Notes under the pieces: generated by a model | Database searches by the model: none | Seen by the model: the letters and a program-made list of their open reading frames with translations, nothing else | What the model was told of the DNA's origin: nothing | In this document: positions 1 to 64,000 of the stretch, piece by piece | Numbering within the stretch: the stretch's first letter is position 1 | How the letters are laid out: each line of letters opens with the position of its first letter | DNA from: Escherichia phage Delraymugoa | Sequence record: OR896825.1 | Length of the DNA: 64,000 bases | Strand: one strand, 5' to 3' | Made by a program: the position numbers and the translations under genes

Positions 1-134
1 CTGTTAGCAACTTCTTCGCTCATGAAAGAGCACTGTTTGCCGATGGTGTAGCGCACACGCTGTAATTTCAGTTTACGGAAGCCTTTAACGTTCAGGTCTT
101 TAGCGATTTTCTTTGCGGTTTCGATGTTAGCCAT
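1..134 (-). CDS. hypothetical early protein, N-terminal part only (gene runs off window start)
   Basis: ATG at 132-134 (minus) with upstream ggagaatcaaa-type leader; frame open to position 1. Confidence 0.4.
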   Translation of the reverse strand, partial: MANIETAKKIAKDLNVKGFRKLKLQRVRYTIGKQCSFMSEEVAN

Positions 135-174
135 TGTTTGATTCTCCTAAGTGGTATCTCGTCTTGATGGTTGT

Positions 175-204
175 ATTGTAGGGGAGTTATCCTCCCCCTG
201 TCAA
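175..204 (-). promoter_or_regulatory. early sigma70-type promoter (TTGACA-N18-TACAAT) with GGGGAGGATAACTCCCC hairpin in spacer (PeSL)
   Basis: revcomp of 199-204 = TTGACA; revcomp of 175-180 = TACAAT; palindromic spacer. Confidence 0.6.
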
Positions 205-218
205 CACTTTTTATAAAA

Positions 219-386
219 TTATTTGTTAATTTCTGGTGCGTTGCTAGGGTAGTAACCTTCTTTAACTCCGAGGTATTTCGCAACCATCCCTACAATCTTC
301 TGTGCTACTACAATGTCAAATTTCAGATAATCTTCGCCGTGGGTTTCAATGATATATGCTTCACATGCTGCTTTAGTCTCGAACAT
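219..386 (-). CDS. small hypothetical protein (55 aa), paralog of 3501..3668
   Basis: hand translation MFETKAACEAYIIETHGEDYLKFDIVVAQKIVGMVAKYLGVKEGYYPSNAPEINK; below ORF-track size cutoff; about 90% identical to second copy. Confidence 0.6.
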   Translation of the reverse strand: MFETKAACEAYIIETHGEDYLKFDIVVAQKIVGMVAKYLGVKEGYYPSNAPEINK

Positions 387-419
387 TTTGATTCTCCTAT
401 TTCGTTTCGGTATGTGTGT

Positions 420-448
420 ATTATAGGGGATCTCCCGATCCCCGTCAA
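420..448 (-). promoter_or_regulatory. early promoter TTGACG-N17-TATAAT with hairpin spacer (PeSL)
   Basis: revcomp 443-448 TTGACG, revcomp 420-425 TATAAT, spacer GGGGATCGGGAGATCCCC palindrome. Confidence 0.6.
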
Positions 449-462
449 CAACTTTTTTAAAA

Positions 463-744
463 TTATTCGTGATTAGTTTCGATGTTGTACATTTTGCACC
501 AGTTCAGCCAATCGCCCAGATCTTGATAGTTGATGCTTTTATCTGCTGCCATCGTTTTTGTCTTGATACCCATATGTGCGTTATGAGTAAGCATTTTTAC
601 AGTGAACTCGATTTTATCGCCTTTAGCTTTAACATCAACCAGTTTTGTCCACTGGCTACCAGCACCGCGAATGTTCATACCAACGATGTTTCCGATGTAT
701 GCTTCTTTGTTTTTCAGGATTTCGGTTGCTTTGATGAATTTCAT
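463..744 (-). CDS. hypothetical protein (93 aa)
   Basis: ORF with RBS tggagaatcaaaa upstream of ATG. Confidence 0.5.
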   Translation of the reverse strand: MKFIKATEILKNKEAYIGNIVGMNIRGAGSQWTKLVDVKAKGDKIEFTVKMLTHNAHMGIKTKTMAADKSINYQDLGDWLNWCKMYNIETNHE

Positions 745-777
745 TTTTGATTCTCCAGTTCGTTTCGGTATGGGTGT

Positions 778-806
778 ATTATGCTATGTTCTTACTTTGG
801 TGTCAA
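778..806 (-). promoter_or_regulatory. early promoter TTGACA-N17-CATAAT
   Basis: revcomp 801-806 TTGACA; revcomp 778-783 CATAAT. Confidence 0.55.
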
Positions 807-814
807 CAACTTTT

Positions 815-1084
815 TTAGATATTTTCAGAAATAAATTTTAAAACTTGACGTAAATGTTTCTCATCTTTGATAGTCGCCGGAAGTTCTTCTTTTACTTCCT
901 GTGCAAGATAGATATTTCCGTTCCAAGTGAAAGATCCGTCTTCGTTTACGCGATAGCTGAACATCCACTCGCAATCATTTTCGATTTCATATACACACAG
1001 AAGGGTGTAATCGTTAAAGCTATTGATTTCAAGGTCGAAGCCGTGACGTTTTGCAAAGTTGGTAGTGGTTTTAGTCAGCGCCAT
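815..1084 (-). CDS. hypothetical protein (89 aa)
   Basis: ORF with conserved early leader/RBS. Confidence 0.5.
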   Translation of the reverse strand: MALTKTTTNFAKRHGFDLEINSFNDYTLLCVYEIENDCEWMFSYRVNEDGSFTWNGNIYLAQEVKEELPATIKDEKHLRQVLKFISENI

Positions 1085-1124
1085 TGTTTGATTCTCCTAA
1101 GTGGTATCTCGTTTCGATGGGTGT

Positions 1125-1153
1125 ATTATGCTATAGGCGTGATCTGGTGTCAA
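1125..1153 (-). promoter_or_regulatory. early promoter TTGACA-N17-CATAAT
   Basis: revcomp 1148-1153 TTGACA; revcomp 1125-1130 CATAAT. Confidence 0.55.
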
Positions 1154-1173
1154 CAACTTTTTTAATTTTTTGG

Positions 1174-1202
1174 AAATAAAAAAGCCGACACTAAGGTCGG
1201 CT
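1174..1202 (-). terminator. rho-independent terminator (hairpin AGCCGAC/GTCGGCT followed by U-run on minus strand)
   Basis: stem 1183-1189/1196-1202, A-run 1174-1183 on plus = U-run on minus transcript. Confidence 0.6.
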
Positions 1203-1209
1203 AATAAAA

Positions 1210-1518
1210 TCATTTAGACAAATAATCATTCAGTGCAATCCGGTCGGCGTATGCTGGTGTTACGTCAATCGCAATCACTTTAACGCGTGCTTTCTTGCGA
1301 CCTGGGTTTTCTCGTAACCAGTGCTCATGACCGTGAACATTTTTATACTTTGATGCTTCTTCAAATGTACGGATCGGACCTGGATAATCTGCGTAAAGGA
1401 TCTCTAGGTCTTCGGTGATGTAAAAATATACATCATAATTACTGTTCTCTAGTTTAAGCAGAGACTTTCGGAACATTGGGAGATTTTCGCGGGTAAATTC
1501 AAAGATATTATCTTTCAT
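1210..1518 (-). CDS. hypothetical protein, HxHW-AVDV paralog family member
   Basis: motifs HGHEHW and VIAIDV shared with five other ORFs in 1.9-4.7 kb. Confidence 0.55.
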   Translation of the reverse strand: MKDNIFEFTRENLPMFRKSLLKLENSNYDVYFYITEDLEILYADYPGPIRTFEEASKYKNVHGHEHWLRENPGRKKARVKVIAIDVTPAYADRIALNDYLSK

Positions 1519-1571
1519 AGTATTATCCTCAATAGTTTGATGAAAAGGGGTGGGGCTTAACGCCCCGTATA

Positions 1572-1859
1572 TTAAAACAGTCCTTCCTGTACACCGTAGT
1601 AGAGTTCATCGCTGATAATTTCATTAATGCGACGGTGTGCATATTCCTGATTTGCGAAGTTATCAGCAAGTTCTACTTTAGTTTCGCCGTCATGAGTCCA
1701 TTTAGTGATAACTTTACCATCTGCAAATTTGAAGTTGAACTCTTTAGCTACTGCATCGCGTACCAGACGTGCGAACTTGTTGTTACGGATTGCATTATCG
1801 GTTTCGTGTGCAGCGTGAGCGAATTTATTAACTTTCAGAGTGATAGTAATGTATGCCAT
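1572..1859 (-). CDS. hypothetical protein (95 aa)
   Basis: ORF with upstream RBS ctaggagaatcaaat. Confidence 0.5.
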   Translation of the reverse strand: MAYITITLKVNKFAHAAHETDNAIRNNKFARLVRDAVAKEFNFKFADGKVITKWTHDGETKVELADNFANQEYAHRRINEIISDELYYGVQEGLF

Positions 1860-1905
1860 AATTTGATTCTCCTAGTTAGAAAGTGTATCTCGTTTCGATG
1901 GGTGT

Positions 1906-1934
1906 ATTATGCTATACACCCGATCTTATGTCAA
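1906..1934 (-). promoter_or_regulatory. early promoter TTGACA-N17-CATAAT
   Basis: revcomp 1929-1934 TTGACA; revcomp 1906-1911 CATAAT. Confidence 0.55.
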
Positions 1935-1940
1935 CACTTT

Positions 1941-2219
1941 TTATAAAATAATTTTTTGATATTTTTCTATGATGTTTGTGTAGGTCACGTCAACAGCTAG
2001 CACCGTTGCTTCGAATCCACCGTTTAACCAATGGCTATGATCATGATCGTGAAAGAAACCTAGACCAGTACGAAGACCTTCTTTATATTCGGCGCGTACA
2101 TTTAGATCATCATCGATAAACAGATAAAACCATGAATTTTTACTAGGATTGATGATACAACCTTTCAGATTAGGGAGAATATCACGACTAAGAATAAACT
2201 TATCACCTACTTTGAGCAT
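1941..2219 (-). CDS. hypothetical protein, HxHW-AVDV family (start trimmed to MLKVGDKF)
   Basis: HDHDHSHW and LAVDV motifs; RBS GAGGAAAA before ATG at 2217-2219; track start lies in promoter. Confidence 0.5.
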   Translation of the reverse strand: MLKVGDKFILSRDILPNLKGCIINPSKNSWFYLFIDDDLNVRAEYKEGLRTGLGFFHDHDHSHWLNGGFEATVLAVDVTYTNIIEKYQKIIL

Positions 2220-2242
2220 AATATTTTCCTCACTTATAAAGT

Positions 2243-2542
2243 TTAACTGTTGTTTTTCTCGTAATGCTGAATGCGTGCTTGATCTGCTTCCGCTGGTGAT
2301 AGATTCCATGCAACCACTACAACTTCTGACGCATCGTCATCCGTTTCTGATACCCAATGATTGTGATTCATACAGTTATTTGCGATCGAGTGAGCAAATG
2401 ATTTCATCACTGGAGACGTATAATCATAGTAACGGATTTTCAGATTTTCATCAACGTACAAATAGATCGTATAAGGTTTATATTCAGTAACCAGTAACAG
2501 ACAGTTACGCAATTCTGGGAAAATCTTTTTAGTTAATTTCAT
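2243..2542 (-). CDS. hypothetical protein, HxHW family (start trimmed to MKLTKK)
   Basis: NHNHW motif; RBS GAGGAT before ATG at 2540-2542. Confidence 0.5.
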   Translation of the reverse strand: MKLTKKIFPELRNCLLLVTEYKPYTIYLYVDENLKIRYYDYTSPVMKSFAHSIANNCMNHNHWVSETDDDASEVVVVAWNLSPAEADQARIQHYEKNNS

Positions 2543-2543
2543 T

Positions 2544-2762
2544 TTATAATCCTCGGTCGCGGCTATAGTACACGGTACGCCATACAATTTCATGTTTCGT
2601 GTCGCTCCAGCACACGATCTCATTTACTCTTAAATCTTTGTTATCAACAAAAGATGAACATTGTGACGCTTCTTTCATCATTTTATCTGCTGTTTTCTCA
2701 TCAAATACAGCACAGATTTCTTTATACACCCGATAATCTTTGAATTGACTCTGAATACCCAT
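2544..2762 (-). CDS. small hypothetical protein, paralog of 2722..2979
   Basis: shared motif K.Y..I..V.....A.KMM..AS.C.SF with neighbour. Confidence 0.4.
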   Translation of the reverse strand: MGIQSQFKDYRVYKEICAVFDEKTADKMMKEASQCSSFVDNKDLRVNEIVCWSDTKHEIVWRTVYYSRDRGL

Positions 2763-2979
2763 AATTAACACCATTCCAACCAATTGTTTTTGAGAAAACG
2801 TTTATCCACTGTTGAGTGTAACATGTTTCTTTCCATGATACAATACGAGTAGAATAATGGTTTTTGTTTCCAGAAAAGGACGGGCATTTTGATGCATCTT
2901 CCATCATCTTTTCGGCGAACTCTGGTGCGTATACTCGCAGGATCTGTTGATATGCTTTGTATTCTTTAAATTTGCTCAT
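2722..2979 (-). CDS. small hypothetical protein, paralog of 2544..2762
   Basis: shared motif; RBS AAGGTAG upstream. Confidence 0.4.
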   Translation of the reverse strand: MSKFKEYKAYQQILRVYAPEFAEKMMEDASKCPSFSGNKNHYSTRIVSWKETCYTQQWINVFSKTIGWNGVNYGYSESIQRLSGV

Positions 2980-3244
2980 AATCATTCACTACCTTATCAG
3001 CTTCTTTTGTTGTTTTTACATCAACTGCGATAACTCGTAAAGGTTCGTCATGGTTCCACCAGTGGTCATGAATATCAGCTTGTGATTTATCACCAAAGGA
3101 ATCACGAATATCATTTTTACATTTATAGCTAATGTGACCTTCATAGTCAACATAAAGGTAATTATCGAAAATCGGCGTTTTTAAGATCATACCGAAAAAT
3201 CTTTCTTTGTGTGTCTTATCCAGCGTTGCAGTAATTCGCATCAT
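2966..3244 (-). CDS. hypothetical protein, HxHW-AVDV family
   Basis: HDHWW and VIAVDV motifs. Confidence 0.5.
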   Translation of the reverse strand: MMRITATLDKTHKERFFGMILKTPIFDNYLYVDYEGHISYKCKNDIRDSFGDKSQADIHDHWWNHDEPLRVIAVDVKTTKEADKVVNDYEQI

Positions 3245-3256
3245 AATATATTCCTC

Positions 3257-3436
3257 TTAGAAAGGGATGGTCATTTCTTGAGCTTGTACGTTCTCGTTAG
3301 GATTAAACTTCATCCAGCCGATATTGTCTACCAGCATATGCACATTTTTATCATATCCTACGTGGGTAGTCAATACTGTATGTGCTTTACCTTCAATGAT
3401 GAGTTCCATGTGCTTCTGAACTTCGATAGCTTTCAT
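3257..3436 (-). CDS. small hypothetical protein (59 aa), not in ORF track
   Basis: hand translation MKAIEVQKHMELIIEGKAHTVLTTHVGYDKNVHMLVDNIGWMKFNPNENVQAQEMTIPF; RBS and promoter upstream. Confidence 0.5.
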   Translation of the reverse strand: MKAIEVQKHMELIIEGKAHTVLTTHVGYDKNVHMLVDNIGWMKFNPNENVQAQEMTIPF

Positions 3437-3468
3437 TTTGATTCTCCGTTTGTTGTCTTGATGGGAGT

Positions 3469-3497
3469 ATCTTACTACTCCCTTTAATCATTGTCAA
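3469..3497 (-). promoter_or_regulatory. early promoter TTGACA-N17-TAAGAT with GGGAGTA...TACTCCC hairpin (PeSL)
   Basis: revcomp 3492-3497 TTGACA; hairpin gggagtatcttactactccc. Confidence 0.5.
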
Positions 3498-3500
3498 CTA

Positions 3501-3668
3501 TTATTTGTTAATTTCCGGTGCGTTGCTCGGATAGTAACCTTCTTTAACACCCAGATATTTTGCGACCATTCCGGTGATCTTCTGTGCTACTACGATATCG
3601 AATTTCAGGTAATCTTCACCGTGGTTTGCTACAATGTATGCTTCGCATTCTGCTTTAGTCTGGAACAT
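3501..3668 (-). CDS. small hypothetical protein (55 aa), paralog of 219..386 (start trimmed)
   Basis: MFQTKAECEAYIVANHGEDYLKFDIVVAQKITGMVAKYLGVKEGYYPSNAPEINK; ATG at 3666-3668 after conserved leader. Confidence 0.6.
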   Translation of the reverse strand: MFQTKAECEAYIVANHGEDYLKFDIVVAQKITGMVAKYLGVKEGYYPSNAPEINK

Positions 3669-3702
3669 TTTTGATTCTCCTATATCTCGTTGGTATGTGT
3701 GC

Positions 3703-3731
3703 ATTATAGGGGATCGGTGATCCCCTGTCAA
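3703..3731 (-). promoter_or_regulatory. early promoter TTGACA-N17-TATAAT with GGGGATCACCGATCCCC hairpin spacer (PeSL)
   Basis: revcomp 3726-3731 TTGACA; revcomp 3703-3708 TATAAT. Confidence 0.65.
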
Positions 3732-3738
3732 CAACTTT

Positions 3739-4047
3739 TTATTCTTCATCTTCATCTTTATCTTGATATGCGTACTTCATAAATTTGTCTGCTACTTTGT
3801 CCGCGTTTTCAGGTTCTACGTCTGACGCTAGGACAACAGCTAGTTCGGTTTTGTCGTTTCCATCATACCAATGATTATGAGTGTCGTTTTCTTCGATATA
3901 AAACGAATCATTTGGAGTTGTGCGACAATATACGTCTAAATTCCCATCGATATAAAAGATCCAATCCGAATACAAAATGATTGTTTTAGCAAGATTTTTA
4001 TTGCCTTCAACGAAAGGTTCGGCTACAAACAAATTAGTATGTTCCAT
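3739..4047 (-). CDS. hypothetical protein, HxHW-AVDV family (start trimmed to MEHTN)
   Basis: THNHW and ASDV motifs; RBS GAGGAAA before ATG 4045-4047. Confidence 0.5.
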   Translation of the reverse strand: MEHTNLFVAEPFVEGNKNLAKTIILYSDWIFYIDGNLDVYCRTTPNDSFYIEENDTHNHWYDGNDKTELAVVLASDVEPENADKVADKFMKYAYQDKDEDEE

Positions 4048-4063
4048 AGTAATTTCCTCAAAA

Positions 4064-4255
4064 TTATACAGCTTCGTAAACTTCCCAATGTCCAACACCA
4101 GCACGCTTAACGAAAAGGTTTTCTTTGATGTTATTCATAAACGTCTGGATGGATTTAATGCGATTTGAAGGTTTCCAGTCTTCGTTGGTATTGCGTCGAT
4201 ACATCATAACATTACCAGTTCGCTTATATTCAGCAACCATTTTAAGACCACACAT
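4064..4255 (-). CDS. small hypothetical protein (63 aa)
   Basis: ORF with RBS GAGGATAA. Confidence 0.4.
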   Translation of the reverse strand: MCGLKMVAEYKRTGNVMMYRRNTNEDWKPSNRIKSIQTFMNNIKENLFVKRAGVGHWEVYEAV

Positions 4256-4312
4256 AATATTATCCTCAATTTGTGGGAGAGTATTACCCCTCCCAATGAT
4301 TGTTATGTTATA

Positions 4313-4633
4313 TCACACAAAATGGCGTGTCAATGCTTCTTTTGCGGTTCCGCTAAGACTTTCGATCTCGCCTGGCATAACATCAACCGCCAGAACTTCT
4401 ACAACATCCTCGGACCCTAACCAGTGAGTATGGCCTTTGTAGAACTTGATAACCAGACTACCTTCCTCATCCCATTTAACGCTATCGCTAGCCCACCACA
4501 CATCACCGTCGATAAAGTTGATGTAAAGCACACTACGCCACATTGAATTAATTACTTTCAATACTGCGCCTTTCATCTCTTCCACGGTGTGGTCTTCCAT
4601 TTTGAAGACCTCGCCTACCTTAACTTTTGCCAT
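4313..4633 (-). CDS. hypothetical protein, HxHW-AVDV family
   Basis: GHTHW and LAVDV motifs. Confidence 0.5.
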   Translation of the reverse strand: MAKVKVGEVFKMEDHTVEEMKGAVLKVINSMWRSVLYINFIDGDVWWASDSVKWDEEGSLVIKFYKGHTHWLGSEDVVEVLAVDVMPGEIESLSGTAKEALTRHFV

Positions 4634-4650
4634 TTAGTCACCTCTCTTTA

Positions 4651-4830
4651 TTACATAACAATCACGCCAGCCGTTGAAAGTTGATGTTTCAACTGAGCAT
4701 TTTCTGCTACCGTCAAATCAATGATTTCTTGTGAAGCTGCAATCATATAGCCATTGGTGATATTGTTTTGCATCAGTTCAATGGTTTCTTCGTTGTAGCG
4801 GATTTTAGCGATGATTTCGTTGAAGTTCAT
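4651..4830 (-). CDS. small hypothetical protein (59 aa, start trimmed to MNFNEII)
   Basis: ATG 4828-4830 after ctaggagaatcaatt leader; track N-terminus reads through promoter. Confidence 0.5.
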   Translation of the reverse strand: MNFNEIIAKIRYNEETIELMQNNITNGYMIAASQEIIDLTVAENAQLKHQLSTAGVIVM

Positions 4831-4864
4831 AATTGATTCTCCTAGTTCGTTTCGGTATGTGTGT

Positions 4865-4893
4865 AGTATAGGGGATCGGTGATCCCCTGTCAA
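4865..4893 (-). promoter_or_regulatory. early promoter TTGACA-N17-TATACT with hairpin spacer (PeSL)
   Basis: revcomp 4888-4893 TTGACA; spacer GGGGATCACCGATCCCC. Confidence 0.6.
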
Positions 4894-4901
4894 CAACTTT
4901 T

Positions 4902-5213
4902 TTAAAGTTTTTCCATGATAACGGTCATAATTATATCTTCTGCGCGAGCGGTCAGATTATCAGCGTCAGCATGTGGGCGGTTGGTTGTTACAGAGATAAC
5001 ACCGTTGCGCACTGGTTTGATGTTGATATCAAGATGATCCGCGAAACGTTCGCCAGTTACAGAATGAATTTTGGTGTTAAATTCTTTTGCCAGTGCCTTG
5101 CGAACTTCACGAATCAGGGTAGCGTTTTTCAGTTGGTTCTCCGCGCTCATGGTCTTCTGGGTGTTCATGGTTCCGTCGAAGTCAATCATTGGCAGCGTTA
5201 CGATGTATTTCAT
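4902..5213 (-). CDS. hypothetical protein (103 aa, start trimmed to MKYIVT)
   Basis: ATG 5211-5213 after conserved leader; track start is GTG inside promoter spacer. Confidence 0.5.
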   Translation of the reverse strand: MKYIVTLPMIDFDGTMNTQKTMSAENQLKNATLIREVRKALAKEFNTKIHSVTGERFADHLDINIKPVRNGVISVTTNRPHADADNLTARAEDIIMTVIMEKL

Positions 5214-5258
5214 TTTTGATTCTCCGTTTAAGAAAGTGTGTTTCGTTTTGATGTGTGT

Positions 5259-5287
5259 AGTATAGGGGATCACCGATCCCCTGTCAA
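5259..5287 (-). promoter_or_regulatory. early promoter TTGACA-N17-TATACT with hairpin spacer (PeSL), near-identical to 4865..4893
   Basis: revcomp 5282-5287 TTGACA; revcomp 5259-5264 TATACT. Confidence 0.6.
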
Positions 5288-5300
5288 CAACTTTTTTGAA

Positions 5301-5645
5301 TTATTTTTTCATGAGCTTAATGGCTTCTTCCATAGCCAGCACATTTCGATAGTTAGGGTATCTTGTTAGATCGTCATACATTCGCTTAAGGGTGGAAACT
5401 TCCTCAAACTCTGGGTTTTCAAGATACAATTGAACGAATTGTTTCTCTACCATCTCTGCTTTTAGCTTGTCTGCTTGTTCCTGTTCATATGATTTAGTTG
5501 GACCCAACACCAACAAAATGATAAAGGTGATCAACGGGCTAATGATCAACGATAGGAGAACATAACCGATAACGCTACGGTTTAAACGGCTTGCGTACAT
5601 GCCTACCAGGAAAACAAAAAGGATATAGATAAACAGAAAGAACAT
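5301..5645 (-). CDS. small membrane protein (two predicted TM helices)
   Basis: N-terminal hydrophobic stretches FLFIYILFVFLVGMY and VIGYVLLSLIISPLITFIILLVLG. Confidence 0.5.
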   Translation of the reverse strand: MFFLFIYILFVFLVGMYASRLNRSVIGYVLLSLIISPLITFIILLVLGPTKSYEQEQADKLKAEMVEKQFVQLYLENPEFEEVSTLKRMYDDLTRYPNYRNVLAMEEAIKLMKK

Positions 5646-5652
5646 ATAATGG

Positions 5653-6126
5653 TTACTCCTTATTTTCGCGCTCGTACTTTTCGAAATAAAATTCTACTGG
5701 CTGGTCGTGGATTGACAGCAAGCCAAAGCGTTTAGCCGCTCGCAACCCCATATTGCGCTGAATGTACTTCTGGAAGTTCTCGCGTATACACTTACGCCAG
5801 TATTCTAAGCCCATACAGCTTTTATAAAGATTGCATTGCACACACGCCGGATTCATGTTATCAAGTATATCATGTTCCGGTTTATGCATTCCTACAACCT
5901 TATACTTCCACGATCCATCATCATTACGGGCAATTCGTCCATTTTCATCATAGACAACCTTTGAGCGTCGTAATACTGGTTTGATATGGTCTGCGTGCCA
6001 GCGATCCCCTAGTTCCTCGCCACAATAGGCACAACGTCCACCGTATTTCATTTTCAGGATCTGGCGTTGCTCTTTCTTTGACAATTTTTTAGGTTTAGGG
6101 GCTTTCGCCCCTTCATTATCACACAT
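5653..6126 (-). CDS. HNH endonuclease (free-standing, homing-endonuclease-like)
   Basis: CAYCGEEL...HADHIKPV...NMNPACVQCN = CxxC / HxDH / N...CxxCN HNH motif. Confidence 0.7.
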   Translation of the reverse strand: MCDNEGAKAPKPKKLSKKEQRQILKMKYGGRCAYCGEELGDRWHADHIKPVLRRSKVVYDENGRIARNDDGSWKYKVVGMHKPEHDILDNMNPACVQCNLYKSCMGLEYWRKCIRENFQKYIQRNMGLRAAKRFGLLSIHDQPVEFYFEKYERENKE

Positions 6127-7621
6127 CGAATACCTCTTTTACTGTATTTGCAGTGGTCTTGTCGTAGCGAATACGTTTGATGATTGGGAGAAATAAAGAG
6201 AACTCCGGTTCATCTTCTTTACGTGATTTGCTGCGGATATACCCGTTGCATGTCATCTCAATAACTTTTCCAATCAGGTTATGACGGTCAGCCCATAACA
6301 TTTCTCGGTCGAGTTCATTTCGACGATCGAACGGAATTACACGTTCAGTACCATCATCACCTTTTTCGGTTGTAGTGTCGGTTAATCCCGATCCGGTGTT
6401 AGTCATCATTCGTCCGCACGCACTACGGACAGTAAAACCGCCTACCTTATTGGGGTCTTTACTATGCGGATATACATCAACAATTTCCGCGTCGAAGTCA
6501 ATCACTTCTTTAAATTTAACCTGATCTTTACTACGGCGATCTTCAAATACACCATGTAAATTTTTAAGGATAATACCTTCTAAGCCCATGTTGACATAAC
6601 GATGATATACTTCGCGAGCTTCATCGATATTGTTAACTACAGTGTTTTCGATGATCTGAACACGAGGATCGTTAAGTTCTTCAACAATCTGTTTTAGTTC
6701 TTCGAATCGATCTTTATATTGCTTCGTTGCTTTCTCGTTTCCGTAATACACATCACGGTCGATAACATCCCAGACAGTGTAAACAATACATTGGGCTTCT
6801 TCTTTTGGAATAGTTCCTTTAAGTGATTTGTTGAGGATACCATTTCCGGTCTGACGATCTGCAACAACGGATTCTTTCACTGCTTCCGCTACTGGCGTTA
6901 ATGGCATTTCCTCTTCTTCAAATATCCATGACAGAGTACCATCATAAACGCTTTCAACGAAGTTCTGCGCTGGTGTTTGCGAAAGGGTAGGCATATATAC
7001 CAATTCGCCATCTAGAACAATTCCACGGCCTCGTAGACGCTCTAAAACCGCAAACAAATCATCAAGCCCTTGATAGGTATTACCTGAGCGGGTATAGATT
7101 GCTAATGTTTCCCCGTCAATATCAGCCATACCACGAGCGCCATCGCTTTTAAGTTGTGCATACGCCGGATACTTGATATTAGCAATAGTCTTATCAGAAC
7201 ATGACGATGCAAGGTGGCACGGCTGCTGGGGGATCAGTTTCTTCCATACCTTGTTTGCAGTGGTAGCGGAACAGCCGCATTCCAGATCACGATTCAGGAC
7301 CATCATTGCAACTTTAGCATCATCCTCTGACAAGCAAGTCAGAGTATCGGTAACTAGTTGTAATGCTGCATTACCAGTTACTTGACGGGTGGCAAGTTTA
7401 TTTTTAAAGACCTGTAATGCACCGGATAAAGACAATACAGACGAATAGCGAGATGGTTTATCGTATTTCTTTACGCCAAACGTAACCTGTTTGCAATATG
7501 CCAGATAAAAGCATTCTTTCAGCGTTTCATTGCTTGCTGATTCTTTCAGAATCTTTTCTTTCAGCGATGTTTTGTCTGTTGCTGCAAGCTGATTAATGAT
7601 ATTAAGAATTGACATTTTCAC
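6119..7621 (-). CDS. 30: ATP-dependent DNA ligase (T4 gene 30 homolog)
   Basis: KxDG adenylation motif (AQLKSDGARG), 500 aa, position upstream of gene 31/cd as in T4. Confidence 0.9.
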   Translation of the reverse strand: MKMSILNIINQLAATDKTSLKEKILKESASNETLKECFYLAYCKQVTFGVKKYDKPSRYSSVLSLSGALQVFKNKLATRQVTGNAALQLVTDTLTCLSEDDAKVAMMVLNRDLECGCSATTANKVWKKLIPQQPCHLASSCSDKTIANIKYPAYAQLKSDGARGMADIDGETLAIYTRSGNTYQGLDDLFAVLERLRGRGIVLDGELVYMPTLSQTPAQNFVESVYDGTLSWIFEEEEMPLTPVAEAVKESVVADRQTGNGILNKSLKGTIPKEEAQCIVYTVWDVIDRDVYYGNEKATKQYKDRFEELKQIVEELNDPRVQIIENTVVNNIDEAREVYHRYVNMGLEGIILKNLHGVFEDRRSKDQVKFKEVIDFDAEIVDVYPHSKDPNKVGGFTVRSACGRMMTNTGSGLTDTTTEKGDDGTERVIPFDRRNELDREMLWADRHNLIGKVIEMTCNGYIRSKSRKEDEPEFSLFLPIIKRIRYDKTTANTVKEVFDV

Positions 7622-8081
7622 CTCGTTTTGTTAAACGTTCACGAATATCATTGAGGATACTACAAAATTCCGATTCAGTCAATATAGTCTTTAACGGATC
7701 AGTTCCACCTATACTATGACGTAATTTCTTATTTCCGGTAGCGAGTAATGCTTTACAAAATTCTGGGTTATTCCGTGCCATCGTAACAAATGCCAGATGC
7801 ACCAGTCTGTAATAATGCTCACTCATTCGATGAATCGGGCGACCCTGAAAATATAACAGGTGATTCTCAATCTTTTCAGTTCTTCCGGTTCTTTTTGCTT
7901 TGCCACCGTGCATCAAAAAGATTTCTCTTTGTCTCTGAGGGTTCTTAAATCTTAGCCCCTGTAAAAATCCTTCTGTGCTGTTAATATCGCAACCAAATAG
8001 ACGGAATGGTCTTTTATTGAAATTACTCAATTCACCCGATGGATAAGGTCCACCCGCATAGATATCAATTTCAGAAGTCAT
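7602..8081 (-). CDS. NADAR/YbiA-like (DUF1768) protein
   Basis: GELSNFNKRPFRLFGCDINSTEGFLQGLRF aligns with E. coli YbiA DFSNFAAWPIKVDGKTWPTSEHYFQAQKF; ALLATG as in YbiA. Confidence 0.6.
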   Translation of the reverse strand: MTSEIDIYAGGPYPSGELSNFNKRPFRLFGCDINSTEGFLQGLRFKNPQRQREIFLMHGGKAKRTGRTEKIENHLLYFQGRPIHRMSEHYYRLVHLAFVTMARNNPEFCKALLATGNKKLRHSIGGTDPLKTILTESEFCSILNDIRERLTKRGENVNS

Positions 8082-8235
8082 TGAAACTAATCTCGCTAAT
8101 CAGAGAGAACGGATCATAATCGTCATTAGGAATATCGATAGTAATCGAATGAGGGTTTACCCATACACCAAACTGGTCTTCTTCGGTGAATACTTCGGTA
8201 TGGATTTCGTGGATGTTTACATTCATAGTTTTCAT
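8071..8235 (-). CDS. small hypothetical protein (54 aa), not in ORF track
   Basis: hand translation MKTMNVNIHEIHTEVFTEEDQFGVWVNPHSITIDIPNDDYDPFSLISEISFNDF; RBS AAGGAAA; stop overlaps start of next gene. Confidence 0.45.
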   Translation of the reverse strand: MKTMNVNIHEIHTEVFTEEDQFGVWVNPHSITIDIPNDDYDPFSLISEISFNDF

Positions 8236-8280
8236 AATAAAATTTCCTTAATAATCAATAACTTACAAAATCATATAGCC

Positions 8281-8307
8281 AAAATATAGGCGGGATTATT
8301 TCCCGCC
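8281..8307 (-). terminator. rho-independent terminator downstream of gene 31
   Basis: hairpin GGCGGGA/TCCCGCC 8289-8307, U-run on minus transcript. Confidence 0.55.
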
Positions 8308-8318
8308 GTTTAAAATCA

Positions 8319-8642
8319 TTAACCGTAAACTACCACAATATTCTGTTTGTGTGTTACAGTCCATTTCAGGTCGATCTCTTCTTCCTTCTTAACGCCGTTA
8401 ATAACGTCTGGATGAGGAACTTTATTCATCTTGCCATGTGGCAGTAAAACAGTTTTACCCAGCAATTCTTTATCTACCGTTTCACCGATATCAATAATCT
8501 TACCTACCAGCGGAATCTCGCCCATAGTGCGCTTTTGCTCAATAATGATCCCCATAGAGCTTTTTACTTCTGTCCCTGCGCTTTCTGCTTTAGCTTCAAT
8601 GATCACATAGTCACCAAGTGCTTTAGGAGTTTTAACGGTCAT
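8319..8642 (-). CDS. 31: co-chaperonin GroES-like (T4 gp31 homolog)
   Basis: size 107 aa, GroES-like beta pattern, position between ligase and cd. Confidence 0.6.
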   Translation of the reverse strand: MTVKTPKALGDYVIIEAKAESAGTEVKSSMGIIIEQKRTMGEIPLVGKIIDIGETVDKELLGKTVLLPHGKMNKVPHPDVINGVKKEEEIDLKWTVTHKQNIVVVYG

Positions 8643-8683
8643 AATTTTATTGCCTCTTCAAATCAATACAGTTTAATGATGAA

Positions 8684-9004
8684 TTATTTATAAATTTCGA
8701 CGATCTGCGCTGGAGTCAGCCCGTCTACATTAATCAGACTATCAAGCCCAAAACTACGGAAACCTTCAACTGCAATTTCATATACTGGCAAAGATGTTTC
8801 TGATTCTTTACGCGGTTTTTCAACATTCGGAACTAACCACTTTTCGTATGTTTCAAACGGCATCAGTGCCGGATCTCGCGTGGCGATCATCTCACGGACA
8901 GTACCATCTTTCTTAGTAAACTGCAAAGAGTGAGTACCGACCGAAAACATTTTCTTTAGTGCTTCACGAAGTGCGATATTATCAACTTGTTCAGTCATTA
9001 TCAA
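8684..9004 (-). CDS. hypothetical protein (106 aa)
   Basis: ORF only. Confidence 0.4.
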   Translation of the reverse strand: MIMTEQVDNIALREALKKMFSVGTHSLQFTKKDGTVREMIATRDPALMPFETYEKWLVPNVEKPRKESETSLPVYEIAVEGFRSFGLDSLINVDGLTPAQIVEIYK

Positions 9005-9497
9005 TACCCTTCAAATCAGTCAATAATGCTTTTGGAATACGCGTGATTGTAATATCTGCATTATTCAGAATATCAGCCCAATCACGCCCACCATTTCGAT
9101 CATATGTGTCGCAATAGTATAGATGTTTAATACCACTGTTTGCAATTGCTTTAGCGCAATCTGGACACGGTGAAGCGGTACACCACATACTAGCGCCTTC
9201 AATCGATACACCGCTACGGGCAGCAAACAAAATAGCATTTAATTCAGCATGGATCTCGTTTTTCTGTGACCATGCACTATGCTCTGGTCGTTTTTCTGGG
9301 ATCATTTTGCCGTCATCATCCAGCCAACCGTTTTTATGTGCATGACAGCTACAATTTACTTGCCCTGCTGGAGTTCCGTTAAATCCAGTAGAAATGATTC
9401 GCCCGTCTTTTTCGATCAGTGCGCCTACCTTCCACGAAACGCATTTAGAGTTCTTTGCGATTAGATAGGCGATCTGCATGTAAGTTTGTGACAACAT
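8991..9497 (-). CDS. cd: dCMP deaminase
   Basis: zinc motifs HAE...(CSCHAHKNG) and PCPDCAKAI typical of deoxycytidylate deaminase. Confidence 0.85.
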   Translation of the reverse strand: MLSQTYMQIAYLIAKNSKCVSWKVGALIEKDGRIISTGFNGTPAGQVNCSCHAHKNGWLDDDGKMIPEKRPEHSAWSQKNEIHAELNAILFAARSGVSIEGASMWCTASPCPDCAKAIANSGIKHLYYCDTYDRNGGRDWADILNNADITITRIPKALLTDLKGIDND

Positions 9498-9518
9498 AAT
9501 ATAATCCTCACATAGTAA

Positions 9519-9722
9519 TTAACCGTATACGCGAAAGTATTCTACTGATCCGTCGCTATACTGTTTTACATTGAATGTATTCACACCATGATTATTTCTC
9601 ATGATGACATATACACTGCGACGTTCATCGCTAAACGGCATAACTGGCGCTGGTTCAATATCAACACTAAAACCACGTTTAGCAAGTGCTTCGCCTAATT
9701 GCTTGAGTTTATCGGTAAACAT
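9519..9722 (-). CDS. hypothetical protein (67 aa)
   Basis: ORF only. Confidence 0.4.
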   Translation of the reverse strand: MFTDKLKQLGEALAKRGFSVDIEPAPVMPFSDERRSVYVIMRNNHGVNTFNVKQYSDGSVEYFRVYG

Positions 9723-10621
9723 TAAAAGTCTCCGTAGTTAACCTGAAAACATTCTACACCAATTGAGCGGTACATGTCAACCACTTGATCACGGTCATCT
9801 ACTGCCAACACAACATGATAACGCGGTGCAATTTCAGAGAAGAAAATCTCTTTCTTCACTTCATGATCAGGACGACGATCATTAGTTTCACGTTGAAAGT
9901 GATCGCTAGGTTCAATACCCTGTTCACGCAGCCATTGCAGAGTATCTTCTTCGCAAACATCCTCACGCCCTGAGCATGTAATGATACGATAACCATTATC
10001 ACGATACAGTTTAAGCATTTCGACCACTTGCGGACGAGGTTTATCTTCTTTGACCTTTGTCCAGTCAAACGGATGACGACCGCCCTTATCCGCTAATGTC
10101 CCATCAATATCAAAGATCACTGCCTTTGGCAGCATGGTATTCGGTTTGTATACTTCTTGACCCATATATTCCTGCATCAGATAAAATTGGTTGCGCAAAT
10201 GAGAAAGTGGAATTGCTTTCTCACCGCGATAGAAATTACGTTTCTTTAGTGTCTCAAATGATTCATTGAACACTTGTTCAGTATACACCGCGTTAAATTC
10301 TTTTGCAAGTTCTTTGTAGAATACACGATGTTTTTCTTTCAGGTTGGTATCGGAGATAATGATACTCAATCCGCGTGATAGAGTCTCACGAGCAATCATT
10401 CTCTGAATAGACTCTACCAGCTTTTCTTTTTCCTTAGTATACTTGTATTTCAAATGTGAGTCAACACCAAACAACATAAGACGAAGATCATCACGATTCA
10501 CATTACGATAATTACTAAACCGTTTACATGTTTCCATCGCCCATGTAGTTTTACCGGACCCAGAACAACCAACGGTTAAAATCACTTCACATTTCGGCAT
10601 TATTTCTCCTTCGGTTTGCAC
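9722..10621 (-). CDS. pseT: polynucleotide 5'-kinase/3'-phosphatase
   Basis: Walker A GCSGSGKTT and HAD motif VIFDIDGTL; 299 aa as T4 Pnk. Confidence 0.85.
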   Translation of the reverse strand: MQTEGEIMPKCEVILTVGCSGSGKTTWAMETCKRFSNYRNVNRDDLRLMLFGVDSHLKYKYTKEKEKLVESIQRMIARETLSRGLSIIISDTNLKEKHRVFYKELAKEFNAVYTEQVFNESFETLKKRNFYRGEKAIPLSHLRNQFYLMQEYMGQEVYKPNTMLPKAVIFDIDGTLADKGGRHPFDWTKVKEDKPRPQVVEMLKLYRDNGYRIITCSGREDVCEEDTLQWLREQGIEPSDHFQRETNDRRPDHEVKKEIFFSEIAPRYHVVLAVDDRDQVVDMYRSIGVECFQVNYGDF

Positions 10622-11052
10622 CGTTCCTCATTAAGTTCTTTTCGATAATAACACATGATCAACTTACTTTCAAGTGTATATCTCTTAATATCCGCAAGCC
10701 AGACTCTGAATTTTTGGGAGTCCTCCCACGACATAGAAACTCTAGGTTTACCGTCTATTGTATCCACTTTCAGGTCAATGTCAACTTTTTCTATTGGTGC
10801 TGGTAGTGGAGGATGTAATTTCGGTTCCTGTGAATAATGGTCCATTGTACACGAAGAAAGCGCAAATACAATAGGCAAAGCGAAGACATGGATTATGGAG
10901 GTCTGAAAATTCTTATGTGCTTTCTTAAACATCCAGTGTATCACGAAAATTGAAAACACCATCAGGATAATAATGCTTGCACCTATCCACAGATAATCAA
11001 CCAGATTAAAATTGCTTATCTGCTCTTGTGTAGGCAATATTTCTATGCTCAT
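10600..11052 (-). CDS. o-spanin-like outer-membrane lipoprotein (likely starts at internal Met ~10932)
   Basis: lipobox FALSSC followed by proline-rich periplasmic segment; position between pseT and rnlA as T4 pseT.2. Confidence 0.45.
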   Translation of the reverse strand: MSIEILPTQEQISNFNLVDYLWIGASIIILMVFSIFVIHWMFKKAHKNFQTSIIHVFALPIVFALSSCTMDHYSQEPKLHPPLPAPIEKVDIDLKVDTIDGKPRVSMSWEDSQKFRVWLADIKRYTLESKLIMCYYRKELNEERCKPKEK

Positions 11053-11372
11053 TTAGTAGCCTCCTTTAATTCTTCGGTAAACTCCTTAAATGAATCATTA
11101 AGCTGTTTCTCTACCAACTTTGGTTTTTGTGCTACTACATAGCCTCGTGTAGCGTCTTTCATTGCTTTGTTTTGTTCTTCTGCAAACTTAGTTCTTATTC
11201 CGTACATCTCCTTTTGTAGTGAGTCTACGACCTTCATCTTTTCATCTGTCTTTTTCTTATACTCTGTAAATTCCTGATTCAGTCGATCTACCTCCTTTTT
11301 ATTTTCCCACCACATATTACCACCTACCCCTAGCAACACAGAGATGATAACAATGTATATCAGCTTTGACAT
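11049..11372 (-). CDS. i-spanin-like protein (N-terminal TM anchor + periplasmic coiled coil)
   Basis: MSKLIYIVIISVLLGVGG TM then charged helical region; stop overlaps next start (ATGA). Confidence 0.45.
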   Translation of the reverse strand: MSKLIYIVIISVLLGVGGNMWWENKKEVDRLNQEFTEYKKKTDEKMKVVDSLQKEMYGIRTKFAEEQNKAMKDATRGYVVAQKPKLVEKQLNDSFKEFTEELKEATK

Positions 11373-11384
11373 ATTACCCCCAAC

Positions 11385-11410
11385 GACAAAAGGCGGGGAA
11401 CTAGCCCCGC
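11385..11410 (-). terminator. rho-independent terminator after rnlA
   Basis: hairpin GCGGGG/CCCCGC with U-run on minus transcript. Confidence 0.5.
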
Positions 11411-11416
11411 TTATTA

Positions 11417-12586
11417 TTACCAATCAATCTTATCAGCCGGAATAAGTTTCTTATAATTCCGTAGATAGTAAGTTTTCATTGAATCCAGAATACGGTCATA
11501 ATCAAGACCATCAAATGCAATCATCAGACACATGAAAATATATGCTTGTGCATCACCATGTTTACGTGATTCGATAGTCGCATTTGATGCATATGTCTTT
11601 CTGTCTTCTCCCGCGTGTGCGTTATAAAATTCTGTTGCTGTCGTGAAGGCATTGCGAAGAATAGACCTGAATGCTTCCTCGAATAGCTCGATTCGTTCCA
11701 GTGCTTCCGGTTCGCCTTCATATGCAGCACGCAAATCATCGGTTTCGCTTTCTACGACATAGTAGATCAGGTTATTAGGAAACATCGATGTGTTTTTAAT
11801 GTTATGCACACCAATATACCATTCACTCTTCACTTTGAACATTTGACCGTCTTTAGTGCGTGCAACAATTCCTTCGATACCTTCTGCGGTCCGAACTTCA
11901 TCAAGAATATTGCTAAAACGCGCTGAATCAACCTGTAACGCATTTACCAGATGAGGACGTAGGATTGCGTCAGCAAATAGCATTTGATGCGGTACGTACT
12001 CTCCTGTGACGTTATGGCGTACATTCAGAAGTGTTAGCGACGGTTCAGAATATTCTACAACAATTCGGTTGCTGGGTGCTGTATATTCAAAGTTGAAAGT
12101 ATAATCAGACCCAATATCAGCAATCTTAGCGCGTAGATCCGCATACTTCTCTGAATACAGAAGACCGTTTGCTCTCTCTGCCTGGCTTGAGTACAAGGCC
12201 GCTTTAGACTTCAACTGAACATAGCCGTTATCAATGTAGGTGCTTACTAGACTACCGTCCATTTTGTCCATGACCATTTCCACATCTTCCGGCTTAAAGC
12301 GAGCGCGATCATTCTCACCCAAATTAAAAAACTTCTCCATAGGACGAGATGCGATGCGGACCGGACGACCTTTATCGTCAATTTCAAACATGATCCCGCG
12401 ACACTCTAACGCATCTGGTTTATTCCACATTTCAGGTTTGCTCAAGTACAGATAGCTAAAAATGCGCATACGGGTTTGCATCGCCGTAATTTCATCTTTG
12501 TAATAGAACGTATCAGATCCGTCACATAGTGCCATCAGATTTTTGAACAATGCTAAAACTTTTTTGTTGTTTTCTTTTGTTGACAT
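11417..12586 (-). CDS. rnlA: RNA ligase 1
   Basis: LECRGIMFE...RIASRPMEKFFNL closely matches T4 Rnl1; 389 aa. Confidence 0.85.
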   Translation of the reverse strand: MSTKENNKKVLALFKNLMALCDGSDTFYYKDEITAMQTRMRIFSYLYLSKPEMWNKPDALECRGIMFEIDDKGRPVRIASRPMEKFFNLGENDRARFKPEDVEMVMDKMDGSLVSTYIDNGYVQLKSKAALYSSQAERANGLLYSEKYADLRAKIADIGSDYTFNFEYTAPSNRIVVEYSEPSLTLLNVRHNVTGEYVPHQMLFADAILRPHLVNALQVDSARFSNILDEVRTAEGIEGIVARTKDGQMFKVKSEWYIGVHNIKNTSMFPNNLIYYVVESETDDLRAAYEGEPEALERIELFEEAFRSILRNAFTTATEFYNAHAGEDRKTYASNATIESRKHGDAQAYIFMCLMIAFDGLDYDRILDSMKTYYLRNYKKLIPADKIDW

Positions 12587-12983
12587 AATTTGTGTTCCAT
12601 TCTGGTTTAAATTTGGTGATCAAAACAGGTTCTTCGATATCGGCAGTGCTTATAATATCTTTACCCGTTGGATTCTCAATATATAACTCAAAGCACTGTC
12701 GGTAATAGAATGTTACTGTCTTACCTTCCTCTAGCGCCTTATGAATATTCTTACTCTTGCGAGTATCCGCTGTTGGTGTTTGTCTGTTAATGCTAGTCCG
12801 GTAATAATTGATCCGCTTTCTGAGATTGACAGTCTGACCAATATATACCAGTTCATCATCAACAACAATAGCGTAAAGAACATTTAAACGGTTCTTCTGA
12901 GGCGGCAGAATCACATCACCATCTTTACACTCTAAACATGAATATTTAACGAATCCATAGTTTTCTATTAGCTCATTAATCAT
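12522..12983 (-). CDS. denA: GIY-YIG endonuclease (T4 endonuclease II-like)
   Basis: LYAIVVDDELVYIGQTVNLRKR GIY-YIG motif; position between rnlA and nrdB. Confidence 0.6.
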   Translation of the reverse strand: MINELIENYGFVKYSCLECKDGDVILPPQKNRLNVLYAIVVDDELVYIGQTVNLRKRINYYRTSINRQTPTADTRKSKNIHKALEEGKTVTFYYRQCFELYIENPTGKDIISTADIEEPVLITKFKPEWNTNYVNKRKQQKSFSIVQKSDGTM

Positions 12984-13000
12984 TATCCTTTCCTCACGTC

Positions 13001-13026
13001 ACAACAAAGGCGGGATTTCTCCCGCC
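13001..13026 (-). terminator. rho-independent terminator
   Basis: hairpin GGCGGGA-tttc-TCCCGCC, U-run on minus. Confidence 0.5.
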
Positions 13027-13033
13027 CACCTTA

Positions 13034-13432
13034 TTAACTTTCCAGAATATCGCGAGCTTCGTTACGATCCTTGATGATTTTCAAGACAAATTCCAGTTTT
13101 TCTTTGTTCAGCGTTCCATTTTCCATTGCTTCTTTGACGGTAAACACTCCGCCACCTTGCCCGTATACAGTGACAGTGATTTCACCTAACATCGTGGTAT
13201 GAAAACCGCCAATTTTCGGTGATTCGAAAGAAACAATTACCTCGCGAACAGTATTACCGTCGTTGATTTCTGAGAGGGTAATGTCGTTTTTGTAGGCGGT
13301 TGCTTTAACCATACGGATCAGCATAGTCTGATCTGGGGAGATGGTCATTTTGTCCATTGCATGTTGCAATGCAGCGTAACCGAAAACTTTAACGAAGTCC
13401 AGAACGTCTTTGCGAGTTTGAAATTTAATCAT
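13034..13432 (-). CDS. hypothetical protein (132 aa)
   Basis: ORF with RBS. Confidence 0.45.
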   Translation of the reverse strand: MIKFQTRKDVLDFVKVFGYAALQHAMDKMTISPDQTMLIRMVKATAYKNDITLSEINDGNTVREVIVSFESPKIGGFHTTMLGEITVTVYGQGGGVFTVKEAMENGTLNKEKLEFVLKIIKDRNEARDILES

Positions 13433-13465
13433 CTTGATACTCCTTAGTTGTTTTGGTATGGGAGT

Positions 13466-13494
13466 ATCTTACTACTCCCGTGATATGCTGTCAA
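13466..13494 (-). promoter_or_regulatory. early promoter TTGACA-N17-TAAGAT with GGGAGTA..TACTCCC hairpin (PeSL)
   Basis: revcomp 13489-13494 TTGACA. Confidence 0.5.
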
Positions 13495-13502
13495 CTGCTT
13501 TT

Positions 13503-13652
13503 TTATGCAACCGCAAACATCAACATTTGAACATTCTTGGCTGTCTGGCTTTCAAAGTTCTGACATTCTTTGATAATGTCCTCTACTTTCTCGCCGGAGA
13601 TCTCCGCGTAAGTTTCGATTGCCATTTTCAGTACCGCGTCAAAGTTGTTCAT
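13503..13652 (-). CDS. small hypothetical protein (49 aa), not in ORF track
   Basis: hand translation MNNFDAVLKMAIETYAEISGEKVEDIIKECQNFESQTAKNVQMLMFAVA; conserved leader. Confidence 0.4.
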   Translation of the reverse strand: MNNFDAVLKMAIETYAEISGEKVEDIIKECQNFESQTAKNVQMLMFAVA

Positions 13653-13690
13653 TTGATTCTCCTTAAAGTGTATTTCGTTTCGATGGGGGT

Positions 13691-13719
13691 ATATTACTAC
13701 CCCCGTTTCATGCTGTCAA
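13691..13719 (-). promoter_or_regulatory. early promoter TTGACA-N17-TAATAT with hairpin (PeSL)
   Basis: revcomp 13714-13719 TTGACA. Confidence 0.5.
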
Positions 13720-13938
13720 CTACTTTTTAATGACAAGTTCGAATTTTGCTACCTTGCGTCCTCGTTTATTGAAAGCAACCCACGGACGGTTTTCAATGTA
13801 GAACAATTCTTCGCCAATAATGAATACTGGCTGATTGTAAAGGCGACCCATCAGGTCACGCTGGCGAATGGTAGTAGATTCGTATACTTCGCCTACTACA
13901 AAGTGCTTGCTGATAGAGTCGGTGCAAGTAAATTTCAT
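13720..13938 (-). CDS. hypothetical protein (72 aa)
   Basis: ORF with conserved leader. Confidence 0.45.
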   Translation of the reverse strand: MKFTCTDSISKHFVVGEVYESTTIRQRDLMGRLYNQPVFIIGEELFYIENRPWVAFNKRGRKVAKFELVIKK

Positions 13939-13971
13939 TTTGATTCTCCTTTGTTTCGTTTCGATGGGGGT

Positions 13972-14000
13972 ATATTACTACCCCCGTTATTCAGTGTCAA
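13972..14000 (-). promoter_or_regulatory. early promoter TTGACA-N17-TAATAT with hairpin (PeSL)
   Basis: revcomp 13995-14000 TTGACA. Confidence 0.5.
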
Positions 14001-14007
14001 CTACTTT

Positions 14008-14226
14008 TTACTTGTTGTATTCATTCCACCATTGGGTTAGCTTATCAATTATTTTTGTGTTTCTATCCAACTTCTCCCACCGTTTTCTAGGGTTTATCAA
14101 CCGGAATAGGTAAGGTGTACTTGTTAAGTGAACTCGGTCAATGTAGTGATTGATGTACTGCTTTTCGATTCTAAGTTTCATCTTTTTACGATGAAAATAT
14201 GCAATGACTTGTTCTTCTGTTTCCAT
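14008..14226 (-). CDS. hypothetical protein (72 aa)
   Basis: ORF. Confidence 0.45.
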   Translation of the reverse strand: METEEQVIAYFHRKKMKLRIEKQYINHYIDRVHLTSTPYLFRLINPRKRWEKLDRNTKIIDKLTQWWNEYNK

Positions 14227-14250
14227 ATGTTCCTCCGTTTCGATGTGCGT

Positions 14251-14279
14251 ATTATGCTATGGCAAGATCAGATTGTCAA
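14251..14279 (-). promoter_or_regulatory. early promoter TTGACA-N17-CATAAT
   Basis: revcomp 14274-14279 TTGACA. Confidence 0.5.
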
Positions 14280-14286
14280 CACCCAA

Positions 14287-14315
14287 TAACAAAAAAGTCG
14301 CCACTATGGGCGACT
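14287..14315 (-). terminator. rho-independent terminator
   Basis: hairpin AGTCGCC/GGCGACT then UUUUUUGUUAUU on minus. Confidence 0.6.
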
Positions 14316-14326
14316 TTGAACAAACA

Positions 14327-14803
14327 TTAATCATGACCGTGATTTGCAATATCCGCTCGCGTCTTATCTTTGTGATTTCCTACGTCAAAGACACGATAAC
14401 CATTTTCACGCAAAACTTTAATCACTTCTGGGTTATCCTCAAAGACTCCGACAACTTCATCTTTATCAAAGGATTTAATTACCTCTAATTTGATGTGATA
14501 GTCTTTACGGGAATCGGTACGGCCTCTCATAAAGATTTTATCAAAACACACCCCGTTAGAAATTAACCAATCAATTGTTTCCATGTAAGCATGTGAACTT
14601 CGTCCGGTGAGGATGTAAATCAAATGCCCGTTGTCGGAAAGAGCATTAATAACACGAATTACATCGTAAATGGGGGAATCACCCCCACATGCCTTGTTAT
14701 ATTCGATCCATGACTCGACTTTATCAAGATTTTCGGTTGGCATCTTTGCTAGTCGATGTGTTGGATCTGTGATCGTAAAATCTAAATCGACAAAATATAT
14801 CAT
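14327..14803 (-). CDS. HAD-superfamily phosphatase (possible nucleotidase)
   Basis: motif I DLDFT (DxDxT), motif II ILTGRS, motif IV FEDN. Confidence 0.55.
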   Translation of the reverse strand: MIYFVDLDFTITDPTHRLAKMPTENLDKVESWIEYNKACGGDSPIYDVIRVINALSDNGHLIYILTGRSSHAYMETIDWLISNGVCFDKIFMRGRTDSRKDYHIKLEVIKSFDKDEVVGVFEDNPEVIKVLRENGYRVFDVGNHKDKTRADIANHGHD

Positions 14804-15960
14804 AGATATTTCCCGAATCGGTTGTAGTCGTCGTCTGTTAAATCGGTATTAACCTGAGATACCAGATACATAATCTCTACTTCCTGCGCTGCATTCTGTA
14901 CTTCGTCAGAGTTCAACCATTTACGCATCCACGGTAACGGATGACGACGAACACTAAACGGGCTTTTCAGTCCGGCAGCACGCATACGGGAATCTGCCAG
15001 GTATTCTACATAGGTTTTCAGAATTTCCGGTGACAGGTTAGGAATTGCCCCCATTGCGAATAGGTGGTCTACCCATTCTTTTTCTTGCTCGACAACATCC
15101 AGAAAGATTTTCGTTGCTTCGCCTTCAAGTTCTTCCGCAATCTGTTTCCACTCATCACCATCAACCCCCGTTTGCCATTGACGAATAATGTATTGTGTGC
15201 CTTTTAAGTGAAGTTGTTCATCACGCGCAATAAATTTCATGATCTTCGCGTTACCTTCCAGTAAACCACGTTCGGCAAAGCTGAAAGTACATGCAAAGGA
15301 CACATAAAAACGAATTGCTTCCAGTGCATTGACGCAGTGTGCACACAGATAAATCGAAGCCATCAGATCTCGTTTTGTATCTTCAAAAAATCTTCTTGCA
15401 TCATCTAATGCTGTCTGGTCGTCTCGTTCTTCCCAATAGCGGAGATCTTCTTTTGCATTCTCATACTTACGAATCCAATAAAGAACATCATCATAATATT
15501 TCCCGATAGATTCCGCTCGCTTCATGATAGCAGGGTTATCGATGATCTGGTCGAACTCACTGGCCGGATCAATGAAACAGTTACGCATAATGTGTGTATA
15601 GCTTCGGCTATGAATCGTTTCGCTGAATGTCCATGTTTGCAACCATGTATCGAGAGTTGGATCAGATACAATTGGTCCAAATGCTGCGGACGGTGCGCGA
15701 CCTTGAATAGAATCAAGTAATGTCTGATACTTCAAGTTTTCAGTAAAGAAACGCTTTTCAACGTCACCCATATTAAGATATTGAATGCGGTCGGTTGCAA
15801 GTGAAATTTCTTCTGGACGCCAGAAAAATGACAATTGCTTTTCGATCAGTTCTTCAAATACTTGATGACGCTGAATATCATAGCGAGCGATACCCAACCC
15901 ACTACCCAGAAACATTGGTTCGTTCATAATATCAACATGTTCGCGGTTAAATACGCTCAT
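14800..15960 (-). CDS. nrdB: ribonucleotide reductase small subunit (uninterrupted, no intron)
   Basis: 386 aa, di-iron ferritin-like motifs, adjacent to nrdA. Confidence 0.9.
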   Translation of the reverse strand: MSVFNREHVDIMNEPMFLGSGLGIARYDIQRHQVFEELIEKQLSFFWRPEEISLATDRIQYLNMGDVEKRFFTENLKYQTLLDSIQGRAPSAAFGPIVSDPTLDTWLQTWTFSETIHSRSYTHIMRNCFIDPASEFDQIIDNPAIMKRAESIGKYYDDVLYWIRKYENAKEDLRYWEERDDQTALDDARRFFEDTKRDLMASIYLCAHCVNALEAIRFYVSFACTFSFAERGLLEGNAKIMKFIARDEQLHLKGTQYIIRQWQTGVDGDEWKQIAEELEGEATKIFLDVVEQEKEWVDHLFAMGAIPNLSPEILKTYVEYLADSRMRAAGLKSPFSVRRHPLPWMRKWLNSDEVQNAAQEVEIMYLVSQVNTDLTDDDYNRFGKYL

Positions 15961-15975
15961 TAATTCACCTCACTA

Positions 15976-16143
15976 TCACTTTTTAACACAAAAGAACTTA
16001 GTATTTCTGTTTATTTCGTTATCCTGTTGCAATTCCTGCACGGCTTCAAAACAGCTTTGATGTGATGAAAACTCCACGCTGGTAACAGTTCCTTTATTAT
16101 ATGAGCCTACACTAACGGAAAGCAATAACCATAATGTAGCCAT
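15976..16143 (-). CDS. small protein with hydrophobic N-terminus (55 aa), tandem paralog
   Basis: hand translation MATLWLLLSVSVGSYNKGTVTSVEFSSHQSCFEAVQELQQDNEINRNTKFFCVKK; start overlaps upstream stop (TAATG). Confidence 0.5.
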   Translation of the reverse strand: MATLWLLLSVSVGSYNKGTVTSVEFSSHQSCFEAVQELQQDNEINRNTKFFCVKK

Positions 16144-16316
16144 TAGTTCACCTTTTGTTTTTCAACGCAATATAGATTCATAAAGCGTTTATTGTCTTCG
16201 CGGATAATCTCGCGAGCTTTAACGCAATCCTGCTTTGTTGCAAATTCAATGCTTGACATATTTCCGTAATTATACATTGAATTGCTGATTGCAATCAATA
16301 ACCATACAGTAGCCAT
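16143..16316 (-). CDS. small protein with hydrophobic N-terminus (57 aa), tandem paralog
   Basis: hand translation MATVWLLIAISNSMYNYGNMSSIEFATKQDCVKAREIIREDNKRFMNLYCVEKQKVN; TAATG overlaps at both ends. Confidence 0.5.
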   Translation of the reverse strand: MATVWLLIAISNSMYNYGNMSSIEFATKQDCVKAREIIREDNKRFMNLYCVEKQKVN

Positions 16317-16483
16317 TATCCGACAACCTCAAAACATTTATCATCAGGAAGAATCGCCCATTCTACACCGTATTCATCCTCAACGTAGTAGCAAATTCCA
16401 TCATGTCGAGCATCATATTCATCACCGACAACAAAGCTATCAGCTAGCTCAAAATCTACAGCAACACATTTTAATTTGGTCAT
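16316..16483 (-). CDS. small acidic protein (55 aa, start trimmed to MTKLKCV)
   Basis: RBS GAGGAT before ATG 16481-16483; track start lies in promoter -35. Confidence 0.45.
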   Translation of the reverse strand: MTKLKCVAVDFELADSFVVGDEYDARHDGICYYVEDEYGVEWAILPDDKCFEVVG

Positions 16484-16514
16484 AATAAAATCCTCACTTG
16501 TTTTTGATGGTTGT

Positions 16515-16543
16515 ATTATAGCGGGGATTTCTCCCCTCGTCAA
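16515..16543 (-). promoter_or_regulatory. early promoter TTGACG-N17-TATAAT with GCGGGGA..TCCCC hairpin; copy 1 of 42-bp direct repeat
   Basis: revcomp 16538-16543 TTGACG, revcomp 16515-16520 TATAAT. Confidence 0.6.
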
Positions 16544-16551
16544 CAGTTATT

Positions 16552-17391
16552 TTACAATCCATCGCAAGCATCAATATAAGCACTTACAAAACTTTCTATA
16601 AAAAGTGCTCCGACTTGAGGAACTATCGCATTGCCATAACCGCGCAATCGTCCCATTGTTGAGGATACCCCATCAGCCAACAAGGGAATCGTGGGTTCAA
16701 CAATTCGTTTTTTCCCGTCTCTGCATAGATACTCTGTTCCACTGTCCCAAAACCGTAATACATCTTCACTTGTTCTGATAAATTTCCCGGTGCTAGTGAT
16801 TTCCTCCCCGTTGCAAGTCTCGCTTCCATTCTCCGTTGCATTGCTTCCGGCGATCTTGCTGATATATTCGTTACAGTAGGTGTTTGCCAACTCGTTAATA
16901 GCCCCGAAGAAAAGTCTGTCCCGCTTGTGCGGCGCACCGACGATATCACATGATAATACCGCAGCCCCGACACTGTAACCTTCTCTTTCCAATTCCTCGT
17001 GAAGATCATCCAACCACCCCGTTTCGATAGCTTTTGCAACCTGTTCCCCAAAGAGCATTGGAGGTTTGCACGCTGACACGAGTTTAAGAAATGTCGGTGC
17101 AAGGTGTCTTTCGTCGAACTTTCCTTTTTGCTTTCCGGCTCTTGAAAATGGTTGACATGGTGGCGATCCAGTCCATAGTCTTGTTGTTTCTGGTACTCCA
17201 GCGAGTTGCAATGCTCTTGACCACCCCCCAATCCCCGCGAAGAAGTGACATTGTGTAAATCCTTCCAGATCTCTAGGGGTGACTTCTGTAATTGATCTTT
17301 CATCGACATACCCATAAGGAATTAATTTGTTTGCTATAAGTTCACGTAACCAATTAGCCGCGCCTTTATCCCACTCATTGTAATAATTCAT
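16552..17391 (-). CDS. C5-cytosine methyltransferase-like protein (compact, 279 aa)
   Basis: motif I FFAGIGG, motif IV GSPPCQPFSRAG, motif VI FGEQV, motif VIII KRDRLFF, motif X GYGNAIV. Confidence 0.65.
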   Translation of the reverse strand: MNYYNEWDKGAANWLRELIANKLIPYGYVDERSITEVTPRDLEGFTQCHFFAGIGGWSRALQLAGVPETTRLWTGSPPCQPFSRAGKQKGKFDERHLAPTFLKLVSACKPPMLFGEQVAKAIETGWLDDLHEELEREGYSVGAAVLSCDIVGAPHKRDRLFFGAINELANTYCNEYISKIAGSNATENGSETCNGEEITSTGKFIRTSEDVLRFWDSGTEYLCRDGKKRIVEPTIPLLADGVSSTMGRLRGYGNAIVPQVGALFIESFVSAYIDACDGL

Positions 17392-17409
17392 TCTTACAAT
17401 TCACCTCAC

Positions 17410-17438
17410 ATTATAGCGGGGATTTCTCCCCGCGTCAA
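17410..17438 (-). promoter_or_regulatory. early promoter TTGACG-N17-TATAAT; copy 2 of 42-bp direct repeat
   Basis: revcomp 17433-17438 TTGACG, revcomp 17410-17415 TATAAT. Confidence 0.6.
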
Positions 17439-17446
17439 CAGTTATT

Positions 17447-19690
17447 TTACAGCTTACAGGATGAACACTCGCTAGCGTCTTCCGTACCATCTGCACCGTC
17501 GCGAACGTTCGCATAATACAGGGTTTTCAGACCGTAATATTGAGCAAACAACATATCATCTAATACATCAGCAATATCGACTTTACCAGTCTTATAAGTG
17601 CTTGGATCGTAGGATGTGTTGGAACTAATCGCCTGATCTACAAACTTCTGCATGATCGCTGCCAGTGTCAGATAAGGCTTGTTACCTTTCTTGATCAGTG
17701 TCCAAAGCAGGTCAATAACATCAGCATTATTCTCTACGTTCGGAATAACCTGATTAAATTGCCCTTCTTTCGATCCTTTAACCGATACAATCCCGCGAGG
17801 CGGTTCAATACCGTTTGTGCTGTTAGATACCTGAGAAGATGACTCGCAAGGCATCAGCGCCGAAAGCGTACTGTTACGAATGCCATATTTTTTCAGGTCT
17901 TCGCGCAGTTCTTCCCAATCCATCTCATACACAGGATCAACCAGTTCATCTACTGTCTTTTTGTACCAGTCGATAGGAAGTTCACCGCGTCCATAACGTG
18001 TTTCATGCATCAGTTCGCAAGCACCCTTCTCTTTAGCCAGTTGCACACTAGCCTTAATCAGAGCATATTGCAAGCGTTCAAACGTTTTATGCGTAAACTC
18101 GTTAGCATCTTCATATGTGAAGAAATTATCTGCTAGATATGATGCAAAGTTAGTAACACCAACACCCAGAGAGCGACGTTTTTTGGCTGTCAGTGCTTGT
18201 TCTACAGGATAATCCTGATAATCTAACAGGTTGTCAAGTGCACGCACCATAACCATAGCAATGCGTTCTACTTCTTCCATATTTTCGATATCGAAATTAC
18301 CTAAAACATATGCTGCCAAAGTACATAGGCTAATTTCTGAATCATCACGACCCATCGGTTTTGTTGGCAGAGCAATTTCACAACACAGGTTAGATTGTTT
18401 AATCGGTGCTACATTACGAATAAACGCCCCGTGATTGTTCATGTTGTCTGTGAACGTTGGGTAGATTCGACCAGTGTTAAAACGTTCAATTGCCACCGCT
18501 AAAAACAGGTCTTCGGCTTTAACACGAGTTTTACGAACACTCGGATCTTTTTCCAGTTTTTCGTAAAGTTGGCGGAAACCTTCCTCATCTCGGAAGTATA
18601 GATCCCACAACAAGCCACCTGCAACATCTGGACTAAACAGAGTAATGTAATCCCGTTTAAGGAATCGCTCTACCATCAGGTTATTAATCTGTACGCCGTA
18701 GTCAAGATGGCGAATGCGGTTATCTTCCACGCCCTTATTGTTCTTTAACACAATCAGACTTTCAAACTCTAAATGCCACATTGGGTAATAGAGTGTCGCT
18801 GCCCCGCCACGAATACCGCCTTGTGAGCATGACTTAACGGCAGTCTGAAAATGTTTCCAGAATGGGATAACTCCAGTATGACGAACTTCACCATGCCCGA
18901 TCTTAGATCCTTCCGCGCGAATCATGCCAGCGTTGATACCGATACCAGCACGCTTGCTAATATACTTGATGATTGCATTTGCGGTTTCATTAATACCCTG
19001 CAATGAGTCATCACTTTCAATCACCACACACGAACTAAATTGGCGTGTTGGGGTACGCACACCTGCCATAATCGGAGTAGGCAGAGAGATTTGCTTATTC
19101 GCAACAGCATTATAAAAATCAATCACATGTTCAAGTCGATTTTCTGTCTCTTCTTGATGCAAGCACATACCGATCAACATATACGCAAATTGCGGTGTTT
19201 CGATGATTTTCTTAGTGCTGCGATCTTGAACAAGATATTTCTCTTTTAACTGCATCGCACCAGCATAGGTCATTTTAAAATCAAGTTTATGGTCGATGAA
19301 TTTCTCCAGATATTCCACTTCTTCACGGGAATACTTTTGCAGAATTTCGCGATCATATTTTCCGGTTGCAATATTACGCTCAATATGGCTGTAAAAATCA
19401 ATCGGTTGGAATTGACCGTATACTGATTTGCGAAGCGCGAACATTGCAAGGTTACTTGCTACATATTGATAATCGGGTGTTTCTACCGTGATGTTATCTG
19501 CGGCGACCTTAATCAATACTTTCTGGATATCATTGGTAGACATACCTTCTGTCAGAAGTGGTTCAACCATATCAAACAATTCATATGGATCAACGTTATG
19601 ACCTTCGGCTGCCGCTTCCAGAATTTTCATTACTTTTTCTTTTTCAAACGGAACAGTCAGACCGGAAGACTTAACAACATTTTTAATCAT
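17447..19690 (-). CDS. nrdA: ribonucleotide reductase large subunit
   Basis: 747 aa, catalytic motifs incl. NLCCEI and C-terminal CxxC tail. Confidence 0.95.
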   Translation of the reverse strand: MIKNVVKSSGLTVPFEKEKVMKILEAAAEGHNVDPYELFDMVEPLLTEGMSTNDIQKVLIKVAADNITVETPDYQYVASNLAMFALRKSVYGQFQPIDFYSHIERNIATGKYDREILQKYSREEVEYLEKFIDHKLDFKMTYAGAMQLKEKYLVQDRSTKKIIETPQFAYMLIGMCLHQEETENRLEHVIDFYNAVANKQISLPTPIMAGVRTPTRQFSSCVVIESDDSLQGINETANAIIKYISKRAGIGINAGMIRAEGSKIGHGEVRHTGVIPFWKHFQTAVKSCSQGGIRGGAATLYYPMWHLEFESLIVLKNNKGVEDNRIRHLDYGVQINNLMVERFLKRDYITLFSPDVAGGLLWDLYFRDEEGFRQLYEKLEKDPSVRKTRVKAEDLFLAVAIERFNTGRIYPTFTDNMNNHGAFIRNVAPIKQSNLCCEIALPTKPMGRDDSEISLCTLAAYVLGNFDIENMEEVERIAMVMVRALDNLLDYQDYPVEQALTAKKRRSLGVGVTNFASYLADNFFTYEDANEFTHKTFERLQYALIKASVQLAKEKGACELMHETRYGRGELPIDWYKKTVDELVDPVYEMDWEELREDLKKYGIRNSTLSALMPCESSSQVSNSTNGIEPPRGIVSVKGSKEGQFNQVIPNVENNADVIDLLWTLIKKGNKPYLTLAAIMQKFVDQAISSNTSYDPSTYKTGKVDIADVLDDMLFAQYYGLKTLYYANVRDGADGTEDASECSSCKL

Positions 19691-19737
19691 ATTACCTCAC
19701 TTTATATTTTAGCAGGAACAAGTTTATCCTCCATATT

Positions 19738-19753
19738 GGGGGCTTTCGCCCCC
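19738..19753. other. GC hairpin GGGGGC-tttc-GCCCCC between td and nrdA
   Basis: perfect 6-bp stem; T-run follows on plus strand only. Confidence 0.4.
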
Positions 19754-19758
19754 TTTGT

Positions 19759-20991
19759 TTATACTGCCATTTGAGCGGTGATTGCTGGATGGCTTTGATA
19801 GTTGTGAATTTTAAAGTCTTTCGGAGTCTTTGTCAATACCTCATCTAAAGATTTAAATTCCGGCAACTCAATCGTTGGTTTATCAAACGGAACACGGCTT
19901 AACTGTTCCATAACTTGATCAAAATGGTTTTTGTAAATGTGAGTATCTCCACCAGAGAAAATCAGTTCTCCTACCTCAAGATCACACATTTTCGCTATGA
20001 TGTGAGTTAACAGCGCATAGCTGGCGACGTTAAAGGGCAAGCCTAAAAAGCTGTCTACGCTTCGCTGAAACCACATACAAGACAGTTTACCTTCATTGAC
20101 GTAGAATTGCACGAAAGGATGACATACACCCAATACAGCATTATGTGTTCCTTGTACGTTCCATGAGTCAATAATGATCCGGCGATCCGTTGGATTGTTT
20201 TTAATTTGTTCAATCACGTTTTGTAACTGGTCTTCCCAAATCTTCGGGCGATAGACATATTCTTCATCGTCTTTAGTGCTCGATGTGTCTACGTCCATAC
20301 TAGCAAAGATCGTGGTATCTGGCGCTAAAATATCCCCGCCCAGATAATCACTATCAAGCAGATAACCGAAATAACCATCATCTACCCATTCCTGGAATCC
20401 CCACAAGCAATATGCATCATTAACAAAATTAGATTGAGTCTTCCAGTGGTCTGCTACTAAGAATTGATTATATTCAGAATCAAACTCTTCATAACGCATA
20501 CCACGCCAGATAGCACATAAACGGTCTTCTGTGTCGTTGGTTGGCGTAAAGTCTTCTACCCACGGGTGTTTAAATGTATGTGTATATTTGCTCTTAACGC
20601 GCTTAATTTTGATTTCACCATGTGGATGAATCGGTTTGCGTCGCCATGCCATACCATACATATTACCGACATTATAACCATTGAATCGCAAAGGATTCTT
20701 TTCTTTCATATCAAGACAGTTGCCGCGCCAAATATCAAAGGCTTCCTCGTCAAACTTGCCACGTGTAATTTCCTGTAAGCGACGACGGTCAAGTGATCCC
20801 TCCATAAACCATAGCAATTCGCCAATTACAGAGGCTGTAGCCATCTTTTTAGTGGTCAGTAAGGGGAAACCCTTGCTTAAGTCAATTCGCATTTCTGCAC
20901 CGAATTTAGAGAGCGTACCTACCCCCGTTCGGTCTTCACGAGGCCAACCATTATCAAGAACATCACGCAACAGTTTCAAATATTCTTTCAT
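19759..20991 (-). CDS. td: thymidylate synthase with ~120-aa internal insertion
   Basis: conserved CHPFVQFYV, LSCMWFQRSVD, FLGLPFN (Asn = dUMP specificity); 410 aa vs 264-286 typical. Confidence 0.9.
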   Translation of the reverse strand: MKEYLKLLRDVLDNGWPREDRTGVGTLSKFGAEMRIDLSKGFPLLTTKKMATASVIGELLWFMEGSLDRRRLQEITRGKFDEEAFDIWRGNCLDMKEKNPLRFNGYNVGNMYGMAWRRKPIHPHGEIKIKRVKSKYTHTFKHPWVEDFTPTNDTEDRLCAIWRGMRYEEFDSEYNQFLVADHWKTQSNFVNDAYCLWGFQEWVDDGYFGYLLDSDYLGGDILAPDTTIFASMDVDTSSTKDDEEYVYRPKIWEDQLQNVIEQIKNNPTDRRIIIDSWNVQGTHNAVLGVCHPFVQFYVNEGKLSCMWFQRSVDSFLGLPFNVASYALLTHIIAKMCDLEVGELIFSGGDTHIYKNHFDQVMEQLSRVPFDKPTIELPEFKSLDEVLTKTPKDFKIHNYQSHPAITAQMAV

Positions 20992-21232
20992 CCCACATCA
21001 CCTTTTTCTTATTGATTGCTTTCTTACGCAGTTTTGCTACTGTCTCGTCAATATCGATAAAGACAACTCCACGGTCGAATATAGTAGCAGGTCTTGAGAT
21101 ATCGCTATTTTCCTGTACTGGAAGCCATGATGCGCTCGCTTCATCATAGATATATTGTAAACCGTAATAATCTACGGCTACTGCGTAGTTTTCACTGGTA
21201 GCCGTCCATAATTGAATAATACCGACTTTCAT
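20963..21232 (-). CDS. hypothetical protein (89 aa from MKVGIIQ)
   Basis: ORF; start overlaps stop of upstream mini-ORF (TAATG). Confidence 0.4.
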   Translation of the reverse strand: MKVGIIQLWTATSENYAVAVDYYGLQYIYDEASASWLPVQENSDISRPATIFDRGVVFIDIDETVAKLRKKAINKKKVMWDERIFETVA

Positions 21233-21324
21233 TATTGTTCCCGTCCGCAATGTAAGCACCGACTACCAGCAAACATCAAAGATTCACCACAATGTTTGCA
21301 CTCATAATCTGTCAGAATTTTCAT
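21232..21324 (-). CDS. mini zinc-ribbon peptide (30 aa), not in ORF track
   Basis: hand translation MKILTDYECKHCGESLMFAGSRCLHCGREQ (CxxC-N10-CxxC); RBS AAGAAGG. Confidence 0.35.
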   Translation of the reverse strand: MKILTDYECKHCGESLMFAGSRCLHCGREQ

Positions 21325-21325
21325 G

Positions 21326-21895
21326 TTACGCCTTCTTACGTTCTAAAATTTGTTCGCTGATCAGGTAATTATCAAGGAAGTAATTATGTTCTTCTTTGGT
21401 TACAAAGTCAAAATATAATTCCTGAATCATTTCCTTAGAGATACCAACATCATATTCAAATGGATCGTTGATCCCTGAACGTTGAACATACGTTAACACA
21501 ATACGGTCCGCAAAGTCAACCGCTTTTTCAATCAGGGAAGGTCCGCCGATAACACTTACCAAACCTTGCGTTTTCTCTAGGACTTTTAACAGATCCTTTA
21601 ATTCAATTCCAGTATACACATTAGGCTGGTCGCCGTTTTTGGCTTTAGGTGTCGGCTTGCTGGCATCGGTACTAATAACCACATTAAGACGACCTTCCAG
21701 TGCTTTAGGCAGACTTTCAAAGGTATTACGTCCCATTACAACCGCAGCAAGTTCAACATCTCCCATAGTGCGCATTTTAAAGTTTTCCATGTCCTTTTTG
21801 ATTGGACGACCCCACGGTAAACCGCCTTTAAAACCAAAAGCCCAATTTTCATCTGACATTTTAGTGTCACCAATCGCAAATACACATTGAATCAT
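21326..21895 (-). CDS. frd: dihydrofolate reductase
   Basis: FGFKGGLPWGRP motif as T4 Frd; 189 aa; adjacent to td. Confidence 0.8.
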   Translation of the reverse strand: MIQCVFAIGDTKMSDENWAFGFKGGLPWGRPIKKDMENFKMRTMGDVELAAVVMGRNTFESLPKALEGRLNVVISTDASKPTPKAKNGDQPNVYTGIELKDLLKVLEKTQGLVSVIGGPSLIEKAVDFADRIVLTYVQRSGINDPFEYDVGISKEMIQELYFDFVTKEEHNYFLDNYLISEQILERKKA

Positions 21896-21910
21896 AATAT
21901 AAATCTCCCA

Positions 21911-22240
21911 TCAAATCAGTTTGAAATAGTTTTCGTTTACATTTTCTTCTGTGATTGCTGTCTTAAATTCTTGACCGTTATCCGGTGTGATGAAATAACG
22001 GTCAGAATAATCACGAAAACGTTTTAAGTGAGATACCCCAACATTAACACCATTTTCCCAAAAACGAAAGGTAATCATTTTTGGTTCATATCGATAGTCG
22101 CTGGTTAACACAGTACCATCCCCGCGACGGGCTTCATAAACCGTAATACATTCACGATTAGCGGCTTTAAGGCATTCTTCAATAGTGCCGCACGAGATAA
22201 TACTTACTTTTTCATCTACGATTTGTTCTACAGTCCACAT
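21911..22240 (-). CDS. hypothetical protein (109 aa, start trimmed to MWTVEQ)
   Basis: RBS GAGAGGA before ATG 22238-22240; track start lies in promoter -10. Confidence 0.45.
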   Translation of the reverse strand: MWTVEQIVDEKVSIISCGTIEECLKAANRECITVYEARRGDGTVLTSDYRYEPKMITFRFWENGVNVGVSHLKRFRDYSDRYFITPDNGQEFKTAITEENVNENYFKLI

Positions 22241-22271
22241 AATATAATCCTCTCTTTGTTTCGATATGTGC

Positions 22272-22299
22272 ATTATACACTATTGCGTTACGCTGTCAA
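22272..22299 (-). promoter_or_regulatory. early promoter TTGACA-N16-TATAAT
   Basis: revcomp 22294-22299 TTGACA; revcomp 22272-22277 TATAAT. Confidence 0.55.
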
Positions 22300-23916
22300 C
22301 TCTTTTTCAAAAGATTTTACGATATACATGATAGTGCTCAATTCAGACGGCGCTACTGTTTCTGTGTAGCCGTCCGGCATATCTTCTTTCGAGATATAGG
22401 AAGTTTTACCTTTCATTGCTTCCTTGATCTTGTTCTCTAATTCTAGGATCTTTTGACCGTCTTGTAAAGTCAATTCATAAAAGATCTCGTGGTCGAATTT
22501 GGAAAGGCGAGATTGACCTCCAATTCGTTCTTTTGTTGTTCTATTGGTTATTCCAAATTTAACGCCTACAAATATTTTTTCTTTTATTAGTTTTTGAATA
22601 TACAATACTCCTTTTTTTAAGGTATTATATCCATATTGTGCGCATTTAGGACAACGAGTTCCTTTCTGAAAGTTTGTTATTGTCGGTGTAAATTCATGGC
22701 CTTCACTACACACCAAATTTAACTTTGTAGACACACCGTTCCATTCTCCAATAAATCCATTAAATACGATATTTTCTTTTTCGAAAATTGGTTTAAGTCT
22801 TTCAAGATATTCTTCTTTTGATAATGCATAATTATTTGCACATTTAGGACAACGAGTTCCATTCTGAAAACTGGATATGATAGGAGTGAAATTGTGGCCT
22901 TCACAACACACCAAATCCAATTTTGTTACGTTACCTTTCCACTCACCAACGATTCCATTACAGGTTATATTTTCTTTAATAAATATCGGTGCTAATTTTT
23001 CGAAATATTCTTCCTTTGGAATCAATTTACGTTCTCTTAATTTAAGAGCTTTACATTTCGGACAGCGGCGACCTTGTTGAAAAACTGCTATGCTCGGGGT
23101 GTAATTGTGTTTTTCATTACACACTAAATTCAGCCTAGTTCTGCTACCTTTCCACTCACCAACGATTCCATTACAGGTTATATTTTCTTCAACGAAGATT
23201 GGTTTTAATCTTTTAAAATATTCTTCTTTTGATATTTTTCTACTGTTTCTCCAGTTGATAATACCGCAGGTCGAACACCTATTACCGGATTGAAAACCGT
23301 TTACAGTCGGTGTAAATTCATGGCCTTCACTACACAATAAATTCATTTTTGTTGTGCTTCCGTTCCATTCTCCAATAAATCCATTAAATACGATATTTTC
23401 TTTTTCGAAAATTGGTTTAAGTCTTTCAAGATATTCTTCTTTTGATAGTAATTTCAATTCTCTTAATTTAAGAGTTTTACATTTAGGACAACGACTTCCG
23501 ACCTGAAATGCTGTTATCGTCGGAGTAAATTCATGATCCTCACAACATGTTAAGTTTAGTTTTGTGTGCACGCCTTTCCATTCTCCGACGAATCCATTAA
23601 ACTTTATATTTTCCTCAATAAAGATTGGTTTAAGTTTTTCATAATATTCTTCTTTTGATAGGGCATAATTATTTGCGCATCTAGAGCATCGTTTACCTTT
23701 TTGAAAATCTGATATTCTTGGTGTAAATTCATGTCCTTCACAACAAACCAAACCCAATTTTGTTACGTTACCTTTCCACTCACCAACAAATCCATTAAAT
23801 ACGATATTTTCTTTTTCGAAAATTGGTTTAAGTCTTTCGTAATATTCCAATGGGCTAATCGAGTTATAATTTTTCTTAACCCATTCAATCTCATGCGCCT
23901 TACGTACCAACATCAT
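22288..23916 (-). CDS. tandem Cys/His (zinc-ribbon-like) repeat protein with possible GIY-YIG/T5orf172-like C-terminal domain (542 aa)
   Basis: six ~67-aa repeats KEEY.E.LKPIF.EENI.FNGFVGEWKG..TKL.L.C.EGHEFTP.I..FQ.G.RCPKC; C-terminus GVLYIQKL...FVGVKFGITNRTTKER; RBS GGAGGA before ATG 23914-23916. Confidence 0.6.
   Translation of the reverse strand: MMLVRKAHEIEWVKKNYNSISPLEYYERLKPIFEKENIVFNGFVGEWKGNVTKLGLVCCEGHEFTPRISDFQKGKRCSRCANNYALSKEEYYEKLKPIFIEENIKFNGFVGEWKGVHTKLNLTCCEDHEFTPTITAFQVGSRCPKCKTLKLRELKLLSKEEYLERLKPIFEKENIVFNGFIGEWNGSTTKMNLLCSEGHEFTPTVNGFQSGNRCSTCGIINWRNSRKISKEEYFKRLKPIFVEENITCNGIVGEWKGSRTRLNLVCNEKHNYTPSIAVFQQGRRCPKCKALKLRERKLIPKEEYFEKLAPIFIKENITCNGIVGEWKGNVTKLDLVCCEGHNFTPIISSFQNGTRCPKCANNYALSKEEYLERLKPIFEKENIVFNGFIGEWNGVSTKLNLVCSEGHEFTPTITNFQKGTRCPKCAQYGYNTLKKGVLYIQKLIKEKIFVGVKFGITNRTTKERIGGQSRLSKFDHEIFYELTLQDGQKILELENKIKEAMKGKTSYISKEDMPDGYTETVAPSELSTIMYIVKSFEKELTA
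22629..23862. repeat. six tandem ~200-bp coding repeats within 22288..23916
   Basis: near-identical DNA repeats (antisense track ORFs 22877..23080 and 23105..23293 share LPFHSPTIPLQVIFS). Confidence 0.7.
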
Positions 23917-23943
23917 TTTATCCTCCGTTGTTTCGATGTGTGC

Positions 23944-23971
23944 ATTATACATTACCACATAAGCATGTCAA
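23944..23971 (-). promoter_or_regulatory. early promoter TTGACA-N16-TATAAT driving the repeat-protein gene
   Basis: revcomp 23966-23971 TTGACA; revcomp 23944-23949 TATAAT. Confidence 0.55.
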
Positions 23972-23995
23972 CACCTTTTTCATAAAATTTTATGC

Positions 23996-24022
23996 AATAA
24001 AAAAGCCTCCCCGAAGGGAGGC
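23996..24022 (-). terminator. rho-independent terminator after gene 32
   Basis: hairpin GCCTCCC-cgaa-GGGAGGC then UUUUUUAUU on minus. Confidence 0.7.
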
Positions 24023-24033
24023 TGTAAAATTCA

Positions 24034-25008
24034 TTACATCGCTAACAGAGAGTCCAGGTCATCCAGATCAGAAGCGGAGGAAGTACCGCCACCCAGATCC
24101 AGCGATGCCATCAGGTCATCAGCGGAAGAATCTAACGCCGTGCTAGCTGCGTTAATACCAACTACAGTGCTAGCTGCGGTAGTACCAGCATCGAATGCAT
24201 TCATCTGTGCGTCAAAATCGTCAAGCTGGCTGTTAATCGCTGCCGCAGCACTGGAAGCCGCAGCACCAGCTACCATAGACACACCCATAGTTTTCTTAAA
24301 TTTGGTTTCCAGTTCATCGAACGGTTTAAACTGGCTAGGCGCTACAATCTCACCCAGATCAACCATGTTTTCCATCAGATATTTCTGATATGCTTCGTCT
24401 TCAATTTTCGGAAGCTGTGATTGCTGCATGAAACGAGAATCATCATAGTTCTGGTGTTTATCAACCTTCTTAGCTTTCAGGAGGAAGTTAGCACCGGAGA
24501 ACACACAAGTTACATCTACCGGAACTTCGCCCATGTCGGTATTCACGTTCACCATCGCAACAATCTTATCGTAAATTTTCTGACCGAAGCGGAATTTGAA
24601 TACCTTACCTTCATTTTCTGGTGCTTGAGGATCTTTCAGTACCAGAATGTTTGCGTAGTAAGACGCTTTACGCTTAATCAGTTGCCATTCGGTTTTATCG
24701 GTATTGTACAGGTCTTTTTCGTTAATATATTTGCACACAGGGCAAGAATCAAAATCACCGTGGGTGCTGGAGCAGTTTTCCCAATACCATTTGCCATTAA
24801 CTTTGAAGGAATGGTTTACCAGTTTCACAATCGGCAGACCGTCTTCTGTCTTAGACGGCAGGAAGCGAATCAGGGCTTCACCGTTACCTGCTGCATCAGT
24901 CTTAATCTTCCACTCTTTCGGATCTTCTTTGGAGAAACCGTTGCCACCTTTCAGTGCGGCCAGTTGAGCTTGCAGTTTGGAAGAATCTTGGCGTTTAAAC
25001 ATATTCAC
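24034..25008 (-). CDS. 32: single-stranded DNA-binding protein (gp32)
   Basis: [29 protein letters not shown] zinc site, acidic C-terminus; strong match to T4 gp32. Confidence 0.9.
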
Positions 25009-25062
25009 TATTCCTTCTTTTGATTGATTTACTAGACTATTATACAGATTTAAATTTACTTG

Positions 25063-25743
25063 TCAACTATTTGTTTCGGCTTTTAATTGAGATATTTCTT
25101 TACACTCTTTAACTACTTTAACAAATAATGCTCTTGCTTTTGCGGCGTCAATAACAAGTAGTTTCTTGTACGCCTTCATTTTAACACTATAAGTTTGCCA
25201 AATCAAGTCTTTGGCTACCTTGTCGTGTTCGTCGATTATATTTAGAAAGCTATCTAACAACATAAACGACTCAAACGATATAATCCGATTTTGCAGTAGT
25301 TTAAAAATACCGCTTGTTTCGGTTGCGGGATTGTATGTAATTAGATCTTTAAGAGTAACCCCGCGTTTCTCGGAGAAGTATACCAGACTTTTAATGTCAT
25401 CGTCAAATCGTGTTGCTGCATCAGTGATTTTACCGATGTACTCCATGTAAAACCCGTATGCGTCAACATCGGTGATTTCACCTACCCATGCATCGGTATT
25501 AGCTACCAGATTGCTTAGGAATAGGAAGTATAATTCTCTTAGATTGTACTTTTCCGCTAATTTTGCGAAATAATACTTATCTCTGCGTTTATTGAATGCG
25601 GCATCAGACAACCGCATCCTCCAATTGTATTTTACGCAATCATAACGCCCGTTCATGTGAGCTTTCATCATGCAATATAACATATACACAGATTTAGCAT
25701 TAATTCGCATATCTGGATCTGGAGGAAGACGGTTTCTGATCAT
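25063..25743 (-). CDS. 59: helicase loader gp59
   Basis: KSVYMLYCMMKAHMNGRYDCVKYNW and FKLLQNRIISFESFMLLDSFLNIIDEHD match T4 gp59. Confidence 0.85.
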   Translation of the reverse strand: MIRNRLPPDPDMRINAKSVYMLYCMMKAHMNGRYDCVKYNWRMRLSDAAFNKRRDKYYFAKLAEKYNLRELYFLFLSNLVANTDAWVGEITDVDAYGFYMEYIGKITDAATRFDDDIKSLVYFSEKRGVTLKDLITYNPATETSGIFKLLQNRIISFESFMLLDSFLNIIDEHDKVAKDLIWQTYSVKMKAYKKLLVIDAAKARALFVKVVKECKEISQLKAETNS

Positions 25744-25752
25744 ACATACCCC

Positions 25753-26022
25753 TTAAATATCGAGAGTGTTGGTCGGTTCGTCGATCACTCCCTTCCTGAG
25801 CGTTCTATTTACTATACATTCTTGTGTGATCTTGTCAATAATGGACACCGGAATATACTTCTGATAGTGACCATATTCGATAGAGTTTTCCTCTACAAAC
25901 TGCGTTGTCGCTTCAAGATAAGTCAATCCCTCTTCAACAACCAGTTTTTCGATTGCAAGACCGTTTGCTGTTTTATTCGCGGCTTTTACCGCATGTTCAT
26001 TAAGCATTGAACACCCGATCAT
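25753..26022 (-). CDS. 33: late transcription co-activator gp33
   Basis: LTYLEATTQFVEENSI matches T4 gp33 core. Confidence 0.7.
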   Translation of the reverse strand: MIGCSMLNEHAVKAANKTANGLAIEKLVVEEGLTYLEATTQFVEENSIEYGHYQKYIPVSIIDKITQECIVNRTLRKGVIDEPTNTLDI

Positions 26023-26275
26023 AGAGTTCTACCGCTTCGTCGCGTTCTGCTTCGAAGGTTTCGCGCTGTTGCTGGTGATACAGTTTAAACAGAATGCCCC
26101 ACATTTTACCATCTACGCCTAATTCTTCTTTAGCACGCTGTTTGATCTCTTTGATCTTATCGCCATATGCTTCTTGAATGGTTTTCTGATCGCTGGCTTC
26201 TTTAATCAGTTGTGCCAGGGTATTTCCGTGTACATTTTCATCGAATACTACTTTTTCTTTTTTCTGTTCAGTCAT
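26000..26275 (-). CDS. dsbA: dsDNA-binding protein DsbA
   Basis: RAKEELGVDGKM and ELYDRVF match T4 DsbA. Confidence 0.75.
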   Translation of the reverse strand: MTEQKKEKVVFDENVHGNTLAQLIKEASDQKTIQEAYGDKIKEIKQRAKEELGVDGKMWGILFKLYHQQQRETFEAERDEAVELYDRVFNA

Positions 26276-26280
26276 AATAT

Positions 26281-26880
26281 TTAACCCTCTTTCGTCATTA
26301 ATTGAAAACCACGTTCAGCTTTTGAAATTTCGCTAGGACTTAAATCGTCACCAACATATTCTAGCATCATTTCTCGGATAATGTCAAGTGCTTTTTCATC
26401 ACCTGATTTTAACTCGAACTCAAGTTCATAATGAGCAGTGTTTCCCAATCCTTCGCCTACTTTGCCATAATAGAAAGTGTCTTTGCACATTTCCACTATA
26501 CCACAACCCATATCTAGAGTCAATGACTTGCGATATGTCATTACTTGCATTATTGCAGTGATATAGTCGGAGTTTACCCCTAGACTATCAATAAAATGGA
26601 CGAACTCATCCCAATTTGAAAATGTCATTTCCTCGCGGTTGAATAGTCCAGATTCATTATCACCCATTTTGACCATGATCTCTGATTTTCTACAGTCAAG
26701 TCGTGCATAAATTCCTTTTTGACGTAGCGCATGATCTTCGGTATCATAATAAAATTCGTGTTTTAATATGTTATCTCGGTCTAAGAGATTGTACCCGTCA
26801 TACATTGCCACCCACAAATCACAGATGGTTTCGACGCCAATTTGTGAGTGTGCATAGTATTTTAATTCAAGTTCTTTCAT
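26281..26880 (-). CDS. CYTH-domain (triphosphate tunnel metalloenzyme / class IV adenylate cyclase-like) protein
   Basis: N-terminal ExExK (MKELELKY), YYDT, LRQKGIYARLD, C-terminal acidic YELEFELK. Confidence 0.5.
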   Translation of the reverse strand: MKELELKYYAHSQIGVETICDLWVAMYDGYNLLDRDNILKHEFYYDTEDHALRQKGIYARLDCRKSEIMVKMGDNESGLFNREEMTFSNWDEFVHFIDSLGVNSDYITAIMQVMTYRKSLTLDMGCGIVEMCKDTFYYGKVGEGLGNTAHYELEFELKSGDEKALDIIREMMLEYVGDDLSPSEISKAERGFQLMTKEG

Positions 26881-26890
26881 GTGTCAACCC

Positions 26891-27838
26891 TTAGAACTCA
26901 CCAATTTTCTGTAACATTTTAACTAACGCATTTGTTACAAAATAGTTATAAATTTTACCGCGTGGTGCTGGTTTAGATTTTTCCCATGCTAACAAAATTT
27001 CATATTCGATGTTATCAGGAATAAATTCAAAATCAATAAGTTCGCGGTTTTCGTCAAAGCGTCGTGCTTCTTCCTCTGTCATCAAAGACTTTGGATCTTC
27101 GGCATCGAAAATTTGCTCTAACCATTTGGTTGCAATTGGTTTAGCTCGTTCTCCTTCCAGTCGTGAGATAATGAAATCACTACGGCACTTGATAGAAGCT
27201 ACACCGTCTTTTGCGTCACCCTTAACACATTTTACCATAAGGTCTTTGTAAGGGCTACCATATTTGCATTTCTTCCACGCTTTCTGTACTGGCGACCACT
27301 GTTTCACGTTTTTGTATTTGTGCAACTGTGTGTAGTCACCATCGCCTGAGTTGATCAGCACCTGGCGACCTTCGACAGAAAACTTTTTAGTTAACACAGC
27401 GATTATATCATCCGCTTCAACTTTGTCAACCTTAATAACGTGATAAGGCATGTTCTCTTTAAACTCTTCGGTGATCTTATTGATCGCAGCAAAGATCATC
27501 TCCCAATCACGCGGATCTGCGTCTCGTTTTTCCTTACGGTTGCGTTTATAGTAAGGGGCGATATCACGTCGCCAGTAACCTTTACTTGAATCAAAGGCAA
27601 GTACCGTAATTGGGTATTGCTCTTTGAATTTTGTCATATTATAACGCATGGTGTCAAGAATAAGATGACGAATCATGCCTTCATTAATAGGATCTTCCGG
27701 TTTAAAGGTATGCGAGATAGTAGCAATCATAAGCTGCGACATATCAATCAAATGCACACCTTCCGGCAGTTTATCTTCTGGATCATCGAAGAAATCATTA
27801 AGTGTAGCGGTAGTTTTTGTAAACGGGTTATACGTCAT
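26891..27838 (-). CDS. rnh: RNase H / 5'-3' flap exonuclease
   Basis: GYWRRD, KVDKVEADDIIAVL, SGDGDYTQLHKY match T4 RNase H. Confidence 0.85.
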   Translation of the reverse strand: MTYNPFTKTTATLNDFFDDPEDKLPEGVHLIDMSQLMIATISHTFKPEDPINEGMIRHLILDTMRYNMTKFKEQYPITVLAFDSSKGYWRRDIAPYYKRNRKEKRDADPRDWEMIFAAINKITEEFKENMPYHVIKVDKVEADDIIAVLTKKFSVEGRQVLINSGDGDYTQLHKYKNVKQWSPVQKAWKKCKYGSPYKDLMVKCVKGDAKDGVASIKCRSDFIISRLEGERAKPIATKWLEQIFDAEDPKSLMTEEEARRFDENRELIDFEFIPDNIEYEILLAWEKSKPAPRGKIYNYFVTNALVKMLQKIGEF

Positions 27839-27840
27839 AA

Positions 27841-28026
27841 TTAAGTTCTCTCCACTCTCACAACAACATATTCGCCAAACGAGTTAGATACTTCACGATC
27901 ATACCCGTATTTCTCCATAACTCGCAGAATTGCATTGTTTAATTCGGCACGGAAATAATTGTAATCCTTATCAGGGATTCTGTCAACTACCCATTTTGCA
28001 CCTTCTGACAAATCAACTTTAACCAT
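27841..28026 (-). CDS. hypothetical protein (61 aa)
   Basis: ORF. Confidence 0.4.
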   Translation of the reverse strand: MVKVDLSEGAKWVVDRIPDKDYNYFRAELNNAILRVMEKYGYDREVSNSFGEYVVVRVERT

Positions 28027-28064
28027 AATATATCATCCTCTTTTGTTTCTATCAAGCCTTATTT

Positions 28065-28072
28065 TATAAATA
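28065..28072 (+). promoter_or_regulatory. T4-type late promoter TATAAATA upstream of gene 34
   Basis: exact TATAAATA 29 nt before ATG 28101. Confidence 0.65.
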
Positions 28073-28100
28073 TGAACATACTATAAAAGGAGACCCAATA

Positions 28101-31100
28101 ATGGCAGATTTTTCTCAACATTTCAAGGCCACATTTGGCTTTGACGCTGGTAATGAAAAGGTCGTCAATGTAGCATTGGCTGATAAGAATGTCAACACCG
28201 ATGCGGTCAACGTTGAATTTTTCAATTACCATAATGGTATTACTCAGTATGACACAACTCGCGGTTATGATCAATACGGAACTACAATCTATCAAAACCG
28301 TCCGTATTATGCAAAAGAAGATATCACAAAGCCAGCAGGTGATTTTGACCCGACTAAATGGCAAGCACTGCGCACGGACCCACGTTGGGATTATATTGCA
28401 GCAACTTCCGGTGATACTCCTTTAAAGTCTGGTGATTATATCGCAGCAGATGGTCAATTTGCAAACTTGACTTTCTCTATGCCAACTAAACCAGCAGAGG
28501 GAGACACTATAACAGTAAAAGATATCGGTGGCAAGTGTGGTGTTAACGAATTATCGTTCTTGAGTACAGGACATGAGTTTTACCATAACGGTAATGTGTA
28601 TAACAGAAAATGGTATTGCACTACCCCGTATGCAATGAACTATTTCATCTTTGTTCGGAATCGTTGGCATGTTTATCAGACAGGAACAGAGCCACGCGGT
28701 GTGTACGCACAGCCAGCGATTGATGCTATTCAAATGCAGAATGGTGATCAGGTATTTCGTCGTAGTTCGTTGGGTAATATTACCTTAGTGCTTCCTAAGT
28801 TTGCCAACAATGGCGACATGATCCAGACTACAGACCTTGACGGATTAACCGCAACCAACCACGTTACGGTTAAAGTTCATGAGCACGCAGAAGAACAATC
28901 AATTGGCACGTCCGGTCTAAAAGAGATTATCGGTAAGCGTAGCGGTCATGGTGTATTCATCTTTGACAAGACGGAAAACTTATGGCGTTTGTGGGATGGT
29001 GATCAGTCTGTTCGTCTTAAACCGATCATCAATGACACTCGCTTGCAACCTAATAGCTATGTTGCTGTATTTGGTGGTCGTGATGTTACTCTGACGCTGC
29101 CGACCAATGTCGAGCCGGGTGATCGTATTCAAGTTTCTATGCAGTATATGCACGGAAACCAGACTTGCCGAATCATTACCTCAGAAGAGGATACAAAAAT
29201 CCTTATGCAGAAAAACATGGTTCAGTTTCCTAAGCGTAGCGAGTACCCATTCAATGGGACCGATACATGGACTGGAGTGTCTGAATTGTCTTTCAACGCT
29301 GCAAATGATTATGTACCTTATCTGGAGTTCTCTTATTCAGAAGGTGATGATGGTAAGAAATACTGGTTGGTGGCACATGCTCACCCGATTGTAGAACGAG
29401 TAGATCCGACTCGTAAAGATCGTGTTGGTGTAATTGCACTGGCTACCCAGACTGAAACGAATAAAAACCATGAAGAGAATCCTAGCGACGAAGTTGCTGT
29501 AACACCAAAAATGCTGGCTAATAAAACAGCCAACGAAACTCGACGCGGTATTGCTCGCATTGCGACTCAAGCGGAAACGCATCAAGATACTGGTTCCAAC
29601 TTCCTGGATGATGTTATCGTTACACCCAAAAAGTTAAATGACTGTGTTGCTACCGAAGCCCGTCGTGGTGTGATGGAAATTGCAACCCAGCACGAAACCA
29701 ATGAAGGTTTAGACGATACCCGCGCTATTACTCCTAAGAAATTAGAAGAACGTCGCGCTTCCGAAGATCTAGCTGGTATTGCTGAAATTGTTCAGGCTGG
29801 CGGTAGTGCTGCCGCTCGACGTGGCGAAGCTGGTACAGGGATCTATAACATCAACGACCATGCTAAAATTGTTACGCCACAAAACATCAACGAAGTCAAG
29901 GCGACCGAAACTTCCCGTGGTGTTGGCTATCTGGCAACTGACGCGGAAGTGCAAGGGGCTACAGAATCAACCCCGCAAGATGCTTTACTAATCACGACTC
30001 GCACGCTAACGAAACGTACTGCTACCGAATCGCGCACTGGTATCGCTGAAATTGCAACTCAGGAAGAAACAAACTTAGGTCAAAGTGATAACCATATCAT
30101 CACGCCTAAAAAGCTGCATACTCGCCGCGCAACTGAAACTTTACATGGTTTAGCAGAAATTGCAACTCAACCGGAGTTTGACGCAGGTCGTGACGATTCT
30201 CGCATTTCTACCCCATTGAAGATTAAAACCTTCTTTGAGAATGCACAGCGTTTGAAAGTAGATCCGACTCAGGGGCTTAACCTTACTGGTGATTTGTGGC
30301 AAGGTATCATGATCAGCGGTCTGGATGCAACCGAAGACACAAAAGGTGTCGCTAAAGTTGCTACTACTCAGCTTACTGACGCTGGTCAAGATGATACTAC
30401 AATCATCACGCCTAAAAAGCTGCAAGGCAAAAAGGCCACCGAAGGTAAAGAAGGTATTATCCGGGTTGGTACTCAAGCCGAAACCGTTGCTGGTATTATG
30501 GACAATGTAGCAATTTCTCCGAAGAACTTCAAATATGTTGTTCAGACAGAGGATACATGGAAAGCAACCGAAGCGCGTCGTGGATTCTTGAAAGTTGCTA
30601 CTCAGGAAAACTGTTTTGTTGGTGACAATCTGCAAGGTTCTACTCAAGAACTAGGAAACTACCAGCATGACGGAATTGCTGTTACCCCGAAAGGATTAAA
30701 CTACGCACTTGCTAATTTCTTACCTAAGATGGCAACCGCTCAGAATAGTTTGAAATTGGGTAACGTAGAGGCCGCTAAATGGGCGCGTAGAGACATTGAC
30801 CAGACCATAGAGAGCAATTACACGTTTAATAAAAAAGTTAACGTGAAGGGCGATTTAGAGTGCTTAAAATCAGGTTCCTTTGAAACTCTGTCTGTGACTA
30901 AGAACTCGACCGATGTTCCGAGTAATGGTCATCTGGTGTTGGGTGAGCGTGGAGTTGACGGTCACACCGGAATTACTCTGCATGGCACAACCGCATCGGA
31001 AGGCATGAAAAACTCTTGGTCTATTATCGTTGGTGGTACGGGAACAGCGCAAGTTGTTGATAGTGATGCTATCGCTTTCGGTAAAATCAATGATGGTGGA

Positions 31101-31841
31101 GTCGTTGAGCATTACGCCTTTGCTATGAAACACAATGGCGACGCGACAGCATATAGAGACTTTATTGCAGGTCGTAACCTGTATGCGAAACAAGGCGGTT
31201 TATACATTGTTGACCAGTCTAATCCGGCAATGACTCGTTCCCCAGATGGTATGCTGAATATCGGCCACGGTGGAAGTGTTAACATCAAGGCAGGTCATCA
31301 AACGTTAACTACAGAGATCGCCGGACAGAAATATCAGATCGTACACGCAGGAAACGCTGACGAAGTTCTTAACCGTCAGTTTGTTAAGAATGCTGGCGAT
31401 ACAATGGTCGGTAAGCTGACTATGGATAATGCGCCTATTGTTTCTGTTAAGCATGAAGCTAGCGCGGCAACCGCTCCGGCAATCGGTAACATCGGTTTCT
31501 GGAATATGCGAGTTACTACCCAGAACATCAAAGAAACTTATCCAGAGAAGAAAAACGGTACTCTGATGCAATGGGGTACTGACGCGGACGGGCTTACCCA
31601 GCTTTGGTCCCCTGATGGTACTCATAAACATTATATCCGTTCCGGTACTGGTGGTCAATGGACCGCATGGGGTGAAATTTACACCAAACAGAACAAGCCT
31701 ACCGCTCAGGAAATTGGGGCAGTGGTTGCCGAAGGTGGTTTGATGAACTCTATGACGGTTCGTGATTGGATCAAAGTTGGTAATGTTAAAATCATCGCCA
31801 ATAATCTGACTCGTACCGTAGACTTTATCTGGGAAGACTAA
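28101..31841 (+). CDS. 34: long tail fibre proximal subunit (gp34-like)
   Basis: 1246 aa, repeated GIAEIATQ.ET...ITPKKL motifs, followed by 35-36-37. Confidence 0.8.
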   Translation: MADFSQHFKATFGFDAGNEKVVNVALADKNVNTDAVNVEFFNYHNGITQYDTTRGYDQYGTTIYQNRPYYAKEDITKPAGDFDPTKWQALRTDPRWDYIAATSGDTPLKSGDYIAADGQFANLTFSMPTKPAEGDTITVKDIGGKCGVNELSFLSTGHEFYHNGNVYNRKWYCTTPYAMNYFIFVRNRWHVYQTGTEPRGVYAQPAIDAIQMQNGDQVFRRSSLGNITLVLPKFANNGDMIQTTDLDGLTATNHVTVKVHEHAEEQSIGTSGLKEIIGKRSGHGVFIFDKTENLWRLWDGDQSVRLKPIINDTRLQPNSYVAVFGGRDVTLTLPTNVEPGDRIQVSMQYMHGNQTCRIITSEEDTKILMQKNMVQFPKRSEYPFNGTDTWTGVSELSFNAANDYVPYLEFSYSEGDDGKKYWLVAHAHPIVERVDPTRKDRVGVIALATQTETNKNHEENPSDEVAVTPKMLANKTANETRRGIARIATQAETHQDTGSNFLDDVIVTPKKLNDCVATEARRGVMEIATQHETNEGLDDTRAITPKKLEERRASEDLAGIAEIVQAGGSAAARRGEAGTGIYNINDHAKIVTPQNINEVKATETSRGVGYLATDAEVQGATESTPQDALLITTRTLTKRTATESRTGIAEIATQEETNLGQSDNHIITPKKLHTRRATETLHGLAEIATQPEFDAGRDDSRISTPLKIKTFFENAQRLKVDPTQGLNLTGDLWQGIMISGLDATEDTKGVAKVATTQLTDAGQDDTTIITPKKLQGKKATEGKEGIIRVGTQAETVAGIMDNVAISPKNFKYVVQTEDTWKATEARRGFLKVATQENCFVGDNLQGSTQELGNYQHDGIAVTPKGLNYALANFLPKMATAQNSLKLGNVEAAKWARRDIDQTIESNYTFNKKVNVKGDLECLKSGSFETLSVTKNSTDVPSNGHLVLGERGVDGHTGITLHGTTASEGMKNSWSIIVGGTGTAQVVDSDAIAFGKINDGGVVEHYAFAMKHNGDATAYRDFIAGRNLYAKQGGLYIVDQSNPAMTRSPDGMLNIGHGGSVNIKAGHQTLTTEIAGQKYQIVHAGNADEVLNRQFVKNAGDTMVGKLTMDNAPIVSVKHEASAATAPAIGNIGFWNMRVTTQNIKETYPEKKNGTLMQWGTDADGLTQLWSPDGTHKHYIRSGTGGQWTAWGEIYTKQNKPTAQEIGAVVAEGGLMNSMTVRDWIKVGNVKIIANNLTRTVDFIWED

Positions 31842-31874
31842 TTAAAGGGGGCGAAAGCCCCCTATGGGGTTATT

Positions 31875-33014
31875 ATGACACAAGATATAGAATTACGCAA
31901 TACTGGAATTAGGTTTGCGCATTTCGACGAAGACTCTGCGACATTTACCAGCATTTCAGAAAATAACTCTGTGATGTATAAGCTGGAAGTGCGCGGATCT
32001 AATGCGGATTCTACCAAACCAGCAAGGATTAGATTTAATGGAGTGGAGATCGTTGGCACTGGCTATGAAAATGGCCTAAATTTTAAAGTTCTTACTCCAA
32101 CTGGACAGCTACACGAAGAAAAGGTATTCTATGGTCGCGGTGCTGTTTTGGCAATGCGTGATTATCTTTCTTTGCTGAAAGGTGACTATATCATTGCGAT
32201 GGCAACGCATGGAGAATTGTTTGCAGATCCGATAAGTGATGTTGTATTTTCTAAGATGGGATCTGTATCATTCCCGAATCACATTTTGTTACAGCAAATG
32301 CCTCGTGTATCCTATGCAGCAATTTATTCTACTAAAATGGGTAAAATTGTGTGCGAAGGGATGCAAGCGACCAACGGGGAAGGACAAGATTCATCTATAC
32401 AAATTGAGAAAGTCTATGATACTATAGATGATCTTGCTATAACAGGAACACCACAACGATTTTTAGATTATCCGGTTGAGTATGTTAGCGAAGATGCCGA
32501 ACATTTCGAGCTAATACAATGGCCTCATGATGAGATCAGCGCACCACTTGAAGATTTTAACATAAAAGCAGGTGACAAACTATCAATATCTTTTGAATTG
32601 TTCCGTGATAGTGCCGCAGCCGCAGCCAACGTAACAGCGCGTTTCTATCACAACTACTTCACCGATGGACAATATAAAACTGGTGTTCGATACAATGCCA
32701 GCAAAAAAGATCAATGGGAAAAGTTTGAAGCCGTCTATACCGTACCGGAAGGAGTTGATAGTGTTACCACTGGTTGCGTTAGATATCCAACCAACTCAAA
32801 TGAAGGTATTGTTAAAGTTAGAAACATACTAATAACGCCGATCAGTGGAGTTGTCAAAACGACTGGTCCTACTTCCTTTGGTGTTAACGGTGTTAGAACA
32901 ACTCACATTCAGGATAACGGTGATTTTACTAACCCTGTAATGAGTCTTCTTAAACTACCCAGAGACAATAAACATATCACATCCAACAACTTTAAAGAGT
33001 TCGATGTTGATTAA
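31875..33014 (+). CDS. 35: long tail fibre hinge connector (gp35-like)
   Basis: 379 aa, position between 34 and 36. Confidence 0.6.
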   Translation: MTQDIELRNTGIRFAHFDEDSATFTSISENNSVMYKLEVRGSNADSTKPARIRFNGVEIVGTGYENGLNFKVLTPTGQLHEEKVFYGRGAVLAMRDYLSLLKGDYIIAMATHGELFADPISDVVFSKMGSVSFPNHILLQQMPRVSYAAIYSTKMGKIVCEGMQATNGEGQDSSIQIEKVYDTIDDLAITGTPQRFLDYPVEYVSEDAEHFELIQWPHDEISAPLEDFNIKAGDKLSISFELFRDSAAAAANVTARFYHNYFTDGQYKTGVRYNASKKDQWEKFEAVYTVPEGVDSVTTGCVRYPTNSNEGIVKVRNILITPISGVVKTTGPTSFGVNGVRTTHIQDNGDFTNPVMSLLKLPRDNKHITSNNFKEFDVD

Positions 33015-33025
33015 CATTTTTAACA

Positions 33026-33055
33026 AGCCGATCCATGTGGTCGGCTTTATTTTTA
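33026..33055 (+). terminator. rho-independent terminator after gene 35
   Basis: hairpin AGCCGA..TCGGCT followed by TTTATTTTTAT. Confidence 0.6.
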
Positions 33056-33174
33056 TATAGTTGGTTAAAATGTAACCAAAACGAAGAAAGATCTTTAGAA
33101 TATAGAAAATTTGTTTCGGTTAAAAATTAGTCAGTGCCTCCGGCACGTCGCGAAGCGATATTTTGTTAACATTC

Positions 33175-33182
33175 TATAAATA
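33175..33182 (+). promoter_or_regulatory. T4-type late promoter TATAAATA upstream of gene 36
   Basis: exact TATAAATA 34 nt before ATG 33216. Confidence 0.65.
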
Positions 33183-33215
33183 CTCGGAACTATAACTAAT
33201 TTTTGAGGTTACTTT

Positions 33216-34706
33216 ATGGCAGATTTGAAACATGGATCTACTGTAGGCGGATCTCCCATTTGGACGCAAGGAAACTTGACGATCCAGCCAGCGGGGGATC
33301 AGCTTTTCTACAAAGGTCATAAAATCTATACCGCTTTTGATAGACCTTCGGCTACCGATTTTGATGCTGTTAGCGCATCCGAAGGTGGAACATTTCAAAA
33401 GCAAGTTCATTTCGAGGAAGGTTTAAGCGTAGGTAGCGCATCGGCGGGTGAAACCAAAAAGAATGGTATCTTTAAAGGCCAGAGTGATGCTGCTAATTTT
33501 GACGGTGTAAGCTGGGGTTTGCATTCATGGAAGTCAATCGGCTTTGTTAATGCCCGTGATGGCGTTATCATGGCGTATATTGACACCACAACGGGCGAAT
33601 TTAAGTCTAAAGGGACTATCGAAGGGACAACCATTAAAGACACTGGTCAACGCGTCTATAGCCCTGTTAATAAACCAACGAATAATGATTTAGATTTGGT
33701 GTCTCGTCGCGGTGATACTCTCACAGGAACATATAATTTAAACACTGTCACTGTTAAACTATCGGTTGATTCGAAATTAATTGCAAGGGAACGTGATTTA
33801 ATTAATTTTGATGCGACTAAGATCTATTATGGTAACGTTCTTGACACGTTGGTCTTCCGAAGTAAAGATGAGCCTACCATTTTTGTTAATGGCAGAGAAG
33901 GTCGTTTTTATCACACCAACAATAAACCAACTAAAGCCGATGTTGGGCTAGGCAATGTCACCAATGATGCACAGGTTAAACGTGCTGGTGATATTATGGA
34001 AGGTAACTTGCAAGCGCCTAGAATGTTGGCGACAAACGATCCTGCTGGTCCTAATGAATTGGTTCGTTTGAGCTACTTTGAGAGAAAATCAATGGTAGCA
34101 AATCCAACCATCATTGGAAACGTTGATTGGAACACTCTTATTAATCGCGGTATCTATCGTGTGGAAAATGCTGGATCCGGTACTAATAAACCGTCTGATA
34201 GCTATTATAACGGCGTTTTGATGGTATATCGCCCAGAAGATGCGGTCGGTACTCGTCGAATTGTTCAAGTGTATTATCCTGAATCTATTGACCATCCGAT
34301 GTGCTGGCGTTCGTGTTCTAATGAATCATGGACTGCATGGAACTATGTAGATCACCGTAAATTAGCCGATATTCGCTATGTTAACGTCACTGGCGATACA
34401 ATGACAGGACCGTTAACTGTTCCGGCTGCAAACGGTGTTAGAACAGCTAAAACTAACTATAACGGGGATAACTGTTATGCGGCGTTAAGCGGTGCTGATG
34501 GTACTGCTATGATTCACCGCATTAGTGATATTAAAGGGACCGAAAAGCTGGGGATCACCCACGACTCAAAGGTCGTGTTTTTCCGTTCTAGAAACAATAC
34601 TCAAACCGTGGACCGCTATCAGCTTTATCATGAAGGTAATAAACCTACTCCGGCTGATGTTGGCGCGGTTCCACTTAATGCGGTGATTGATTTTGGTACT
34701 TTCTAA
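33216..34706 (+). CDS. 36: long tail fibre distal subunit, proximal part (gp36-like)
   Basis: 496 aa, repeated YH.GNKPT.ADVG motifs shared with gp37. Confidence 0.6.
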   Translation: MADLKHGSTVGGSPIWTQGNLTIQPAGDQLFYKGHKIYTAFDRPSATDFDAVSASEGGTFQKQVHFEEGLSVGSASAGETKKNGIFKGQSDAANFDGVSWGLHSWKSIGFVNARDGVIMAYIDTTTGEFKSKGTIEGTTIKDTGQRVYSPVNKPTNNDLDLVSRRGDTLTGTYNLNTVTVKLSVDSKLIARERDLINFDATKIYYGNVLDTLVFRSKDEPTIFVNGREGRFYHTNNKPTKADVGLGNVTNDAQVKRAGDIMEGNLQAPRMLATNDPAGPNELVRLSYFERKSMVANPTIIGNVDWNTLINRGIYRVENAGSGTNKPSDSYYNGVLMVYRPEDAVGTRRIVQVYYPESIDHPMCWRSCSNESWTAWNYVDHRKLADIRYVNVTGDTMTGPLTVPAANGVRTAKTNYNGDNCYAALSGADGTAMIHRISDIKGTEKLGITHDSKVVFFRSRNNTQTVDRYQLYHEGNKPTPADVGAVPLNAVIDFGTF

Positions 34707-34710
34707 TTTT

Positions 34711-34736
34711 AGCGGGGATTATCTCCCCGCTTTTCT
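34711..34736 (+). terminator. hairpin/terminator after gene 36
   Basis: AGCGGGGA-ttatc-TCCCCGCT then TTTTCT. Confidence 0.5.
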
Positions 34737-34776
34737 AAATAATATTATTCTAATAACCGTTTAAGGATTTTATAAA

Positions 34777-37683
34777 ATGGCAGATTTAAGCAGAATCCAA
34801 TTTAAACGTACTAGCACTAAAGGCCGTCGACCTGATGCTGGTACGATGAATCCGGGGGAATTGGCAATCAACCTTGCGGATCAATATCTTCTTACTAAAA
34901 ATGATTCCGGTGCTATTATCAATTTAAGTTGTCCTCCGGTTTATGACAGCGATGTTACAATGGCGGGTAAGGTTAAAGGAAATAATTATATTTTAAGTAA
35001 AACCGCTAATTATTTTGAAGACCAAACCGCGCGAGATCTTAATTATTTTGGTGCGTTTCGACCGAATAATGCTGATGGTTGGTCTAACTTGATTCTGAAC
35101 ATTCCTCATCCCAGCGGTAAAGCACACGGTCGCGGGTTTGAATTTGAATATGGTTCTAGTTCCTCTCAGGTTAAAACCTATGGCTTTGATAAGGATGGTA
35201 ACAAGAGATTCAGCTTTCGCATGTATCACGAAGGTGATAAACCTACCCCATCGGAATTGAACGTTTATAGCAAACAAGAAGTTGACCGCATGTTTGTTAA
35301 AAACGTTAAAATGTCAACTCCTGCTGATGTAAGTAGAGGATATTTCAAAATTGCTACCGCTATGATCCCACAGCAAGGAAGAATGGCATTTATTCGTATC
35401 TATGGTGGTAATGGATATAACGTAAACTATATGGATCAAGTTGACTTTGTAGAAATCGTGATTCGTGGTGGGAATGGAAATCCTAAAGGTGTTAGTATTG
35501 CCGCATATCGACGAAATGCTTTAAATCAGCTTGAAGTATTTGCTATTAATACATCTGGTGATAACTATGATATCTATGTAAAATATGGTCGATACACCGA
35601 TAACGTTATTGTAGAATTTGGAAAAACGGTCGATGTTAATTTAACGGTTCATGATGTTCCGGCTTTTTCGGAAGCAAAACCTGCTGGTACTACCTTTGAA
35701 GGTCGTATTATTACCATGTTCAACACCGAAAACAAAGCAGGAACGTTGATGTTTGATAATAACTCACAAGCAACCTATGATATTGTGAGTCTTAGCAATG
35801 CACCTGATAATAGCCGAAATTATCTGCGTAAATTCCGTAGCAAAGCGAATGAAACAATATGGCATGAAACTGTTCAAGGTGATGTGTATCGTTTGGCTAC
35901 TGGTTCCACCGACCAAAAAGAAGTATTAAAAATTGTTGGTAGTGATGGTTTATTTGTCAATAGACTTCATCTGCAAGGCAATAACGCGATTCGTATGTGG
36001 CGTCCTACTGGTTGTAGTAACTATTTTGAATATATGGATCAGCGAGACGGGGCTAATAAACGTCAAGGGTGGTTTGGTTTTGGTTCTATAGAAACCAACG
36101 ATTTTCAATGGTATAGTGACGAAGGTAAAAACTTTGTTAAGCTAGAAGCAAGTGGTCAAGTATCTTTAAGCGCAGGTGCAACCAAAATTGTATACACTAA
36201 TGGTCAATATGTAGCTGCCAATTCTGATGCATACCGTATGATCTTTGGTAATTATGGTGCATTCTGGCGTAATGACGGCATTAAAGTTTATCTTCTGTCT
36301 ACTGCCGAAAATGATAGATTTGGTGGCTGGAACGGCAACCGACCATTCATTTACGATTTAACAACTGGTAAAGTTACTTTAGGTGGCGACGGTAACGAAG
36401 GCGCATTAGTTCTCGAAAGAGATAGCCGTGCTGCCCGTTTTGTGGGTGACATTTATGTCGGTAACGGAATGTTAACCTTTGATGCCGGACGATTAAATTC
36501 TCGCGATTACTTCCGGTTTAATCATTGGGGTGATAGCAATAACGCGCGTGATAACATCTTACAGCTTGACGATAGCATGGGTGCACACTTCACCACTGAA
36601 CGTACTTTAGCAACTGGTGCGATTAAAACTAAATTCTTCGGTGATTTGGAATCTGCTGGTCAAATTAAATGGGGTAAAGGGACCGCCGCATCTACGTTTA
36701 CTCTACGTGTATGGGGTAACGATAGTCGTAAACAAATATTTGAATGCGGCGATGAAAGCGGGTGGCATTGGTATACCCAACGCGCGGGCGGTCCGGATAC
36801 TTCTGCAATTGAGTTTGCCATCAACGGTACTGTTAAGCCTCAAGCAATTCACACTGGCGGTAATATCACGCTTAACGGTGCTGATATTGAATTTAAACGA
36901 AGCGGTAACAAGCATTTATGGTTTAGAGATCCGAACGGCTTAGAGTTGGGTCTGTTGTACTGCGATGATGCTGGTGTTATGCGTATTCGTGGGGAGAAAT
37001 CGACCGAAGTATGGAAATTCTCAGCAAAACAGATTCATCTGGAAACTGGTACTGCCGGAAATGGTGTAGGCTTGCTTCGTGGTGCTGTAGGTGGTGGCGC
37101 ATGGACTCAATGGCGAGATCGTGGCACTGGCTTGCAGGTTGATTGTCAGCAATCTGAAAACTCAGCGCATAACGTATGGAGAGCTACGCATCAAGGAAAA
37201 TACCACATCGCGGCAATGGGTGTACACGTTCCTGGTGGTACTATCGGAAATGCTATGGTGCGTATTCATGTACACGATGCAACTTTTGACTTTAGCGCAA
37301 CTGGTGATTTCCAAGCAGGTCGTAACGGTAATTTTAACGATGTGTACATTCGTTCTGATGCTCGCCTGAAAATCAATAAGGAAGAGTATAAAGAGAATGC
37401 CACCGATAAAGTTAATCGCTTGACGGTATACACCTATGACAAGGTTAAATCTTTAACCGACCGTACTGTCATTGCTCATGAAGTTGGTATTATTGCTCAG
37501 GATCTTGAGAAAGAATTGCCAGAAGCAGTAACAACCTCGAAGATCGGCGACGGTGATACACCAGAAGAGATCTTAACAATTTCTAACTCTGCTGTCAACG
37601 CTCTTTTAATTAAGGCGTTTCAGGAAATGAGCGAAGAATTGAAAGCCGTTAAAGCTGAACTAGCGGAACTTAAAAAGAATTAA
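34777..37683 (+). CDS. 37: long tail fibre distal subunit / receptor-recognising fibre (gp37-like) with C-terminal intramolecular chaperone domain
   Basis: 968 aa; C-terminus SDARLKINK...VIAHEVGIIAQDLEKELPEAV resembles peptidase S74 / endosialidase chaperone domain. Confidence 0.8.
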   Translation: MADLSRIQFKRTSTKGRRPDAGTMNPGELAINLADQYLLTKNDSGAIINLSCPPVYDSDVTMAGKVKGNNYILSKTANYFEDQTARDLNYFGAFRPNNADGWSNLILNIPHPSGKAHGRGFEFEYGSSSSQVKTYGFDKDGNKRFSFRMYHEGDKPTPSELNVYSKQEVDRMFVKNVKMSTPADVSRGYFKIATAMIPQQGRMAFIRIYGGNGYNVNYMDQVDFVEIVIRGGNGNPKGVSIAAYRRNALNQLEVFAINTSGDNYDIYVKYGRYTDNVIVEFGKTVDVNLTVHDVPAFSEAKPAGTTFEGRIITMFNTENKAGTLMFDNNSQATYDIVSLSNAPDNSRNYLRKFRSKANETIWHETVQGDVYRLATGSTDQKEVLKIVGSDGLFVNRLHLQGNNAIRMWRPTGCSNYFEYMDQRDGANKRQGWFGFGSIETNDFQWYSDEGKNFVKLEASGQVSLSAGATKIVYTNGQYVAANSDAYRMIFGNYGAFWRNDGIKVYLLSTAENDRFGGWNGNRPFIYDLTTGKVTLGGDGNEGALVLERDSRAARFVGDIYVGNGMLTFDAGRLNSRDYFRFNHWGDSNNARDNILQLDDSMGAHFTTERTLATGAIKTKFFGDLESAGQIKWGKGTAASTFTLRVWGNDSRKQIFECGDESGWHWYTQRAGGPDTSAIEFAINGTVKPQAIHTGGNITLNGADIEFKRSGNKHLWFRDPNGLELGLLYCDDAGVMRIRGEKSTEVWKFSAKQIHLETGTAGNGVGLLRGAVGGGAWTQWRDRGTGLQVDCQQSENSAHNVWRATHQGKYHIAAMGVHVPGGTIGNAMVRIHVHDATFDFSATGDFQAGRNGNFNDVYIRSDARLKINKEEYKENATDKVNRLTVYTYDKVKSLTDRTVIAHEVGIIAQDLEKELPEAVTTSKIGDGDTPEEILTISNSAVNALLIKAFQEMSEELKAVKAELAELKKN

Positions 37684-37725
37684 GGAAAAATCCCAGGGAA
37701 GGGAAACTACTAAGGAGAAACGGCT

Positions 37726-37965
37726 ATGGTCTATAATATCGTCATTGGTGCTTTGTCTAATTTCGGAATGAAATTATTGTCAAAGTTAATTAGTGAAAAG
37801 ATGCTCACTAAAATTTTCTTCTATTGCGCTCGTCGTCTTGCGGCTTATACCAATACGCCAATTGATGATCGTTTTGTGGAAGAACTTTATAAGGAGTTTA
37901 ATAAAGATCAGTCAGAAGATAGTAACGAGCAAGATAAACCTAGTGATAGTCAACTACCTAAATAA
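37726..37965 (+). CDS. small hypothetical protein (79 aa) between fibre gene and holin
   Basis: strong RBS TAAGGAGA; hydrophobic N-terminus. Confidence 0.5.
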   Translation: MVYNIVIGALSNFGMKLLSKLISEKMLTKIFFYCARRLAAYTNTPIDDRFVEELYKEFNKDQSEDSNEQDKPSDSQLPK

Positions 37966-37998
37966 GAGTACACTGTCATAGTTATCTTAGGGCATTAT

Positions 37999-38655
37999 AT
38001 GCAAGTTTCTGAAAAAGGGAAAGACTTTGCTATCTCAAATGTCCTGCGCGCTATTTTCACAACTAAAAGCACGGAGTTGCTCGTACTTCGTGTTTTTGCT
38101 GCCGTCGTGTTGTCCATATTAGCATTTGTCGTTTATAGTAAAAACGAGTTATTTGCGCTTTATAAAGAGACTCGTTATGAGACTTATGCTCACATTCTCC
38201 AGGTAGAGAAAGACCGCAATTTTGATAATGCAGCACAGGAGCAGTTACAGATAGTTCATGTGTCGGCTGATGCCGATTTTTCTGCTGTTTTTAGTTTTCG
38301 TCCGAAAAACCTAAACTATTTTGTTGATTTGGTGGCATATGAAGGAAAGCTACCTCACACAATCGATGAAAAAAATTTAGGCGGATTCCCTATCAATAAA
38401 ACGAGTGAAGAATATCGTAGGCATCTTTTAGGTAAATCATATTTTACCGATAAAGATTTCCAGTATATTCCATCAAGAGAAAAGAAATTAGAGAATATCG
38501 ATATAGGTTTCATGTATTCTTGTCCTATATTCAATCTCGATAATGTCTATTCTGGTAGTATCGCCATTTCATGGAAGAATAAACCGGATATTGACATTGA
38601 GAATTTAGATACTCTTTGCAATCAATCTGCCAGAATCCTCGGAAGGATTAGATAA
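37999..38655 (+). CDS. t: holin T
   Basis: 218 aa; LQIVHVSADADFSAVFSFRPKNLNYFVDLVAYEGKLP and CNQSARILGR match T4 holin. Confidence 0.85.
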   Translation: MQVSEKGKDFAISNVLRAIFTTKSTELLVLRVFAAVVLSILAFVVYSKNELFALYKETRYETYAHILQVEKDRNFDNAAQEQLQIVHVSADADFSAVFSFRPKNLNYFVDLVAYEGKLPHTIDEKNLGGFPINKTSEEYRRHLLGKSYFTDKDFQYIPSREKKLENIDIGFMYSCPIFNLDNVYSGSIAISWKNKPDIDIENLDTLCNQSARILGRIR

Positions 38656-38660
38656 CTTAA

Positions 38661-38692
38661 AGGGGAAGCCTTTCGGCCTCCCCTTCTTTTTA
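38661..38692 (+). terminator. rho-independent terminator after t
   Basis: hairpin AGGGGAAGCC..GGCCTCCCCT then TCTTTTTATT. Confidence 0.6.
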
Positions 38693-38938
38693 TTGGCGCA
38701 TAGAAGCCCCTGAATCGCATTTTGACGCTGTATGATGAAAACAGGTAGCGTACCAGTCATCGGCTTGTTTGTCTTCGTCAGAAAACTCATAATTTCGTTG
38801 TATGCCGTTTTCTACTTTGACCAGTTCAATAGCTGTTTCTGGAAGATCAATCAGTCGGACAAAATCACCATCTTCCCACTCTACACGAGCAATATCATAT
38901 CCCATCTCAAAGTATACAATCGCTTGTTCTAATTTCAT
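38690..38938 (-). CDS. hypothetical protein (82 aa)
   Basis: ORF. Confidence 0.4.
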   Translation of the reverse strand: MKLEQAIVYFEMGYDIARVEWEDGDFVRLIDLPETAIELVKVENGIQRNYEFSDEDKQADDWYATCFHHTASKCDSGASMRQ

Positions 38939-39264
38939 TCTGGAAACTTCCCGTAAACATTCTCTGCCAGCTTACGTGCATCTTTTACAATATCTTTCAT
39001 GTAATGACTATAATTTTTAGCTAGATCAATGATGCAATCAACAAAGAAGTAATAGCGTCGCAGTGCTACCAGCTCAACATCTTCAAGATGACCATTTTCT
39101 CCAATCGCTGAAATATGTTTAAATTCCTTTCGGATCGCGTCCATCGCTACATTAACTTCTTTTATAATATCTTTCGTATTATATGCACCTCGACTAATCA
39201 AAATTTTGGTTAGGTCTTCTGCTTTTTCGTGAAAGTTGTCAATTTCAAACTCGATCATAATCAC
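38935..39264 (-). CDS. hypothetical protein, paralog of 39373..39705
   Basis: shared C-terminus ENVYGKF / ENIFGKF and helical pattern. Confidence 0.45.
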   Translation of the reverse strand: MIMIEFEIDNFHEKAEDLTKILISRGAYNTKDIIKEVNVAMDAIRKEFKHISAIGENGHLEDVELVALRRYYFFVDCIIDLAKNYSHYMKDIVKDARKLAENVYGKFPE

Positions 39265-39372
39265 CTCTCATAATTTCACTCTGTTGTGTCAACATTTTTT
39301 CGTGGTTTGCTAATTCTATACCTTGTAATAGCATAACCAGTGCAATTTTCAATGATTCATCATCTTTCATAA

Positions 39373-39705
39373 TCAAAATTTACCGAAAATATTCTCTGTC
39401 ATAATTCTTGCTTCGTCGATTATTTTCGTCATGTTCATGGTGTAGTTATGATCATTTAGTGCCTTAATGACAACGAGCAAGGAATCTAAAAACACTCGAT
39501 ACCGGGTATATTCTACGCTATTTGTGAATACCGATGTTTTCTCTACTTTATCGATCAGATAGCCTAAAACCGATAGCGCCTCGTTTACTTCCCTTGTTAC
39601 TTTATCTGCGCTAAACAACACCGGATAAAGACGCGGTGTGATTAACCGCGCTGCCTCTTTCAATTCGGTCGCTTTCCATGATTCATATTTGTCATAGTTA
39701 AACAT
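39373..39705 (-). CDS. hypothetical protein, paralog of 38935..39264
   Basis: see above. Confidence 0.45.
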   Translation of the reverse strand: MFNYDKYESWKATELKEAARLITPRLYPVLFSADKVTREVNEALSVLGYLIDKVEKTSVFTNSVEYTRYRVFLDSLLVVIKALNDHNYTMNMTKIIDEARIMTENIFGKF

Positions 39706-39717
39706 TGTATAATCTCC

Positions 39718-40050
39718 TTACAGATGAAAACCTGTTACGATCACCGCATCGATCTTACCGCTAGGAATAAACGGTTCGCCCTCTTTTATTTCAACTTTGA
39801 ATTGATGCCATTTCGCTAATACTTCTTCCGGTACACCCAGCGATTCGGCGTCTGCTTTAGTTTCATCCATAATCCAACTAGGCTGCATGAGAGCATAGTT
39901 TACATAGTCCATTTCTGGGGTCATGTCATCAATGTTAATATATTTGCAGTTGACGCGTTTCAGAATTTCAAATTCTTTATTGTCAACCTGTACCATGTAT
40001 AATTCAGTAGTTTCTGGAATCAGTTCCCACACAATCAGTACATTTTTCAT
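39718..40050 (-). CDS. hypothetical protein (110 aa)
   Basis: ORF. Confidence 0.45.
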   Translation of the reverse strand: MKNVLIVWELIPETTELYMVQVDNKEFEILKRVNCKYINIDDMTPEMDYVNYALMQPSWIMDETKADAESLGVPEEVLAKWHQFKVEIKEGEPFIPSGKIDAVIVTGFHL

Positions 40051-40058
40051 AGTTCACC

Positions 40059-40427
40059 TCACTTAACAAAGATTTTCTTTAATGCTTTCAGGATCGTTGC
40101 TTCCGGCGCTTCTTCCGGTGGAGGAAGCAATTCTACCACTTCCTCTTCCAACTCGATATAGTCTACCAGATATTCTACATAGAATGCAAGTGCTTCCATG
40201 AAATTAGATGCTACATCCGATTCACCACAAGCGCCTACATGCATTGTATAAACATCACTGCGATCAAGTTTGTGGATGCTTCCCAGATAGTTTCGGTTAT
40301 ACCAGACTTCCCACACTTTCAGCTTTCCGGTTTTGGTTGCTGTTTTATAATCGGTTTCGTAATGATGCAATTGACGTTGCAGATCATTGATAATAACACA
40401 TTTTTCGTAATTATTTTGAATTTCCAT
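40059..40427 (-). CDS. hypothetical protein (122 aa)
   Basis: ORF. Confidence 0.45.
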   Translation of the reverse strand: MEIQNNYEKCVIINDLQRQLHHYETDYKTATKTGKLKVWEVWYNRNYLGSIHKLDRSDVYTMHVGACGESDVASNFMEALAFYVEYLVDYIELEEEVVELLPPPEEAPEATILKALKKIFVK

Positions 40428-40437
40428 GATGTAATCC

Positions 40438-40629
40438 TCACTTATCGTTAAGAAGTTCTAAAACTTTCTGTCGTACTTTGTCAATATTAGTTGATTCAAA
40501 AACTGTACGGTATCCCCAGCTTTGACCGTATGAGCGGTTGCAATCTCCATATCCCCATTGTTCAACCTGATAGTATTCAAGGAATGGGTGCTGCCGAACT
40601 ATGATACCATCGCGATTAAAAATTACCAT
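40438..40629 (-). CDS. hypothetical protein (63 aa)
   Basis: ORF. Confidence 0.35.
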   Translation of the reverse strand: MVIFNRDGIIVRQHPFLEYYQVEQWGYGDCNRSYGQSWGYRTVFESTNIDKVRQKVLELLNDK

Positions 40630-40652
40630 AATATAATCCTCACGTCAACAAC

Positions 40653-40940
40653 TTATTTTCTGTTGTGGTCACGATATGTTTTAAAATATCCCTCGTACCA
40701 CGGTAAAATATCTGGATTTTTACCACTATACAGACCTTTAACCATCATGTCAATAAGGCCATCTGGTGTTTGATAGTTTCCAGCTTTTATAAGCTCTCTG
40801 ATTAAAATCTCTCTGTATATGTCTTTCGGATCTTCGTAATCAACTTGTATTGTGGTTGTGGTCTCATTCAATTTGGTTTCTGGATTATCTCGCATCGCAT
40901 CCCACCAATCTTTTGTGCTCTTCATGTTATTGAATTGCAT
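40653..40940 (-). CDS. hypothetical protein (95 aa)
   Basis: ORF. Confidence 0.4.
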   Translation of the reverse strand: MQFNNMKSTKDWWDAMRDNPETKLNETTTTIQVDYEDPKDIYREILIRELIKAGNYQTPDGLIDMMVKGLYSGKNPDILPWYEGYFKTYRDHNRK

Positions 40941-40951
40941 AATTTAACCTC

Positions 40952-41710
40952 TTACTTGCAAACGTATTGATCTACATCAATTGCGCCACCGAATGTAGGA
41001 TGACGTTTTTCAAATCTAATAGTTCCGTCGTTTGGTTCGAAAACGGAGTATTCATATAGATCTTTCTTGCCAACATTCTTATAAAACCCGCCTTTAGTCA
41101 TAACGGTTTCTTGTACGTTTGCTTTGTGTACGTTGTATTCGTCAATGTATACAAAATCAACCATCTTCCCATTTTTAATGGTTACTTTAAGATCTCCTGG
41201 TTGATTTCCATATTTGGCATACAGTGGCGCTTCTTTAATTTTTGTGGAAATTCCATCTTTCATACTCCACTCATAACGAACGGTGCATTGATAGGTAAAA
41301 GTTTCGACCTTCGGTTCTTCGACCACTTTTGCTTCCTGTTTCGGTTGTTCTTCTTCAACCTTCGCAGAAGTCTCTGAATCGCTTTCTGACGCGGTTTCTT
41401 CTTTAGGTAATACATTCATCAAGTTTTGGATTTGAGCGTTATATACAGCCTCCAGTGGCTGAATCTGCCCGATATTGATCATTGTATCACGAACAGTTTT
41501 ATTCCAGTTTCGTTGCTCTTGTTTCAGAGACGGATCAATCTTAACAGCCTTAACATACACCTCATGAAGTTTAGAGTCCAGTGCGGAGATAGACTCATTA
41601 GCACAAATAAACTTCTCTGATTTGGTAGTAGCTTTAGCGCAATCAAAGGACGCAGCGTTAGCACCGAAAGCAGTAGCAGAAAGAACGATAGCAGCGATAA
41701 TGTTTTTCAT
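40952..41710 (-). CDS. secreted protein with DUF1311 (LprI-like) N-terminal domain
   Basis: signal peptide MKNIIAAIVLSATAFGANA; motif C.KATTKSEKFICANESISALDSKLHEVY...QRNW; acidic linker; Cys-containing C-terminal domain. Confidence 0.55.
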   Translation of the reverse strand: MKNIIAAIVLSATAFGANAASFDCAKATTKSEKFICANESISALDSKLHEVYVKAVKIDPSLKQEQRNWNKTVRDTMINIGQIQPLEAVYNAQIQNLMNVLPKEETASESDSETSAKVEEEQPKQEAKVVEEPKVETFTYQCTVRYEWSMKDGISTKIKEAPLYAKYGNQPGDLKVTIKNGKMVDFVYIDEYNVHKANVQETVMTKGGFYKNVGKKDLYEYSVFEPNDGTIRFEKRHPTFGGAIDVDQYVCK

Positions 41711-41744
41711 AATATATTCCTCACTGTTTTGTCTTGATGGGAGT

Positions 41745-41773
41745 ATCTTACTACTCCCTTAATCCGGTGTCAA
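41745..41773 (-). promoter_or_regulatory. early promoter TTGACA-N17-TAAGAT with hairpin (PeSL)
   Basis: revcomp 41768-41773 TTGACA; hairpin gggagtatcttactactccc. Confidence 0.5.
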
Positions 41774-41784
41774 CTACTTTTAAA

Positions 41785-42105
41785 TTATTTTCGCCATTCA
41801 CCGGAAACAATAAAGTTTGTAAAGTGATCGTGGTCCATGATAACGTCATTAAGTACCATATGTGGATACACTTTAGTGATAATTTTACTAAGTACCATAT
41901 GCGGATATGCTTTAGTGTAATCACGTTTACGATCAGTCATCCAGCCAACGAAAGTTGGTGCAAAGTACGGTACACCGTCAGACGATGCCATATTAAACCC
42001 TTTATCAACCATAAATGCAGCCGCCCTAAGATTTTTAATTGAAGTAGTGCGACTAATTTCAAAAACTTTATCGGTAAAATTCATTTTAAGCCCCCGCTCG
42101 TGCAT
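41785..42105 (-). CDS. hypothetical protein (106 aa)
   Basis: ORF. Confidence 0.4.
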   Translation of the reverse strand: MHERGLKMNFTDKVFEISRTTSIKNLRAAAFMVDKGFNMASSDGVPYFAPTFVGWMTDRKRDYTKAYPHMVLSKIITKVYPHMVLNDVIMDHDHFTNFIVSGEWRK

Positions 42106-42295
42106 TAATACGCATTTTCTGTATAGCCATGATCTGGTTTACTGCTTCTTCTTTACGTTCTTGCGTGATAATGTGACCAGATTCCGCAAACTCTCCAGCA
42201 ACTTCTTCTACGATCTCGCGAACTTGAGAACGTCCAAAGATGCGGTTTCCTTCGTAGCTCATAAACTCTGTTACTACTTGCTCGATAGATTTCAT
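42086..42295 (-). CDS. hypothetical protein (69 aa)
   Basis: ORF. Confidence 0.4.
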   Translation of the reverse strand: MKSIEQVVTEFMSYEGNRIFGRSQVREIVEEVAGEFAESGHIITQERKEEAVNQIMAIQKMRINARAGA

Positions 42296-42360
42296 GTGAT
42301 TCTCCTTTCGTTTGGTATGGGAGTATGTTACTACTCCCTTATCTTTACGTCAACTAGTTT

Positions 42361-42603
42361 TTAGAAATTTTTCGCTTCTTCTTCGGTCATCATCACCGCG
42401 CATTCGTGCATAACTTTGAAAACCGGGTCAATCATATCGAATGCTTCGCTGGACAGTTTACGAGAAGCGATTTTGATTGCTTCAACGTCTTCTACTACAG
42501 GAACAAAAACAGTTTTCAGTTCGTCGAGCACGGCAGCTTCTTTTTCATTCAGGAAGATCCCAGCGTCGTACAGTGCAACTTCGATAACATTAACTTTAAC
42601 CAT
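42361..42603 (-). CDS. hypothetical protein (80 aa, start trimmed to MVKVNVIE)
   Basis: ATG 42601-42603 after conserved leader. Confidence 0.45.
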   Translation of the reverse strand: MVKVNVIEVALYDAGIFLNEKEAAVLDELKTVFVPVVEDVEAIKIASRKLSSEAFDMIDPVFKVMHECAVMMTEEEAKNF

Positions 42604-42637
42604 TTTTATTTCCTCCAGTTCGTTTCGGTATGGGAGT

Positions 42638-42666
42638 ATAATACTACCGATGACCTTTGGCGTCAA
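42638..42666 (-). promoter_or_regulatory. early promoter TTGACG-N17-TATTAT
   Basis: revcomp 42661-42666 TTGACG. Confidence 0.45.
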
Positions 42667-42868
42667 CTGCTTTTTTATTATTTTCGTGAAAATTTTTCGT
42701 CGCCTCATGTGCTTTTCGCTGGGCTTCTTGTTGTGCTTGCTGGCGTGCTGCCTCTTGTGAAGCCATAACGGAAGCATTTGCAGCAGTTACAGCCGCTACC
42801 ATCGCTGCGGTATTAGCATTTACAGTACATGCACTAGCCAGCAAAGCAATTGCAATCATTTTCTTCAT
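42644..42868 (-). CDS. small lipoprotein (74 aa)
   Basis: signal peptide with lipobox LLASAC, Ala/Gln-rich mature part. Confidence 0.5.
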   Translation of the reverse strand: MKKMIAIALLASACTVNANTAAMVAAVTAANASVMASQEAARQQAQQEAQRKAHEATKNFHENNKKAVDAKGHR

Positions 42869-43104
42869 AGTTTCCCCTTTAGGTTATCTTCGACCTTCAC
42901 CCATTCCGCGTATTCTTGCGCGGCTACTTTCGGATTTAGTCCGTCTTCGTACATTGCTTCAAGTAATTCTTCGTCGGTGGGCTTATACCCTAGATAAGCC
43001 TCCACCTGATTTTTCCAAATTTTATACCAGTTCATATTATCACCAGTCAAGAGCGCGTGTCTCTGCGTCTTCCCATGCTTGATCCATAACAGCCTTGAAA
43101 ACAT
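42865..43104 (-). CDS. hypothetical protein (79 aa)
   Basis: ORF; ATGA overlap with upstream gene. Confidence 0.4.
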   Translation of the reverse strand: MFSRLLWIKHGKTQRHALLTGDNMNWYKIWKNQVEAYLGYKPTDEELLEAMYEDGLNPKVAAQEYAEWVKVEDNLKGKL

Positions 43105-43312
43105 ATTCTAAAGTATCATCTTTAGAGAATCCGAAGACCTTAGACGGAATATCTTCAATTGCTACTCCCGCGACTTCTGCATTACGCGCTTGGCAATAAT
43201 GCAACTCTAAGTTATCGAGATAGCGACCGCCTAATTTCTCCATATCATCCCAGCATTTCCAGTAACCTACTTTATTTGCAATCGCTAACACCTTGCTGTT
43301 TTCGTTGTTCAT
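43040..43312 (-). CDS. hypothetical protein (90 aa, start trimmed to MNNENSK)
   Basis: ATG 43310-43312 after conserved leader. Confidence 0.45.
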   Translation of the reverse strand: MNNENSKVLAIANKVGYWKCWDDMEKLGGRYLDNLELHYCQARNAEVAGVAIEDIPSKVFGFSKDDTLEYVFKAVMDQAWEDAETRALDW

Positions 43313-43343
43313 CTTTGATTCTCCTTTTGTTTGGTATGTGTGT

Positions 43344-43372
43344 ATTATGCAATGATGGATTTGTGAAGTCAA
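43344..43372 (-). promoter_or_regulatory. early promoter TTGACT-N17-CATAAT
   Basis: revcomp 43367-43372 TTGACT. Confidence 0.45.
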
Positions 43373-43380
43373 CAACTTTT

Positions 43381-43412
43381 TAAAATAAAAAAGCCGACCA
43401 CACGGATCGGCT
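43381..43412 (-). terminator. rho-independent terminator
   Basis: hairpin AGCCGACC..GGATCGGCT, UUUUUAUUUUA on minus. Confidence 0.6.
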
Positions 43413-43422
43413 TAATAATCAG

Positions 43423-43818
43423 TTACTTACTAAATTTCTTTTTGGCTTCGTCTACCGCATGAGATGCCAGTACCGCAGCCGCATGTGCACTTTTATCTGT
43501 GTTGCAGAGAACGCCCAGATAAACATCACGCCAAAGTTTAATCATCTCGTAGATCATATCAATATCATTTTCTTGTTTGTTGGCGATGCTATTCGTCGTT
43601 ATCTGGTAAGGTAACGGCTTGATCTGTACTGGTTCCGCCATCGGGCTAATCGGTTTCGGATCAGTCATAATAGGTGCTGTTGTGGGTGGTGTTTTCCATA
43701 CGTCATTATTCCACGGTTTAATCGTTGTATCGTAAAGTTTATAAGGATTTTTGTCTGGATTAACCATCCAGGCATGATGAGTACCCAAACCATTTGAAGT
43801 GATGCGTCGTTCAGTCAT
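43423..43818 (-). CDS. hypothetical protein (131 aa)
   Basis: ORF. Confidence 0.45.
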   Translation of the reverse strand: MTERRITSNGLGTHHAWMVNPDKNPYKLYDTTIKPWNNDVWKTPPTTAPIMTDPKPISPMAEPVQIKPLPYQITTNSIANKQENDIDMIYEMIKLWRDVYLGVLCNTDKSAHAAAVLASHAVDEAKKKFSK

Positions 43819-44020
43819 ACTTTCCCTCCAAAAATTCTTTCATCAAATAGTCTATCGTTGCTCTGTGTTCTGGTGTGTTTGTTATCTCTGCTAACTTAGT
43901 CAGAGATTCAATAGTGATCCGGTTGGCTTCTTCCATAGTCTCAACGACCATTGGCACAATCTTTTTATTGTTGTACACAAATGCAATATAACCGCCTTCT
44001 GGATATTCTTTCATAATCAA
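43811..44020 (-). CDS. hypothetical protein (69 aa)
   Basis: ORF. Confidence 0.4.
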   Translation of the reverse strand: MIMKEYPEGGYIAFVYNNKKIVPMVVETMEEANRITIESLTKLAEITNTPEHRATIDYLMKEFLEGKYD

Positions 44021-45378
44021 CCCTTCTTAAGTTCTTTAAGATCTTTCTTATATTCCTTCATTGCGGTCGTCTTTGTCCAATACTCATATTCACTATGATG
44101 TTTATCGGCATCTTTGACCAGTCGATCATACTCTTCTTGAGTAACGCTATACAATGGCATAGAAACTAGCTTATCGGCGTATGGACGCAGTTTTTCATGT
44201 CCATTGATGGATTGCATTACCTCGGCCTTTTTCTTGCCCTGTAGCTCGATTTCGCCCTTAATTACGCGGTCGATAAATTCAGCTTTAGCCATTGCATAAT
44301 TGTATGCTTCCAGTGTTTCCGCTTGCATCAATTCAATGCGTTTATCGACATACCCTAATCGGATTTCGACGAATCGACGGATCAGATCGCTCGCTTTCTC
44401 GAATACTTCAACTAAACCACGTTCATTAACCACTACGATATTCTGGGCTACTAACTGCGTTAGTTTAAAATCCTTCATGATTTGCTCATGTCGAGCGGAT
44501 TCATCTTCGCTTTTGAAATAATCGCGTTTCAGTGTTACTTCAAATCTGAATCCGTCCTTAGAGCAACGGTCATTATACGATACAATCAGATCTTTTTCTT
44601 CCAGTGCATCAAGTACCGCTACATATTCTTCACGGTCGAACTTATAAGGAACTTCTGATATTGTCAGCTTAGTCTTGCCGTTTAGTTCATATGTACCCTC
44701 AAGAATCACACCATCGCGATCATCTCGCGGGATAACTTTACCCGTGAATTTCGGGAATTGAACACTAGGTTCTTTATCCAGTTTTCCGGCAAGTGCTAGC
44801 TCTGTGCATTCAATGAGGCTTTCCAGTGAATGCGGTAAAATGTCAGTTTTATACCCTGTAGCAATACCACTAATACCATTAGCCAATACCATTGGCACAA
44901 CTGGCAAGTAGAACGCTGGCGGGATGTGTTCCAGATCTTCGTGCTTGGGTGCGCAATTCATATCTTTATAGATTTTAAAGAAGTTTTCATGCACGCGAGC
45001 AAAGATATAACGTGCCGCACCTGCTTTCTGGACTAAACGCGATCCGAAGTTACCTTGACCGTCAAGCAGTGGAGTATTATTGCTCCATGTATTCGCCATA
45101 AGTGATCCGGCTTCTACGGCATTAGTTTCCCCGTGGTGATAACCCAACTCGGCAACACCAGATCCAATATCTGCCATCTTACGGAATTTCTTACGGTCGC
45201 CTTTACTCTTTTGCAAAGCACATTCCATAACAAAGCGTTGCACTGGTTTAAGCCCATCTACTAATTGAGGAATCCCGCGTTCCTCGGCAGAATAGATCGC
45301 ATATTCCTTAGCTTCATTATGTACAATGCTTTCAAGGCTGCGGTAAGTAACTGATTTATTCATCTTCACCTCATACAC
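44017..45378 (-). CDS. 52: DNA topoisomerase II medium subunit (gp52, GyrA-like)
   Basis: 453 aa; catalytic Tyr region (FARVHENFFKIYKD), placement before rIIB. Confidence 0.8.
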   Translation of the reverse strand: MYEVKMNKSVTYRSLESIVHNEAKEYAIYSAEERGIPQLVDGLKPVQRFVMECALQKSKGDRKKFRKMADIGSGVAELGYHHGETNAVEAGSLMANTWSNNTPLLDGQGNFGSRLVQKAGAARYIFARVHENFFKIYKDMNCAPKHEDLEHIPPAFYLPVVPMVLANGISGIATGYKTDILPHSLESLIECTELALAGKLDKEPSVQFPKFTGKVIPRDDRDGVILEGTYELNGKTKLTISEVPYKFDREEYVAVLDALEEKDLIVSYNDRCSKDGFRFEVTLKRDYFKSEDESARHEQIMKDFKLTQLVAQNIVVVNERGLVEVFEKASDLIRRFVEIRLGYVDKRIELMQAETLEAYNYAMAKAEFIDRVIKGEIELQGKKKAEVMQSINGHEKLRPYADKLVSMPLYSVTQEEYDRLVKDADKHHSEYEYWTKTTAMKEYKKDLKELKKG

Positions 45379-45733
45379 GCTTACAAATCACATTCTTTAC
45401 TTTATCAGATTTATCAGCCCAATCCAATAGCCATTTTAACGGAAGGATTGACACAATAAACGGGGCAGCAATCAAAGCAAACATGATACACCTGATAATC
45501 AGGAAAACGCAAGTGACAAAACTAGCGATAGTGATCCCGACAAAACAAAATACCATAGAAAACAGAGTAATGATATAGAAAGGCCAGAATACCCACTCCC
45601 GCATCTTAACGCCTTTGTATTCTCTGAATTGCTTAAAATCTACAAACAACTCTCGGATAGACGCGTACAGGACAGAAAAATCATCTTTCATTGCTCTGAA
45701 TGAGCAATCTTCTATTTTAGAATGACCTAGCAT
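45371..45733 (-). CDS. membrane protein (120 aa)
   Basis: two long hydrophobic segments. Confidence 0.45.
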   Translation of the reverse strand: MLGHSKIEDCSFRAMKDDFSVLYASIRELFVDFKQFREYKGVKMREWVFWPFYIITLFSMVFCFVGITIASFVTCVFLIIRCIMFALIAAPFIVSILPLKWLLDWADKSDKVKNVICKRV

Positions 45734-45735
45734 TA

Positions 45736-46029
45736 TTAACCGCCTTTAACCATTGATACAGGAATTGTTTTCTGATTTGTGTATAAGTGGCCTACTTCAA
45801 TTTTTTCTTGAATCACCACGACGTTACAATATCCACTGTCTTTAAGTTTTCTGATAATGACTCGCTTTTGTTCGTCGGTGATAGGATTGACTGTTCTCAC
45901 CAATTCACCGCAAATAATAGCACCATCTTTACAATTACCAGTAACTTTCATGCTACGACCGTGAACAACAACCACGTCACCGTAAATCACATTTTCGTCG
46001 TCGTATTTGGTAATAACCGTGACCGTCAT
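45736..46029 (-). CDS. hypothetical protein (97 aa)
   Basis: ORF. Confidence 0.4.
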   Translation of the reverse strand: MTVTVITKYDDENVIYGDVVVVHGRSMKVTGNCKDGAIICGELVRTVNPITDEQKRVIIRKLKDSGYCNVVVIQEKIEVGHLYTNQKTIPVSMVKGG

Positions 46030-46074
46030 AATGTATTCCCTCTAAGAAAGGCCGCGCAAAGCGGCCTATGTTGA

Positions 46075-46407
46075 TTATTGTTCTACAGTATAACCGTTGT
46101 TTTCAAGCCATGCAATAACAATCTTTTCGCCAATTTCATCGAGCATTTCATCAGCGCCATATTCTTTAATGAAAGTCGATGGATCATTATTGCTTACTAC
46201 GTGCTGGATCACAACATGTTCAGGAATTGCGTCTAGTAGTTCGCTATGATCATACTCATTAACGATATCTTCAACACTAACATTATTAACCAAATCAACA
46301 TCATCCATAGTCACAGTAACGCGACCGGACGGACGCAATGAATATTGGCTACTTTCAACTTCAACATGTGCACTTTCGCAAGTAACTTTCATATCAACCA
46401 TAATCAA
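46075..46407 (-). CDS. acidic hypothetical protein (110 aa)
   Basis: ORF. Confidence 0.4.
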   Translation of the reverse strand: MIMVDMKVTCESAHVEVESSQYSLRPSGRVTVTMDDVDLVNNVSVEDIVNEYDHSELLDAIPEHVVIQHVVSNNDPSTFIKEYGADEMLDEIGEKIVIAWLENNGYTVEQ

Positions 46408-46415
46408 TTCCTCTG

Positions 46416-47417
46416 TTAGTAATGGCTAAAACCTTCGGTCACATCTTCAACCACATAGTAACGATGACAGCGCATTTTGGCATTTGCATAATCTTTCGGG
46501 ATACTTACAACGTGACGCGGATCAACTTTGCATTTAATGATTCGGCCTCGTCCACCGCCATAGTGCGGAATATAGTGTTTCGCTGCAACGTGGAGGCCAT
46601 TAGAGCAAGTGCGATCATCATCTGGGTCCACGTCTTTACGCTTCATTTTAACCGTGCGACCTGGGCTATTATCAAACGTATGCGTAAAGAAATCTTTATA
46701 ATCAACATCAACACGTTTCCATGCATAGAAACAACCATCTTCCACGATCTCAATGTCGTTGTGCTCTAAGAAGTCAAATAGACGATCTACGGCCTTACGG
46801 CTAGGGTTTTTCTTGCACTTCTCAAAGAAGTTCAGATAGTGCGTATATGGCTTATTCTCTTTAATCGACTCCACAACTCGACGAGTCAGATTATTATCAA
46901 GAACAATATTATGATAATACACAATACCATTTTCGATACGGAAAGCACCGTGATAATATACTTCAACCGCTTTCTTAATGTCAATCAGCGTAATAGCTTT
47001 GATGAAATCATTATGTTTAATCGCTTCCAGTGCTTCATTAAAGTTAACATGTGATGGATCAGCAGTATAAACAATGTCACCACATGTAATAGTAATAAAC
47101 TTAGTTGAGGCTATGGCTACGATTTTTGAGGAAGTAGTCACGGGCTTTTTTGCGCGTTCACCGCCTTTTCCTTTACTGGTTTTACGGCGTGCTTTACGTT
47201 TTTCTAGTGCCTTACGACCTTCCGCTACTGCGTCTTTCTGAATCAGTAATACGCGGGAAGCAGTACGACGAGATACACCAAATGCTGCCGCAAGTGCTTC
47301 GCGGGTAGTAAACTTACCTTCACCCCACTGTTTAGCCAGTTTGATTTGTTTCGCAGAATCCAGGCATTGAACGTTACGGTCAGAGACGGTGATTTTTGCT
47401 TTAGTCATAGTATTCAT
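46416..47417 (-). CDS. rIIB: rIIB protein
   Basis: SRKAVDRLFDFLEHNDIEIVEDGCFYAWK and VSIPKDYANAKMRCHRYYVVEDVTE match T4 rIIB. Confidence 0.8.
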   Translation of the reverse strand: MNTMTKAKITVSDRNVQCLDSAKQIKLAKQWGEGKFTTREALAAAFGVSRRTASRVLLIQKDAVAEGRKALEKRKARRKTSKGKGGERAKKPVTTSSKIVAIASTKFITITCGDIVYTADPSHVNFNEALEAIKHNDFIKAITLIDIKKAVEVYYHGAFRIENGIVYYHNIVLDNNLTRRVVESIKENKPYTHYLNFFEKCKKNPSRKAVDRLFDFLEHNDIEIVEDGCFYAWKRVDVDYKDFFTHTFDNSPGRTVKMKRKDVDPDDDRTCSNGLHVAAKHYIPHYGGGRGRIIKCKVDPRHVVSIPKDYANAKMRCHRYYVVEDVTEGFSHY

Positions 47418-47469
47418 TCCTCTATTAGTTGGGCGACTATCGCCGCCCGATTCACATCATTATACCAGA

Positions 47470-47601
47470 ATTACTTTGCTTCGACAACCTTGCGGATTGT
47501 GCGGTCTGATACATTATAGATTCGTGCCAGTTCGCCTTTAGTCAAGCCGCGAGCGTATTGTTTACGGATGGTTTCTTTCTGGATAGCGGTCAGTTTAGTC
47601 A
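47470..47601 (-). CDS. small HTH protein (43 aa), not in ORF track
   Basis: hand translation MTKLTAIQKETIRKQYARGLTKGELARIYNVSDRTIRKVVEAK; helix-turn-helix pattern similar to rIIB N-terminus. Confidence 0.4.
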
Positions 47602-47613
47602 TAATATCACCTC

Positions 47614-49722
47614 TTAAAATTTAACATTCTTAACCAGTTTCATAAAGTCTTGTGCGCGTTTGTCGTTATGCAGAATACGATACCAGTTATCTACAATATC
47701 ATACAGTAACGGGCTATTCTCTTTAAACTTCTCACAAACTGCTTTAATTCGTTCGTTTGCTGCCGTGAATTTTTCATCACAGATCTTTTTAGTTTCTTCG
47801 TCCATAATCCAACGAGTATGAAGGAGTAACTTGGAAACCTCTTTATTATAATGACGACCGTACAGTCTGTCAATAAATTCTGGAATACAGCGTTCTAGTT
47901 CATCGTCATGAAACAACATAGTGATCACACCCAGATATTCGCCATACCCCAGATGATTGGTCTTAACCTTCTTAGCCAGACCAGCCAGCTTACCGCGAAC
48001 AAATTCTAGCGCACATTCCAATTGTTCGTCAACGAGATATTTTTGTGTCTCGTTTCGAGTAATAATATACTTTGTTACCCCGAAGTAGTCAAGCGCCGTG
48101 TGTAATGTATTTTCACTATGGATCGATTTACGACTACGGCTTTCGAATGCATCACCTACGCGGAACATGTGCAAGCCTGATAACTCGCGAATCTCTGCCG
48201 CTTTCATGTGATGGCTGGTTTTATGCCAACTGTCACCAATCTTTTCCATGATATACACGTTAGGCAGCTTAGGAGTCGCTTCACGTTGTGTACGCTCGGT
48301 CTTTTCCGGCTTAACTGCTTTAGCACGCAGATCATCGGCCTCGGACACTTTAATCACGGTCATTTCAGAATCATCATAATACTGTTTGATGTACTCGAAA
48401 GTCTCCATATGTTTTTCGTTGCGCTGACGGAACACAAGTACCTTTTTATTGATGCCGTATTCCTGGACCATACCGTTAAGAGTCAGTGCACGCAGTTTCG
48501 GTTTATCGGTATCATCAATAAGACACGTAATATCTTCTTTATGCATCCATACAAAATGCGTAATGTTGTATTGACTGCTAACGAAAGCAGGGCGCAATTT
48601 ACTGATTGTGTGACGAGTACGATACAGAGTATACACCTGACCTTCTACGTCATTAGGCGAATCTTTACCCGCATTCACAAACTTATTATAGATTGCTACC
48701 GGATCATCCCACTGCCCGATCTTACCCATCTTGCTAATAATATTGCGTTGAGTCGATGAATACTCGCTCATAAATTGCGCAAGTTTACGCTCTGTTTTAA
48801 TGTTGGCGATCTTCTCTTTAACCTTTTCCAACATCATTTCATTGATTTCTGCAATGCGTTTTTCGATGTTCGCTTTAGTCTCAATTGACAAGTGAACTTC
48901 TTCACGCGATGGCATCAGGTCCAGATCACCCAACTCAAAATTAATGTAAATGGTCTGGTGCTGGCGGTTTACAGCTTCTAACCATGTTCCGCGAACATAT
49001 TCATACGGGATCGGGTACTGGATCTTACCCATGATTGCATATACCACATAGGAATCGTTATCACGCCCATTACAAACATAATAATTATCAAAGCTAGGGA
49101 AATAATTAATTTCGATTGCATTGATATTAGGTTTGTGTTCCCCAAAATGACGCAGTACAAACTGTGCTTCTCGATGCCATGTCTGAATATCTTTCTCTTT
49201 CACCGGAATAGTGATTTTCAGACCATTGTCTTCATATGTCGGTTCGTCGAAAATCTGCACCATTTTCGGCATCGAGTTTTGCACAAATGCCGTAAAGCCA
49301 TAAGCGCGACCATTGTAATAGTTTACGATTGTAAAGGTGTCGGTATAGCTATAAGCAGACTTCGCACCCAAACCAAAAGACCCGATATAGTCATTAGTCT
49401 GGTCTTTTGTTGATTCAAAGTAAACCGTAAACAGTTGTTCTAATTCTTTCTTAGACGGAATACCAGTACCATAATCACGCACAGAAAAATACGGTTCGAT
49501 TGCAGTCGGTAAATGAATATCAAACGGACGATCTAAGGTTCCGGCTTCTTTGTGAGTGTCGGTAGCATTGCACGAATACTCACGGACGCAAGCACGCTCA
49601 CAATATTGATAAGTGTTCTTAGAAAGCACCATAAAAGCCTTGCTACTTGCTTTCAGTGAAAAATCAACCGCACCGCTCAAGTCACTGCCAAATACTTCTT
49701 CATTATCAATATGCATTTTCAT
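47614..49722 (-). CDS. rIIA: rIIA protein
   Basis: 702 aa, position after rIIB, GHKL-ATPase-like N-terminal region. Confidence 0.8.
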   Translation of the reverse strand: MKMHIDNEEVFGSDLSGAVDFSLKASSKAFMVLSKNTYQYCERACVREYSCNATDTHKEAGTLDRPFDIHLPTAIEPYFSVRDYGTGIPSKKELEQLFTVYFESTKDQTNDYIGSFGLGAKSAYSYTDTFTIVNYYNGRAYGFTAFVQNSMPKMVQIFDEPTYEDNGLKITIPVKEKDIQTWHREAQFVLRHFGEHKPNINAIEINYFPSFDNYYVCNGRDNDSYVVYAIMGKIQYPIPYEYVRGTWLEAVNRQHQTIYINFELGDLDLMPSREEVHLSIETKANIEKRIAEINEMMLEKVKEKIANIKTERKLAQFMSEYSSTQRNIISKMGKIGQWDDPVAIYNKFVNAGKDSPNDVEGQVYTLYRTRHTISKLRPAFVSSQYNITHFVWMHKEDITCLIDDTDKPKLRALTLNGMVQEYGINKKVLVFRQRNEKHMETFEYIKQYYDDSEMTVIKVSEADDLRAKAVKPEKTERTQREATPKLPNVYIMEKIGDSWHKTSHHMKAAEIRELSGLHMFRVGDAFESRSRKSIHSENTLHTALDYFGVTKYIITRNETQKYLVDEQLECALEFVRGKLAGLAKKVKTNHLGYGEYLGVITMLFHDDELERCIPEFIDRLYGRHYNKEVSKLLLHTRWIMDEETKKICDEKFTAANERIKAVCEKFKENSPLLYDIVDNWYRILHNDKRAQDFMKLVKNVKF

Positions 49723-49736
49723 AATATAATCCTCAC

Positions 49737-49994
49737 TTAATTAAAATCTTCTTTGTCCATCTCTGCGTAGATTACATCCCACGCCCATAAATCAATAAAC
49801 GCATTATATGTCACGGTGCAATCGTTGTCAATCACTTCTTTCGCATATTTCTTGATGTTTTCGTAGGAAACTTGCGGGTCAATTTTGTGTTTACGAAGGT
49901 GCGCATATTCATATCTCAGACATTTCATAAACAGGTCCATCGATTTCTTTTCTCGATGACACTTGGCGATCATAAAATCAAAACTTCGACTCAT
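49737..49994 (-). CDS. hypothetical protein (85 aa)
   Basis: ORF. Confidence 0.4.
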   Translation of the reverse strand: MSRSFDFMIAKCHREKKSMDLFMKCLRYEYAHLRKHKIDPQVSYENIKKYAKEVIDNDCTVTYNAFIDLWAWDVIYAEMDKEDFN

Positions 49995-50005
49995 TTTTCT
50001 ACTCC

Positions 50006-50200
50006 TTATACATTTTCAATTACCCATTGCAGATGGGCTTCTGCGTCAACCAGTTCAGCGCGGCTTTTCTCTAAGCACTTGCTGTATTCTTTACGTTCCC
50101 ACTCGGTAATTTCGTTTTTCAGGACTTCTTCATAGTAAGCAATTACGCCTTTCAGGTCTGAAACTTTACGGCTTGCCAATTCGATGTAATGGTTACGCAT
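50006..50200 (-). CDS. hypothetical protein (64 aa)
   Basis: ORF. Confidence 0.4.
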   Translation of the reverse strand: MRNHYIELASRKVSDLKGVIAYYEEVLKNEITEWERKEYSKCLEKSRAELVDAEAHLQWVIENV

Positions 50201-50396
50201 TTTGATTCTCCTTTGTTACTAGATAACGAATTTGGTCTTGCATTGCGATCAGTTCCCAGCGTGCTACTTTCATCATGGAAACTGACTCTTTGAACATAAT
50301 ATTAGCTTTTTCCTTCTCCCCTGTCAAGTAGATTTCTGCAATTTTTTCACAAAATTTTTGAGTTTCTTCATTCTTAAACGGTTTCATATAAGTCAA
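50193..50396 (-). CDS. hypothetical protein (67 aa)
   Basis: ORF. Confidence 0.4.
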   Translation of the reverse strand: MTYMKPFKNEETQKFCEKIAEIYLTGEKEKANIMFKESVSMMKVARWELIAMQDQIRYLVTKENQNA

Positions 50397-50453
50397 CCTT
50401 TTGTTTTCGATGGGGACATTATGATATATCCCCGATCCAGTGTCAACAGATTT

Positions 50454-50753
50454 TTAATCTTTTTTCAGTGCATCCATTACTCGCTCTGCGATCAGTTCTC
50501 GTAAGCACTGATAACCATGATATTTGATGGCAATGTCACGCAGATCATTAACCAGTTCCCGTACTTCATGGTCTTTCAGATCGTCTCTGTATTTCGATTT
50601 AACCGTGTCTTTAGGTGGATTGCGGATAACCTGAAAACCTTGTTCTGCAATCACTGCGGCTTCGCGCTGGCGTTCATGTTGTACTGTATTTTTGATCAGG
50701 TCTGCTTCCATGAACTTTGCCATACTCATCATCATGTTATTCTTTTTGCTCAT
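50454..50753 (-). CDS. hypothetical protein (99 aa, start trimmed to MSKKNN)
   Basis: RBS GAGGA before ATG 50751-50753; track N-terminus runs through promoter. Confidence 0.45.
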   Translation of the reverse strand: MSKKNNMMMSMAKFMEADLIKNTVQHERQREAAVIAEQGFQVIRNPPKDTVKSKYRDDLKDHEVRELVNDLRDIAIKYHGYQCLRELIAERVMDALKKD

Positions 50754-50787
50754 TATTAAATCCTCATAAAAGAAAAGGGAGACTCCC

Positions 50788-50815
50788 ATTATAGAGAATC
50801 TCCCTTGTATGTCAA
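50788..50815 (-). promoter_or_regulatory. early promoter TTGACA-N16-TATAAT with GGGAGA..TCTCCC hairpin
   Basis: revcomp 50810-50815 TTGACA; revcomp 50788-50793 TATAAT. Confidence 0.55.
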
Positions 50816-50818
50816 GTG

Positions 50819-52642
50819 TTATGATTGCATCCAAATTTTGCGCTGATCTGCATCTTCACTATAGAGCAAATCGAATAGCTCTTTATAGTTTTCCGGTAAC
50901 GTGATGATCTCCATGACAGGATCGTTGATCACGCGATGATAGTCTGATTCTGTGAGCGATGCTAAACCTTTGATATATCGAATGCTATAACCTTTGATAT
51001 TATCTCGGTCGTTCTCGAAATCTTCTAGGTCATAATACCATCGAACATCATCACCTTTCTTTGGTTCCGCAATGATAATAGGTGTTTTGATAAACCGGAT
51101 TCGTCCATCTTCGAACAATTCAGGCCAACGTGCAAAGAAAGAGATCAGACTAGGTTTAATAGACCCGATCCCGTCAGTATCAGCGTCGGTCATAATCGCA
51201 ATATTTTTGTATTGCATAACTTCCAATGCATCAACACCAAATTGCAAGCCAGTGATCGCCATGATGTTAAAAATTTCGGCGTTCTTAACGATCTTTGCCT
51301 CCGGTTGTTCCCACGTTGTAAGAGTTTTGCCTCGCAACGGGAAACCTCCATGTAAATCTTGATCGCGTACAGAGATCAGATAGTTGATCGCGGAATCACC
51401 TTCCGTCAAAAACAGGGTAGTTTCTGCGTCAGTTCCAATAAGGTTAGCTTTAACGTGTTTTGCCACCTTAGCCCGTTTCGCTGCCTTTGCTGCCTTAGTC
51501 GCTGCCGCTTTATCTGCTGCCTCTTTGCGTGCCAGGACTACAGCAATAATAGGCATGATAATGTTTTCTTTCTTAGCAATGGCTTTAGCCAGCTTTTTAA
51601 AATCAAGATCAATATGACGCTTGATATCACCAGTTGGATTAGTCAATCGTTCTTTTGTCTGTGAATCAAAACGAAGGTTAGGCAATTCACGAACAATAAG
51701 AATACAGGTCAATCCAGACTTAACCGCAGCTTTAGTAACATCAACCTTATATTCTTTCTTGATTCGTTTTACAATCTCTTCACAAAGATCATCTGTCACA
51801 TAATCAACGTGTGTTCCCCCGTTTTTGGTAAACAGACCATTAGCAAAGGATACTGATTTAAAACCTTCTCCCTCGACCGCAGGAACTAGGGCAAGTGAAA
51901 AGTTTTTATCTTCAATGACAAACGGATCATCATTGTATAGTTTAGCATAATCCTTGAACTTACTAACAATACGTTTACCATTAAACTTAAACGTGATCTT
52001 AGGAAAGATTACGCTCAATGATTGCAGACGATCATGAACAATATCTAAAACAGAGTTGTCCATCATATAACCTTCGAAGTGGTCGAAGTCTGGACAAAAT
52101 GTAACCTTCGTTCCCTTCAATTTTGATGGTTTTGATGACCATGTGATATTTTCAGCACCGTTTGTGCACTGTACGGTCATTTCTGTTTCGCCGTCACAGG
52201 TCACACCAGTAAACCAATCGCTAAAGAAATTTGACAACGACGACCCCACACCGTTCATCCCTTGCGTTAATCGATTGGTATCATCAAAGTTAGACCCTGC
52301 TTTTGTTCGTGTCCATGCGGCTACAGGTTGCGGAATCTGCGTGCCCTCTGGGGTAGTAACCATATGTTGAGGAATACCGCGACCATTGTCTGTTACCGTA
52401 ACAATATTGTTTTGGATATCGACGCTAATCACATTGGCAAATTCAAAATTAGTGCGGATCGCCTCGTCTACAGAGTTGTCGATAATCTCATCAATGATTT
52501 TAACCAGCCCAGGAACATATGAAATTTTTGTCCATTTACCGAACAGGAAACGTTGATGTTCTTCGTAAGTTGTTGATCCTATATACATTCCTGCACGCTT
52601 AAGGACATGTTCACGATCAGATAAAATGCGGAACTCACTCAT
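50819..52642 (-). CDS. 39: DNA topoisomerase II large (ATPase, GyrB-like) subunit, unsplit 39/60 form
   Basis: 607 aa; GHKL ATPase and TOPRIM motifs in one ORF. Confidence 0.85.
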   Translation of the reverse strand: MSEFRILSDREHVLKRAGMYIGSTTYEEHQRFLFGKWTKISYVPGLVKIIDEIIDNSVDEAIRTNFEFANVISVDIQNNIVTVTDNGRGIPQHMVTTPEGTQIPQPVAAWTRTKAGSNFDDTNRLTQGMNGVGSSLSNFFSDWFTGVTCDGETEMTVQCTNGAENITWSSKPSKLKGTKVTFCPDFDHFEGYMMDNSVLDIVHDRLQSLSVIFPKITFKFNGKRIVSKFKDYAKLYNDDPFVIEDKNFSLALVPAVEGEGFKSVSFANGLFTKNGGTHVDYVTDDLCEEIVKRIKKEYKVDVTKAAVKSGLTCILIVRELPNLRFDSQTKERLTNPTGDIKRHIDLDFKKLAKAIAKKENIIMPIIAVVLARKEAADKAAATKAAKAAKRAKVAKHVKANLIGTDAETTLFLTEGDSAINYLISVRDQDLHGGFPLRGKTLTTWEQPEAKIVKNAEIFNIMAITGLQFGVDALEVMQYKNIAIMTDADTDGIGSIKPSLISFFARWPELFEDGRIRFIKTPIIIAEPKKGDDVRWYYDLEDFENDRDNIKGYSIRYIKGLASLTESDYHRVINDPVMEIITLPENYKELFDLLYSEDADQRKIWMQS

Positions 52643-52741
52643 TATTAAACCTCTTCATAACATAACCATAACTTACTGCAACCGCCACAAAGACGGCTGC
52701 AACAATCATATTAAAAATTGAGTGATTGTCAAGTATATGAC

Positions 52742-52915
52742 TCATGACACGCGCACATTTTTATCATAGTACCCGCCATTAATCCCGCGCGGGGCAGTTA
52801 ATCCCTGTTTGCATTCTTTACCACATTCAGGGCATTCTGCCTTTTCACGTTCGGAAATTTTGCGGATTTTCTGAAATTGACCGTGTTCTTCACAAGAATA
52901 ATCATATAATGGCAT
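52742..52915 (-). CDS. FmdB-like zinc-ribbon protein (57 aa from MPLYDYSC)
   Basis: YDYSCEEHGQF ... AECPECGK. Confidence 0.45.
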   Translation of the reverse strand: MPLYDYSCEEHGQFQKIRKISEREKAECPECGKECKQGLTAPRGINGGYYDKNVRVS

Positions 52916-52916
52916 A

Positions 52917-53585
52917 TTATCCCCTTTGTTTCTTAACTGAATTTGGATCTGGATTTTCTGGTAGGTCTTCCAGACCCATAGCATAACGTTGTGCATAGAT
53001 TAGCATAAGAATATCGCGAGCGCAATCATGAATTGCATCATGTGCGATAAAACCATCTAGCGTACCCATTGGTAACGGACACTCACACATCCCGCGATGC
53101 ATCAATGTACGCTCAATGGCGGTGCGAACATCTCGGATATTCCAGAATCGCACAGGTTCAAGGCTGAACGTCTCTCGTGTATTGTGTGCACGTCGAATCA
53201 TATCAACTAGTAATGGAATATCAAACGCATTACCGCGTGACCACATTACGGATTTAACCGGATCTACCCCTACGGATTCACAGAATGCGTTAAAACGCGC
53301 TAAACCTTCTTTAGTTGATACTTCCGTACCATTTGTGATTAATTGCTTTCTCATGCCTTCTGAGGCGGTATTCTTCCACCATTCAACCACACCATGATCA
53401 AACACCCTTACACCTTTCTGGGAAGGAATATCAAATTTTACCAGAAAGGAATTGTCAACCAGTTCTTTAAATGTAGGTGGATTGTGCGGATCTTCTTTAA
53501 ATCCGATTGCCGCCATATTGATAACCGCCCCATCAGGCGGATAACCTAAACTTTCAAAGTCAATCATTAAATCCACTGGAAGCAT
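52917..53585 (-). CDS. dexA: exonuclease A (DnaQ-like 3'-5' exonuclease)
   Basis: MIDFESLG DEDD motif; 222 aa from MLPVDL; RBS GGAGGA. Confidence 0.7.
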   Translation of the reverse strand: MLPVDLMIDFESLGYPPDGAVINMAAIGFKEDPHNPPTFKELVDNSFLVKFDIPSQKGVRVFDHGVVEWWKNTASEGMRKQLITNGTEVSTKEGLARFNAFCESVGVDPVKSVMWSRGNAFDIPLLVDMIRRAHNTRETFSLEPVRFWNIRDVRTAIERTLMHRGMCECPLPMGTLDGFIAHDAIHDCARDILMLIYAQRYAMGLEDLPENPDPNSVKKQRG

Positions 53586-53586
53586 G

Positions 53587-53829
53587 TTAAATATCCTCCG
53601 CGATATGCCGGAACAACTCCAGATCGTTTTTATCCAGAATGAAACCGCTACAATCAATAATCCCGTTACCGTAATTATCGGTTAACAGTCGTTCCGTTGC
53701 CATGTATGCGCGTACTTTGTTGTTAAAATTCATTACATGTTGTGCATAGTCACAATGAATCTTTTGACGGTTCCACGCGACAATTGATTGTAGATGTATT
53801 ACATTAGCCACATTATTAATAACAACCAT
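53587..53829 (-). CDS. hypothetical protein (80 aa from MVVINN)
   Basis: RBS GAGGGT; track start is GTG inside upstream ORF. Confidence 0.4.
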   Translation of the reverse strand: MVVINNVANVIHLQSIVAWNRQKIHCDYAQHVMNFNNKVRAYMATERLLTDNYGNGIIDCSGFILDKNDLELFRHIAEDI

Positions 53830-53830
53830 A

Positions 53831-54007
53831 TCAAAACCCTCGCTTAGTGGAATGTTCTGGCATTTTATTGATACATTCAGCTTGGTAGTCACGAGATTTT
53901 TTTGACGAATTAAGAGCTACAGCCAAAAAATCCTGTAACTGTTCGTTTGTCATTTTTGGCTTACACCGCGTATCTAAACCCTTCGTTCTTCTAGCTTCAT
54001 TAGCCAT
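53831..54007 (-). CDS. small hypothetical protein (58 aa), not in ORF track
   Basis: hand translation ends ...YQAECINKMPEHSTKRGF; paralogous C-terminus with 54009..54170. Confidence 0.4.
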   Translation of the reverse strand: MANEARRTKGLDTRCKPKMTNEQLQDFLAVALNSSKKSRDYQAECINKMPEHSTKRGF

Positions 54008-54008
54008 A

Positions 54009-54170
54009 TCAAAAACCTCGCTTAGTGAAATGCTCGATCATTTTATTGATACATGCAGCTTCACTATCGCCGGACACGTTCCAGCCGTATAGACCCCATC
54101 TAAAGCACATGGTAACAGTTCCATTGTGACGGCTTACCGTCACATCATTAAATTCTGGGATACTTCGCAT
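54009..54170 (-). CDS. small hypothetical protein (53 aa), not in ORF track
   Basis: hand translation ends ...SEAACINKMIEHFTKRGF; RBS GAGGAAA. Confidence 0.4.
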   Translation of the reverse strand: MRSIPEFNDVTVSRHNGTVTMCFRWGLYGWNVSGDSEAACINKMIEHFTKRGF

Positions 54171-54186
54171 AATCATAATAATTTCC

Positions 54187-55578
54187 TCAAATATAGTCTA
54201 CTCGATACCTCGCACGGGTAACACCCACATATAATAACTGCATTGCCAATTCAAAGTCAACATTGTCTGTACACATGCAAGGAGTATACAGGAACACGCG
54301 GTCTACGCTGATCCCTTGTGACTTATGAATGGTGCAAGCTGGTAATGCTTTTACATTCAAGAACATACGCTTCATCGTCCAGAAGGAATCCCAATCTGGT
54401 TTAAATTTTGGATTCTCTTTCTTCATTTCGCGATATTGTCCGGCGACCGTATTCAGATAGATAGAGAAAATGTTCTTCTGACGTTGTTCTGTCAGAATGT
54501 TGATTTCTACTAAATCTGGTTTATCTGTAGTGATTCCGACTGCATCTAAACCGACTTTCTGATTTAGGATTTCTTTGTCTTCGTCATCATCGACGCTTTC
54601 CACTTTCAGAGTATATCCTAAAACTGGTTGCGGATCTACCCCCGTGCAACGTAATGTAAATTCACGCGGGATGACCTCTTTAACTCGGATCATCTCACCA
54701 TTGTTAAAAATAACATTGGGAATCTTCTTCCCGCGTTCATCTCGCAGATATTCGATCAATGGTTCCTGAGTAACCAGAATTTCATCTACAATCACTGGTT
54801 CATCGGTGTTATAAACGCGCTTACGTACAATTTCATTGAGTTTTTCGACGCTCTTGTTAGTGTAGGCCAGAATACGGTTTTCTAGAAGGTCTTCCGGCGT
54901 TTTAACGGTTTCGAAATAATGCTTCATAAACTCCGGCAGAGTTGAGCTATGGAATACACCCTCGTTACCGCACTGCTTTTCGAATACCCATTTACCATTA
55001 CGGACAGCGGTCGCCACATCAATTATTGGAGCATTAGATCGTTTAATCTCTGTAAGTTCTACATTCTGAAACCTTTCATCGGTGAAGAAAGGAGAGATCG
55101 ACGTTGCACCGCTCGGATCAACTGGTCGTAACTGGTTCAGATCACCCACGGCAATAATAACAATTCGACCGTTGATACTCTTCATGAGAATATCAAATAG
55201 TTTCTTATCGACCATACTCGCTTCATCAACAATGATGATCTGAACATCATCTAGCTTAGGAGTATCTTTTTGCTCAAATACTTGAGTATCTTCATAGTTG
55301 GTCGGGTTTAGTCGCAGTAGTGCATGTAAAGTAAATGCTTGACGACCTACCGCTTTACTCAAAACTTTTTTAGCCTGGTGGGTAGGCGTTGCCAAAACCA
55401 CACCAGTTACCCCACGACGGACCATTTCCTGAACAATGAATTTCATCATTGCGGTTTTACCAGTACCCGCCGCACCACGGACAGTTGTATGCTTCTTTTG
55501 TTCAATACGTTTCATTAGAACATCAAAAGCATGTTTTTGCCCGTCTGTTAACATATCGAAAGTTAATACTCTGCTCAT
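54187..55578 (-). CDS. dda: Dda-like SF1 DNA helicase
   Basis: Walker A RGAAGTGKT, Walker B IIVDEASM, 463 aa. Confidence 0.85.
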   Translation of the reverse strand: MSRVLTFDMLTDGQKHAFDVLMKRIEQKKHTTVRGAAGTGKTAMMKFIVQEMVRRGVTGVVLATPTHQAKKVLSKAVGRQAFTLHALLRLNPTNYEDTQVFEQKDTPKLDDVQIIIVDEASMVDKKLFDILMKSINGRIVIIAVGDLNQLRPVDPSGATSISPFFTDERFQNVELTEIKRSNAPIIDVATAVRNGKWVFEKQCGNEGVFHSSTLPEFMKHYFETVKTPEDLLENRILAYTNKSVEKLNEIVRKRVYNTDEPVIVDEILVTQEPLIEYLRDERGKKIPNVIFNNGEMIRVKEVIPREFTLRCTGVDPQPVLGYTLKVESVDDDEDKEILNQKVGLDAVGITTDKPDLVEINILTEQRQKNIFSIYLNTVAGQYREMKKENPKFKPDWDSFWTMKRMFLNVKALPACTIHKSQGISVDRVFLYTPCMCTDNVDFELAMQLLYVGVTRARYRVDYI

Positions 55579-55892
55579 TATCCTAAAATCCTCACCTTGC
55601 GAACACAGATAGTATTGAGTTCTCGCCGTACCCGTTCTTTTTCATATTCAGGAATTTTATATTCGATACCATCCCGAACAATTTCAGAAGACCGGATTAT
55701 GCCAAATTTTCGTTTAGGTACAACCTTGTATTTCGGTTCACCCGCCAATAGACTCTCACAATAATCTATCTGATCACACATTGACGCTAACGCAGCATCA
55801 TGTGTTTCGCAAGTTAGGACGCGACCCTTCGCGTCCACTGAGTATTGAAAGAATCCGTCTTTATCACGATAACATACAGCAAATACATGCAT
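55578..55892 (-). CDS. hypothetical protein (104 aa)
   Basis: ORF. Confidence 0.4.
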   Translation of the reverse strand: MHVFAVCYRDKDGFFQYSVDAKGRVLTCETHDAALASMCDQIDYCESLLAGEPKYKVVPKRKFGIIRSSEIVRDGIEYKIPEYEKERVRRELNTICVRKVRILG

Positions 55893-56647
55893 TATAAACC
55901 TACCTTCGCTTTCATCAATTCAATCCACGACGCATCAATCGGAAGCCCGTATTTCACGCGTTCTTTTTGTGCTGGCGTTAAGTTCTCGTACTTAGAAAGA
56001 GATTCAATCAAAACGCTGGTATATTTTAGCACGATTTCGGTATTGTTTGCAATAGCCTTAAGTTTTTCTTCTTTCTTGTTGATTTCGCTAAGTGCTTGCT
56101 TGAGATCTGCAATTTTCTGATAACGTTCTTCCATACGGAAGAGAGTATTTTTAATCGCTCGCTCGGCTGCCTCTGCTTTCTCCGGTTCGTTGTGCTTTTT
56201 ATGGCGCTCGATTGCTAATTTCTTTTCTTCGATTGCCATTTCCTGATTTTTGATGCGATTCTCGTTAAGTTCGATCCACTCGATGTACTTCGCACGTAGG
56301 GCAATTTCATCATCAGAAAGTTTACCGTTAGTTCCTAGTTCCTGGATCTCTTTAAGAGATTCGATAGTGTGATTGCCACGGAAAGAATTGTATTTCAGTT
56401 TAACCGGAATTACATTGCCATCAACATATCCCAGATTGCAATCAATGCGCTCTAAGGAGAGTCCGTCATCACCTTCACCGAAAGCCTCACCTGAATAGGC
56501 ACAATGAGTCTGACGGTAAATGTTACGAACAGTGACTAAGCTCATAGAGAAGTCTTTGTTGCGACGTGAAGCACCAGCCATGATAGAGTTCAGCCGGAAA
56601 ACAACCAGCGCCAATTCTTCGTTAGATTTAAAAGCAAACAGTTTCAT
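55892..56647 (-). CDS. hypothetical protein with C-terminal coiled coil (251 aa)
   Basis: ORF; heptad-rich C-terminal half. Confidence 0.45.
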   Translation of the reverse strand: MKLFAFKSNEELALVVFRLNSIMAGASRRNKDFSMSLVTVRNIYRQTHCAYSGEAFGEGDDGLSLERIDCNLGYVDGNVIPVKLKYNSFRGNHTIESLKEIQELGTNGKLSDDEIALRAKYIEWIELNENRIKNQEMAIEEKKLAIERHKKHNEPEKAEAAERAIKNTLFRMEERYQKIADLKQALSEINKKEEKLKAIANNTEIVLKYTSVLIESLSKYENLTPAQKERVKYGLPIDASWIELMKAKVGL

Positions 56648-56708
56648 AATTGATTCTCCTTAGTTGGTATGTGTGTATTATTGTCTATCTGGTTTGTGCT
56701 GTCAACAC

Positions 56709-57212
56709 TTAAATTAAAGAAAATTTGTAAATCTCTATCAGATCGCCATTACACGCGTAAACTTCCTCGATCTCATCAAGGATCATGGTCGTCCCTGTCT
56801 TGTATATGCACTCGCGCTCATCTGCCAACATAGCATACAAAGACAGTCGAGTAGTCGGATTGTCATACTCTTTAGACACCACTCGGTCAATAGCATGTTC
56901 GTAATAATTCATGCAAGGCTTGGTAGGTTTTATTGCAATAATCTTTCCTGTTGCATAAACATCGGTCGCAAAGTCCTCTGCTGTTGATTGCAGTGGCGTA
57001 AAGCTCATAGGACGCTCTACAACGAAAGAATCGCCTACAATTAAGGTATCCAGCTTACGACCTTCTCTTTTGCTCACACCGCGATACAAGGCTTCATGAT
57101 GCACTAACCGCTCAGTCTTTTCGATCAATCCATTAAGGATCGACATATCGATATTTTCTTTAGAGTTCATCACTTCATCAATGATGTTAAGTTCTTCTGG
57201 TGTAAATTGCAT
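56709..57212 (-). CDS. possible ADP-ribosyltransferase-like protein (ModA/ModB position)
   Basis: candidate R-S-E elements (LYRG, QSTAED, ERE); placement between dda and 56 as T4 modA/modB. Confidence 0.3.
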   Translation of the reverse strand: MQFTPEELNIIDEVMNSKENIDMSILNGLIEKTERLVHHEALYRGVSKREGRKLDTLIVGDSFVVERPMSFTPLQSTAEDFATDVYATGKIIAIKPTKPCMNYYEHAIDRVVSKEYDNPTTRLSLYAMLADERECIYKTGTTMILDEIEEVYACNGDLIEIYKFSLI

Positions 57213-57245
57213 AATAAAAAAGCCTCCAATCTTTCGACGGGAGGC
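57211..57245 (-). terminator. rho-independent terminator after gene 56; hairpin overlaps RBS of downstream gene
   Basis: stem GCCTCC/GGAGGC, UUUUUUAUUAU on minus. Confidence 0.5.
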
Positions 57246-57274
57246 ATAATAAAACCATTATAGAGTAGTGTCAA
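57246..57274 (-). promoter_or_regulatory. early promoter TTGACA-N17-TATTAT
   Basis: revcomp 57269-57274 TTGACA. Confidence 0.45.
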
Positions 57275-57282
57275 CTAATTTT

Positions 57283-57807
57283 TTAGTAGCCGCGTTCTTG
57301 ACGGGCGAAGTTTTCAGCATTTTTCAGATAGTACAGAATAAAGAGTTCTTGAGCGTCAATACCCAGCGGGATCATCTTTGACAGAATGAAGTGGATCGCG
57401 TCCACAAATTCAAATTTCACTTCAAGCTGATCTTCCGGTGACAGTTCAGAGAATTTACGCGCTCGCGCTTCTCCGTGGTTCTTTTTCCACATTTTCCAGA
57501 TTGCACTTGCATCTTTACCATTGGACATTCCACCCAGCGATGTGTAAAGCTCTCGTGTTTCGTCTGCGATAGCGTCATCCATCCGTTGCATCCAATCCAG
57601 CATTTCACCGCAAGTCTCTAGCTTAGTTGGATTTGGGACCCAATCAAATTTTTCGGATAATGCAACCTGCAAACCAGTTTGCATTTCGAGCATCACCTGA
57701 AACGGATCTTTACCTTCTGCAATAGCGTGATGATATGCGGCGATAGCCGCGTTAATATCTTTTTCGTTAACCAGACCAGCACAAGAATTAAATTCTGACA
57801 TATTCAC
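57283..57807 (-). CDS. 56: dCTP pyrophosphatase (MazG-like, gp56)
   Basis: 174 aa, MazG-like helical pattern, position adjacent to gene 61. Confidence 0.55.
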   Translation of the reverse strand: MNMSEFNSCAGLVNEKDINAAIAAYHHAIAEGKDPFQVMLEMQTGLQVALSEKFDWVPNPTKLETCGEMLDWMQRMDDAIADETRELYTSLGGMSNGKDASAIWKMWKKNHGEARARKFSELSPEDQLEVKFEFVDAIHFILSKMIPLGIDAQELFILYYLKNAENFARQERGY

Positions 57808-57815
57808 CTCATTAA

Positions 57816-58844
57816 TTAAAATTTACAATATTTCATAAACCGCATTTTAGCCATCAGACCTTGTACGGTGTTCTCTTTGATGTATTCCATGATCTGGTCG
57901 CGTGTAGCGCCCTCGTCCTGAATCATGGCGTTAACGTCTTTAGAATGCCACGGGCAACGATCCCACAATACAATCTTTTCCCCTGCATTGATAAACTTTT
58001 CCAGTCGGTGCATTGTATCGGCAGACCGTGGTTCCGCATCAAGTACAAACACTCGCTGGTCTGGGAAAGGGATTTCATCTAATCCCAAAGTACCGCCAGT
58101 AATTGCACACCCGTTATCAATAAACAATGAATCGATCGGACCTTCTAAGAAATACACTGGTTTACTCGGATCGGCGCGTTCAAGACCATAGACCTTACTC
58201 GCTAACTCGTGAGTTTTAATCGTCATATATTTGGTCTTTCCGTAATCCTTTCTCAATGCTCGCCCCTGAATGGATTCTATCTTGTTCTCGCGGTTAAAGA
58301 TAGGAATCACTAAACGCGGTTCAGGTTGTGGATTCTTGAAAGTATCAGCCTTAATGTGATTTGCTACCTTTTGCCATTCTCTCGTGAAATACAGAAGATC
58401 CCATTTATCGTGAGGAATACAGCGATCACTGACATACTTTATTATAGGATGATTAGCCGGAAGAGTATCTAATCTCTCGCAGAAAGGCAATGTTTGCACT
58501 TTCTTAATCTCCGGCTTTTCTACCTTTTTCAGTGGCTTGAACGTGGTGTTCTTGTGGTCGCCTTGTTCCTTCCGTCGTTCCATAAGCCATTCCCTGAATA
58601 GGTCCGGCTTATACTGTTTGAGAAATTCACCTAACGGCTGATTGTAGTTACAGTTGAAACAGCCGCAACGCAAACTATCCTTATAGGTATAGATACGGAA
58701 TCGCGCTTGAGTATGATTTTTCTTTGAGTCACCGCAGATCGGACAACTACAGACCAGCGTAAATGAGCTAGTATGCAACCGTTTAAAATTTCGTTCGCCG
58801 TATATGGCTTTTTCCGCTATTTCATAATCTGCGTAGTAAATCAT
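57816..58844 (-). CDS. 61: DNA primase (gp61)
   Basis: N-terminal zinc ribbon CPICGDSKK...CFNCNY, TOPRIM region, 342 aa as T4 gp61. Confidence 0.8.
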   Translation of the reverse strand: MIYYADYEIAEKAIYGERNFKRLHTSSFTLVCSCPICGDSKKNHTQARFRIYTYKDSLRCGCFNCNYNQPLGEFLKQYKPDLFREWLMERRKEQGDHKNTTFKPLKKVEKPEIKKVQTLPFCERLDTLPANHPIIKYVSDRCIPHDKWDLLYFTREWQKVANHIKADTFKNPQPEPRLVIPIFNRENKIESIQGRALRKDYGKTKYMTIKTHELASKVYGLERADPSKPVYFLEGPIDSLFIDNGCAITGGTLGLDEIPFPDQRVFVLDAEPRSADTMHRLEKFINAGEKIVLWDRCPWHSKDVNAMIQDEGATRDQIMEYIKENTVQGLMAKMRFMKYCKF

Positions 58845-58853
58845 ATTAACCTC

Positions 58854-59057
58854 TTATAGCTCAAATTTCATGAAAGTTCCCACACTTTCATTTTCATTCT
58901 CTCCGTTCTCATCTAAGCCAAATTTGTAGACACTACCATCTGGCGATGTGTAAGAGAATACACGAAAACGGCCTACCGAATCAAGTTCTGTAAATTCATA
59001 TTCTTTTCCGGCTTCAAAAAGTGCATATGTGCTTTTAAGACATTTCATCGTAATCAT
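58854..59057 (-). CDS. hypothetical protein (67 aa)
   Basis: ORF. Confidence 0.4.
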   Translation of the reverse strand: MITMKCLKSTYALFEAGKEYEFTELDSVGRFRVFSYTSPDGSVYKFGLDENGENENESVGTFMKFEL

Positions 59058-59245
59058 TTAAGCGCCACCGACAACAGAATGAGAACTACACCAACATACA
59101 TTGTGATCTCGGATAACTTTTCTGTTTTTGTTTTGTGTCCAGATAATCCGAAAACAACAACACCGACAATAGCGGACAGCAAGCCAACGATAAACATGAT
59201 GATACTAAGCACCGTCTTTCTCCTTTTTGCGTTTTTCTTTACCAA
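59054..59245 (-). CDS. small membrane protein (63 aa)
   Basis: TM helix VLSIIMFIVGLLSAIVGVVVFGL. Confidence 0.45.
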   Translation of the reverse strand: MVKKNAKRRKTVLSIIMFIVGLLSAIVGVVVFGLSGHKTKTEKLSEITMYVGVVLILLSVALK

Positions 59246-59377
59246 CTACACTAGGTCCACGATTGGTAATAGATCCGCTCGTTTCCCCTGCTGCGATCTT
59301 CTCAGGATTGCCGCCAGCATCGCCAGCGGTCATATCTTCTTTGAGTTTATTTTCTTCAACAAACTGTTTAAATCCAA

Positions 59378-59755
59378 TCATAGAATAATCTCTTTCAGTA
59401 AGTCAACAATCTGGTCTTTCGTCAGTTTATCCTGATTCTCTACAATCTTGATAACACAAGCATTAACATCTTTTCGAGTCACGCGGGAGATCGTTTTAAT
59501 ACGATGAAACGGTTCGTAGAAATATACTGCTTCATTATAGAGCGCAGCAATTTTTCGACGCATTTGATCTTTATCTGACAAGAAAACAAGTGCTGTTTTA
59601 TGACCTTCTACACCCGCCACGTTATATAGTTCAGCAACACCCCAGCGACCTTCCGGTTCAATCATTCCGGCGTGTTTACCGTCGATAAAAATAAGAATAT
59701 CTCCGTTGAATGCGGTTTTGAATGCTACATCTTCCGGCGTAATCATATTTTTCAT
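59378..59755 (-). CDS. hypothetical protein (125 aa)
   Basis: ORF. Confidence 0.45.
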   Translation of the reverse strand: MKNMITPEDVAFKTAFNGDILIFIDGKHAGMIEPEGRWGVAELYNVAGVEGHKTALVFLSDKDQMRRKIAALYNEAVYFYEPFHRIKTISRVTRKDVNACVIKIVENQDKLTKDQIVDLLKEIIL

Positions 59756-59785
59756 AATATAGTCTCCTTAGAGTTTCATTATAGA

Positions 59786-60421
59786 TCAATCGAATGTAGA
59801 AAGCAAATGTTTTGTTTCTTTCAGTTGTCGTTCAAGATTTTTGCGTTTCTCTTTAAGTTGCATTTTAGCATTATTTCGCTCTCTTGTAACCTCTTTATCA
59901 ATACTCTTATTCCAGTTATCAATATCAGAATAAGTTGGCATACCCAATTCTAGACCTAATGCGGTTGGATACAAGGTAACAGTCCATAAACCGCTAATCT
60001 TCTTAAATAGGTCGGGGTGTAGTGTACTACCTACATCTTCCGGTGTCAACTCTTTTTCTTCTTTCAGTGGTGGGATCTCGTCATATGGTTCCAGTGCATT
60101 TACTTTAATATCAGATACCTCATCAAAGAATCCGCGTACATCCGCAGGAAATACACAAGCAATTTCCCAACCGTGATCACGCAGAGAAGTAATATTTTTC
60201 ACTCCCCCACCATGTGTGATGATTGATGTGACATTGCCATCAAGGTCCACCGAATTTACGAGAAATGGCTTATCGTCTGTCAGATCATTATAAAACTGTG
60301 CTTCGGCTGTAGTCATCTCCAGAAACAGATCTCGGATCGGACGACCATCAGGTGCGTTACCTTCCTTGAGAGTATAAAAGCGACTTACGATCCATTTTGG
60401 CGGTAAAGCATTAGCGATCAT
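59786..60421 (-). CDS. hypothetical protein (211 aa)
   Basis: ORF. Confidence 0.45.
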   Translation of the reverse strand: MIANALPPKWIVSRFYTLKEGNAPDGRPIRDLFLEMTTAEAQFYNDLTDDKPFLVNSVDLDGNVTSIITHGGGVKNITSLRDHGWEIACVFPADVRGFFDEVSDIKVNALEPYDEIPPLKEEKELTPEDVGSTLHPDLFKKISGLWTVTLYPTALGLELGMPTYSDIDNWNKSIDKEVTRERNNAKMQLKEKRKNLERQLKETKHLLSTFD

Positions 60422-60449
60422 GTTATATCTCCTATCAAATCATTCACCA

Positions 60450-60465
60450 GCGCCCCGTAGGGCGC
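60450..60465. other. GC hairpin GCGCCC-cgta-GGGCGC between gene 41 and downstream gene
   Basis: perfect stem; T-run follows on plus strand only. Confidence 0.35.
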
Positions 60466-60471
60466 ATTTTA

Positions 60472-61884
60472 TTAGAAAGTCATGTTATTTGCTAGCTCGT
60501 CGAGTTTTTCTCGTTTCTCGGCTTGCTGTGCGCTTTGTGGTTTAACTTGTGCATTCTCCTGATCTGCGATCTGGTTTGGGACTTCATACCAACGCTGATT
60601 GCCTTTTTTCACACCAACGTTAAACCGTGAATAATAGTTCTTATCACCGTAACGAGACTTGATCTGCTTCATGAGTTGGACGCCCATTTTAGCCAGGTCT
60701 TCGGTTTCGATAACACCCAACATAAAGTCGGCAGTAGCCGGAAGACCTGCTGATTCAGCGGTATCACTCATGTTAAGGTCGGAAGCATCCCAACCAGCAC
60801 GGGTAGTTTGTGCCGCAGTCCAACCAACAACATCCCACTTAACAAAAAATCCGCGAAGTTCTTCCGCAATCGCTTTAACGAGAGTGTAGCTATTCTCAGA
60901 GTATACACGCAAGCGAGACGATGCGCAAATCCCCAGATAGTCAACAATCACAACATCAGGTTTAAACTGTTTCTTGAGTCGCAATTCATTCATTAACGCC
61001 TCAAAGTGATTGGAGTTCGCGCCACCAGTCGGATACTGCTTGATCATCAATTTTCCAACCGGACGATCTCCGATCTTCTTATTCTTAACACGCTTCATAC
61101 GTGCGGAATATTCCGCAAAAGAAACATTACCATTATCCAATTCATCTAATGTAATGTCAAGCAAGTTTGCGTCGATACGTTTGGCTACGACATGCTCTGC
61201 CATCTCCATTGAGATATACAATACATCATAACCACATTCCATATAATCCGCAGCAAGAGAACATAATCCAAGCGATTTACCAACATTTACACCAGCAAGC
61301 AACACATTTAGCGTTTTTCTTTCCGCGCCTCCTTTCGTGATTTTATTCAACATCGGCAGCTTAAACGGGATCTTATTCGCCTTAGTCTGATATAGCAAGA
61401 ATCGTTTTTCAAAGTCATTAAACCAGTCATGACCTACATCAGAATCAAACGTAATGGATAGTGCTTCCTGCATAATCTCAGGAATAGCGCCCTCACTCGG
61501 CAATTTCTTATTCTGTTTCTCTTTTGGTAGTTGTGCGTTCGCCTGAATCTCTAGCGCCCGTGACATTGCATTATACATGGCACGGTCACGAATAAATTTT
61601 TCTGTTTCCTTCATTAACCAATCAAGGTCTTCCGGTGTATTCTCCAGCGAATCGAGAAGAGTTTTAGCCCCTTCATATGTTGTCTGATTGCCTCTCTCCT
61701 TGTCTAAAGCAATCTGTAATGCAGTTGGCGTAGGAATGTTGGAATATTCGTCTACGTGCTTTTTAATCAGTTTATAAATCAGTTTTTCTTCGTCTTCGGT
61801 GAAGTAGTCCGCTTTAAGGTGAGGCCATACATTCGTAAAGAATGCGCCATTGTAAATCAACTGTGAAAAGATAGTTTTAATCAT
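60472..61884 (-). CDS. 41: replicative DNA helicase (gp41, DnaB-like)
   Basis: Walker A GVNVGKS, 470 aa. Confidence 0.9.
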   Translation of the reverse strand: MIKTIFSQLIYNGAFFTNVWPHLKADYFTEDEEKLIYKLIKKHVDEYSNIPTPTALQIALDKERGNQTTYEGAKTLLDSLENTPEDLDWLMKETEKFIRDRAMYNAMSRALEIQANAQLPKEKQNKKLPSEGAIPEIMQEALSITFDSDVGHDWFNDFEKRFLLYQTKANKIPFKLPMLNKITKGGAERKTLNVLLAGVNVGKSLGLCSLAADYMECGYDVLYISMEMAEHVVAKRIDANLLDITLDELDNGNVSFAEYSARMKRVKNKKIGDRPVGKLMIKQYPTGGANSNHFEALMNELRLKKQFKPDVVIVDYLGICASSRLRVYSENSYTLVKAIAEELRGFFVKWDVVGWTAAQTTRAGWDASDLNMSDTAESAGLPATADFMLGVIETEDLAKMGVQLMKQIKSRYGDKNYYSRFNVGVKKGNQRWYEVPNQIADQENAQVKPQSAQQAEKREKLDELANNMTF

Positions 61885-62198
61885 ACATAGCCCCCAACTA
61901 CACGCATAACAAAGGTCTTGAGTTTATACCAGAAAGTTTCTTTTTTCAACTTTTCTTCTGCTTCTTTGATCTGCGCGGTTAACGCCTTAATGACGTGTGG
62001 ATATACCACATCACGATCTGACGGCGTGGAGTAGTCGACCACAATACCTTTAGTGTCTGGATCGTATTCAACATTATGAATATAGACAATATGATGTTCT
62101 CCCTCTTCATCAACAATTATCAGTTCCTGAATAACTGTCTTCATTGCTTCTTGAATCAAGCCGTGTGCTTCTTCTAAACTTGTTGGTTTCTTATCCAT
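61881..62198 (-). CDS. small protein with C-terminal hydrophobic tail (gp40 position)
   Basis: 105 aa, between 41 and uvsX as T4 gene 40. Confidence 0.35.
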   Translation of the reverse strand: MDKKPTSLEEAHGLIQEAMKTVIQELIIVDEEGEHHIVYIHNVEYDPDTKGIVVDYSTPSDRDVVYPHVIKALTAQIKEAEEKLKKETFWYKLKTFVMRVVGGYV

Positions 62199-62215
62199 AA
62201 TATAATCCTCTCTAG

Positions 62216-62240
62216 ATATGAAAAAGGGGCACGTAGCCCC
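62216..62240 (-). terminator. rho-independent terminator after uvsX
   Basis: hairpin GGGGC-acgta-GCCCC then UUUUUCAUAU on minus. Confidence 0.55.
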
Positions 62241-62253
62241 TTTACTACCATTG

Positions 62254-63324
62254 TTATGCTAACATATCTTCGATTTCTTTGTCAACTGCTTCGTCGCTGA
62301 TCACTTGCCCCAGCTTATAATGATCGTTGATTGCTTCGTTAAACTTATCGTTTGTCAGAAGTGGTTTCCAGAACTCAATGCTATTGGTTTCTTTAGCACG
62401 GAACTTGCGTTCTTCGGTTTCCATCTCTCCGGTCTCGGTATTTAGGATTGAACGAGAATACCAGCCGTTTGACGGTTTCACTACCCAGCCTAACTCTACA
62501 GCCAATTCCAGCAACCCGGAATAAGGATCGATACCACCGCTAAATGTTACGCTAATCGGGAACTTAGATTTTTCTTTAACGGTTCGTGATTTTTCCGCAT
62601 TCAGGATAAAATCATAACCAGTAATTTCGGTTCCTTCTTTCTGCTGACGACGACCAATAATGAAAACTTCATTGGCTGAATACATCGCGCCCGTACCGCC
62701 GGACATAACGGTCTTACTAAACATTTCTTGCGTTTCGTAAGTGTGGTTAATAGCGATGCACGGGATATCATTCATAGTCAGATACGGCGTAACCATACGG
62801 AACAAGCCTTTAAGTGCTTTAGCTCGCGTCATATCCTGCGCTGATTTCTCATTAATCGCGTCTTCAACTTCTTTTTTGCTTGCTAAGTTACCGATTGAGT
62901 CAATAAAGATGATCACTTTATCTTCACGGGTAATTTGCTCAAGCTGGTTCATGATTTCAAATTTCAGTTCTTCGATGTTCTTGATTGGAACATGCACCAC
63001 GCGATCAGGATCTACACCCATAGATTCAAGATAAGCGGACGTAATACCAAACTCAGAATCAAAGAACAAGCACGCCGCATCAGGATTCTGTTTCATGTAT
63101 GCACTAACGCAAGTTAATCCCATGTTTGATTTAAAGTGCTTAGACGGACCAGCAAAGAAAATCAGACCAGATTGAAAGCCTTTTTTAAGATCACCTGAAA
63201 ACGCAATATTCAGCATCGGGATCTTAGTGCGAGTATTTGTTTTTTCGTTAAAGAAGCTGGATTTAGACAGTACCGCAGTAGTTTTCAGGGTAGAGTTCTT
63301 TTTCAGTTTTTCCAGTACAGACAT
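62254..63324 (-). CDS. uvsX: RecA-like recombinase UvsX
   Basis: Walker A GPSKHFKS, RecA fold, 356 aa. Confidence 0.85.
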   Translation of the reverse strand: MSVLEKLKKNSTLKTTAVLSKSSFFNEKTNTRTKIPMLNIAFSGDLKKGFQSGLIFFAGPSKHFKSNMGLTCVSAYMKQNPDAACLFFDSEFGITSAYLESMGVDPDRVVHVPIKNIEELKFEIMNQLEQITREDKVIIFIDSIGNLASKKEVEDAINEKSAQDMTRAKALKGLFRMVTPYLTMNDIPCIAINHTYETQEMFSKTVMSGGTGAMYSANEVFIIGRRQQKEGTEITGYDFILNAEKSRTVKEKSKFPISVTFSGGIDPYSGLLELAVELGWVVKPSNGWYSRSILNTETGEMETEERKFRAKETNSIEFWKPLLTNDKFNEAINDHYKLGQVISDEAVDKEIEDMLA

Positions 63325-63335
63325 TATTAATACCT

Positions 63336-63563
63336 CTATTCAGTTAATCCGTAATACTTTAATTGCTTCATTGTTATTCGATCTTTGTAGTGCTCTTGAA
63401 TTAACTTTTTCATCGCATCAACATCGATCGTCACAAATACTTCGTTGCTGTGATTTCCGTGAACTTTCTTGAAATGCTCTATGCCTTCCTCACGTTCACG
63501 TTTAATCTTTTCAATGTCTCTCATCGTATATTTCTCACGTTGGCGGGTATCGTCACCCAACAC
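63336..63563 (-). CDS. hypothetical protein (75 aa)
   Basis: ORF. Confidence 0.4.
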   Translation of the reverse strand: MLGDDTRQREKYTMRDIEKIKREREEGIEHFKKVHGNHSNEVFVTIDVDAMKKLIQEHYKDRITMKQLKYYGLTE

Positions 63564-63585
63564 CCGCCATTATACACACTTTATC

Positions 63586-64000
63586 TTAAATGTCAAACAG
63601 GTCAGTCAGAGAAGCAACTTTCTCATATTGCAGCTTTGCAGCCGTGGTAATGTTCTCCAGTGGTTTGACGAAAGTCTTATTAAACAACAAAGGCCAGTCT
63701 AACCACTTTAACACCTCTGATTCAATTTCTGGAGGAATACGAGTACCGGACAACCAACCAAAACAGATTTCTCCAAACGGATTTCGATCTTTCAGCGGTA
63801 CAATCATAACCTTCTCGCCCTCACGAATTGGATCTAGTCCGAATTTTCGAGCATTACGATTATAACACAATACACTCTTAACCGCATACGGACAACCCTT
63901 AATCGGATACCCGTTTGAATCGCTGTATTTCTGTAGGTTGTTTGCAGATGATACCGCAGCAACCTCAAGATAATCAAGTTTTCTAAATTCTTGCTCAAAA
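63586..64000 (-). CDS. hypothetical protein, C-terminal part only (frame open to window end)
   Basis: minus-strand frame has no stop between 63586 and 64000; track start is TTG. Confidence 0.4.
   Translation of the reverse strand, partial: FEQEFRKLDYLEVAAVSSANNLQKYSDSNGYPIKGCPYAVKSVLCYNRNARKFGLDPIREGEKVMIVPLKDRNPFGEICFGWLSGTRIPPEIESEVLKWLDWPLLFNKTFVKPLENITTAAKLQYEKVASLTDLFDI

Follow-up and report, generated by a model that had tools for sequence, protein, structure and literature searches.

The gp30.3 family was recognised as a NADAR family in 2012, was shown to have enzymatic activity in 2024 and was given a role in counter-defence in 2025. As related in two later papers (PMC11543638, PMC11125620), De Souza and Aravind described the gp30.3 proteins as 'phage NADARs', which carry a histidine where YbiA-type proteins have a glutamate and DarG1/BC4488 proteins an aspartate. 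Schuller et al. (2023) found that the guanine-ADP-ribose made by DarT1 is hydrolysed by NADARs (PMC11543638). Cihlova et al. (Toxins 2024) reported that T4 gp30.3 is active in vitro and that uninfected cells were not protected by it from DarT1 (PMC11125620).

Johannesman et al. (Nat Commun 2025) mapped the resistance of T-even phages to DarTG1 to gene 30.3, which was renamed adfN for 'anti-DarT factor NADAR' (PMC11825919). In that study, AdfN(T4) acted as a guanine-ADP-ribose DNA glycohydrolase and neutralised DarTG1 in the course of infection; the purified protein stripped ADP-ribose from DarT1-modified DNA, and deletion of 30.3 rendered T4 sensitive to DarTG1. AdfN(T4) showed no binding to DarT1, its full activity required the context of a T-even infection, and a C-terminally truncated, RB69-like variant was impaired. 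The phages tested were Tevenvirinae (T2, T4, T6, RB69 and Bas35-47), not Krischvirus, and resistance was demonstrated for the alleles of T4 and T2 (PMC11825919). The T4 NADAR also removes ADP-ribose from guanine in RNA, but not from cytosine (PMC12945103, PMC11833690). A literature search pairing RB49 or Krischvirus with DarTG found nothing relevant.

Here we describe the gp30.3 counterpart encoded by Escherichia phage Delraymugoa (record OR896825.1). The whole stretch of DNA analysed, 64,000 nucleotides in length, is referred to as the window.

Identification of gene 30.3 in the window

An initial annotation of the window had noted a NADAR/YbiA-like protein beside DNA ligase. The gene is as follows.

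7602..8081, minus strand: gene 30.3, probable adfN orthologue, encoding a stand-alone phage NADAR domain protein of 159 aa from an ATG start

Both of the peptides on which that annotation drew are present in the translation of this minus-strand ORF, with GELSNFNKRPFRLFGCDINSTEGFLQGLRF spanning residues 16-45 and ALLATG residues 111-116. Positions 5600-9600 of the window, which include the gene, share 98-99.3% identity with E. coli and Shigella phages of the RB49 type (Krischvirus, Straboviridae), and the protein itself is 100% identical to its counterpart in one record named 'Krischvirus RB49'. The gene is already called 30.3 in the RefSeq entries for RB49 and JSE. The depositors of Shigella phage Sf20 noted it as 'similar to phage T4 gp30.3/Y12G ... 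NAD and ADP-ribose NADAR superfamily'.

The protein matched the Pfam family Phage_30_3 (PF08010) over profile positions 2-138 of 138, with 131.9 bits against a cut-off of 36 (E=1.8e-38), and also matched PHROG 652 (E=5.5e-45). BLASTP against gp30.3 taken from a T4 record aligned residues 3-150 at 38% identity (54% positives; E=4e-30) and reached the T4 C-terminus. When the T4 genes from around 30.3 were compared with the whole window by tblastn, cd, 31.1, 30.3 and 30 were colinear with T4, and a homologue of gene 31 was recognised via PHROG 931. The gene therefore occupies the syntenic slot between genes 31 and 30 of a T4-superfamily genome. The same tblastn searches gave no match anywhere in the window for T4 rIII, 30.9-30.4, 30.2, 30.1 or alt.

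Relatives of 30.3 are numerous. An exhaustive HMMER search yielded 970 clusters at 50% identity, and tblastn found a homologue in 1,508 of 50,697 GenBank phage records. The records that bear one are mostly T4-superfamily myoviruses of Escherichia, Klebsiella, Shigella, Aeromonas, Acinetobacter and Vibrio. Scanning IMG/VR with the single 30.3 protein returned a pair of near-identical loci and a single weak, partial match, and the analysis of gene context was based on the GenBank Krischvirus records instead of the IMG/VR loci.

It is highly probable, from family and synteny together with the evidence set out below, that this gene is the Krischvirus (RB49-type) orthologue of T4 gp30.3, that is AdfN, and that it encodes a stand-alone phage NADAR ADP-ribosylglycohydrolase.

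The predicted fold is that of a NADAR core domain

The resemblance to E. coli YbiA that had been noted by eye goes beyond chance, with a pairwise BLASTP match to MG1655 YbiA of E=0.006 over residues 16-120, at an overall identity of ∼22%. A profile built from 12 family sequences had YbiA (2b3w) as its sole sequence match in the PDB, at a weak E=0.12. When this profile was aligned with MG1655 YbiA using hhalign, the match had 90.7% probability (E=1.3e-6, 125 columns), and the ALLATG..LRH segment of 30.3 was paired with LLLATAPAKLVE of YbiA.

The generic Pfam NADAR model (PF08719, DUF1768) scored 15.4 bits with 30.3, below its cut-off of 35.1 (E=0.022). The profile search proposed in the initial annotation is thus equivocal when this model is taken alone, and it is the PF08010 match, hhalign and the fold that make the case. 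PF08719 was itself matched by 28 of 109 family members at E<=0.01, the best at 1.2e-6. A NADAR match by profile was therefore found, through the family model, these relatives and the profile–profile alignment, and was joined by the match in fold.

An AlphaFold2 model of the protein was of very high confidence, with a pLDDT of 94.2 and a pTM of 0.89. Foldseek comparison of this model with the PDB returned YbiA (E=3.2e-6, TM 0.65, probability 1.00) and the NADAR-ADP-ribose complex of P. nicotianae (8bau, E=1.6e-3, probability 1.00), with the rest being noise. The predicted fold is thus that of a NADAR, core domain only, and it matched NADAR structures only. On the hhalign alignment and the comparisons made with the predicted structure, 30.3 belongs unambiguously to the NADAR superfamily.

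When the 30.3 sequence alone was searched against the PDB, no NADAR entry was retrieved. The top match was a D-alanyl carrier protein ligase (E=7e-4), which involves another region and another fold; this match disappeared with the family profile and in the fold searches, and we regard it as due to chance. The PADLOC models for DarG and DarT gave no match. By sequence, therefore, 30.3 is no close relative of DarG1.

Active-site residues and the C-terminal helix

The residues known or proposed to be important in NADAR enzymes were located by pairwise and hhalign alignment and, for the helix, by DSSP on the predicted model.

7971..7973, minus strand: codon GAA for Glu37, equivalent to the catalytic E36 of AdfN(T4) and E48 of YbiA (pairwise alignment, hhalign)
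7950..7952, minus strand: codon AGA for Arg44, occupying the site of the catalytic lysine that coordinates the phosphates (T4 K43, YbiA K55, E. coli C7 NADAR K95)
7716..7718, minus strand: codon CAT for His122, the phage-NADAR signature histidine in the last strand, aligned with the glutamate of YbiA 'LVEH'
7617..7676, minus strand: C-terminal alpha-helix, residues 136-155 (DSSP on the model), intact

Two of the three residues of the catalytic centre are conserved and the third carries a conservative change. Glutamate is found at position 37 in 158 of 162 family domains, and the E36A change impairs AdfN(T4) (PMC11825919). Histidine at position 122 is still more constant (160/162). The C-terminal helix is intact in the window protein; in the RB69 allele, which is frameshifted and DarTG1-sensitive, this helix has been lost (PMC11825919).

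The exception is position 44. The basic residue expected seven positions beyond the glutamate is present, as arginine rather than lysine. Across the 162 family domains this position is lysine in 147 and arginine in 11, so that it is basic in 158, and arginine accounts for ∼7% of family representatives. The sequences with arginine are scattered over unrelated branches and are 28-68% identical to the window protein, which shows that the lysine-to-arginine substitution arose repeatedly. Apart from position 44, all the conserved family positions are intact in 30.3.

Mutations at the equivalent lysine have been described in two related enzymes. The K95R form of the E. coli C7 NADAR was active in vitro and gave no rescue from DarT1 in vivo (PMC11543638), and K43A in AdfN(T4) allowed only partial rescue (PMC11825919). 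Because of the in vivo failure of C7 K95R, we flag Arg44 as the sole feature that might make this allele quantitatively different.

To see how the gene is maintained, ten Krischvirus alleles were compared. The ORF was intact and 159 aa long in all ten, and R44 was fixed (10/10). The pN/pS ratio was 0.044, which is comparable to the 0.026 of the neighbouring essential ligase. This is strong purifying selection, and 30.3 is therefore clearly maintained by selection.

Gene neighbourhood and overlaps

The elements surrounding 30.3 all lie on the same strand.

6119..7615, minus strand: gene 30, ATP-dependent DNA ligase (498/500 aa), next downstream of 30.3 and co-oriented with it
7602..7615, minus strand: 14-nt overlap of the 30.3 end with the ligase ATG (from the sequence and the annotated ligase starts)
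8071..8235, minus strand: 54-aa ORF directly upstream of 30.3, the first gene past a terminator-like hairpin
8289..8307, minus strand: terminator-like GC hairpin with a T-run, after gene 31 and ahead of the 54-aa ORF

The ligase was identified by Pfam DNA_ligase_A_M (E=2.8e-22) and PHROG 114 (E=1.4e-141), and is 41% identical to T4 gp30. The initial annotation had placed the NADAR gene downstream of the ligase, which holds for plus-strand coordinates only. Since 30.3 and the ligase gene both run along the minus strand, 30.3 is transcriptionally upstream of the ligase, and its 3′ end overlaps the ligase 5′ end.

An overlap of 20 nt had also been proposed. This presumes that the ligase starts at the GTG at 7621, which is the entry in the mechanical ORF list. 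That GTG sits within a Shine-Dalgarno-like GAGGTG, 3 nt (AAA) 5′ of the ATG at 7615, and in all eight GenBank/RefSeq annotations of near-identical phages inspected (8/8, including RB49, JSE, G2248, Cognac, E26, 011D4 and Sf20) the ligase starts at this ATG. An overlap of 14 nt is thus the most likely. The location of GAGGTG inside 30.3, ahead of the ligase ATG, suggests translational coupling of the two genes. At its other end, the 30.3 ATG start is overlapped by 11 nt by the stop of the 54-aa ORF, which matches PHROG 15277 (E=3.7e-42) and is annotated in every Krischvirus record inspected.

The hairpin at 8289..8307 coincides with a putative terminator in the annotation of phage G2248; in our terminator scan the number of hairpins was not above the shuffled expectation, and this one is suggestive only. 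It is probably the 5′ limit of a unit comprising the 54-aa ORF, 30.3, gene 30 and an HNH gene. From its spacing and overlaps, this looks like a single tightly packed unit that is probably translationally coupled. Matches in a sigma-70 promoter scan were no more frequent than in shuffled sequence and we therefore claim no promoter. The polynucleotide kinase/phosphatase gene pseT lies in the same string of genes as 30.3 and the ligase.

Adjacency to the ligase had been offered as an argument for the role of the NADAR protein. It is a weak one: in T4, 30.2 and 30.1 lie between 30.3 and 30, and 30.3 abuts the ligase here because these two genes are absent.

Comparison with described NADAR systems

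The closest described system is AdfN(T4). The two proteins share PF08010, PHROG 652 and a stand-alone, core-only NADAR fold at 38% identity, and the three top PDB neighbours of the window protein are those reported for AdfN(T4) (PMC11825919). The catalytic glutamate, the signature histidine and the C-terminal helix are conserved between them. Both phages are T4-superfamily myoviruses of E. coli, and in each the gene lies between genes 31 and 30 on the same strand. They differ in that the window protein has Arg44 in place of the catalytic Lys43 and is 7 residues longer at the C-terminus. Furthermore, the window gene abuts and overlaps the ligase gene, with 30.2 and 30.1 absent, and belongs to a Krischvirus, outside Tevenvirinae.

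Several differences separate 30.3 from DarG1 (8bat of G. lovleyi; the E. coli C7 NADAR). The neighbours of 30.3 are the 54-aa ORF and DNA ligase, not DarT1, and with no DarT gene adjoining it 30.3 is an orphan. Where DarG1/BC4488 proteins have their family-defining aspartate, the window protein has His122. In DarG1, a DNA-binding channel is formed by an additional N-terminal helix and beta-sheets (PMC12945103), which the window protein does not have. In function too, AdfN(T4) is no substitute for DarG1 in uninfected cells (PMC11825919).

Phage-encoded orphan NADARs that counter DarTG1 are also known in AdfN(Bas32) and AdfN(Bas60) (PMC11825919). These were independently acquired and belong to NADAR branches outside the gp30.3 cluster. 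Unlike the gp30.3-type AdfN(T4), they need no phage context in order to function (PMC11825919). E. coli YbiA (2b3w), a host metabolic N-glycosidase that gave no protection against DarT1 in vivo (PMC11125620), differs from the window protein in having its family-defining glutamate at the position of His122.

Proposed function and alternative explanations

The initial annotation had proposed that the phage NADAR is a counter-measure against DarT-type toxins. The proposal is supported by what has been demonstrated for the T4 orthologue, at 38% identity, during infection (PMC11825919) and in vitro (PMC11125620). By analogy with T4, the Krischvirus allele would have guanine-ADP-ribose hydrolase activity and would confer an anti-DarTG1 phenotype. 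The gene would be expressed from an early/middle region along with the ligase. The lesion would be ADP-ribose placed on guanine N2 in phage DNA by the host DarT1 of DarTG1. As in T4, the 30.3 enzyme would bind ADP-ribosyl-guanine in the phage DNA and cut the N-glycosidic bond using a centre formed by E37, R44 and H122. In this centre, Glu37 would touch the distal ribose, Arg44 (lysine in T4) would coordinate the phosphates, and His122 would stand in for the catalytic glutamate or aspartate of other NADARs. With the adduct gone, the DNA would again be a replicable template and the phage would evade DarTG1 abortive infection. The 30.3 protein would act as an orphan 'antitoxin' that does not bind the toxin.

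Several points were counted against this explanation: identity to T4 is 38% only, the catalytic lysine is replaced by arginine, the generic NADAR model is below threshold and the PADLOC DarG models have no match. To these are added the context dependence of AdfN(T4) and the absence from the window of homologues of 30.2 and 30.1, which are adjacent to 30.3 in T4.

We considered whether an active NADAR hydrolase might have a main substrate other than DarT1-modified DNA, such as guanine-ADP-ribose in RNA, low-molecular-weight ADP-ribose immune signals, or by-products of phage ADP-ribosyltransferases (ARTs) or RNA repair. The T4 phage NADAR does remove ADP-ribose from guanine in RNA in vitro (PMC11833690), and a comparative-genomics survey (Iyer et al. 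2022), reasoning from gene context, favoured soluble ADP-ribose derivatives as the main targets of phage NADARs and held that these are co-expressed with ARTs (PMC9503650). Metagenomic family members are fused to domains of nucleotide metabolism (NT5C, TK, His_Phos_1 and Metallophos), and the RNA/DNA repair enzymes encoded by pseT and the ligase gene belong to the same gene string. However, the T4 deletion mutant is DarTG1-sensitive and the T4 enzyme clears DarT1-made ADP-ribose from DNA (PMC11825919), and on RNA the T4 NADAR is weaker than a DarG1-type enzyme (PMC11833690). There is also no ART (alt homologue) anywhere in the window, so that the argument from ART neighbours does not apply here. 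We therefore judge a different main substrate to be unlikely. Further removed still is a YbiA-type N-glycosidase that acts on riboflavin-pathway intermediates as metabolic housekeeping. Both the structural and the profile comparisons rank YbiA first, and the MG1655 protein carries the annotation N-glycosidase, but the last-strand glutamate characteristic of the YbiA family is replaced by histidine here and in 160/162 family members, and identity to YbiA is low (∼22%). The context of lytic-phage early genes and the T4 genetics both point instead to DNA de-ADP-ribosylation, and we give a metabolic role almost no credence.

The arginine could alternatively have weakened the Krischvirus allele, leaving a poor or non-functional counter-defence protein that is kept for another role, for example in binding. 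This would agree with the C7 K95R enzyme, which loses in vivo rescue from DarT1 and keeps in vitro hydrolysis (PMC11543638), with the partial rescue by AdfN(T4) K43A (PMC11825919), and with arginine being the minority state (11/162). Set against these are its presence in 10/10 Krischvirus alleles under a pN/pS of 0.044, its recurrence in several unrelated branches, as for a tolerated functional variant, and the integrity of all the remaining conserved positions. A weakened allele is accordingly improbable, more so than a change of main substrate.

It is conceivable, at a probability as low as that of a different main substrate, that the Krischvirus enzyme is a naturally arginine-substituted AdfN outside Tevenvirinae, operating without 30.2 and 30.1, whose potency, context dependence or substrate range differs from AdfN(T4). 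In that case, compensating changes might let the enzyme tolerate the arginine, or the enzyme might be tuned to some other DarT1 variant or to a further writer of guanine-ADP-ribose.

Significance

Published work already covers the gp30.3 family together with its fold, its chemistry and its biological role, and close relatives of the window gene are already annotated as gp30.3/NADAR. The Krischvirus 30.3 gene adds nothing conceptually new to this. Its own interest is modest and lies in the fixed natural lysine-to-arginine change at a catalytic position, which mutagenesis of a related enzyme suggests is tolerated in vitro and costly in vivo. If the arginine-substituted AdfN does differ, a comparison with T4 could help to explain why AdfN(T4) is restricted to T-even infection.

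By analogy with T4, it is very probable that phages of the RB49 type possess this enzymatic counter-defence against DarTG1 too. This would be of use where therapeutic Krischvirus phages are considered for E. coli strains that bear DarTG1 and their host range has to be predicted.

Genes flanking 30.3

Five further open reading frames lie around gene 30.3 and the ligase gene, all on the minus strand:

5301-5645, minus strand: 114-aa ORF, N-terminal half hydrophobic
5653-6126, minus strand: HNH endonuclease, 157 aa (Pfam HNH, E=5e-6; PHROG 2118, E=2.7e-54)
8071-8235, minus strand: acidic 54-aa ORF (PHROG 15277)
8684-9004, minus strand: gp31.1 homologue, WYL_2 / Sm-like SH3 domain (PF10902, E=1.2e-9; PHROG 1086)
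9722-10621, minus strand: pseT, polynucleotide kinase/phosphatase, listed as 299 aa from GTG at 10621

The 54-aa ORF and 30.3 overlap by 11 nt, through which the two are probably translationally coupled. Within Krischvirus the ORF is conserved, with a pN/pS of about 0.16 from few substitutions. T4 has no counterpart, and searches of Pfam and PADLOC gave no match. The gp31.1 homologue is labelled ‘tail fiber(s) protein’ in several GenBank Krischvirus records, which appears to be an annotation error that has spread from a weak PHROG 10657 match. For pseT, the RefSeq annotation of RB49 is 879 nt (292 aa) rather than the 299 aa listed here, and the true start is therefore probably an internal ATG (MPKCEV...) and not the GTG at 10621. 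The 114-aa ORF is called a ‘predicted membrane protein’ in phage Sf20; its weak PADLOC match to Drt1b (E=8.7e-4, 17.5 bits) is probably due to chance.

Domain fusions among relatives of gp30.3

The gp30.3-family proteins from metagenomes (relatives P0014-P0120, alignment A2) are often longer, at 250-540 aa, and are fusions with nucleotide-metabolism or phosphoesterase domains. The partners were NT5C and ASCH (two cases each), thymidine kinase, His_Phos_1, Metallophos and HAD_SAK_2. Some relatives carry two tandem gp30.3 domains (e.g. P0019, P0021 and P0073), and 8 of the 109 family members also matched DUF6939.

Gene content compared with T4

The HNH endonuclease gene comes directly after the ligase gene, overlapping its stop by 8 nt, and was found there in every Krischvirus record inspected, whereas T4 has none at this position. 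Phage E26 has an extra HNH homing endonuclease between genes 31 and 31.1 (3079-3690 of its locus, L009). Homing endonucleases thus appear to use the 31-30 region as a landing site.

The comparison with the T4 locus (L001) concerns positions 8236-8318 and 1-5300 of the window. When the whole 64-kb window was searched by tblastn, T4 rIII, 30.9-30.4, 30.2, 30.1 and alt gave no match. The only genes kept in the T4 order are cd, 31.1, (31), 30.3 and 30. Therefore, 30.3 is one of the few conserved genes in a hyperplastic region.

Follow-up and report, generated by a model that had tools for sequence, protein, structure and literature searches.

In the interval between nrdA and nrdB, Escherichia phage Delraymugoa, an RB49-like phage of Krischvirus, carries an 895-bp cassette encoding an orphan C5-cytosine methyltransferase-fold protein and bounded by two copies of the promoter-early stem-loop (PeSL), an element present there only once in cassette-free relatives. 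We consider it likely that the cassette was gained by PeSL-mediated recombination and that it equips a phage with ordinary cytosine in its DNA with an orphan DNA m5C methylase.

The cassette and its flanking repeats

All genes of the locus lie on the minus strand of the window (the whole 64,000-nt stretch of DNA analysed). The methylase ORF (16552..17391; 279 aa, ATG start) is flanked upstream by nrdA (17447-19690), and the interval is bounded downstream by nrdB (14800-15960); three small conserved ORFs lie between the methylase ORF and nrdB. This agrees with the preliminary description, which had placed a 279-aa ORF with C5-methyltransferase motifs between the two nrd genes and within a pair of 42-bp direct repeats. 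The cassette contains this single ORF, its neighbours nrdA and the small ORFs being present also in cassette-free relatives. A conserved 55-aa ORF (MTKLKCVAV...; 16316..16483, minus; phrog_16302, equivalent to RB49p233), which in those relatives directly follows the single PeSL, lies beyond the insertion and shows where the original junction was. No cognate restriction endonuclease gene of the kind that defines a type II restriction-modification system is linked to the methylase, either in the cassette or in its neighbours.

The repeats (minus strand, downstream copy 16515-16556, upstream copy 17410-17451) are 42 nt long, identical at 41 of the 42 positions, and spaced 895 nt from start to start. 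Read on the coding strand, each is TTGACG-N17-TATAAT with a GGGG...CCCC stem-loop within the spacer, a near-consensus promoter that in both copies matches sigma-70 TTGACA-N17-TATAAT at 11 of 12 bases. The upstream copy begins at the second base of the final nrdA Leu codon and runs through the stop TAA (17449-17447), an AT-rich stretch, the -35 hexamer TTGACG (17438-17433) and the stem-loop GCGGGGA-GAAA-TCCCCGC (17433-17416) to the -10 hexamer TATAAT (17415-17410), with which the end of the repeat coincides exactly. The downstream copy has its -35 at 16543-16538 and its -10 at 16520-16515 and contains the methylase stop codon (16554-16552); nrdA and the methylase ORF alike end inside a repeat, which takes in two bases of their closing Leu codon and their TAA. 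In both, TGTAAAATAAC lies immediately 5' of the -35. The upstream RNA folds at -16.9 kcal/mol (z = -3.55) and the downstream RNA at -12.4 kcal/mol (z = -2.64), the single substitution in the latter, A for C after TTGACG, weakening the stem. The window has seven PeSL-type elements on its minus strand; by chance, a degenerate form of the element would be expected 0.00 times in the whole window.

The promoter-stem-loops that the preliminary description had seen in both flanks are thus PeSLs, since they combine promoter, stem-loop, repetition and flanking variable ORFs. PeSLs mediate gene gain and loss in phages RB49 and phi1 (Arbiol et al. 2010, PMC2839356), and promoter activity, terminator activity and mini-circle formation have been established by experiment for others of their kind (PMC2839356). 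The downstream copy is the predicted promoter of the 55-aa ORF. Between the upstream -10 hexamer and the methylase ATG lies an 18-nt leader, GTGAGGTGAATTGTAAGA (17392..17409, minus), which includes a Shine-Dalgarno-like GAGGTGA; it is part of the cassette and missing from relatives that lack it.

Distribution and history of the insertion

Comparison of the nrdA-nrdB interval across relatives revealed that most of them lack the gene, so that it is no universal feature of this locus. RB49, GEC-3S, PTE-Eco09 and FL38 have one PeSL at the homologous position, no methylase, and a gap of exactly 895 nt, which is exactly one repeat unit; the indel is bounded by the PeSL. Roughly 895 nt are missing from about 49 of 51 close records, and the cassette is common only to Delraymugoa, KMB43 and LF73P4, the last having a frameshift in its methylase ORF. 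GC content of the ORF is 45.5%, against 42% for nrdA/nrdB and 40.5% for the window, with GC3 about equal, a weak sign of foreign origin on which we do not rely.

We propose that homologous recombination at the PeSL already present just downstream of nrdA brought in the cassette, made up of the leader, the methylase ORF and a single PeSL. Following the model of Arbiol, Comeau and Krisch, the donor was most likely a PeSL-bearing circle that integrated, or a co-infecting genome that crossed over with the resident one; such an event would leave one PeSL copy on each side of the methylase. Transcription of the gene would be early, driven by the sigma-70-type PeSL promoter, by read-through from nrdA, or both. 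The history could also be read in reverse, with a cassette ancestral in Krischvirus that most lineages deleted between the PeSLs and the three carriers retained. Deletion is readily expected between direct repeats as long as 42 nt, Arbiol et al. (PMC2839356) detected products of excision between adjacent PeSLs, and a gap of exactly one repeat unit fits this course of events too. Against it stand the imbalance of three carriers to about 49 non-carriers, the 99% identity of the carriers' cassettes next to flanks that diverge by as much as 8%, the occurrence of the closest homologues outside the genus in Vequintavirinae (75% nucleotide identity, limited to the ORF) and, to a slight degree, the higher GC content of the ORF; we regard ancestral presence followed by repeated loss as unlikely. 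A transposon or homing element that duplicated its target site was rejected as the source of the repeats: the repeat is a pre-existing regulatory element, single in the relatives, and profile search found no transposase or nuclease in the cassette.

Shuffling of accessory genes by PeSLs in T4-like phages has already been described. What this locus adds is a clear and clean natural example, in which a recognisable gene was probably captured between promoter/terminator copies within a conserved metabolic operon; and since empty and filled sites both occur in near-identical genomes, the mechanism is directly testable.

The methyltransferase and its likely role

Profile search of the ORF, a check proposed in the preliminary description, returned matches to methyltransferase families only, including the C5-methyltransferase profile PF00145. 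The protein has a class I SAM-methyltransferase fold with a C5-methyltransferase catalytic domain, in which we recognise motifs II (NEWD, aa 5-8), III-like (VDERSI, aa 29-34), I (FFAGIGG, aa 50-56), IV (SPPCQPFS, Cys79), VI (GEQV, Glu116), VIII (HKRDR, Arg157/159) and, after a conserved hairpin module (about aa 215-247), IX/X (RLRGYGNAIVP, Asn254). All the motifs listed in the preliminary description were found, as FFAGIGG, PPCQPFS, GEQV, HKRDRLFF and YGNAIV; FFAGIGG, SPPCQ, GEQV, HKRDR and GNAIV do not vary across 43 homologues. In the region from motif VIII to motif IX, only ~35 residues (W215...G247) are conserved; the linker before them (about aa 171-217) is hypervariable in length and sequence and is modelled by AF2 with pLDDT below 50. 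The dN/dS of the ORF is well below 1: it is under purifying selection. No characterised relative sharing the recognition region was found, the PDB matches aligning over the catalytic domain only.

The preliminary description had doubted that phage DNA would offer a substrate, arguing from a dCTPase-like gene to substituted cytosine. The ORF in question (57283-57807, minus) does encode a gp56-type NTP pyrophosphohydrolase (PF08761, 24.8 bits; phrog_173, 5e-37), but gene 56 is found in nearly all T4-like phages and so is not diagnostic of substituted cytosine. RB49-type phages lack gene 42, and the cytosine of RB49 DNA is unmodified; this literature rules out a hydroxymethylcytosine genome. The earlier interpretation is partly supported: recombination at a repeated element is the likely origin of the cassette, while the worry about substituted cytosine falls. 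Judging from its sequence, the product is most probably an orphan enzyme that uses SAM to place m5C in DNA, as a defence against restriction. It would modify a short motif in replicating phage DNA, making progeny resistant to 5mC-sensitive restriction enzymes regardless of their previous host, but would probably expose them to type IV enzymes that depend on 5mC, McrBC among them. Carriers and non-carriers offer an isogenic-like pair in which to assess the value of a lone m5C methylase to a T4-like phage free of hydroxymethylcytosine, the trade-off at stake being protection from some type II enzymes versus exposure to McrBC-type enzymes.

Other activities were weighed against methylation of DNA. 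A DNMT2-type enzyme that left DNA unmodified and methylated tRNAs, protecting or tuning them, for example against host anticodon nucleases, is distinctly improbable; the protein does not show the combination that marks DNMT2, a CFT motif in the recognition region with closest similarity to DNMT2. Transfer of a group other than methyl came into view because the top Foldseek match is 8yf3, the structure of CmoX, a phage-encoded DNA cytosine C5-carboxymethyltransferase with which the ORF shares the C5-methyltransferase fold and the SPPC form of motif IV, used as a CmoX signature. Carboxymethylation could be a start of cytosine hypermodification, and its donor, Cx-SAM, is made in the host, E. coli, by CmoA. 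Sequence similarity to 8yf3 is weak, however (8e-07 by profile, with no significant stretch), and the single-gene cassette supplies neither CmoA nor CmoY. CmoX enzymes are recognised by SPPC together with an Arg at the position of M.HhaI Asn304, and by linked CmoA (and CmoY) genes (PMC12783734); at this selectivity position, where CmoX needs its Cx-SAM-binding Arg, the Delraymugoa protein has the family-invariant Asn254 of GNAIV, and the R350N mutant of CmoX is inactive with either cofactor (PMC12783734). We rejected CmoX-type carboxymethylation on the Asn and leave it the slightest of chances. That the ORF has lost its activity and is a passenger left between two regulatory repeats might be suspected from the frameshift in LF73P4, and because the ORF is one of the shortest family forms and lacks a segment conserved in longer members; but catalytic and cofactor residues are all intact, dN/dS is low, and conserved forms of comparable length (264-284 aa) occur in Seunavirus, Vequintavirus and coliphages of 41-45 kb in the Dhillonvirus/Kagunavirus range, so we think this very improbable.

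The protein belongs to PHROG 363, a very large family of phages and prophages whose members phage annotation routinely labels 'DNA cytosine methyltransferase'. A search with the N-terminal module alone retrieved at least 3,458 clusters (50% identity); amino-acid identity to Vequintavirus and Seunavirus proteins is 55-68%. In this family motifs II-III precede motif I, in departure from the collinear order I to X. Aligned with M.HhaI, aa 3-13 correspond to chain residues 37-47 (motif II), aa 36-66 to 3-33 (motif I) and aa 67-163 to 70-169; when these N-terminal segments were exchanged in silico, the PF00145 score rose from 69.8 to 90.8 bits and profile coverage widened from 64-166 to 5-166. The order of elements in the AF2 model agrees, and these alignments and the predicted secondary-structure order suggest that the swapped strands remain adjacent in space. 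As natural exceptions to the motif order, the published catalogue lists only circular permutations that begin with motifs IX-X (PMC5944983); the literature searched yielded no specific earlier description of a II-III-before-I swap and no biochemically characterised family member. The ORF might represent a very large, biochemically untouched clade with the motif I strand-helix unit placed, non-circularly, between III and IV, a recognition domain shrunk to the hairpin and hypervariable linker, an atypical substrate rule, and spread by PeSLs into T4-like phages, a combination we think rather unlikely as a whole. If true, such an enzyme could recognise a very short or a degenerate DNA motif, methylate single strands or in step with replication, or act on tRNA, and PeSL cassettes would be vehicles carrying the family into T4-like phages with unmodified cytosine. 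A family thousands strong with swapped order and a minimal recognition region deserves biochemical study.

Comparison with known systems

M.HhaI and M.HaeIII share with the Delraymugoa protein the fold, the Cys of PCQ, the ENV-type Glu, RxR and the GN of motif X, and M.HhaI has the identical catalytic loop GKQKG; they differ in that the phage protein has motifs II-III before I, and IX and X fused. Closer counterparts are the orphan C5-methyltransferases of phages (PF00145; PHROG 363), such as the 'putative C-specific methylase' of K1H and K1ind, N15 gp58 and homologues in Vequintavirus and Seunavirus, which have the same N-terminal module and catalytic residues and likewise no linked restriction enzyme; in the phage collection searched, though, the family occurs in Straboviridae only through the cassette of Delraymugoa, KMB43 and LF73P4.

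The nrdA-nrdB interval is an insertion hot spot. T4 carries there another mobile accessory gene, the free-standing HNH homing endonuclease mobE, and the Krischvirus PTE-Eco09 has a homing-endonuclease gene in the same interval. Unlike mobE, the Delraymugoa ORF has no HNH or GIY-YIG nuclease domain, and its mobility is explained by repeat-mediated recombination rather than by cleavage and homing. The nearest parallel in this respect is provided by the PeSL cassettes of RB49/phi1-type phages (Arbiol, Comeau, Kutateladze, Adamia & Krisch 2010; Comeau, Arbiol & Krisch 2014), with their TTGAC-N17-TATAAT promoter, stem-loop of G-run, loop and C-run, AT-rich upstream region and many copies per genome, which likewise flank single accessory ORFs differing between close relatives, with indel boundaries inside the element. 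Most cargoes described so far are ORFans of the hyperplastic regions, whereas that of Delraymugoa, whose PeSLs are known from sequence, is a recognisable enzyme set inside the conserved td-nrdA-nrdB block of nucleotide metabolism.

Arrangement of the td-nrdA-nrdB region

All genes of the window's td-to-nrdB region lie on the minus strand, in the transcription order td (19759-20991), nrdA (17447-19690), a 279-aa methylase ORF (16552-17391), a 55-aa ORF, two paralogous small ORFs and nrdB (14800-15960). The methylase ORF is bracketed, as the preliminary description had it, by a 42-nt direct repeat (16515-16556 and 17410-17451), the two copies being identical at 41 of 42 positions and spaced by 895 nt; on the coding strand it reads TGTAAAATAACTGTTGACG[C/A]GGGGAGAAATCCCCGCTATAAT, and shuffles of the window give a chance expectation of 0.00 for its degenerate pattern. 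Its 5' start falls within the last Leu codon of the upstream gene and it includes that gene's TAA stop—that of nrdA in one copy, of the methylase ORF in the other. There follow an AT-rich stretch, a -35 box (TTGACG), a 17-nt spacer in which a GAAA loop caps a 7-bp G/C stem, and a -10 box (TATAAT). The hairpin is stable, with a calculated -16.9 kcal/mol (z -3.55) in the upstream copy (17410-17451) and -12.4 kcal/mol in the downstream copy (16515-16556), where a single substitution weakens it.

The repeat matches the published description of the PeSLs (promoter-early stem-loops) of phages RB49 and phi1: near-perfect sigma-70 promoters (TTGACA-N17-TATAAT) with a G-run/loop/C-run stem-loop and an AT-rich region upstream, present in multiple copies and bracketing accessory ORFs that vary among close relatives; promoter and terminator activity, as well as recombination between neighbouring PeSLs to yield mini-circles, have been demonstrated experimentally (PMC2839356; PMC4122927). 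Scanning the window revealed seven PeSL-type elements, all on one strand (at 175, 420, 3703, 4865, 5259, 16515 and 17410). The td-nrdA gap holds a further hairpin, GGGGGC-GAAA-GCCCCC in minus-strand reading (19738-19753), just upstream of which, within the 3' end of td, is a strong promoter-like sequence, TTGACA-N17-TAAAAT (19808-19836); the parts are PeSL-like but their arrangement differs from that of a PeSL.

Two other features of the region were seen. The small ORFs (15976-16143 and 16143-16316, minus strand; 55 and 57 aa, both phrog_5579) are tandem paralogues whose starts share a 26-nt repeat, and look like a local duplication inside the nrdA-nrdB interval. The td product, thymidylate synthase, is 410 aa long, exactly as in RB49, and PF00303 matches it in two stretches, implying that about 125 aa are inserted in frame mid-protein.

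Insertion polymorphism in Krischvirus

In all, 113 phage records match the nrdA-nrdB interval, with Krischvirus (RB49-like) coliphages ranking best at 96-99% identity. Only two of the 51 records covering most of the interval contain it entire, vB-Eco-KMB43 (OR525698) and LF73P4 (OZ035795), which are also the only Krischvirus records in the phage collection with a match above 90% identity to the methylase gene; the others cover 83% of it, in two pieces. Junction alignment shows a single PeSL in RB49 and GEC-3S, with the leader of the 55-aa ORF and then its start coming straight after it, whereas in the window and KMB43 the PeSL next to nrdA leads into another 18-nt leader and then the methylase ORF, after which a second PeSL re-establishes the original 55-aa ORF junction. 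RB49, GEC-3S, PTE-Eco09 and FL38 each lack exactly 895 nt here (42+835+18). The earlier reading of a cassette placed at repeated regulatory elements was right in outline.

The cassette is 99.0-99.3% identical across its three carriers, and an annotated record of the identical cassette, that of KMB43, already exists. Nevertheless, nrdB of the window is 92% identical to that of KMB43 and LF73P4 but 99% identical to that of the non-carriers RB49, FL38 and GEC-3S, so that having the cassette does not go with a particular flanking haplotype. Such decoupling is expected if recombination moves the cassette, or its flanks, around within the genus. Between the window and KMB43/LF73P4 the upstream PeSLs are identical but the downstream ones differ at 3 of 42 positions, perhaps through gene conversion of one PeSL copy by another. 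In KMB43 the methylase TAA stop is TCA, extending the ORF four codons into the -35 box. The LF73P4 gene (3244-4093 of its locus) lacks 2 nt in the linker and is thereby frameshifted into a 198-aa ORF and a C-terminal part in another frame; either the gene is a pseudogene or the assembly is in error.

PTE-Eco09 (PQ306574, locus 2668-3315) carries a homing-endonuclease gene immediately upstream of nrdB, making the nrdA-nrdB interval an insertion hot spot in Krischvirus as in T4, where mobE does lie between these genes (PMC2790892), in agreement with the preliminary description. Elsewhere in the window, a GIY-YIG-type endonuclease ORF (12522-12983, minus strand; phrog_1111, 2e-52) overlaps the 5' end of an RNA ligase/gp63-like gene (11417-12586); it probably encodes a homing endonuclease of the free-standing, seg-like kind.

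Family and motif order of the methylase

The preliminary assignment to C5-methyltransferases holds: the ORF matches PF00145 (3.6e-19, restricted to aa 72-170) and, end to end, PHROG 363 ("DNA methyltransferase", 1.6e-71), its TIGR00675 match falling under the family cut-off, and the residues Cys79 (SPPCQ), Glu116 (GEQV), Arg157/Arg159 (HKRDR) and Asn254 (GNAIV) are invariant in the family alignment. Comparison with the Seunavirus homologue gives a dN/dS of 0.27, and comparison with KMB43 one of 0.14. The family has very many members: of 8,000 candidates scored, at least 7,991 matched; the N-terminal 90 residues alone match at least 3,458 clusters (E<=1e-10), and among the matches listed the alignment nearly always begins at protein residue 1. 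Members in the phage collection include coliphages such as K1H and K1ind, N15 (gp58), and phages of Klebsiella, Rhodobacter, Xanthomonas and Burkholderia. The nearest relatives outside Krischvirus are in the myoviruses Vequintavirus and Seunavirus (75% and 68% nucleotide identity), homology being limited to the ORF. In Vequintavirinae-type genomes the homologues lie amid phosphoesterase, T4-type RNA ligase, AAA_33 kinase, Sir2 and DNA ligase genes; that of CarlMeissner adjoins a putative homing endonuclease and has SPCCQ for SPPCQ and NDND for NEWD.

M.HhaI has the canonical motif order; the methylase ORF does not. HMMER aligns the two in three non-collinear pieces: aa 3-13 (YYNEWDKGAAN) with M.HhaI chain 37-47 (motif II), aa 36-66 (...FFAGIGGWSRALQLAG) with 3-33 (motif I), and aa 67-163 with 70-169 (motifs IV-VIII). 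Placing aa 43-67 ahead of aa 2-42 in silico raised the PF00145 score from 69.8 to 90.8 bits and extended coverage from 64-166 to 5-166, and the predicted secondary structure runs in the same order: strand, helix, strand, motif I strand and helix, motif IV strand. On these profile and prediction grounds, motif I appears to be swapped with motifs II-III throughout the family. According to a 2018 survey, natural enzymes depart from the I-X order only by circular permutation within the variable region, which puts motifs IX-X first (PMC5944983); the survey's search criterion would have missed the present swap, of which we found no prior description in the literature searched. The variable region is short, about 85 aa as first estimated, but does not look like a conventional recognition domain: a linker that is hypervariable in both length and sequence (aa 171-217, pLDDT under 50) gives way to some 35 conserved residues (W215, C223, D225, G226, K227, R229...), then to fused motifs IX/X (RLRGYGNAIVP), and the region seems vestigial.

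Substrate, proposed role and alternatives

A cytosine substrate had been doubted on the ground that a dCTPase-like gene (57283-57807) implies substituted cytosine. The gene does encode a gp56-type NTP pyrophosphohydrolase, but the implication fails: gene 56 is present in nearly all T4-like phages, and the RB49 type lacks gene 42, for dCMP hydroxymethylase (PMC2993671 Table 4). HpaII and NheI cut RB49 DNA, from which hmC and ghmC were shown to be absent (PMC4041780); hmC-synthase homologues are absent from Krischvirus genomes, and cytosine of phage TB34 is canonical (PMC13390438). Ordinary cytosine would therefore be available to the methylase. Krischvirus SAP is reported to have an unexplained cytosine modification despite 99.96% identity to unmodified TB34 (PMC13390438); the cassette is absent from both and SAP has no close homologue in the phage collection, so the methylase gene does not explain it. 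Beside the gene-56 homologue lies a 167-aa ORF (56709-57212, minus strand) that no Pfam family matches; it aligns with the C-terminal portion of phrog_832, an "RNA polymerase ADP-ribosylase" PHROG (1e-20).

Judged from sequence, the cassette is most likely a PeSL-borne accessory unit carrying the gene for an orphan SAM-dependent DNA m5C methyltransferase, no linked endonuclease gene being found in the cassette or neighbouring genes. Ancestral presence with repeated loss by PeSL-PeSL deletion fits less well with the rarity of the cassette and its 99% identity among carriers. A CmoX-like carboxymethyltransferase was suggested by the top Foldseek match and the SPPC motif, but an invariant Asn replaces the Arg with which CmoX selects Cx-SAM, and the cassette has no CmoA or CmoY partner. 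That the ORF is an inactive remnant is unlikely, given its intact motifs and purifying selection.

An m5C methylase placed behind an early sigma-70 promoter would mark progeny DNA whatever the host's methylation state, with evasion of 5mC-sensitive restriction as the expected benefit and vulnerability to 5mC-dependent type IV enzymes as the expected cost. RB49-type phages lack arn (PMC2993671). This could be why the cassette is rare and why the LF73P4 copy is frameshifted. Protection is probably narrow, since Vequintavirinae carry homologues and yet reportedly show exceptional sensitivity to the RM systems examined. Between the end of the -10 hexamer and the methylase ATG there are 18 nt, so that a transcript from this promoter would miss most of GAGGTGA; read-through from nrdA may therefore contribute to expression.

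What is worth pursuing is the apparent family-wide motif swap and the seemingly vestigial recognition region, in a family for which the literature searched yielded no characterised member; PeSL-mediated shuffling and orphan phage m5C methylases are of kinds already known.

What the first reader, a model, noticed from the sequence alone, without database searches (positions are those of the whole stretch)
19759..20991. Thymidylate synthase carries a ~120-aa in-frame insertion
The ORF is 410 aa versus about 264-286 for bacterial and T4 enzymes. The catalytic C-terminal half is canonical (CHPFVQFYV, FLGLPFNVASYALL with the dUMP-specifying Asn), but between the conserved WRR and the DQL...NPTDRRIII segment there is an extra Cys/Trp/Asp-rich stretch (HPHGEIKIKRV...CAIWRGMRYEEFDSEYNQFLVADHWKTQSNFVNDAYCLWGFQEWVDDGYFGYLLDSDYLGGDILAPDTT...). 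It does not look like an intein (no C/S/T start, no terminal HN) and stays in frame, so it is probably an inserted domain. No intron interrupts td or nrdB here, unlike T4.
Basis: partly seen in the sequence, partly recalled or inferred. Interest (0 to 1): 0.5.

Follow-up and report, generated by a model that had tools for sequence, protein, structure and literature searches.

The report
Decayed homing-endonuclease-like domain inside phage thymidylate synthase
The extra ~133 amino acids in this RB49-type phage thymidylate synthase are a real, translated, well-folded surface domain: a shrunken relic of a homing-endonuclease-like module that has inserted in frame, without splicing, at one loop of thymidylate synthase in many phages and still moves between phage genomes in its full-length form.

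Summary
Window 19759-20991 (minus strand) encodes a 410-aa ThyA-type thymidylate synthase, 100% identical to Krischvirus (RB49-like) Td proteins, with every catalytic motif intact. About 133 extra residues (aa ~119-251) sit between WRRKP and DQLQ.

It is not an intron, an intein or a hidden out-of-frame gene. It stays in frame in all 57 Krischvirus records, evolves under purifying selection (dN/dS ~0.1-0.3 versus <0.09 in the core), and AlphaFold2 models it confidently as a β-stalk carrying a small α/β domain.

It is homologous to 190-280-aa inserts at the same loop in dozens of other phage TS lineages. Those in turn belong to a very large family, absent from Pfam, of free-standing phage proteins annotated "HNH/homing endonuclease".

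Long inserts keep the family's signature residues and are basic. The RB49 form has lost two sub-domains, most signature residues and its positive charge.

In two jumbo-phage genera, insert-bearing td alleles sit in genomes 91-99% identical to insert-less relatives, with steep divergence gradients centred on the insert. That is a homing-like gene-conversion signature.

Best reading: a fixed, decayed relic of an unspliced in-frame mobile element. Its present function, if any, is unknown.

The parts
19759..20991 (-). td gene: 410-aa ThyA-type thymidylate synthase plus stop codon
   Evidence: ORF list. Pfam PF00303 at 1.1e-84. 100% aa identity to Krischvirus Td proteins.
20638..20991 (-). TS N-terminal core, aa 1-118 (DRTG at 20-23, E58, W88, Y112, WRR at 116-118)
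   Evidence: Aligns to E. coli ThyA 1-82. Invariant columns in the 37-sequence alignment. dN/dS 0-0.085.
20239..20637 (-). In-frame insert, aa 119-251 (133 aa; boundaries +/-2 aa): a degenerate homing-endonuclease-like module
   Evidence: Absent from insert-less TS. Homologous to the KP13-7 Td insert at 5e-12, which matches phrog_2081/953/374 'HNH endonuclease' at 1.7e-33 to 2e-20. dN/dS 0.09-0.31, with one pair at 0.65. pLDDT >90.
20596..20631 (-). Stalk strand 1 (IHPHGEIKIKRV, aa 121-132)
   Evidence: AF2 strand E118-130 in the full model and E4-14 in the insert-only model. The P.PHG....R motif is shared by nearly all insert-bearing TS.
20299..20535 (-). Globular core of the insert, aa 153-231: helices 153-169, 181-193 and 199-204, strands 210-213 and 228-231. 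Contains LWGFQEWVD (20380-20406), LLDSDY (20344-20361) and APDTTIF (20305-20325).
20467..20478 (-). SEYN (aa 172-175): a 4-codon indel polymorphic among Krischvirus genomes, in the lowest-confidence loop of the insert
   Evidence: Present in the window, RB49 and UPWr_E1; absent in Phi1, G2494 and phiS. The pLDDT block for aa ~171-180 is 74.
20233..20259 (-). Stalk strand 2 (YVYRPKIWE, aa 245-253), returning to the TS core
   Evidence: AF2 strand E245-254. The ..V.RP.I motif is conserved in insert-bearing TS.
19762..20238 (-). TS C-terminal catalytic core, aa 252-410 (RR 270-271, C290-H291, QRSVD 309-313, N321, D349/H351/Y353)
   Evidence: Aligns to E. coli ThyA 110-264 at 2e-47. Invariant residues. 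dN/dS 0-0.083.

Best explanation
The gene encodes a functional ThyA-type thymidylate synthase whose surface hairpin has been invaded, in frame, by a homing-endonuclease-like protein module. The hairpin lies between the YGxxWR helix and the DQL helix (E. coli residues ~101-109). The module is translated as part of Td and is not removed at the RNA or protein level. It projects from the enzyme on a two-stranded beta stalk, so the TS fold is not disturbed.

In its full form (190-280 aa) the module has three sub-parts and is basic. It keeps the signature residues of a huge family of free-standing phage proteins annotated as HNH/homing endonucleases, and it spreads between phage td genes by gene conversion together with ~100-260 nt of flanking td sequence.

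The Krischvirus/RB49 version is a fixed, decayed descendant. Sub-parts (i) and (iii) are deleted, the RC / D-K-D / Y-S / C / N signature is largely replaced, and the net charge has turned acidic. It most likely no longer binds or cuts DNA. It persists because it cannot be deleted imprecisely without damaging an essential enzyme, which explains moderate purifying selection on its fold.

Shown: the ORF, the insertion site, homology, fold confidence, selection, residue decay, and the mosaic td alleles in KP13-7 and UE-S1. Inferred: Td activity, absence of splicing in vivo, nuclease-driven mobility of the long form, and loss of function in RB49.
For: Canonical TS with the insert at one loop. Present in all 57 Krischvirus records. 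No intron family, no intein/Hint or any Pfam/NCBIfam domain in the insert, and no alternative-frame ORF.

Insert dN/dS is 0.09-0.31 versus 0-0.085 in the cores, with similar dS. AF2 pLDDT is 92 for the full protein and 92.5 for the insert alone.

Homology chain: RB49 insert to KP13-7 Td insert at 5e-12 and to the D69 TS-like protein at 3e-5; KP13-7 insert to phrog_2081/953/374 at 1.7e-33/1e-25/2e-20. The insert profile finds 13,090 cluster representatives. Of the top 147, ~58 are TS-embedded, 63 are free single modules and 26 are tandem. Free members carry I-HmuI NUMOD-like or AP2 domains. BFVD fold hits are TS with inserts plus 'homing endonuclease' proteins.

Long inserts keep 21-25 of 23-29 near-invariant family residues; RB49 keeps 11 of 19. 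Charge is -11 (pI 4.7) for RB49 versus pI 8.2-9.6 for almost all long forms. Short forms arose at least twice according to the core tree. T4-like relatives with frd-td-nrdA-nrdB synteny carry the long form.

Mobility of the long form: KP13-7 vs K64-1 flanks are 99.5%/99.0% identical, but td drops 87% -> 56% -> insert -> 63% -> 76%. UE-S1 vs 121Q td ends are 96.7%/94.3% identical, but the 115 nt before and 259 nt after the insert are 69%/55%. The insert-bearing alleles of the two genera are 83.5% identical while their upstream DNA is 66% identical. P0024 (552 aa) has an 88.9% identical core to insert-less P0029 in syntenic contigs.
Against: No experiment shows that Td is unspliced or active. 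The direct match of the RB49 insert to an endonuclease PHROG is insignificant (E 0.27), so homology rests on the intermediate long inserts.

Motifs such as LWGFQEWVD and GGDILAPDT.IF stay conserved among short forms at only 50-60% overall identity. Together with dN/dS well below 1, this could mean the relic has a present function rather than being a passenger.

The mosaic td alleles prove recombinational transfer, not nuclease-driven homing. The filled/empty pair L010/L012 showed no co-conversion gradient.
Confidence: 0.72

Rival explanations
1. Same origin, but the RB49-type insert has been exapted. It now serves the phage, for example as an acidic docking surface for partners in the T4-type dNTP-synthesis/replication complex, or as a regulator of Td. 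That function, not mere foldability, would maintain it.
For: Fixed in all 57 Krischvirus genomes. dN/dS 0.09-0.31. Surface-type motifs (LWGFQEWVD, GGDI[LI]APDT.IF) are conserved among short forms that are only 50-60% identical overall. Independent lineages converged on keeping the same sub-part (ii). Charge shifted to -11 rather than drifting randomly.
Against: No partner or phenotype is known. Insert-less Td works in most T4-like phages, and most TS hits in the phage collection lack the insert. Constraint on an inserted domain is expected anyway, because misfolding would poison an essential dimeric enzyme. The 4-aa indel and the higher dN show relaxed constraint.
Confidence: 0.3
2. The RB49 insert is still an active nucleic-acid-binding or DNA-cleaving homing module.
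For: It retains the fold core of the family and some acidic residues (D212, D214) at the positions of the family's D-K-D motif. PacI shows that a His-less beta-beta-alpha-metal site using Asp/Asn/Tyr can cut DNA (PMC4081073).
Against: It lost sub-parts (i) and (iii). K->S, Y->L, S->A, C->T and N->D occur at near-invariant positions, and the RC motif is gone. Net charge is -11. No empty-site relatives exist among Krischvirus genomes for it to home into.
Confidence: 0.05
3. The segment is removed after transcription or translation: a cryptic intein, an intron, or translational bypassing.
For: It sits in a conserved site of a conserved nucleotide-metabolism gene, as inteins and introns do. A true intron with a GIY-YIG-type endonuclease interrupts td elsewhere in related jumbo phages.
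Against: There is no C/S/T at either junction and no HN (junctions KP|IHPHG and KIWE|DQL; variable I/C/S in relatives). No Hint domain. AF2 predicts a beta-stalk continuous with the TS sheet, not a Hint fold. No Rfam hit. The frame is open, with codon-periodic selection. The in-frame translation is itself homologous to real proteins.
Confidence: 0.03
4. The insert is an ancient, vertically inherited TS-specific domain of one phage TS clade. The similarity to endonuclease-annotated proteins reflects domain export from TS, or annotation noise, not invasion.
For: TS-embedded modules are each other's nearest relatives in 73 of 76 cases and form a few TS-specific clades. Most insert-bearing TS share core signatures (RFNG..GNMYG, NAVLG.CHP).
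Against: Free-standing and tandem forms vastly outnumber TS forms and are more diverse (13,090 representatives). Inserts occur in at least three TS core lineages, including one whose core is 89% identical to insert-less enzymes. In KP13-7 and UE-S1 the 'clade signatures' are themselves part of a converted tract inside otherwise near-identical genomes.
Confidence: 0.08

Closest known systems
ShiLan-type unspliced homing insertion in a mycobacteriophage DNA methylase (Arsenault, Gosselin & Gogarten 2025, PMC11855218)
   Same: An insertion in a phage enzyme gene that reads through in frame with no stops. It has no intein or intron features, is predicted to form a protruding structure that spares the host enzyme, and shows a sporadic, homing-like distribution among close relatives. 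The long td inserts behave the same way.
   Different: In ShiLan the HNH endonuclease is hidden in a different reading frame and the in-frame product is a featureless hairpin. Here no alternative-frame ORF exists. The endonuclease-like module is the in-frame product, i.e. a domain of Td. The host gene is essential nucleotide metabolism, and the RB49 copy is fixed and decayed.
Inteins carrying homing endonuclease domains
   Same: In-frame insertion at a conserved site of a conserved enzyme, an endonuclease-related passenger, N- and C-termini brought together, and a cycle of invasion, fixation and endonuclease decay (mini-inteins).
   Different: No Hint splicing domain and no junction nucleophiles or HN. 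The insert must stay in the mature protein, so decay stops at a foldable stump instead of precise loss.
T4 td group I intron with I-TevI, and free-standing phage HEGs (seg/mob; 'intronless homing')
   Same: The same host gene family (td) is a target. Co-conversion of flanking exon sequence occurs, and the element is present or absent among near-identical phages. A td intron with an 'intron-associated endonuclease' occurs in RCIP0023 at the QR|S site.
   Different: A different insertion site (the loop after WR, not the active-site QRS region). No ribozyme, no separate ORF, and no recognisable GIY-YIG or HNH catalytic motif.
Lineage-specific surface inserts of ThyA (L. casei small-domain 50-aa insert; eukaryotic inserts) - from established TS structural knowledge, not re-tested beyond
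   Same: ThyA tolerates extra sequence in the surface region between residues ~83 and ~110 (E. coli numbering). L. casei TS 162-316 aligns to aa 254-410 here, so its extra residues also lie before DQL.
   Different: Those inserts are short extensions of the TS small domain with no homologues outside TS. This one is an autonomous domain with thousands of free-standing relatives.
PacI restriction endonuclease (PDB 3m7k), a minimal His-less HNH/beta-beta-alpha-metal nuclease
   Different: The score is at the noise border. There is no sequence similarity, no Cys4 zinc sites, and Foldseek finds nothing. Membership is not established.

Membership tests
ThyA thymidylate synthase (Pfam PF00303) | Profile match above the curated cut-off across both halves of the fold | tested here: met
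   284 bits against a 24.3-bit cut-off, two stretches. E. coli ThyA 1-82 and 110-264 both align.
ThyA thymidylate synthase (Pfam PF00303) | Catalytic Cys-His, dUMP-phosphate arginines, the Q-R-S-x-D segment, the dUMP-specifying Asn, and D/H/Y of the GDxHxY motif | tested here: met
   R21, R270-R271, C290-H291, R310-S311-D313, N321 and D349/H351/Y353 are invariant in the 37-sequence alignment.
ThyA thymidylate synthase (Pfam PF00303) | dUMP to dTMP activity as a homodimer | not testable with these tools
   Inferred from intact residues and from core dN/dS <0.09.
Intein | Cys/Ser/Thr (or Ala) at the first insert residue; His-Asn at the end, followed by Cys/Ser/Thr | tested here: not met
   Junctions are ...WRRKP|IHPHG... 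and ...RPKIWE|DQL. The first residue varies (I/C/S/Y) among relatives, and none has HN.
Intein | Hint splicing fold | tested here: not met
   No Pfam hit in the insert even at E<=10. AF2 gives a beta-stalk plus helical/beta-beta domain.
Group I/II intron | Ribozyme structure; no requirement for an open frame | tested here: not met
   No Rfam match at E<=1 over 19000-22000. The frame is open in all genomes, with dN/dS <1.
Canonical HNH (His-Me finger) endonuclease | Catalytic His general base and a Pfam HNH-family match | tested here: not met
   No HNH Pfam domain in the RB49 insert, the long inserts or 89 free-standing relatives. The near-invariant motif is D-K-D with no His.
Canonical HNH (His-Me finger) endonuclease | Beta-beta-alpha-metal fold | tested here: inconclusive
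Phage 'HNH endonuclease'-annotated module family (PHROGs 2081/953/374; ~180-aa free-standing proteins) | Significant sequence homology to the family | tested here: met
   Met transitively: RB49 insert to KP13-7 insert at 5e-12, then to phrog_2081 at 1.7e-33. The direct RB49-to-phrog_2081 match is only E 0.27. BFVD fold hits to family members reach E 5e-4.
Phage 'HNH endonuclease'-annotated module family (PHROGs 2081/953/374; ~180-aa free-standing proteins) | Near-invariant signature W..M..RCY ... W..F..D ... DKD ... YS..TC ... N, plus N-terminal sub-domain (i) | tested here: not met
   RB49 keeps 11 of 19 alignable positions (W, M, Y, Y, V, W, F, D, D, D, T) but has S, L, A, T and D in place of K, Y, S, C and N, and it lacks sub-domain (i). 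Long TS inserts keep 21-25 of 23-29.
Homing element (functional definition) | Presence/absence polymorphism among near-identical genomes, with co-converted flanks | tested here: met
   Met for the long form: KP13-7 vs K64-1 and UE-S1 vs 121Q. Not met for the RB49 form, which is fixed in Krischvirus.
Homing element (functional definition) | Element-encoded nuclease cleaves the empty site | not testable with these tools
   No biochemical data. No other nuclease gene accompanies the insert in KP13-7 or UE-S1, and the neighbouring genes are the same as in the empty genomes.
ShiLan-type insertion element | Hidden endonuclease ORF in an alternative frame of the insert | tested here: not met
   The longest alternative-frame ORFs are 78 aa (antisense, at the edge) in KP13-7, and 70 aa (antisense, overlapping only the upstream edge of the insert) in the window.

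The most novel reading that the evidence does not exclude
The full-length td insert (KP13-7, UE-S1, P0024-type) is an autonomous homing element of a so-far undescribed kind. Its endonuclease would be a His-less, PacI-like beta-beta-alpha-metal module from a 13,000-cluster family missing from Pfam. It would be expressed not from an intron, an intein or its own gene, but as a permanent in-frame domain of the enzyme it invades. It would cut insert-less td alleles and spread with ~100-260 nt of co-converted td sequence. The RB49/Krischvirus insert would then be the first recognised 'fossil' of such an element, showing that without splicing the homing cycle ends in a foldable stump (possibly exapted) rather than in precise loss.
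Probability: 0.35. Interest if true: 0.8.

Novelty: new variant of a known kind. Interest (0 to 1): 0.6.

Why it matters
Homing endonuclease genes are thought to survive inside essential genes only by hiding in self-splicing introns or inteins, or by sitting between genes. Together with the recent ShiLan case, this locus points to another lifestyle: permanent in-frame residence in a tolerant surface loop of the host enzyme.

It offers a natural series from apparently mobile full-length inserts (KP13-7, UE-S1) through intermediates (D69, P0016, P0020) to a fixed, decayed stump (RB49). That series makes the fate of unspliceable selfish elements directly testable.

It also flags a very large phage protein family (>13,000 clusters at 50% identity) that Pfam and NCBIfam do not model and whose 'HNH endonuclease' annotation is unverified.

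Practically, the work corrects annotations (the D69 'HNH endonuclease' is a TS-family protein with an insert). It also identifies a ThyA loop that tolerates 130-280-aa domain insertions, which is useful for protein engineering.

Tried and rejected
- The word-index search with the insert alone found nothing, so the full-length query was used instead.
- Pfam and NCBIfam on the insert, the long inserts and free-standing relatives gave no core-domain model.
- PDB sequence searches with the long insert and with a 37-sequence family profile found nothing.
- Foldseek of the insert against PDB found nothing. The afdb50 library was unavailable.
- Rfam found no intron.
- The co-conversion test on the metagenomic filled/empty pair L010/L012 was uninformative, because the background is already only 81% identical.
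- A search for a second copy of the module in the window found none.
- A first conservation table failed because partial domain hits diluted coverage. It was redone.
- Literature: the T4-family genome and mobile-element papers searched do not mention the RB49 td insert. The intein papers concern ThyX, not ThyA.
- The intein, intron, hidden-ORF and assembly-artefact readings were considered and rejected, as set out under rival explanations.
- The NJ trees are crude distance trees. I use them only for coarse statements.
Full report
**1. The observation**

Window 19759-20991 holds a 410-codon ORF on the minus strand. It lies between nrdA (17447-19690, minus) and a small overlapping ORF followed by frd (21326-21895, minus). 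This is the T4-type frd-td-nrdA arrangement. The protein is 100% identical to Td of Shigella phage Sf20 and Escherichia phages MIZ2/3/6, and 99.5% identical to RB49 Td. In all, 57 phage records carry it at >=90% identity, every one a Krischvirus-type genome.

Pfam Thymidylat_synt matches in two stretches at 1.1e-84. PDB phmmer aligns E. coli ThyA 1-82 to aa 1-82 and 110-264 to aa 254-410. It also aligns T4 Td 120-286 to aa 254-410. Compared with the nearest insert-less phage enzymes (…WRDWRG|VDQL…), the extra segment is aa ~119-251. That is 133 aa, window 20239-20637. All catalytic residues are present and invariant: R21, R270/R271, C290-H291, R310-S311-D313, N321, D349/H351/Y353.

**2. Not an intron, an intein or a hidden gene**

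- An Rfam scan of 19000-22000 at E<=1 finds no intron.
- Published surveys found no group I introns in RB49 (PMC1524935).
- The insert has no Pfam, NCBIfam or Hint match.
- The junctions lack intein nucleophiles and the terminal HN, and the first insert residue varies among relatives.
- No alternative-frame ORF is hidden in the insert. This distinguishes it from the ShiLan element (PMC11855218).

I compared six Krischvirus td genes by Nei-Gojobori. The insert has dN/dS of 0.09-0.31, with one pair at 0.65. The two TS cores have 0-0.085, and dS is comparable in all three regions. The only length change is a 4-codon indel (SEYN, aa 172-175) that keeps the frame. So the insert is translated and constrained, but more loosely than the enzyme.

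**3. Structure**

AlphaFold2 with a 37-sequence alignment gives mean pLDDT 92.1 and pTM 0.91 for the whole protein. The insert forms:
- a long two-stranded stalk (aa 118-130 pairing with 245-254);
- a compact domain on top of it, with helices 153-169, 181-193 and 199-204 and strands 210-213 and 228-231.

Nearly all of this is above pLDDT 90. The exception is the loop that carries the indel. The insert predicted alone reproduces the fold at pLDDT 92.5.

**4. Relatives of the insert**

tblastn with the insert alone finds the Td of Klebsiella jumbo phage KP13-7 (517 aa) at 5e-12. It also finds a 477-aa Vibrio phage D69 protein annotated 'HNH endonuclease' at 3e-5, and weakly a free-standing 198-aa protein of phage alia that lies just after a DNA polymerase part I gene. 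The D69 protein is actually a TS-family protein with an insert at the same loop.

The full-length database search returns about 25 TS proteins of 401-613 aa, all with an insert at this exact loop. Long forms (about 470-560 aa) have three sub-parts:
- (i) a beta-rich N-terminal piece (…F..TGSY…KD.F.PSVEGVGYLG);
- (ii) the core (LY.IW.DM..R[CV]YNP…V.VC.RW.NF.NF..D…LWGFQE.VDSGY…LDKDYYG..YSP.TC.F…N);
- (iii) a C-terminal piece (GFK.Y…F.S…L…RG…LP).

The RB49-type (401-414 aa) and a second group (P0009/P0013, 417-418 aa) keep only a reduced sub-part (ii).

The KP13-7 insert matches PHROGs annotated 'HNH endonuclease': phrog_2081 at 1.7e-33, phrog_953 at 1e-25 and phrog_374 at 2e-20. An exhaustive profile search with the insert alignment finds 13,090 cluster representatives at E<=1e-3 and 4,192 at E<=1e-10. 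Among the top 147, about 58 are TS with the module embedded, 63 are free single-module proteins (169-463 aa) and 26 have tandem modules.

Pfam recognises only accessory domains in the non-TS members: I-HmuI NUMOD-like in 8 and AP2 in 1. It finds no canonical HNH domain. NCBIfam and PDB sequence searches also find nothing. The module is therefore a large, unmodelled family linked to homing-endonuclease DNA-binding domains. Its 'HNH' label is unverified. Its near-invariant D-K-D…Y-S…C…N pattern has no His. PacI shows that a His-less beta-beta-alpha-metal site using Asp/Asn/Tyr can be active (PMC4081073). That link remains a lead only.

**5. Decay in the RB49 lineage**

I aligned everything to an HMM of free-standing members. 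Long TS inserts keep 21-25 of 23-29 near-invariant family residues. The RB49 insert keeps 11 of 19 alignable positions. It has S, L, A, T and D where the family has K, Y, S, C and N. It lacks the RC motif and lacks sub-part (i) altogether.

Almost all long inserts are basic (pI 8.2-9.6, net charge up to +18). The RB49 insert has net charge -11 and pI 4.7.

On the TS-core tree, the RB49-type groups with long-form P0007/P0008. P0009/P0013 group with the KP13-7-like long forms. So reduction happened at least twice. Intermediates exist: D69, P0016 and P0023 lack (i), and P0020 has lost the RCY segment. P0008 (long) and P0006 (the shortest, 401 aa) both lie in T4-type frd-td-nrdA-nrdB contexts.

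**6. Mobility of the long form**

Inserts occur in at least three TS-core lineages. P0024 (552 aa) has a core 88.9% identical to insert-less P0029 (276 aa), in syntenic contigs. The two differ by a clean 276-codon block.

Among isolated jumbo phages, the td locus of genus Alcyoneusvirus exists in three states:
- with the in-frame insert (KP13-7, phiKp_21);
- without it (K64-1, RaK2, Muenster);
- split by ~1.1 kb carrying an 'intron-associated endonuclease' (RCIP0023, W12-3).

KP13-7 versus K64-1:

| Region | nt identity |
|---|---|
| 2.45 kb upstream of td | 99.5% |
| td 5' part (L001 2455-2700) | 87% |
| td just before the insert (2701-2814) | 56% |
| insert | not comparable |
| td just after the insert (3541-3800) | 63.5% |
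| td 3' part (3801-4008) | 76% |
| 2.36 kb downstream of td | 99.0% |

UE-S1 versus 121Q, in genus Asteriusvirus:

| Region | nt identity |
|---|---|
| first 245 nt of td | 96.7% |
| 115 nt before the insert | 69% |
| 259 nt after the insert | 55% |
| last 209 nt of td | 94.3% |

The two insert-bearing alleles are 83.5% identical to each other. The upstream 2 kb of their genomes is only 66% identical, and the two empty alleles are 75% identical. No extra nuclease gene accompanies the insert in either genome.

This is the pattern expected of homing-type gene conversion with co-converted flanks. It proves lateral transfer by recombination. It does not prove that the insert encodes the nuclease. 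TS-embedded modules are each other's nearest relatives in 73 of 76 cases, which suggests TS-specialised lineages.

**7. Interpretation**

The RB49-type Td is a canonical, presumably active TS. It carries a fixed, shrunken, acidic derivative of an in-frame homing-endonuclease-like module. The module cannot splice out, and imprecise deletion would damage an essential dimeric enzyme. Decay has therefore stopped at a foldable stump under moderate purifying selection.

Conserved motifs among short forms (LWGFQEWVD, GGDI[LI]APDT.IF) leave room for an exapted role, which I rate at about 0.3.

The closest described precedent is the ShiLan unspliced insertion in a mycobacteriophage methylase. That element hides its HNH gene in another frame. 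Here the module is a domain of the host protein.

I found no description of the ThyA insert in the searchable literature. That library is incomplete, however.

**8. Caveats**

- All structures are predictions.
- dN/dS rests on small counts.
- Trees are NJ on short alignments.
- PHROG and GenBank function names are annotations.
- The PacI similarity is at the noise border.
- Nothing here shows enzymatic activity, lack of splicing in vivo, or nuclease activity of any insert.

Noticed in passing
window 22288-23958 (-): A 556-aa protein made of six tandem ~70-aa repeats matching the Pfam CapR homology domain (PF21817, 6 stretches, 3.3e-31) and the treble-clef zinc finger DUF4379. Its C-terminal ~110 aa are unassigned. 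It probably corresponds to the RB49 ORF once listed with a weak DUF723 hit (PMC1524935).
   Followed up: partly
window 16552-17391 (-): A 279-aa protein with a partial C-5 cytosine DNA methylase match (PF00145, 3.6e-19, only profile positions 64-166 of 324). The FAGIGG and PPCQPFS motifs are visible. It is unusually short for a C5-methyltransferase.
   Followed up: partly
window 20963-21259 (-): A small ORF (98 aa from GTG; annotated as a 89-aa hypothetical protein, RB49p236, in RB49) overlaps the td start codon region by 29 nt. It has no Pfam match. ORF 21911-22273 (120 aa) is also unassigned.
   Followed up: partly
L014 (Klebsiella phage RCIP0023) 2454-4411; also W12-3: td is split after …SCILTQR by ~1.08 kb that contains an ORF annotated 'intron-associated endonuclease 1'. 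This is apparently a T4-td-like group I intron at the QR|S site, in genomes ~97% identical to KP13-7 and K64-1. td in this genus is thus a hotspot for two unrelated mobile elements.
   Followed up: no
L002 (Vibrio phage D69) 2410-3843: The protein annotated 'HNH endonuclease' is really a TS-family protein (PF00303, 1.9e-47) with a 193-aa insert at the same loop. Its core deviates from ThyA consensus (AFR instead of WR; LGSFYNIWSY; DAHTY), so it may be a different pyrimidine-modifying enzyme.
   Followed up: partly
L003 (Escherichia phage alia) 2372-2968: A free-standing 198-aa member of the module family (phrog_953, 8.5e-74) lies immediately downstream of a gene annotated 'DNA polymerase part I'. 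This is a position typical of homing endonuclease genes that split polymerase genes.
   Followed up: no
proteins P0121-P0267 (profile search): The module defines a family of >13,000 clusters at 50% identity, with ~180-aa free-standing forms and tandem forms up to 739 aa carrying AP2-like repeats. It has no Pfam, NCBIfam or PDB representative. P0138 (264 aa) looks like an insert with remnants of TS flanks (ends …YRPINPIEELVELY) but no TS core.
   Followed up: partly
L001/L013/L016, first gene of each locus (about 1.6-1.8 kb upstream of td): The same conserved jumbo-phage gene is annotated variously as HNH endonuclease, VWA-like domain protein, Zn-dependent hydrolase and gp25-like protein in different records. 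The annotations are inconsistent, and the gene is present in both insert-bearing and insert-less genomes.
   Followed up: no
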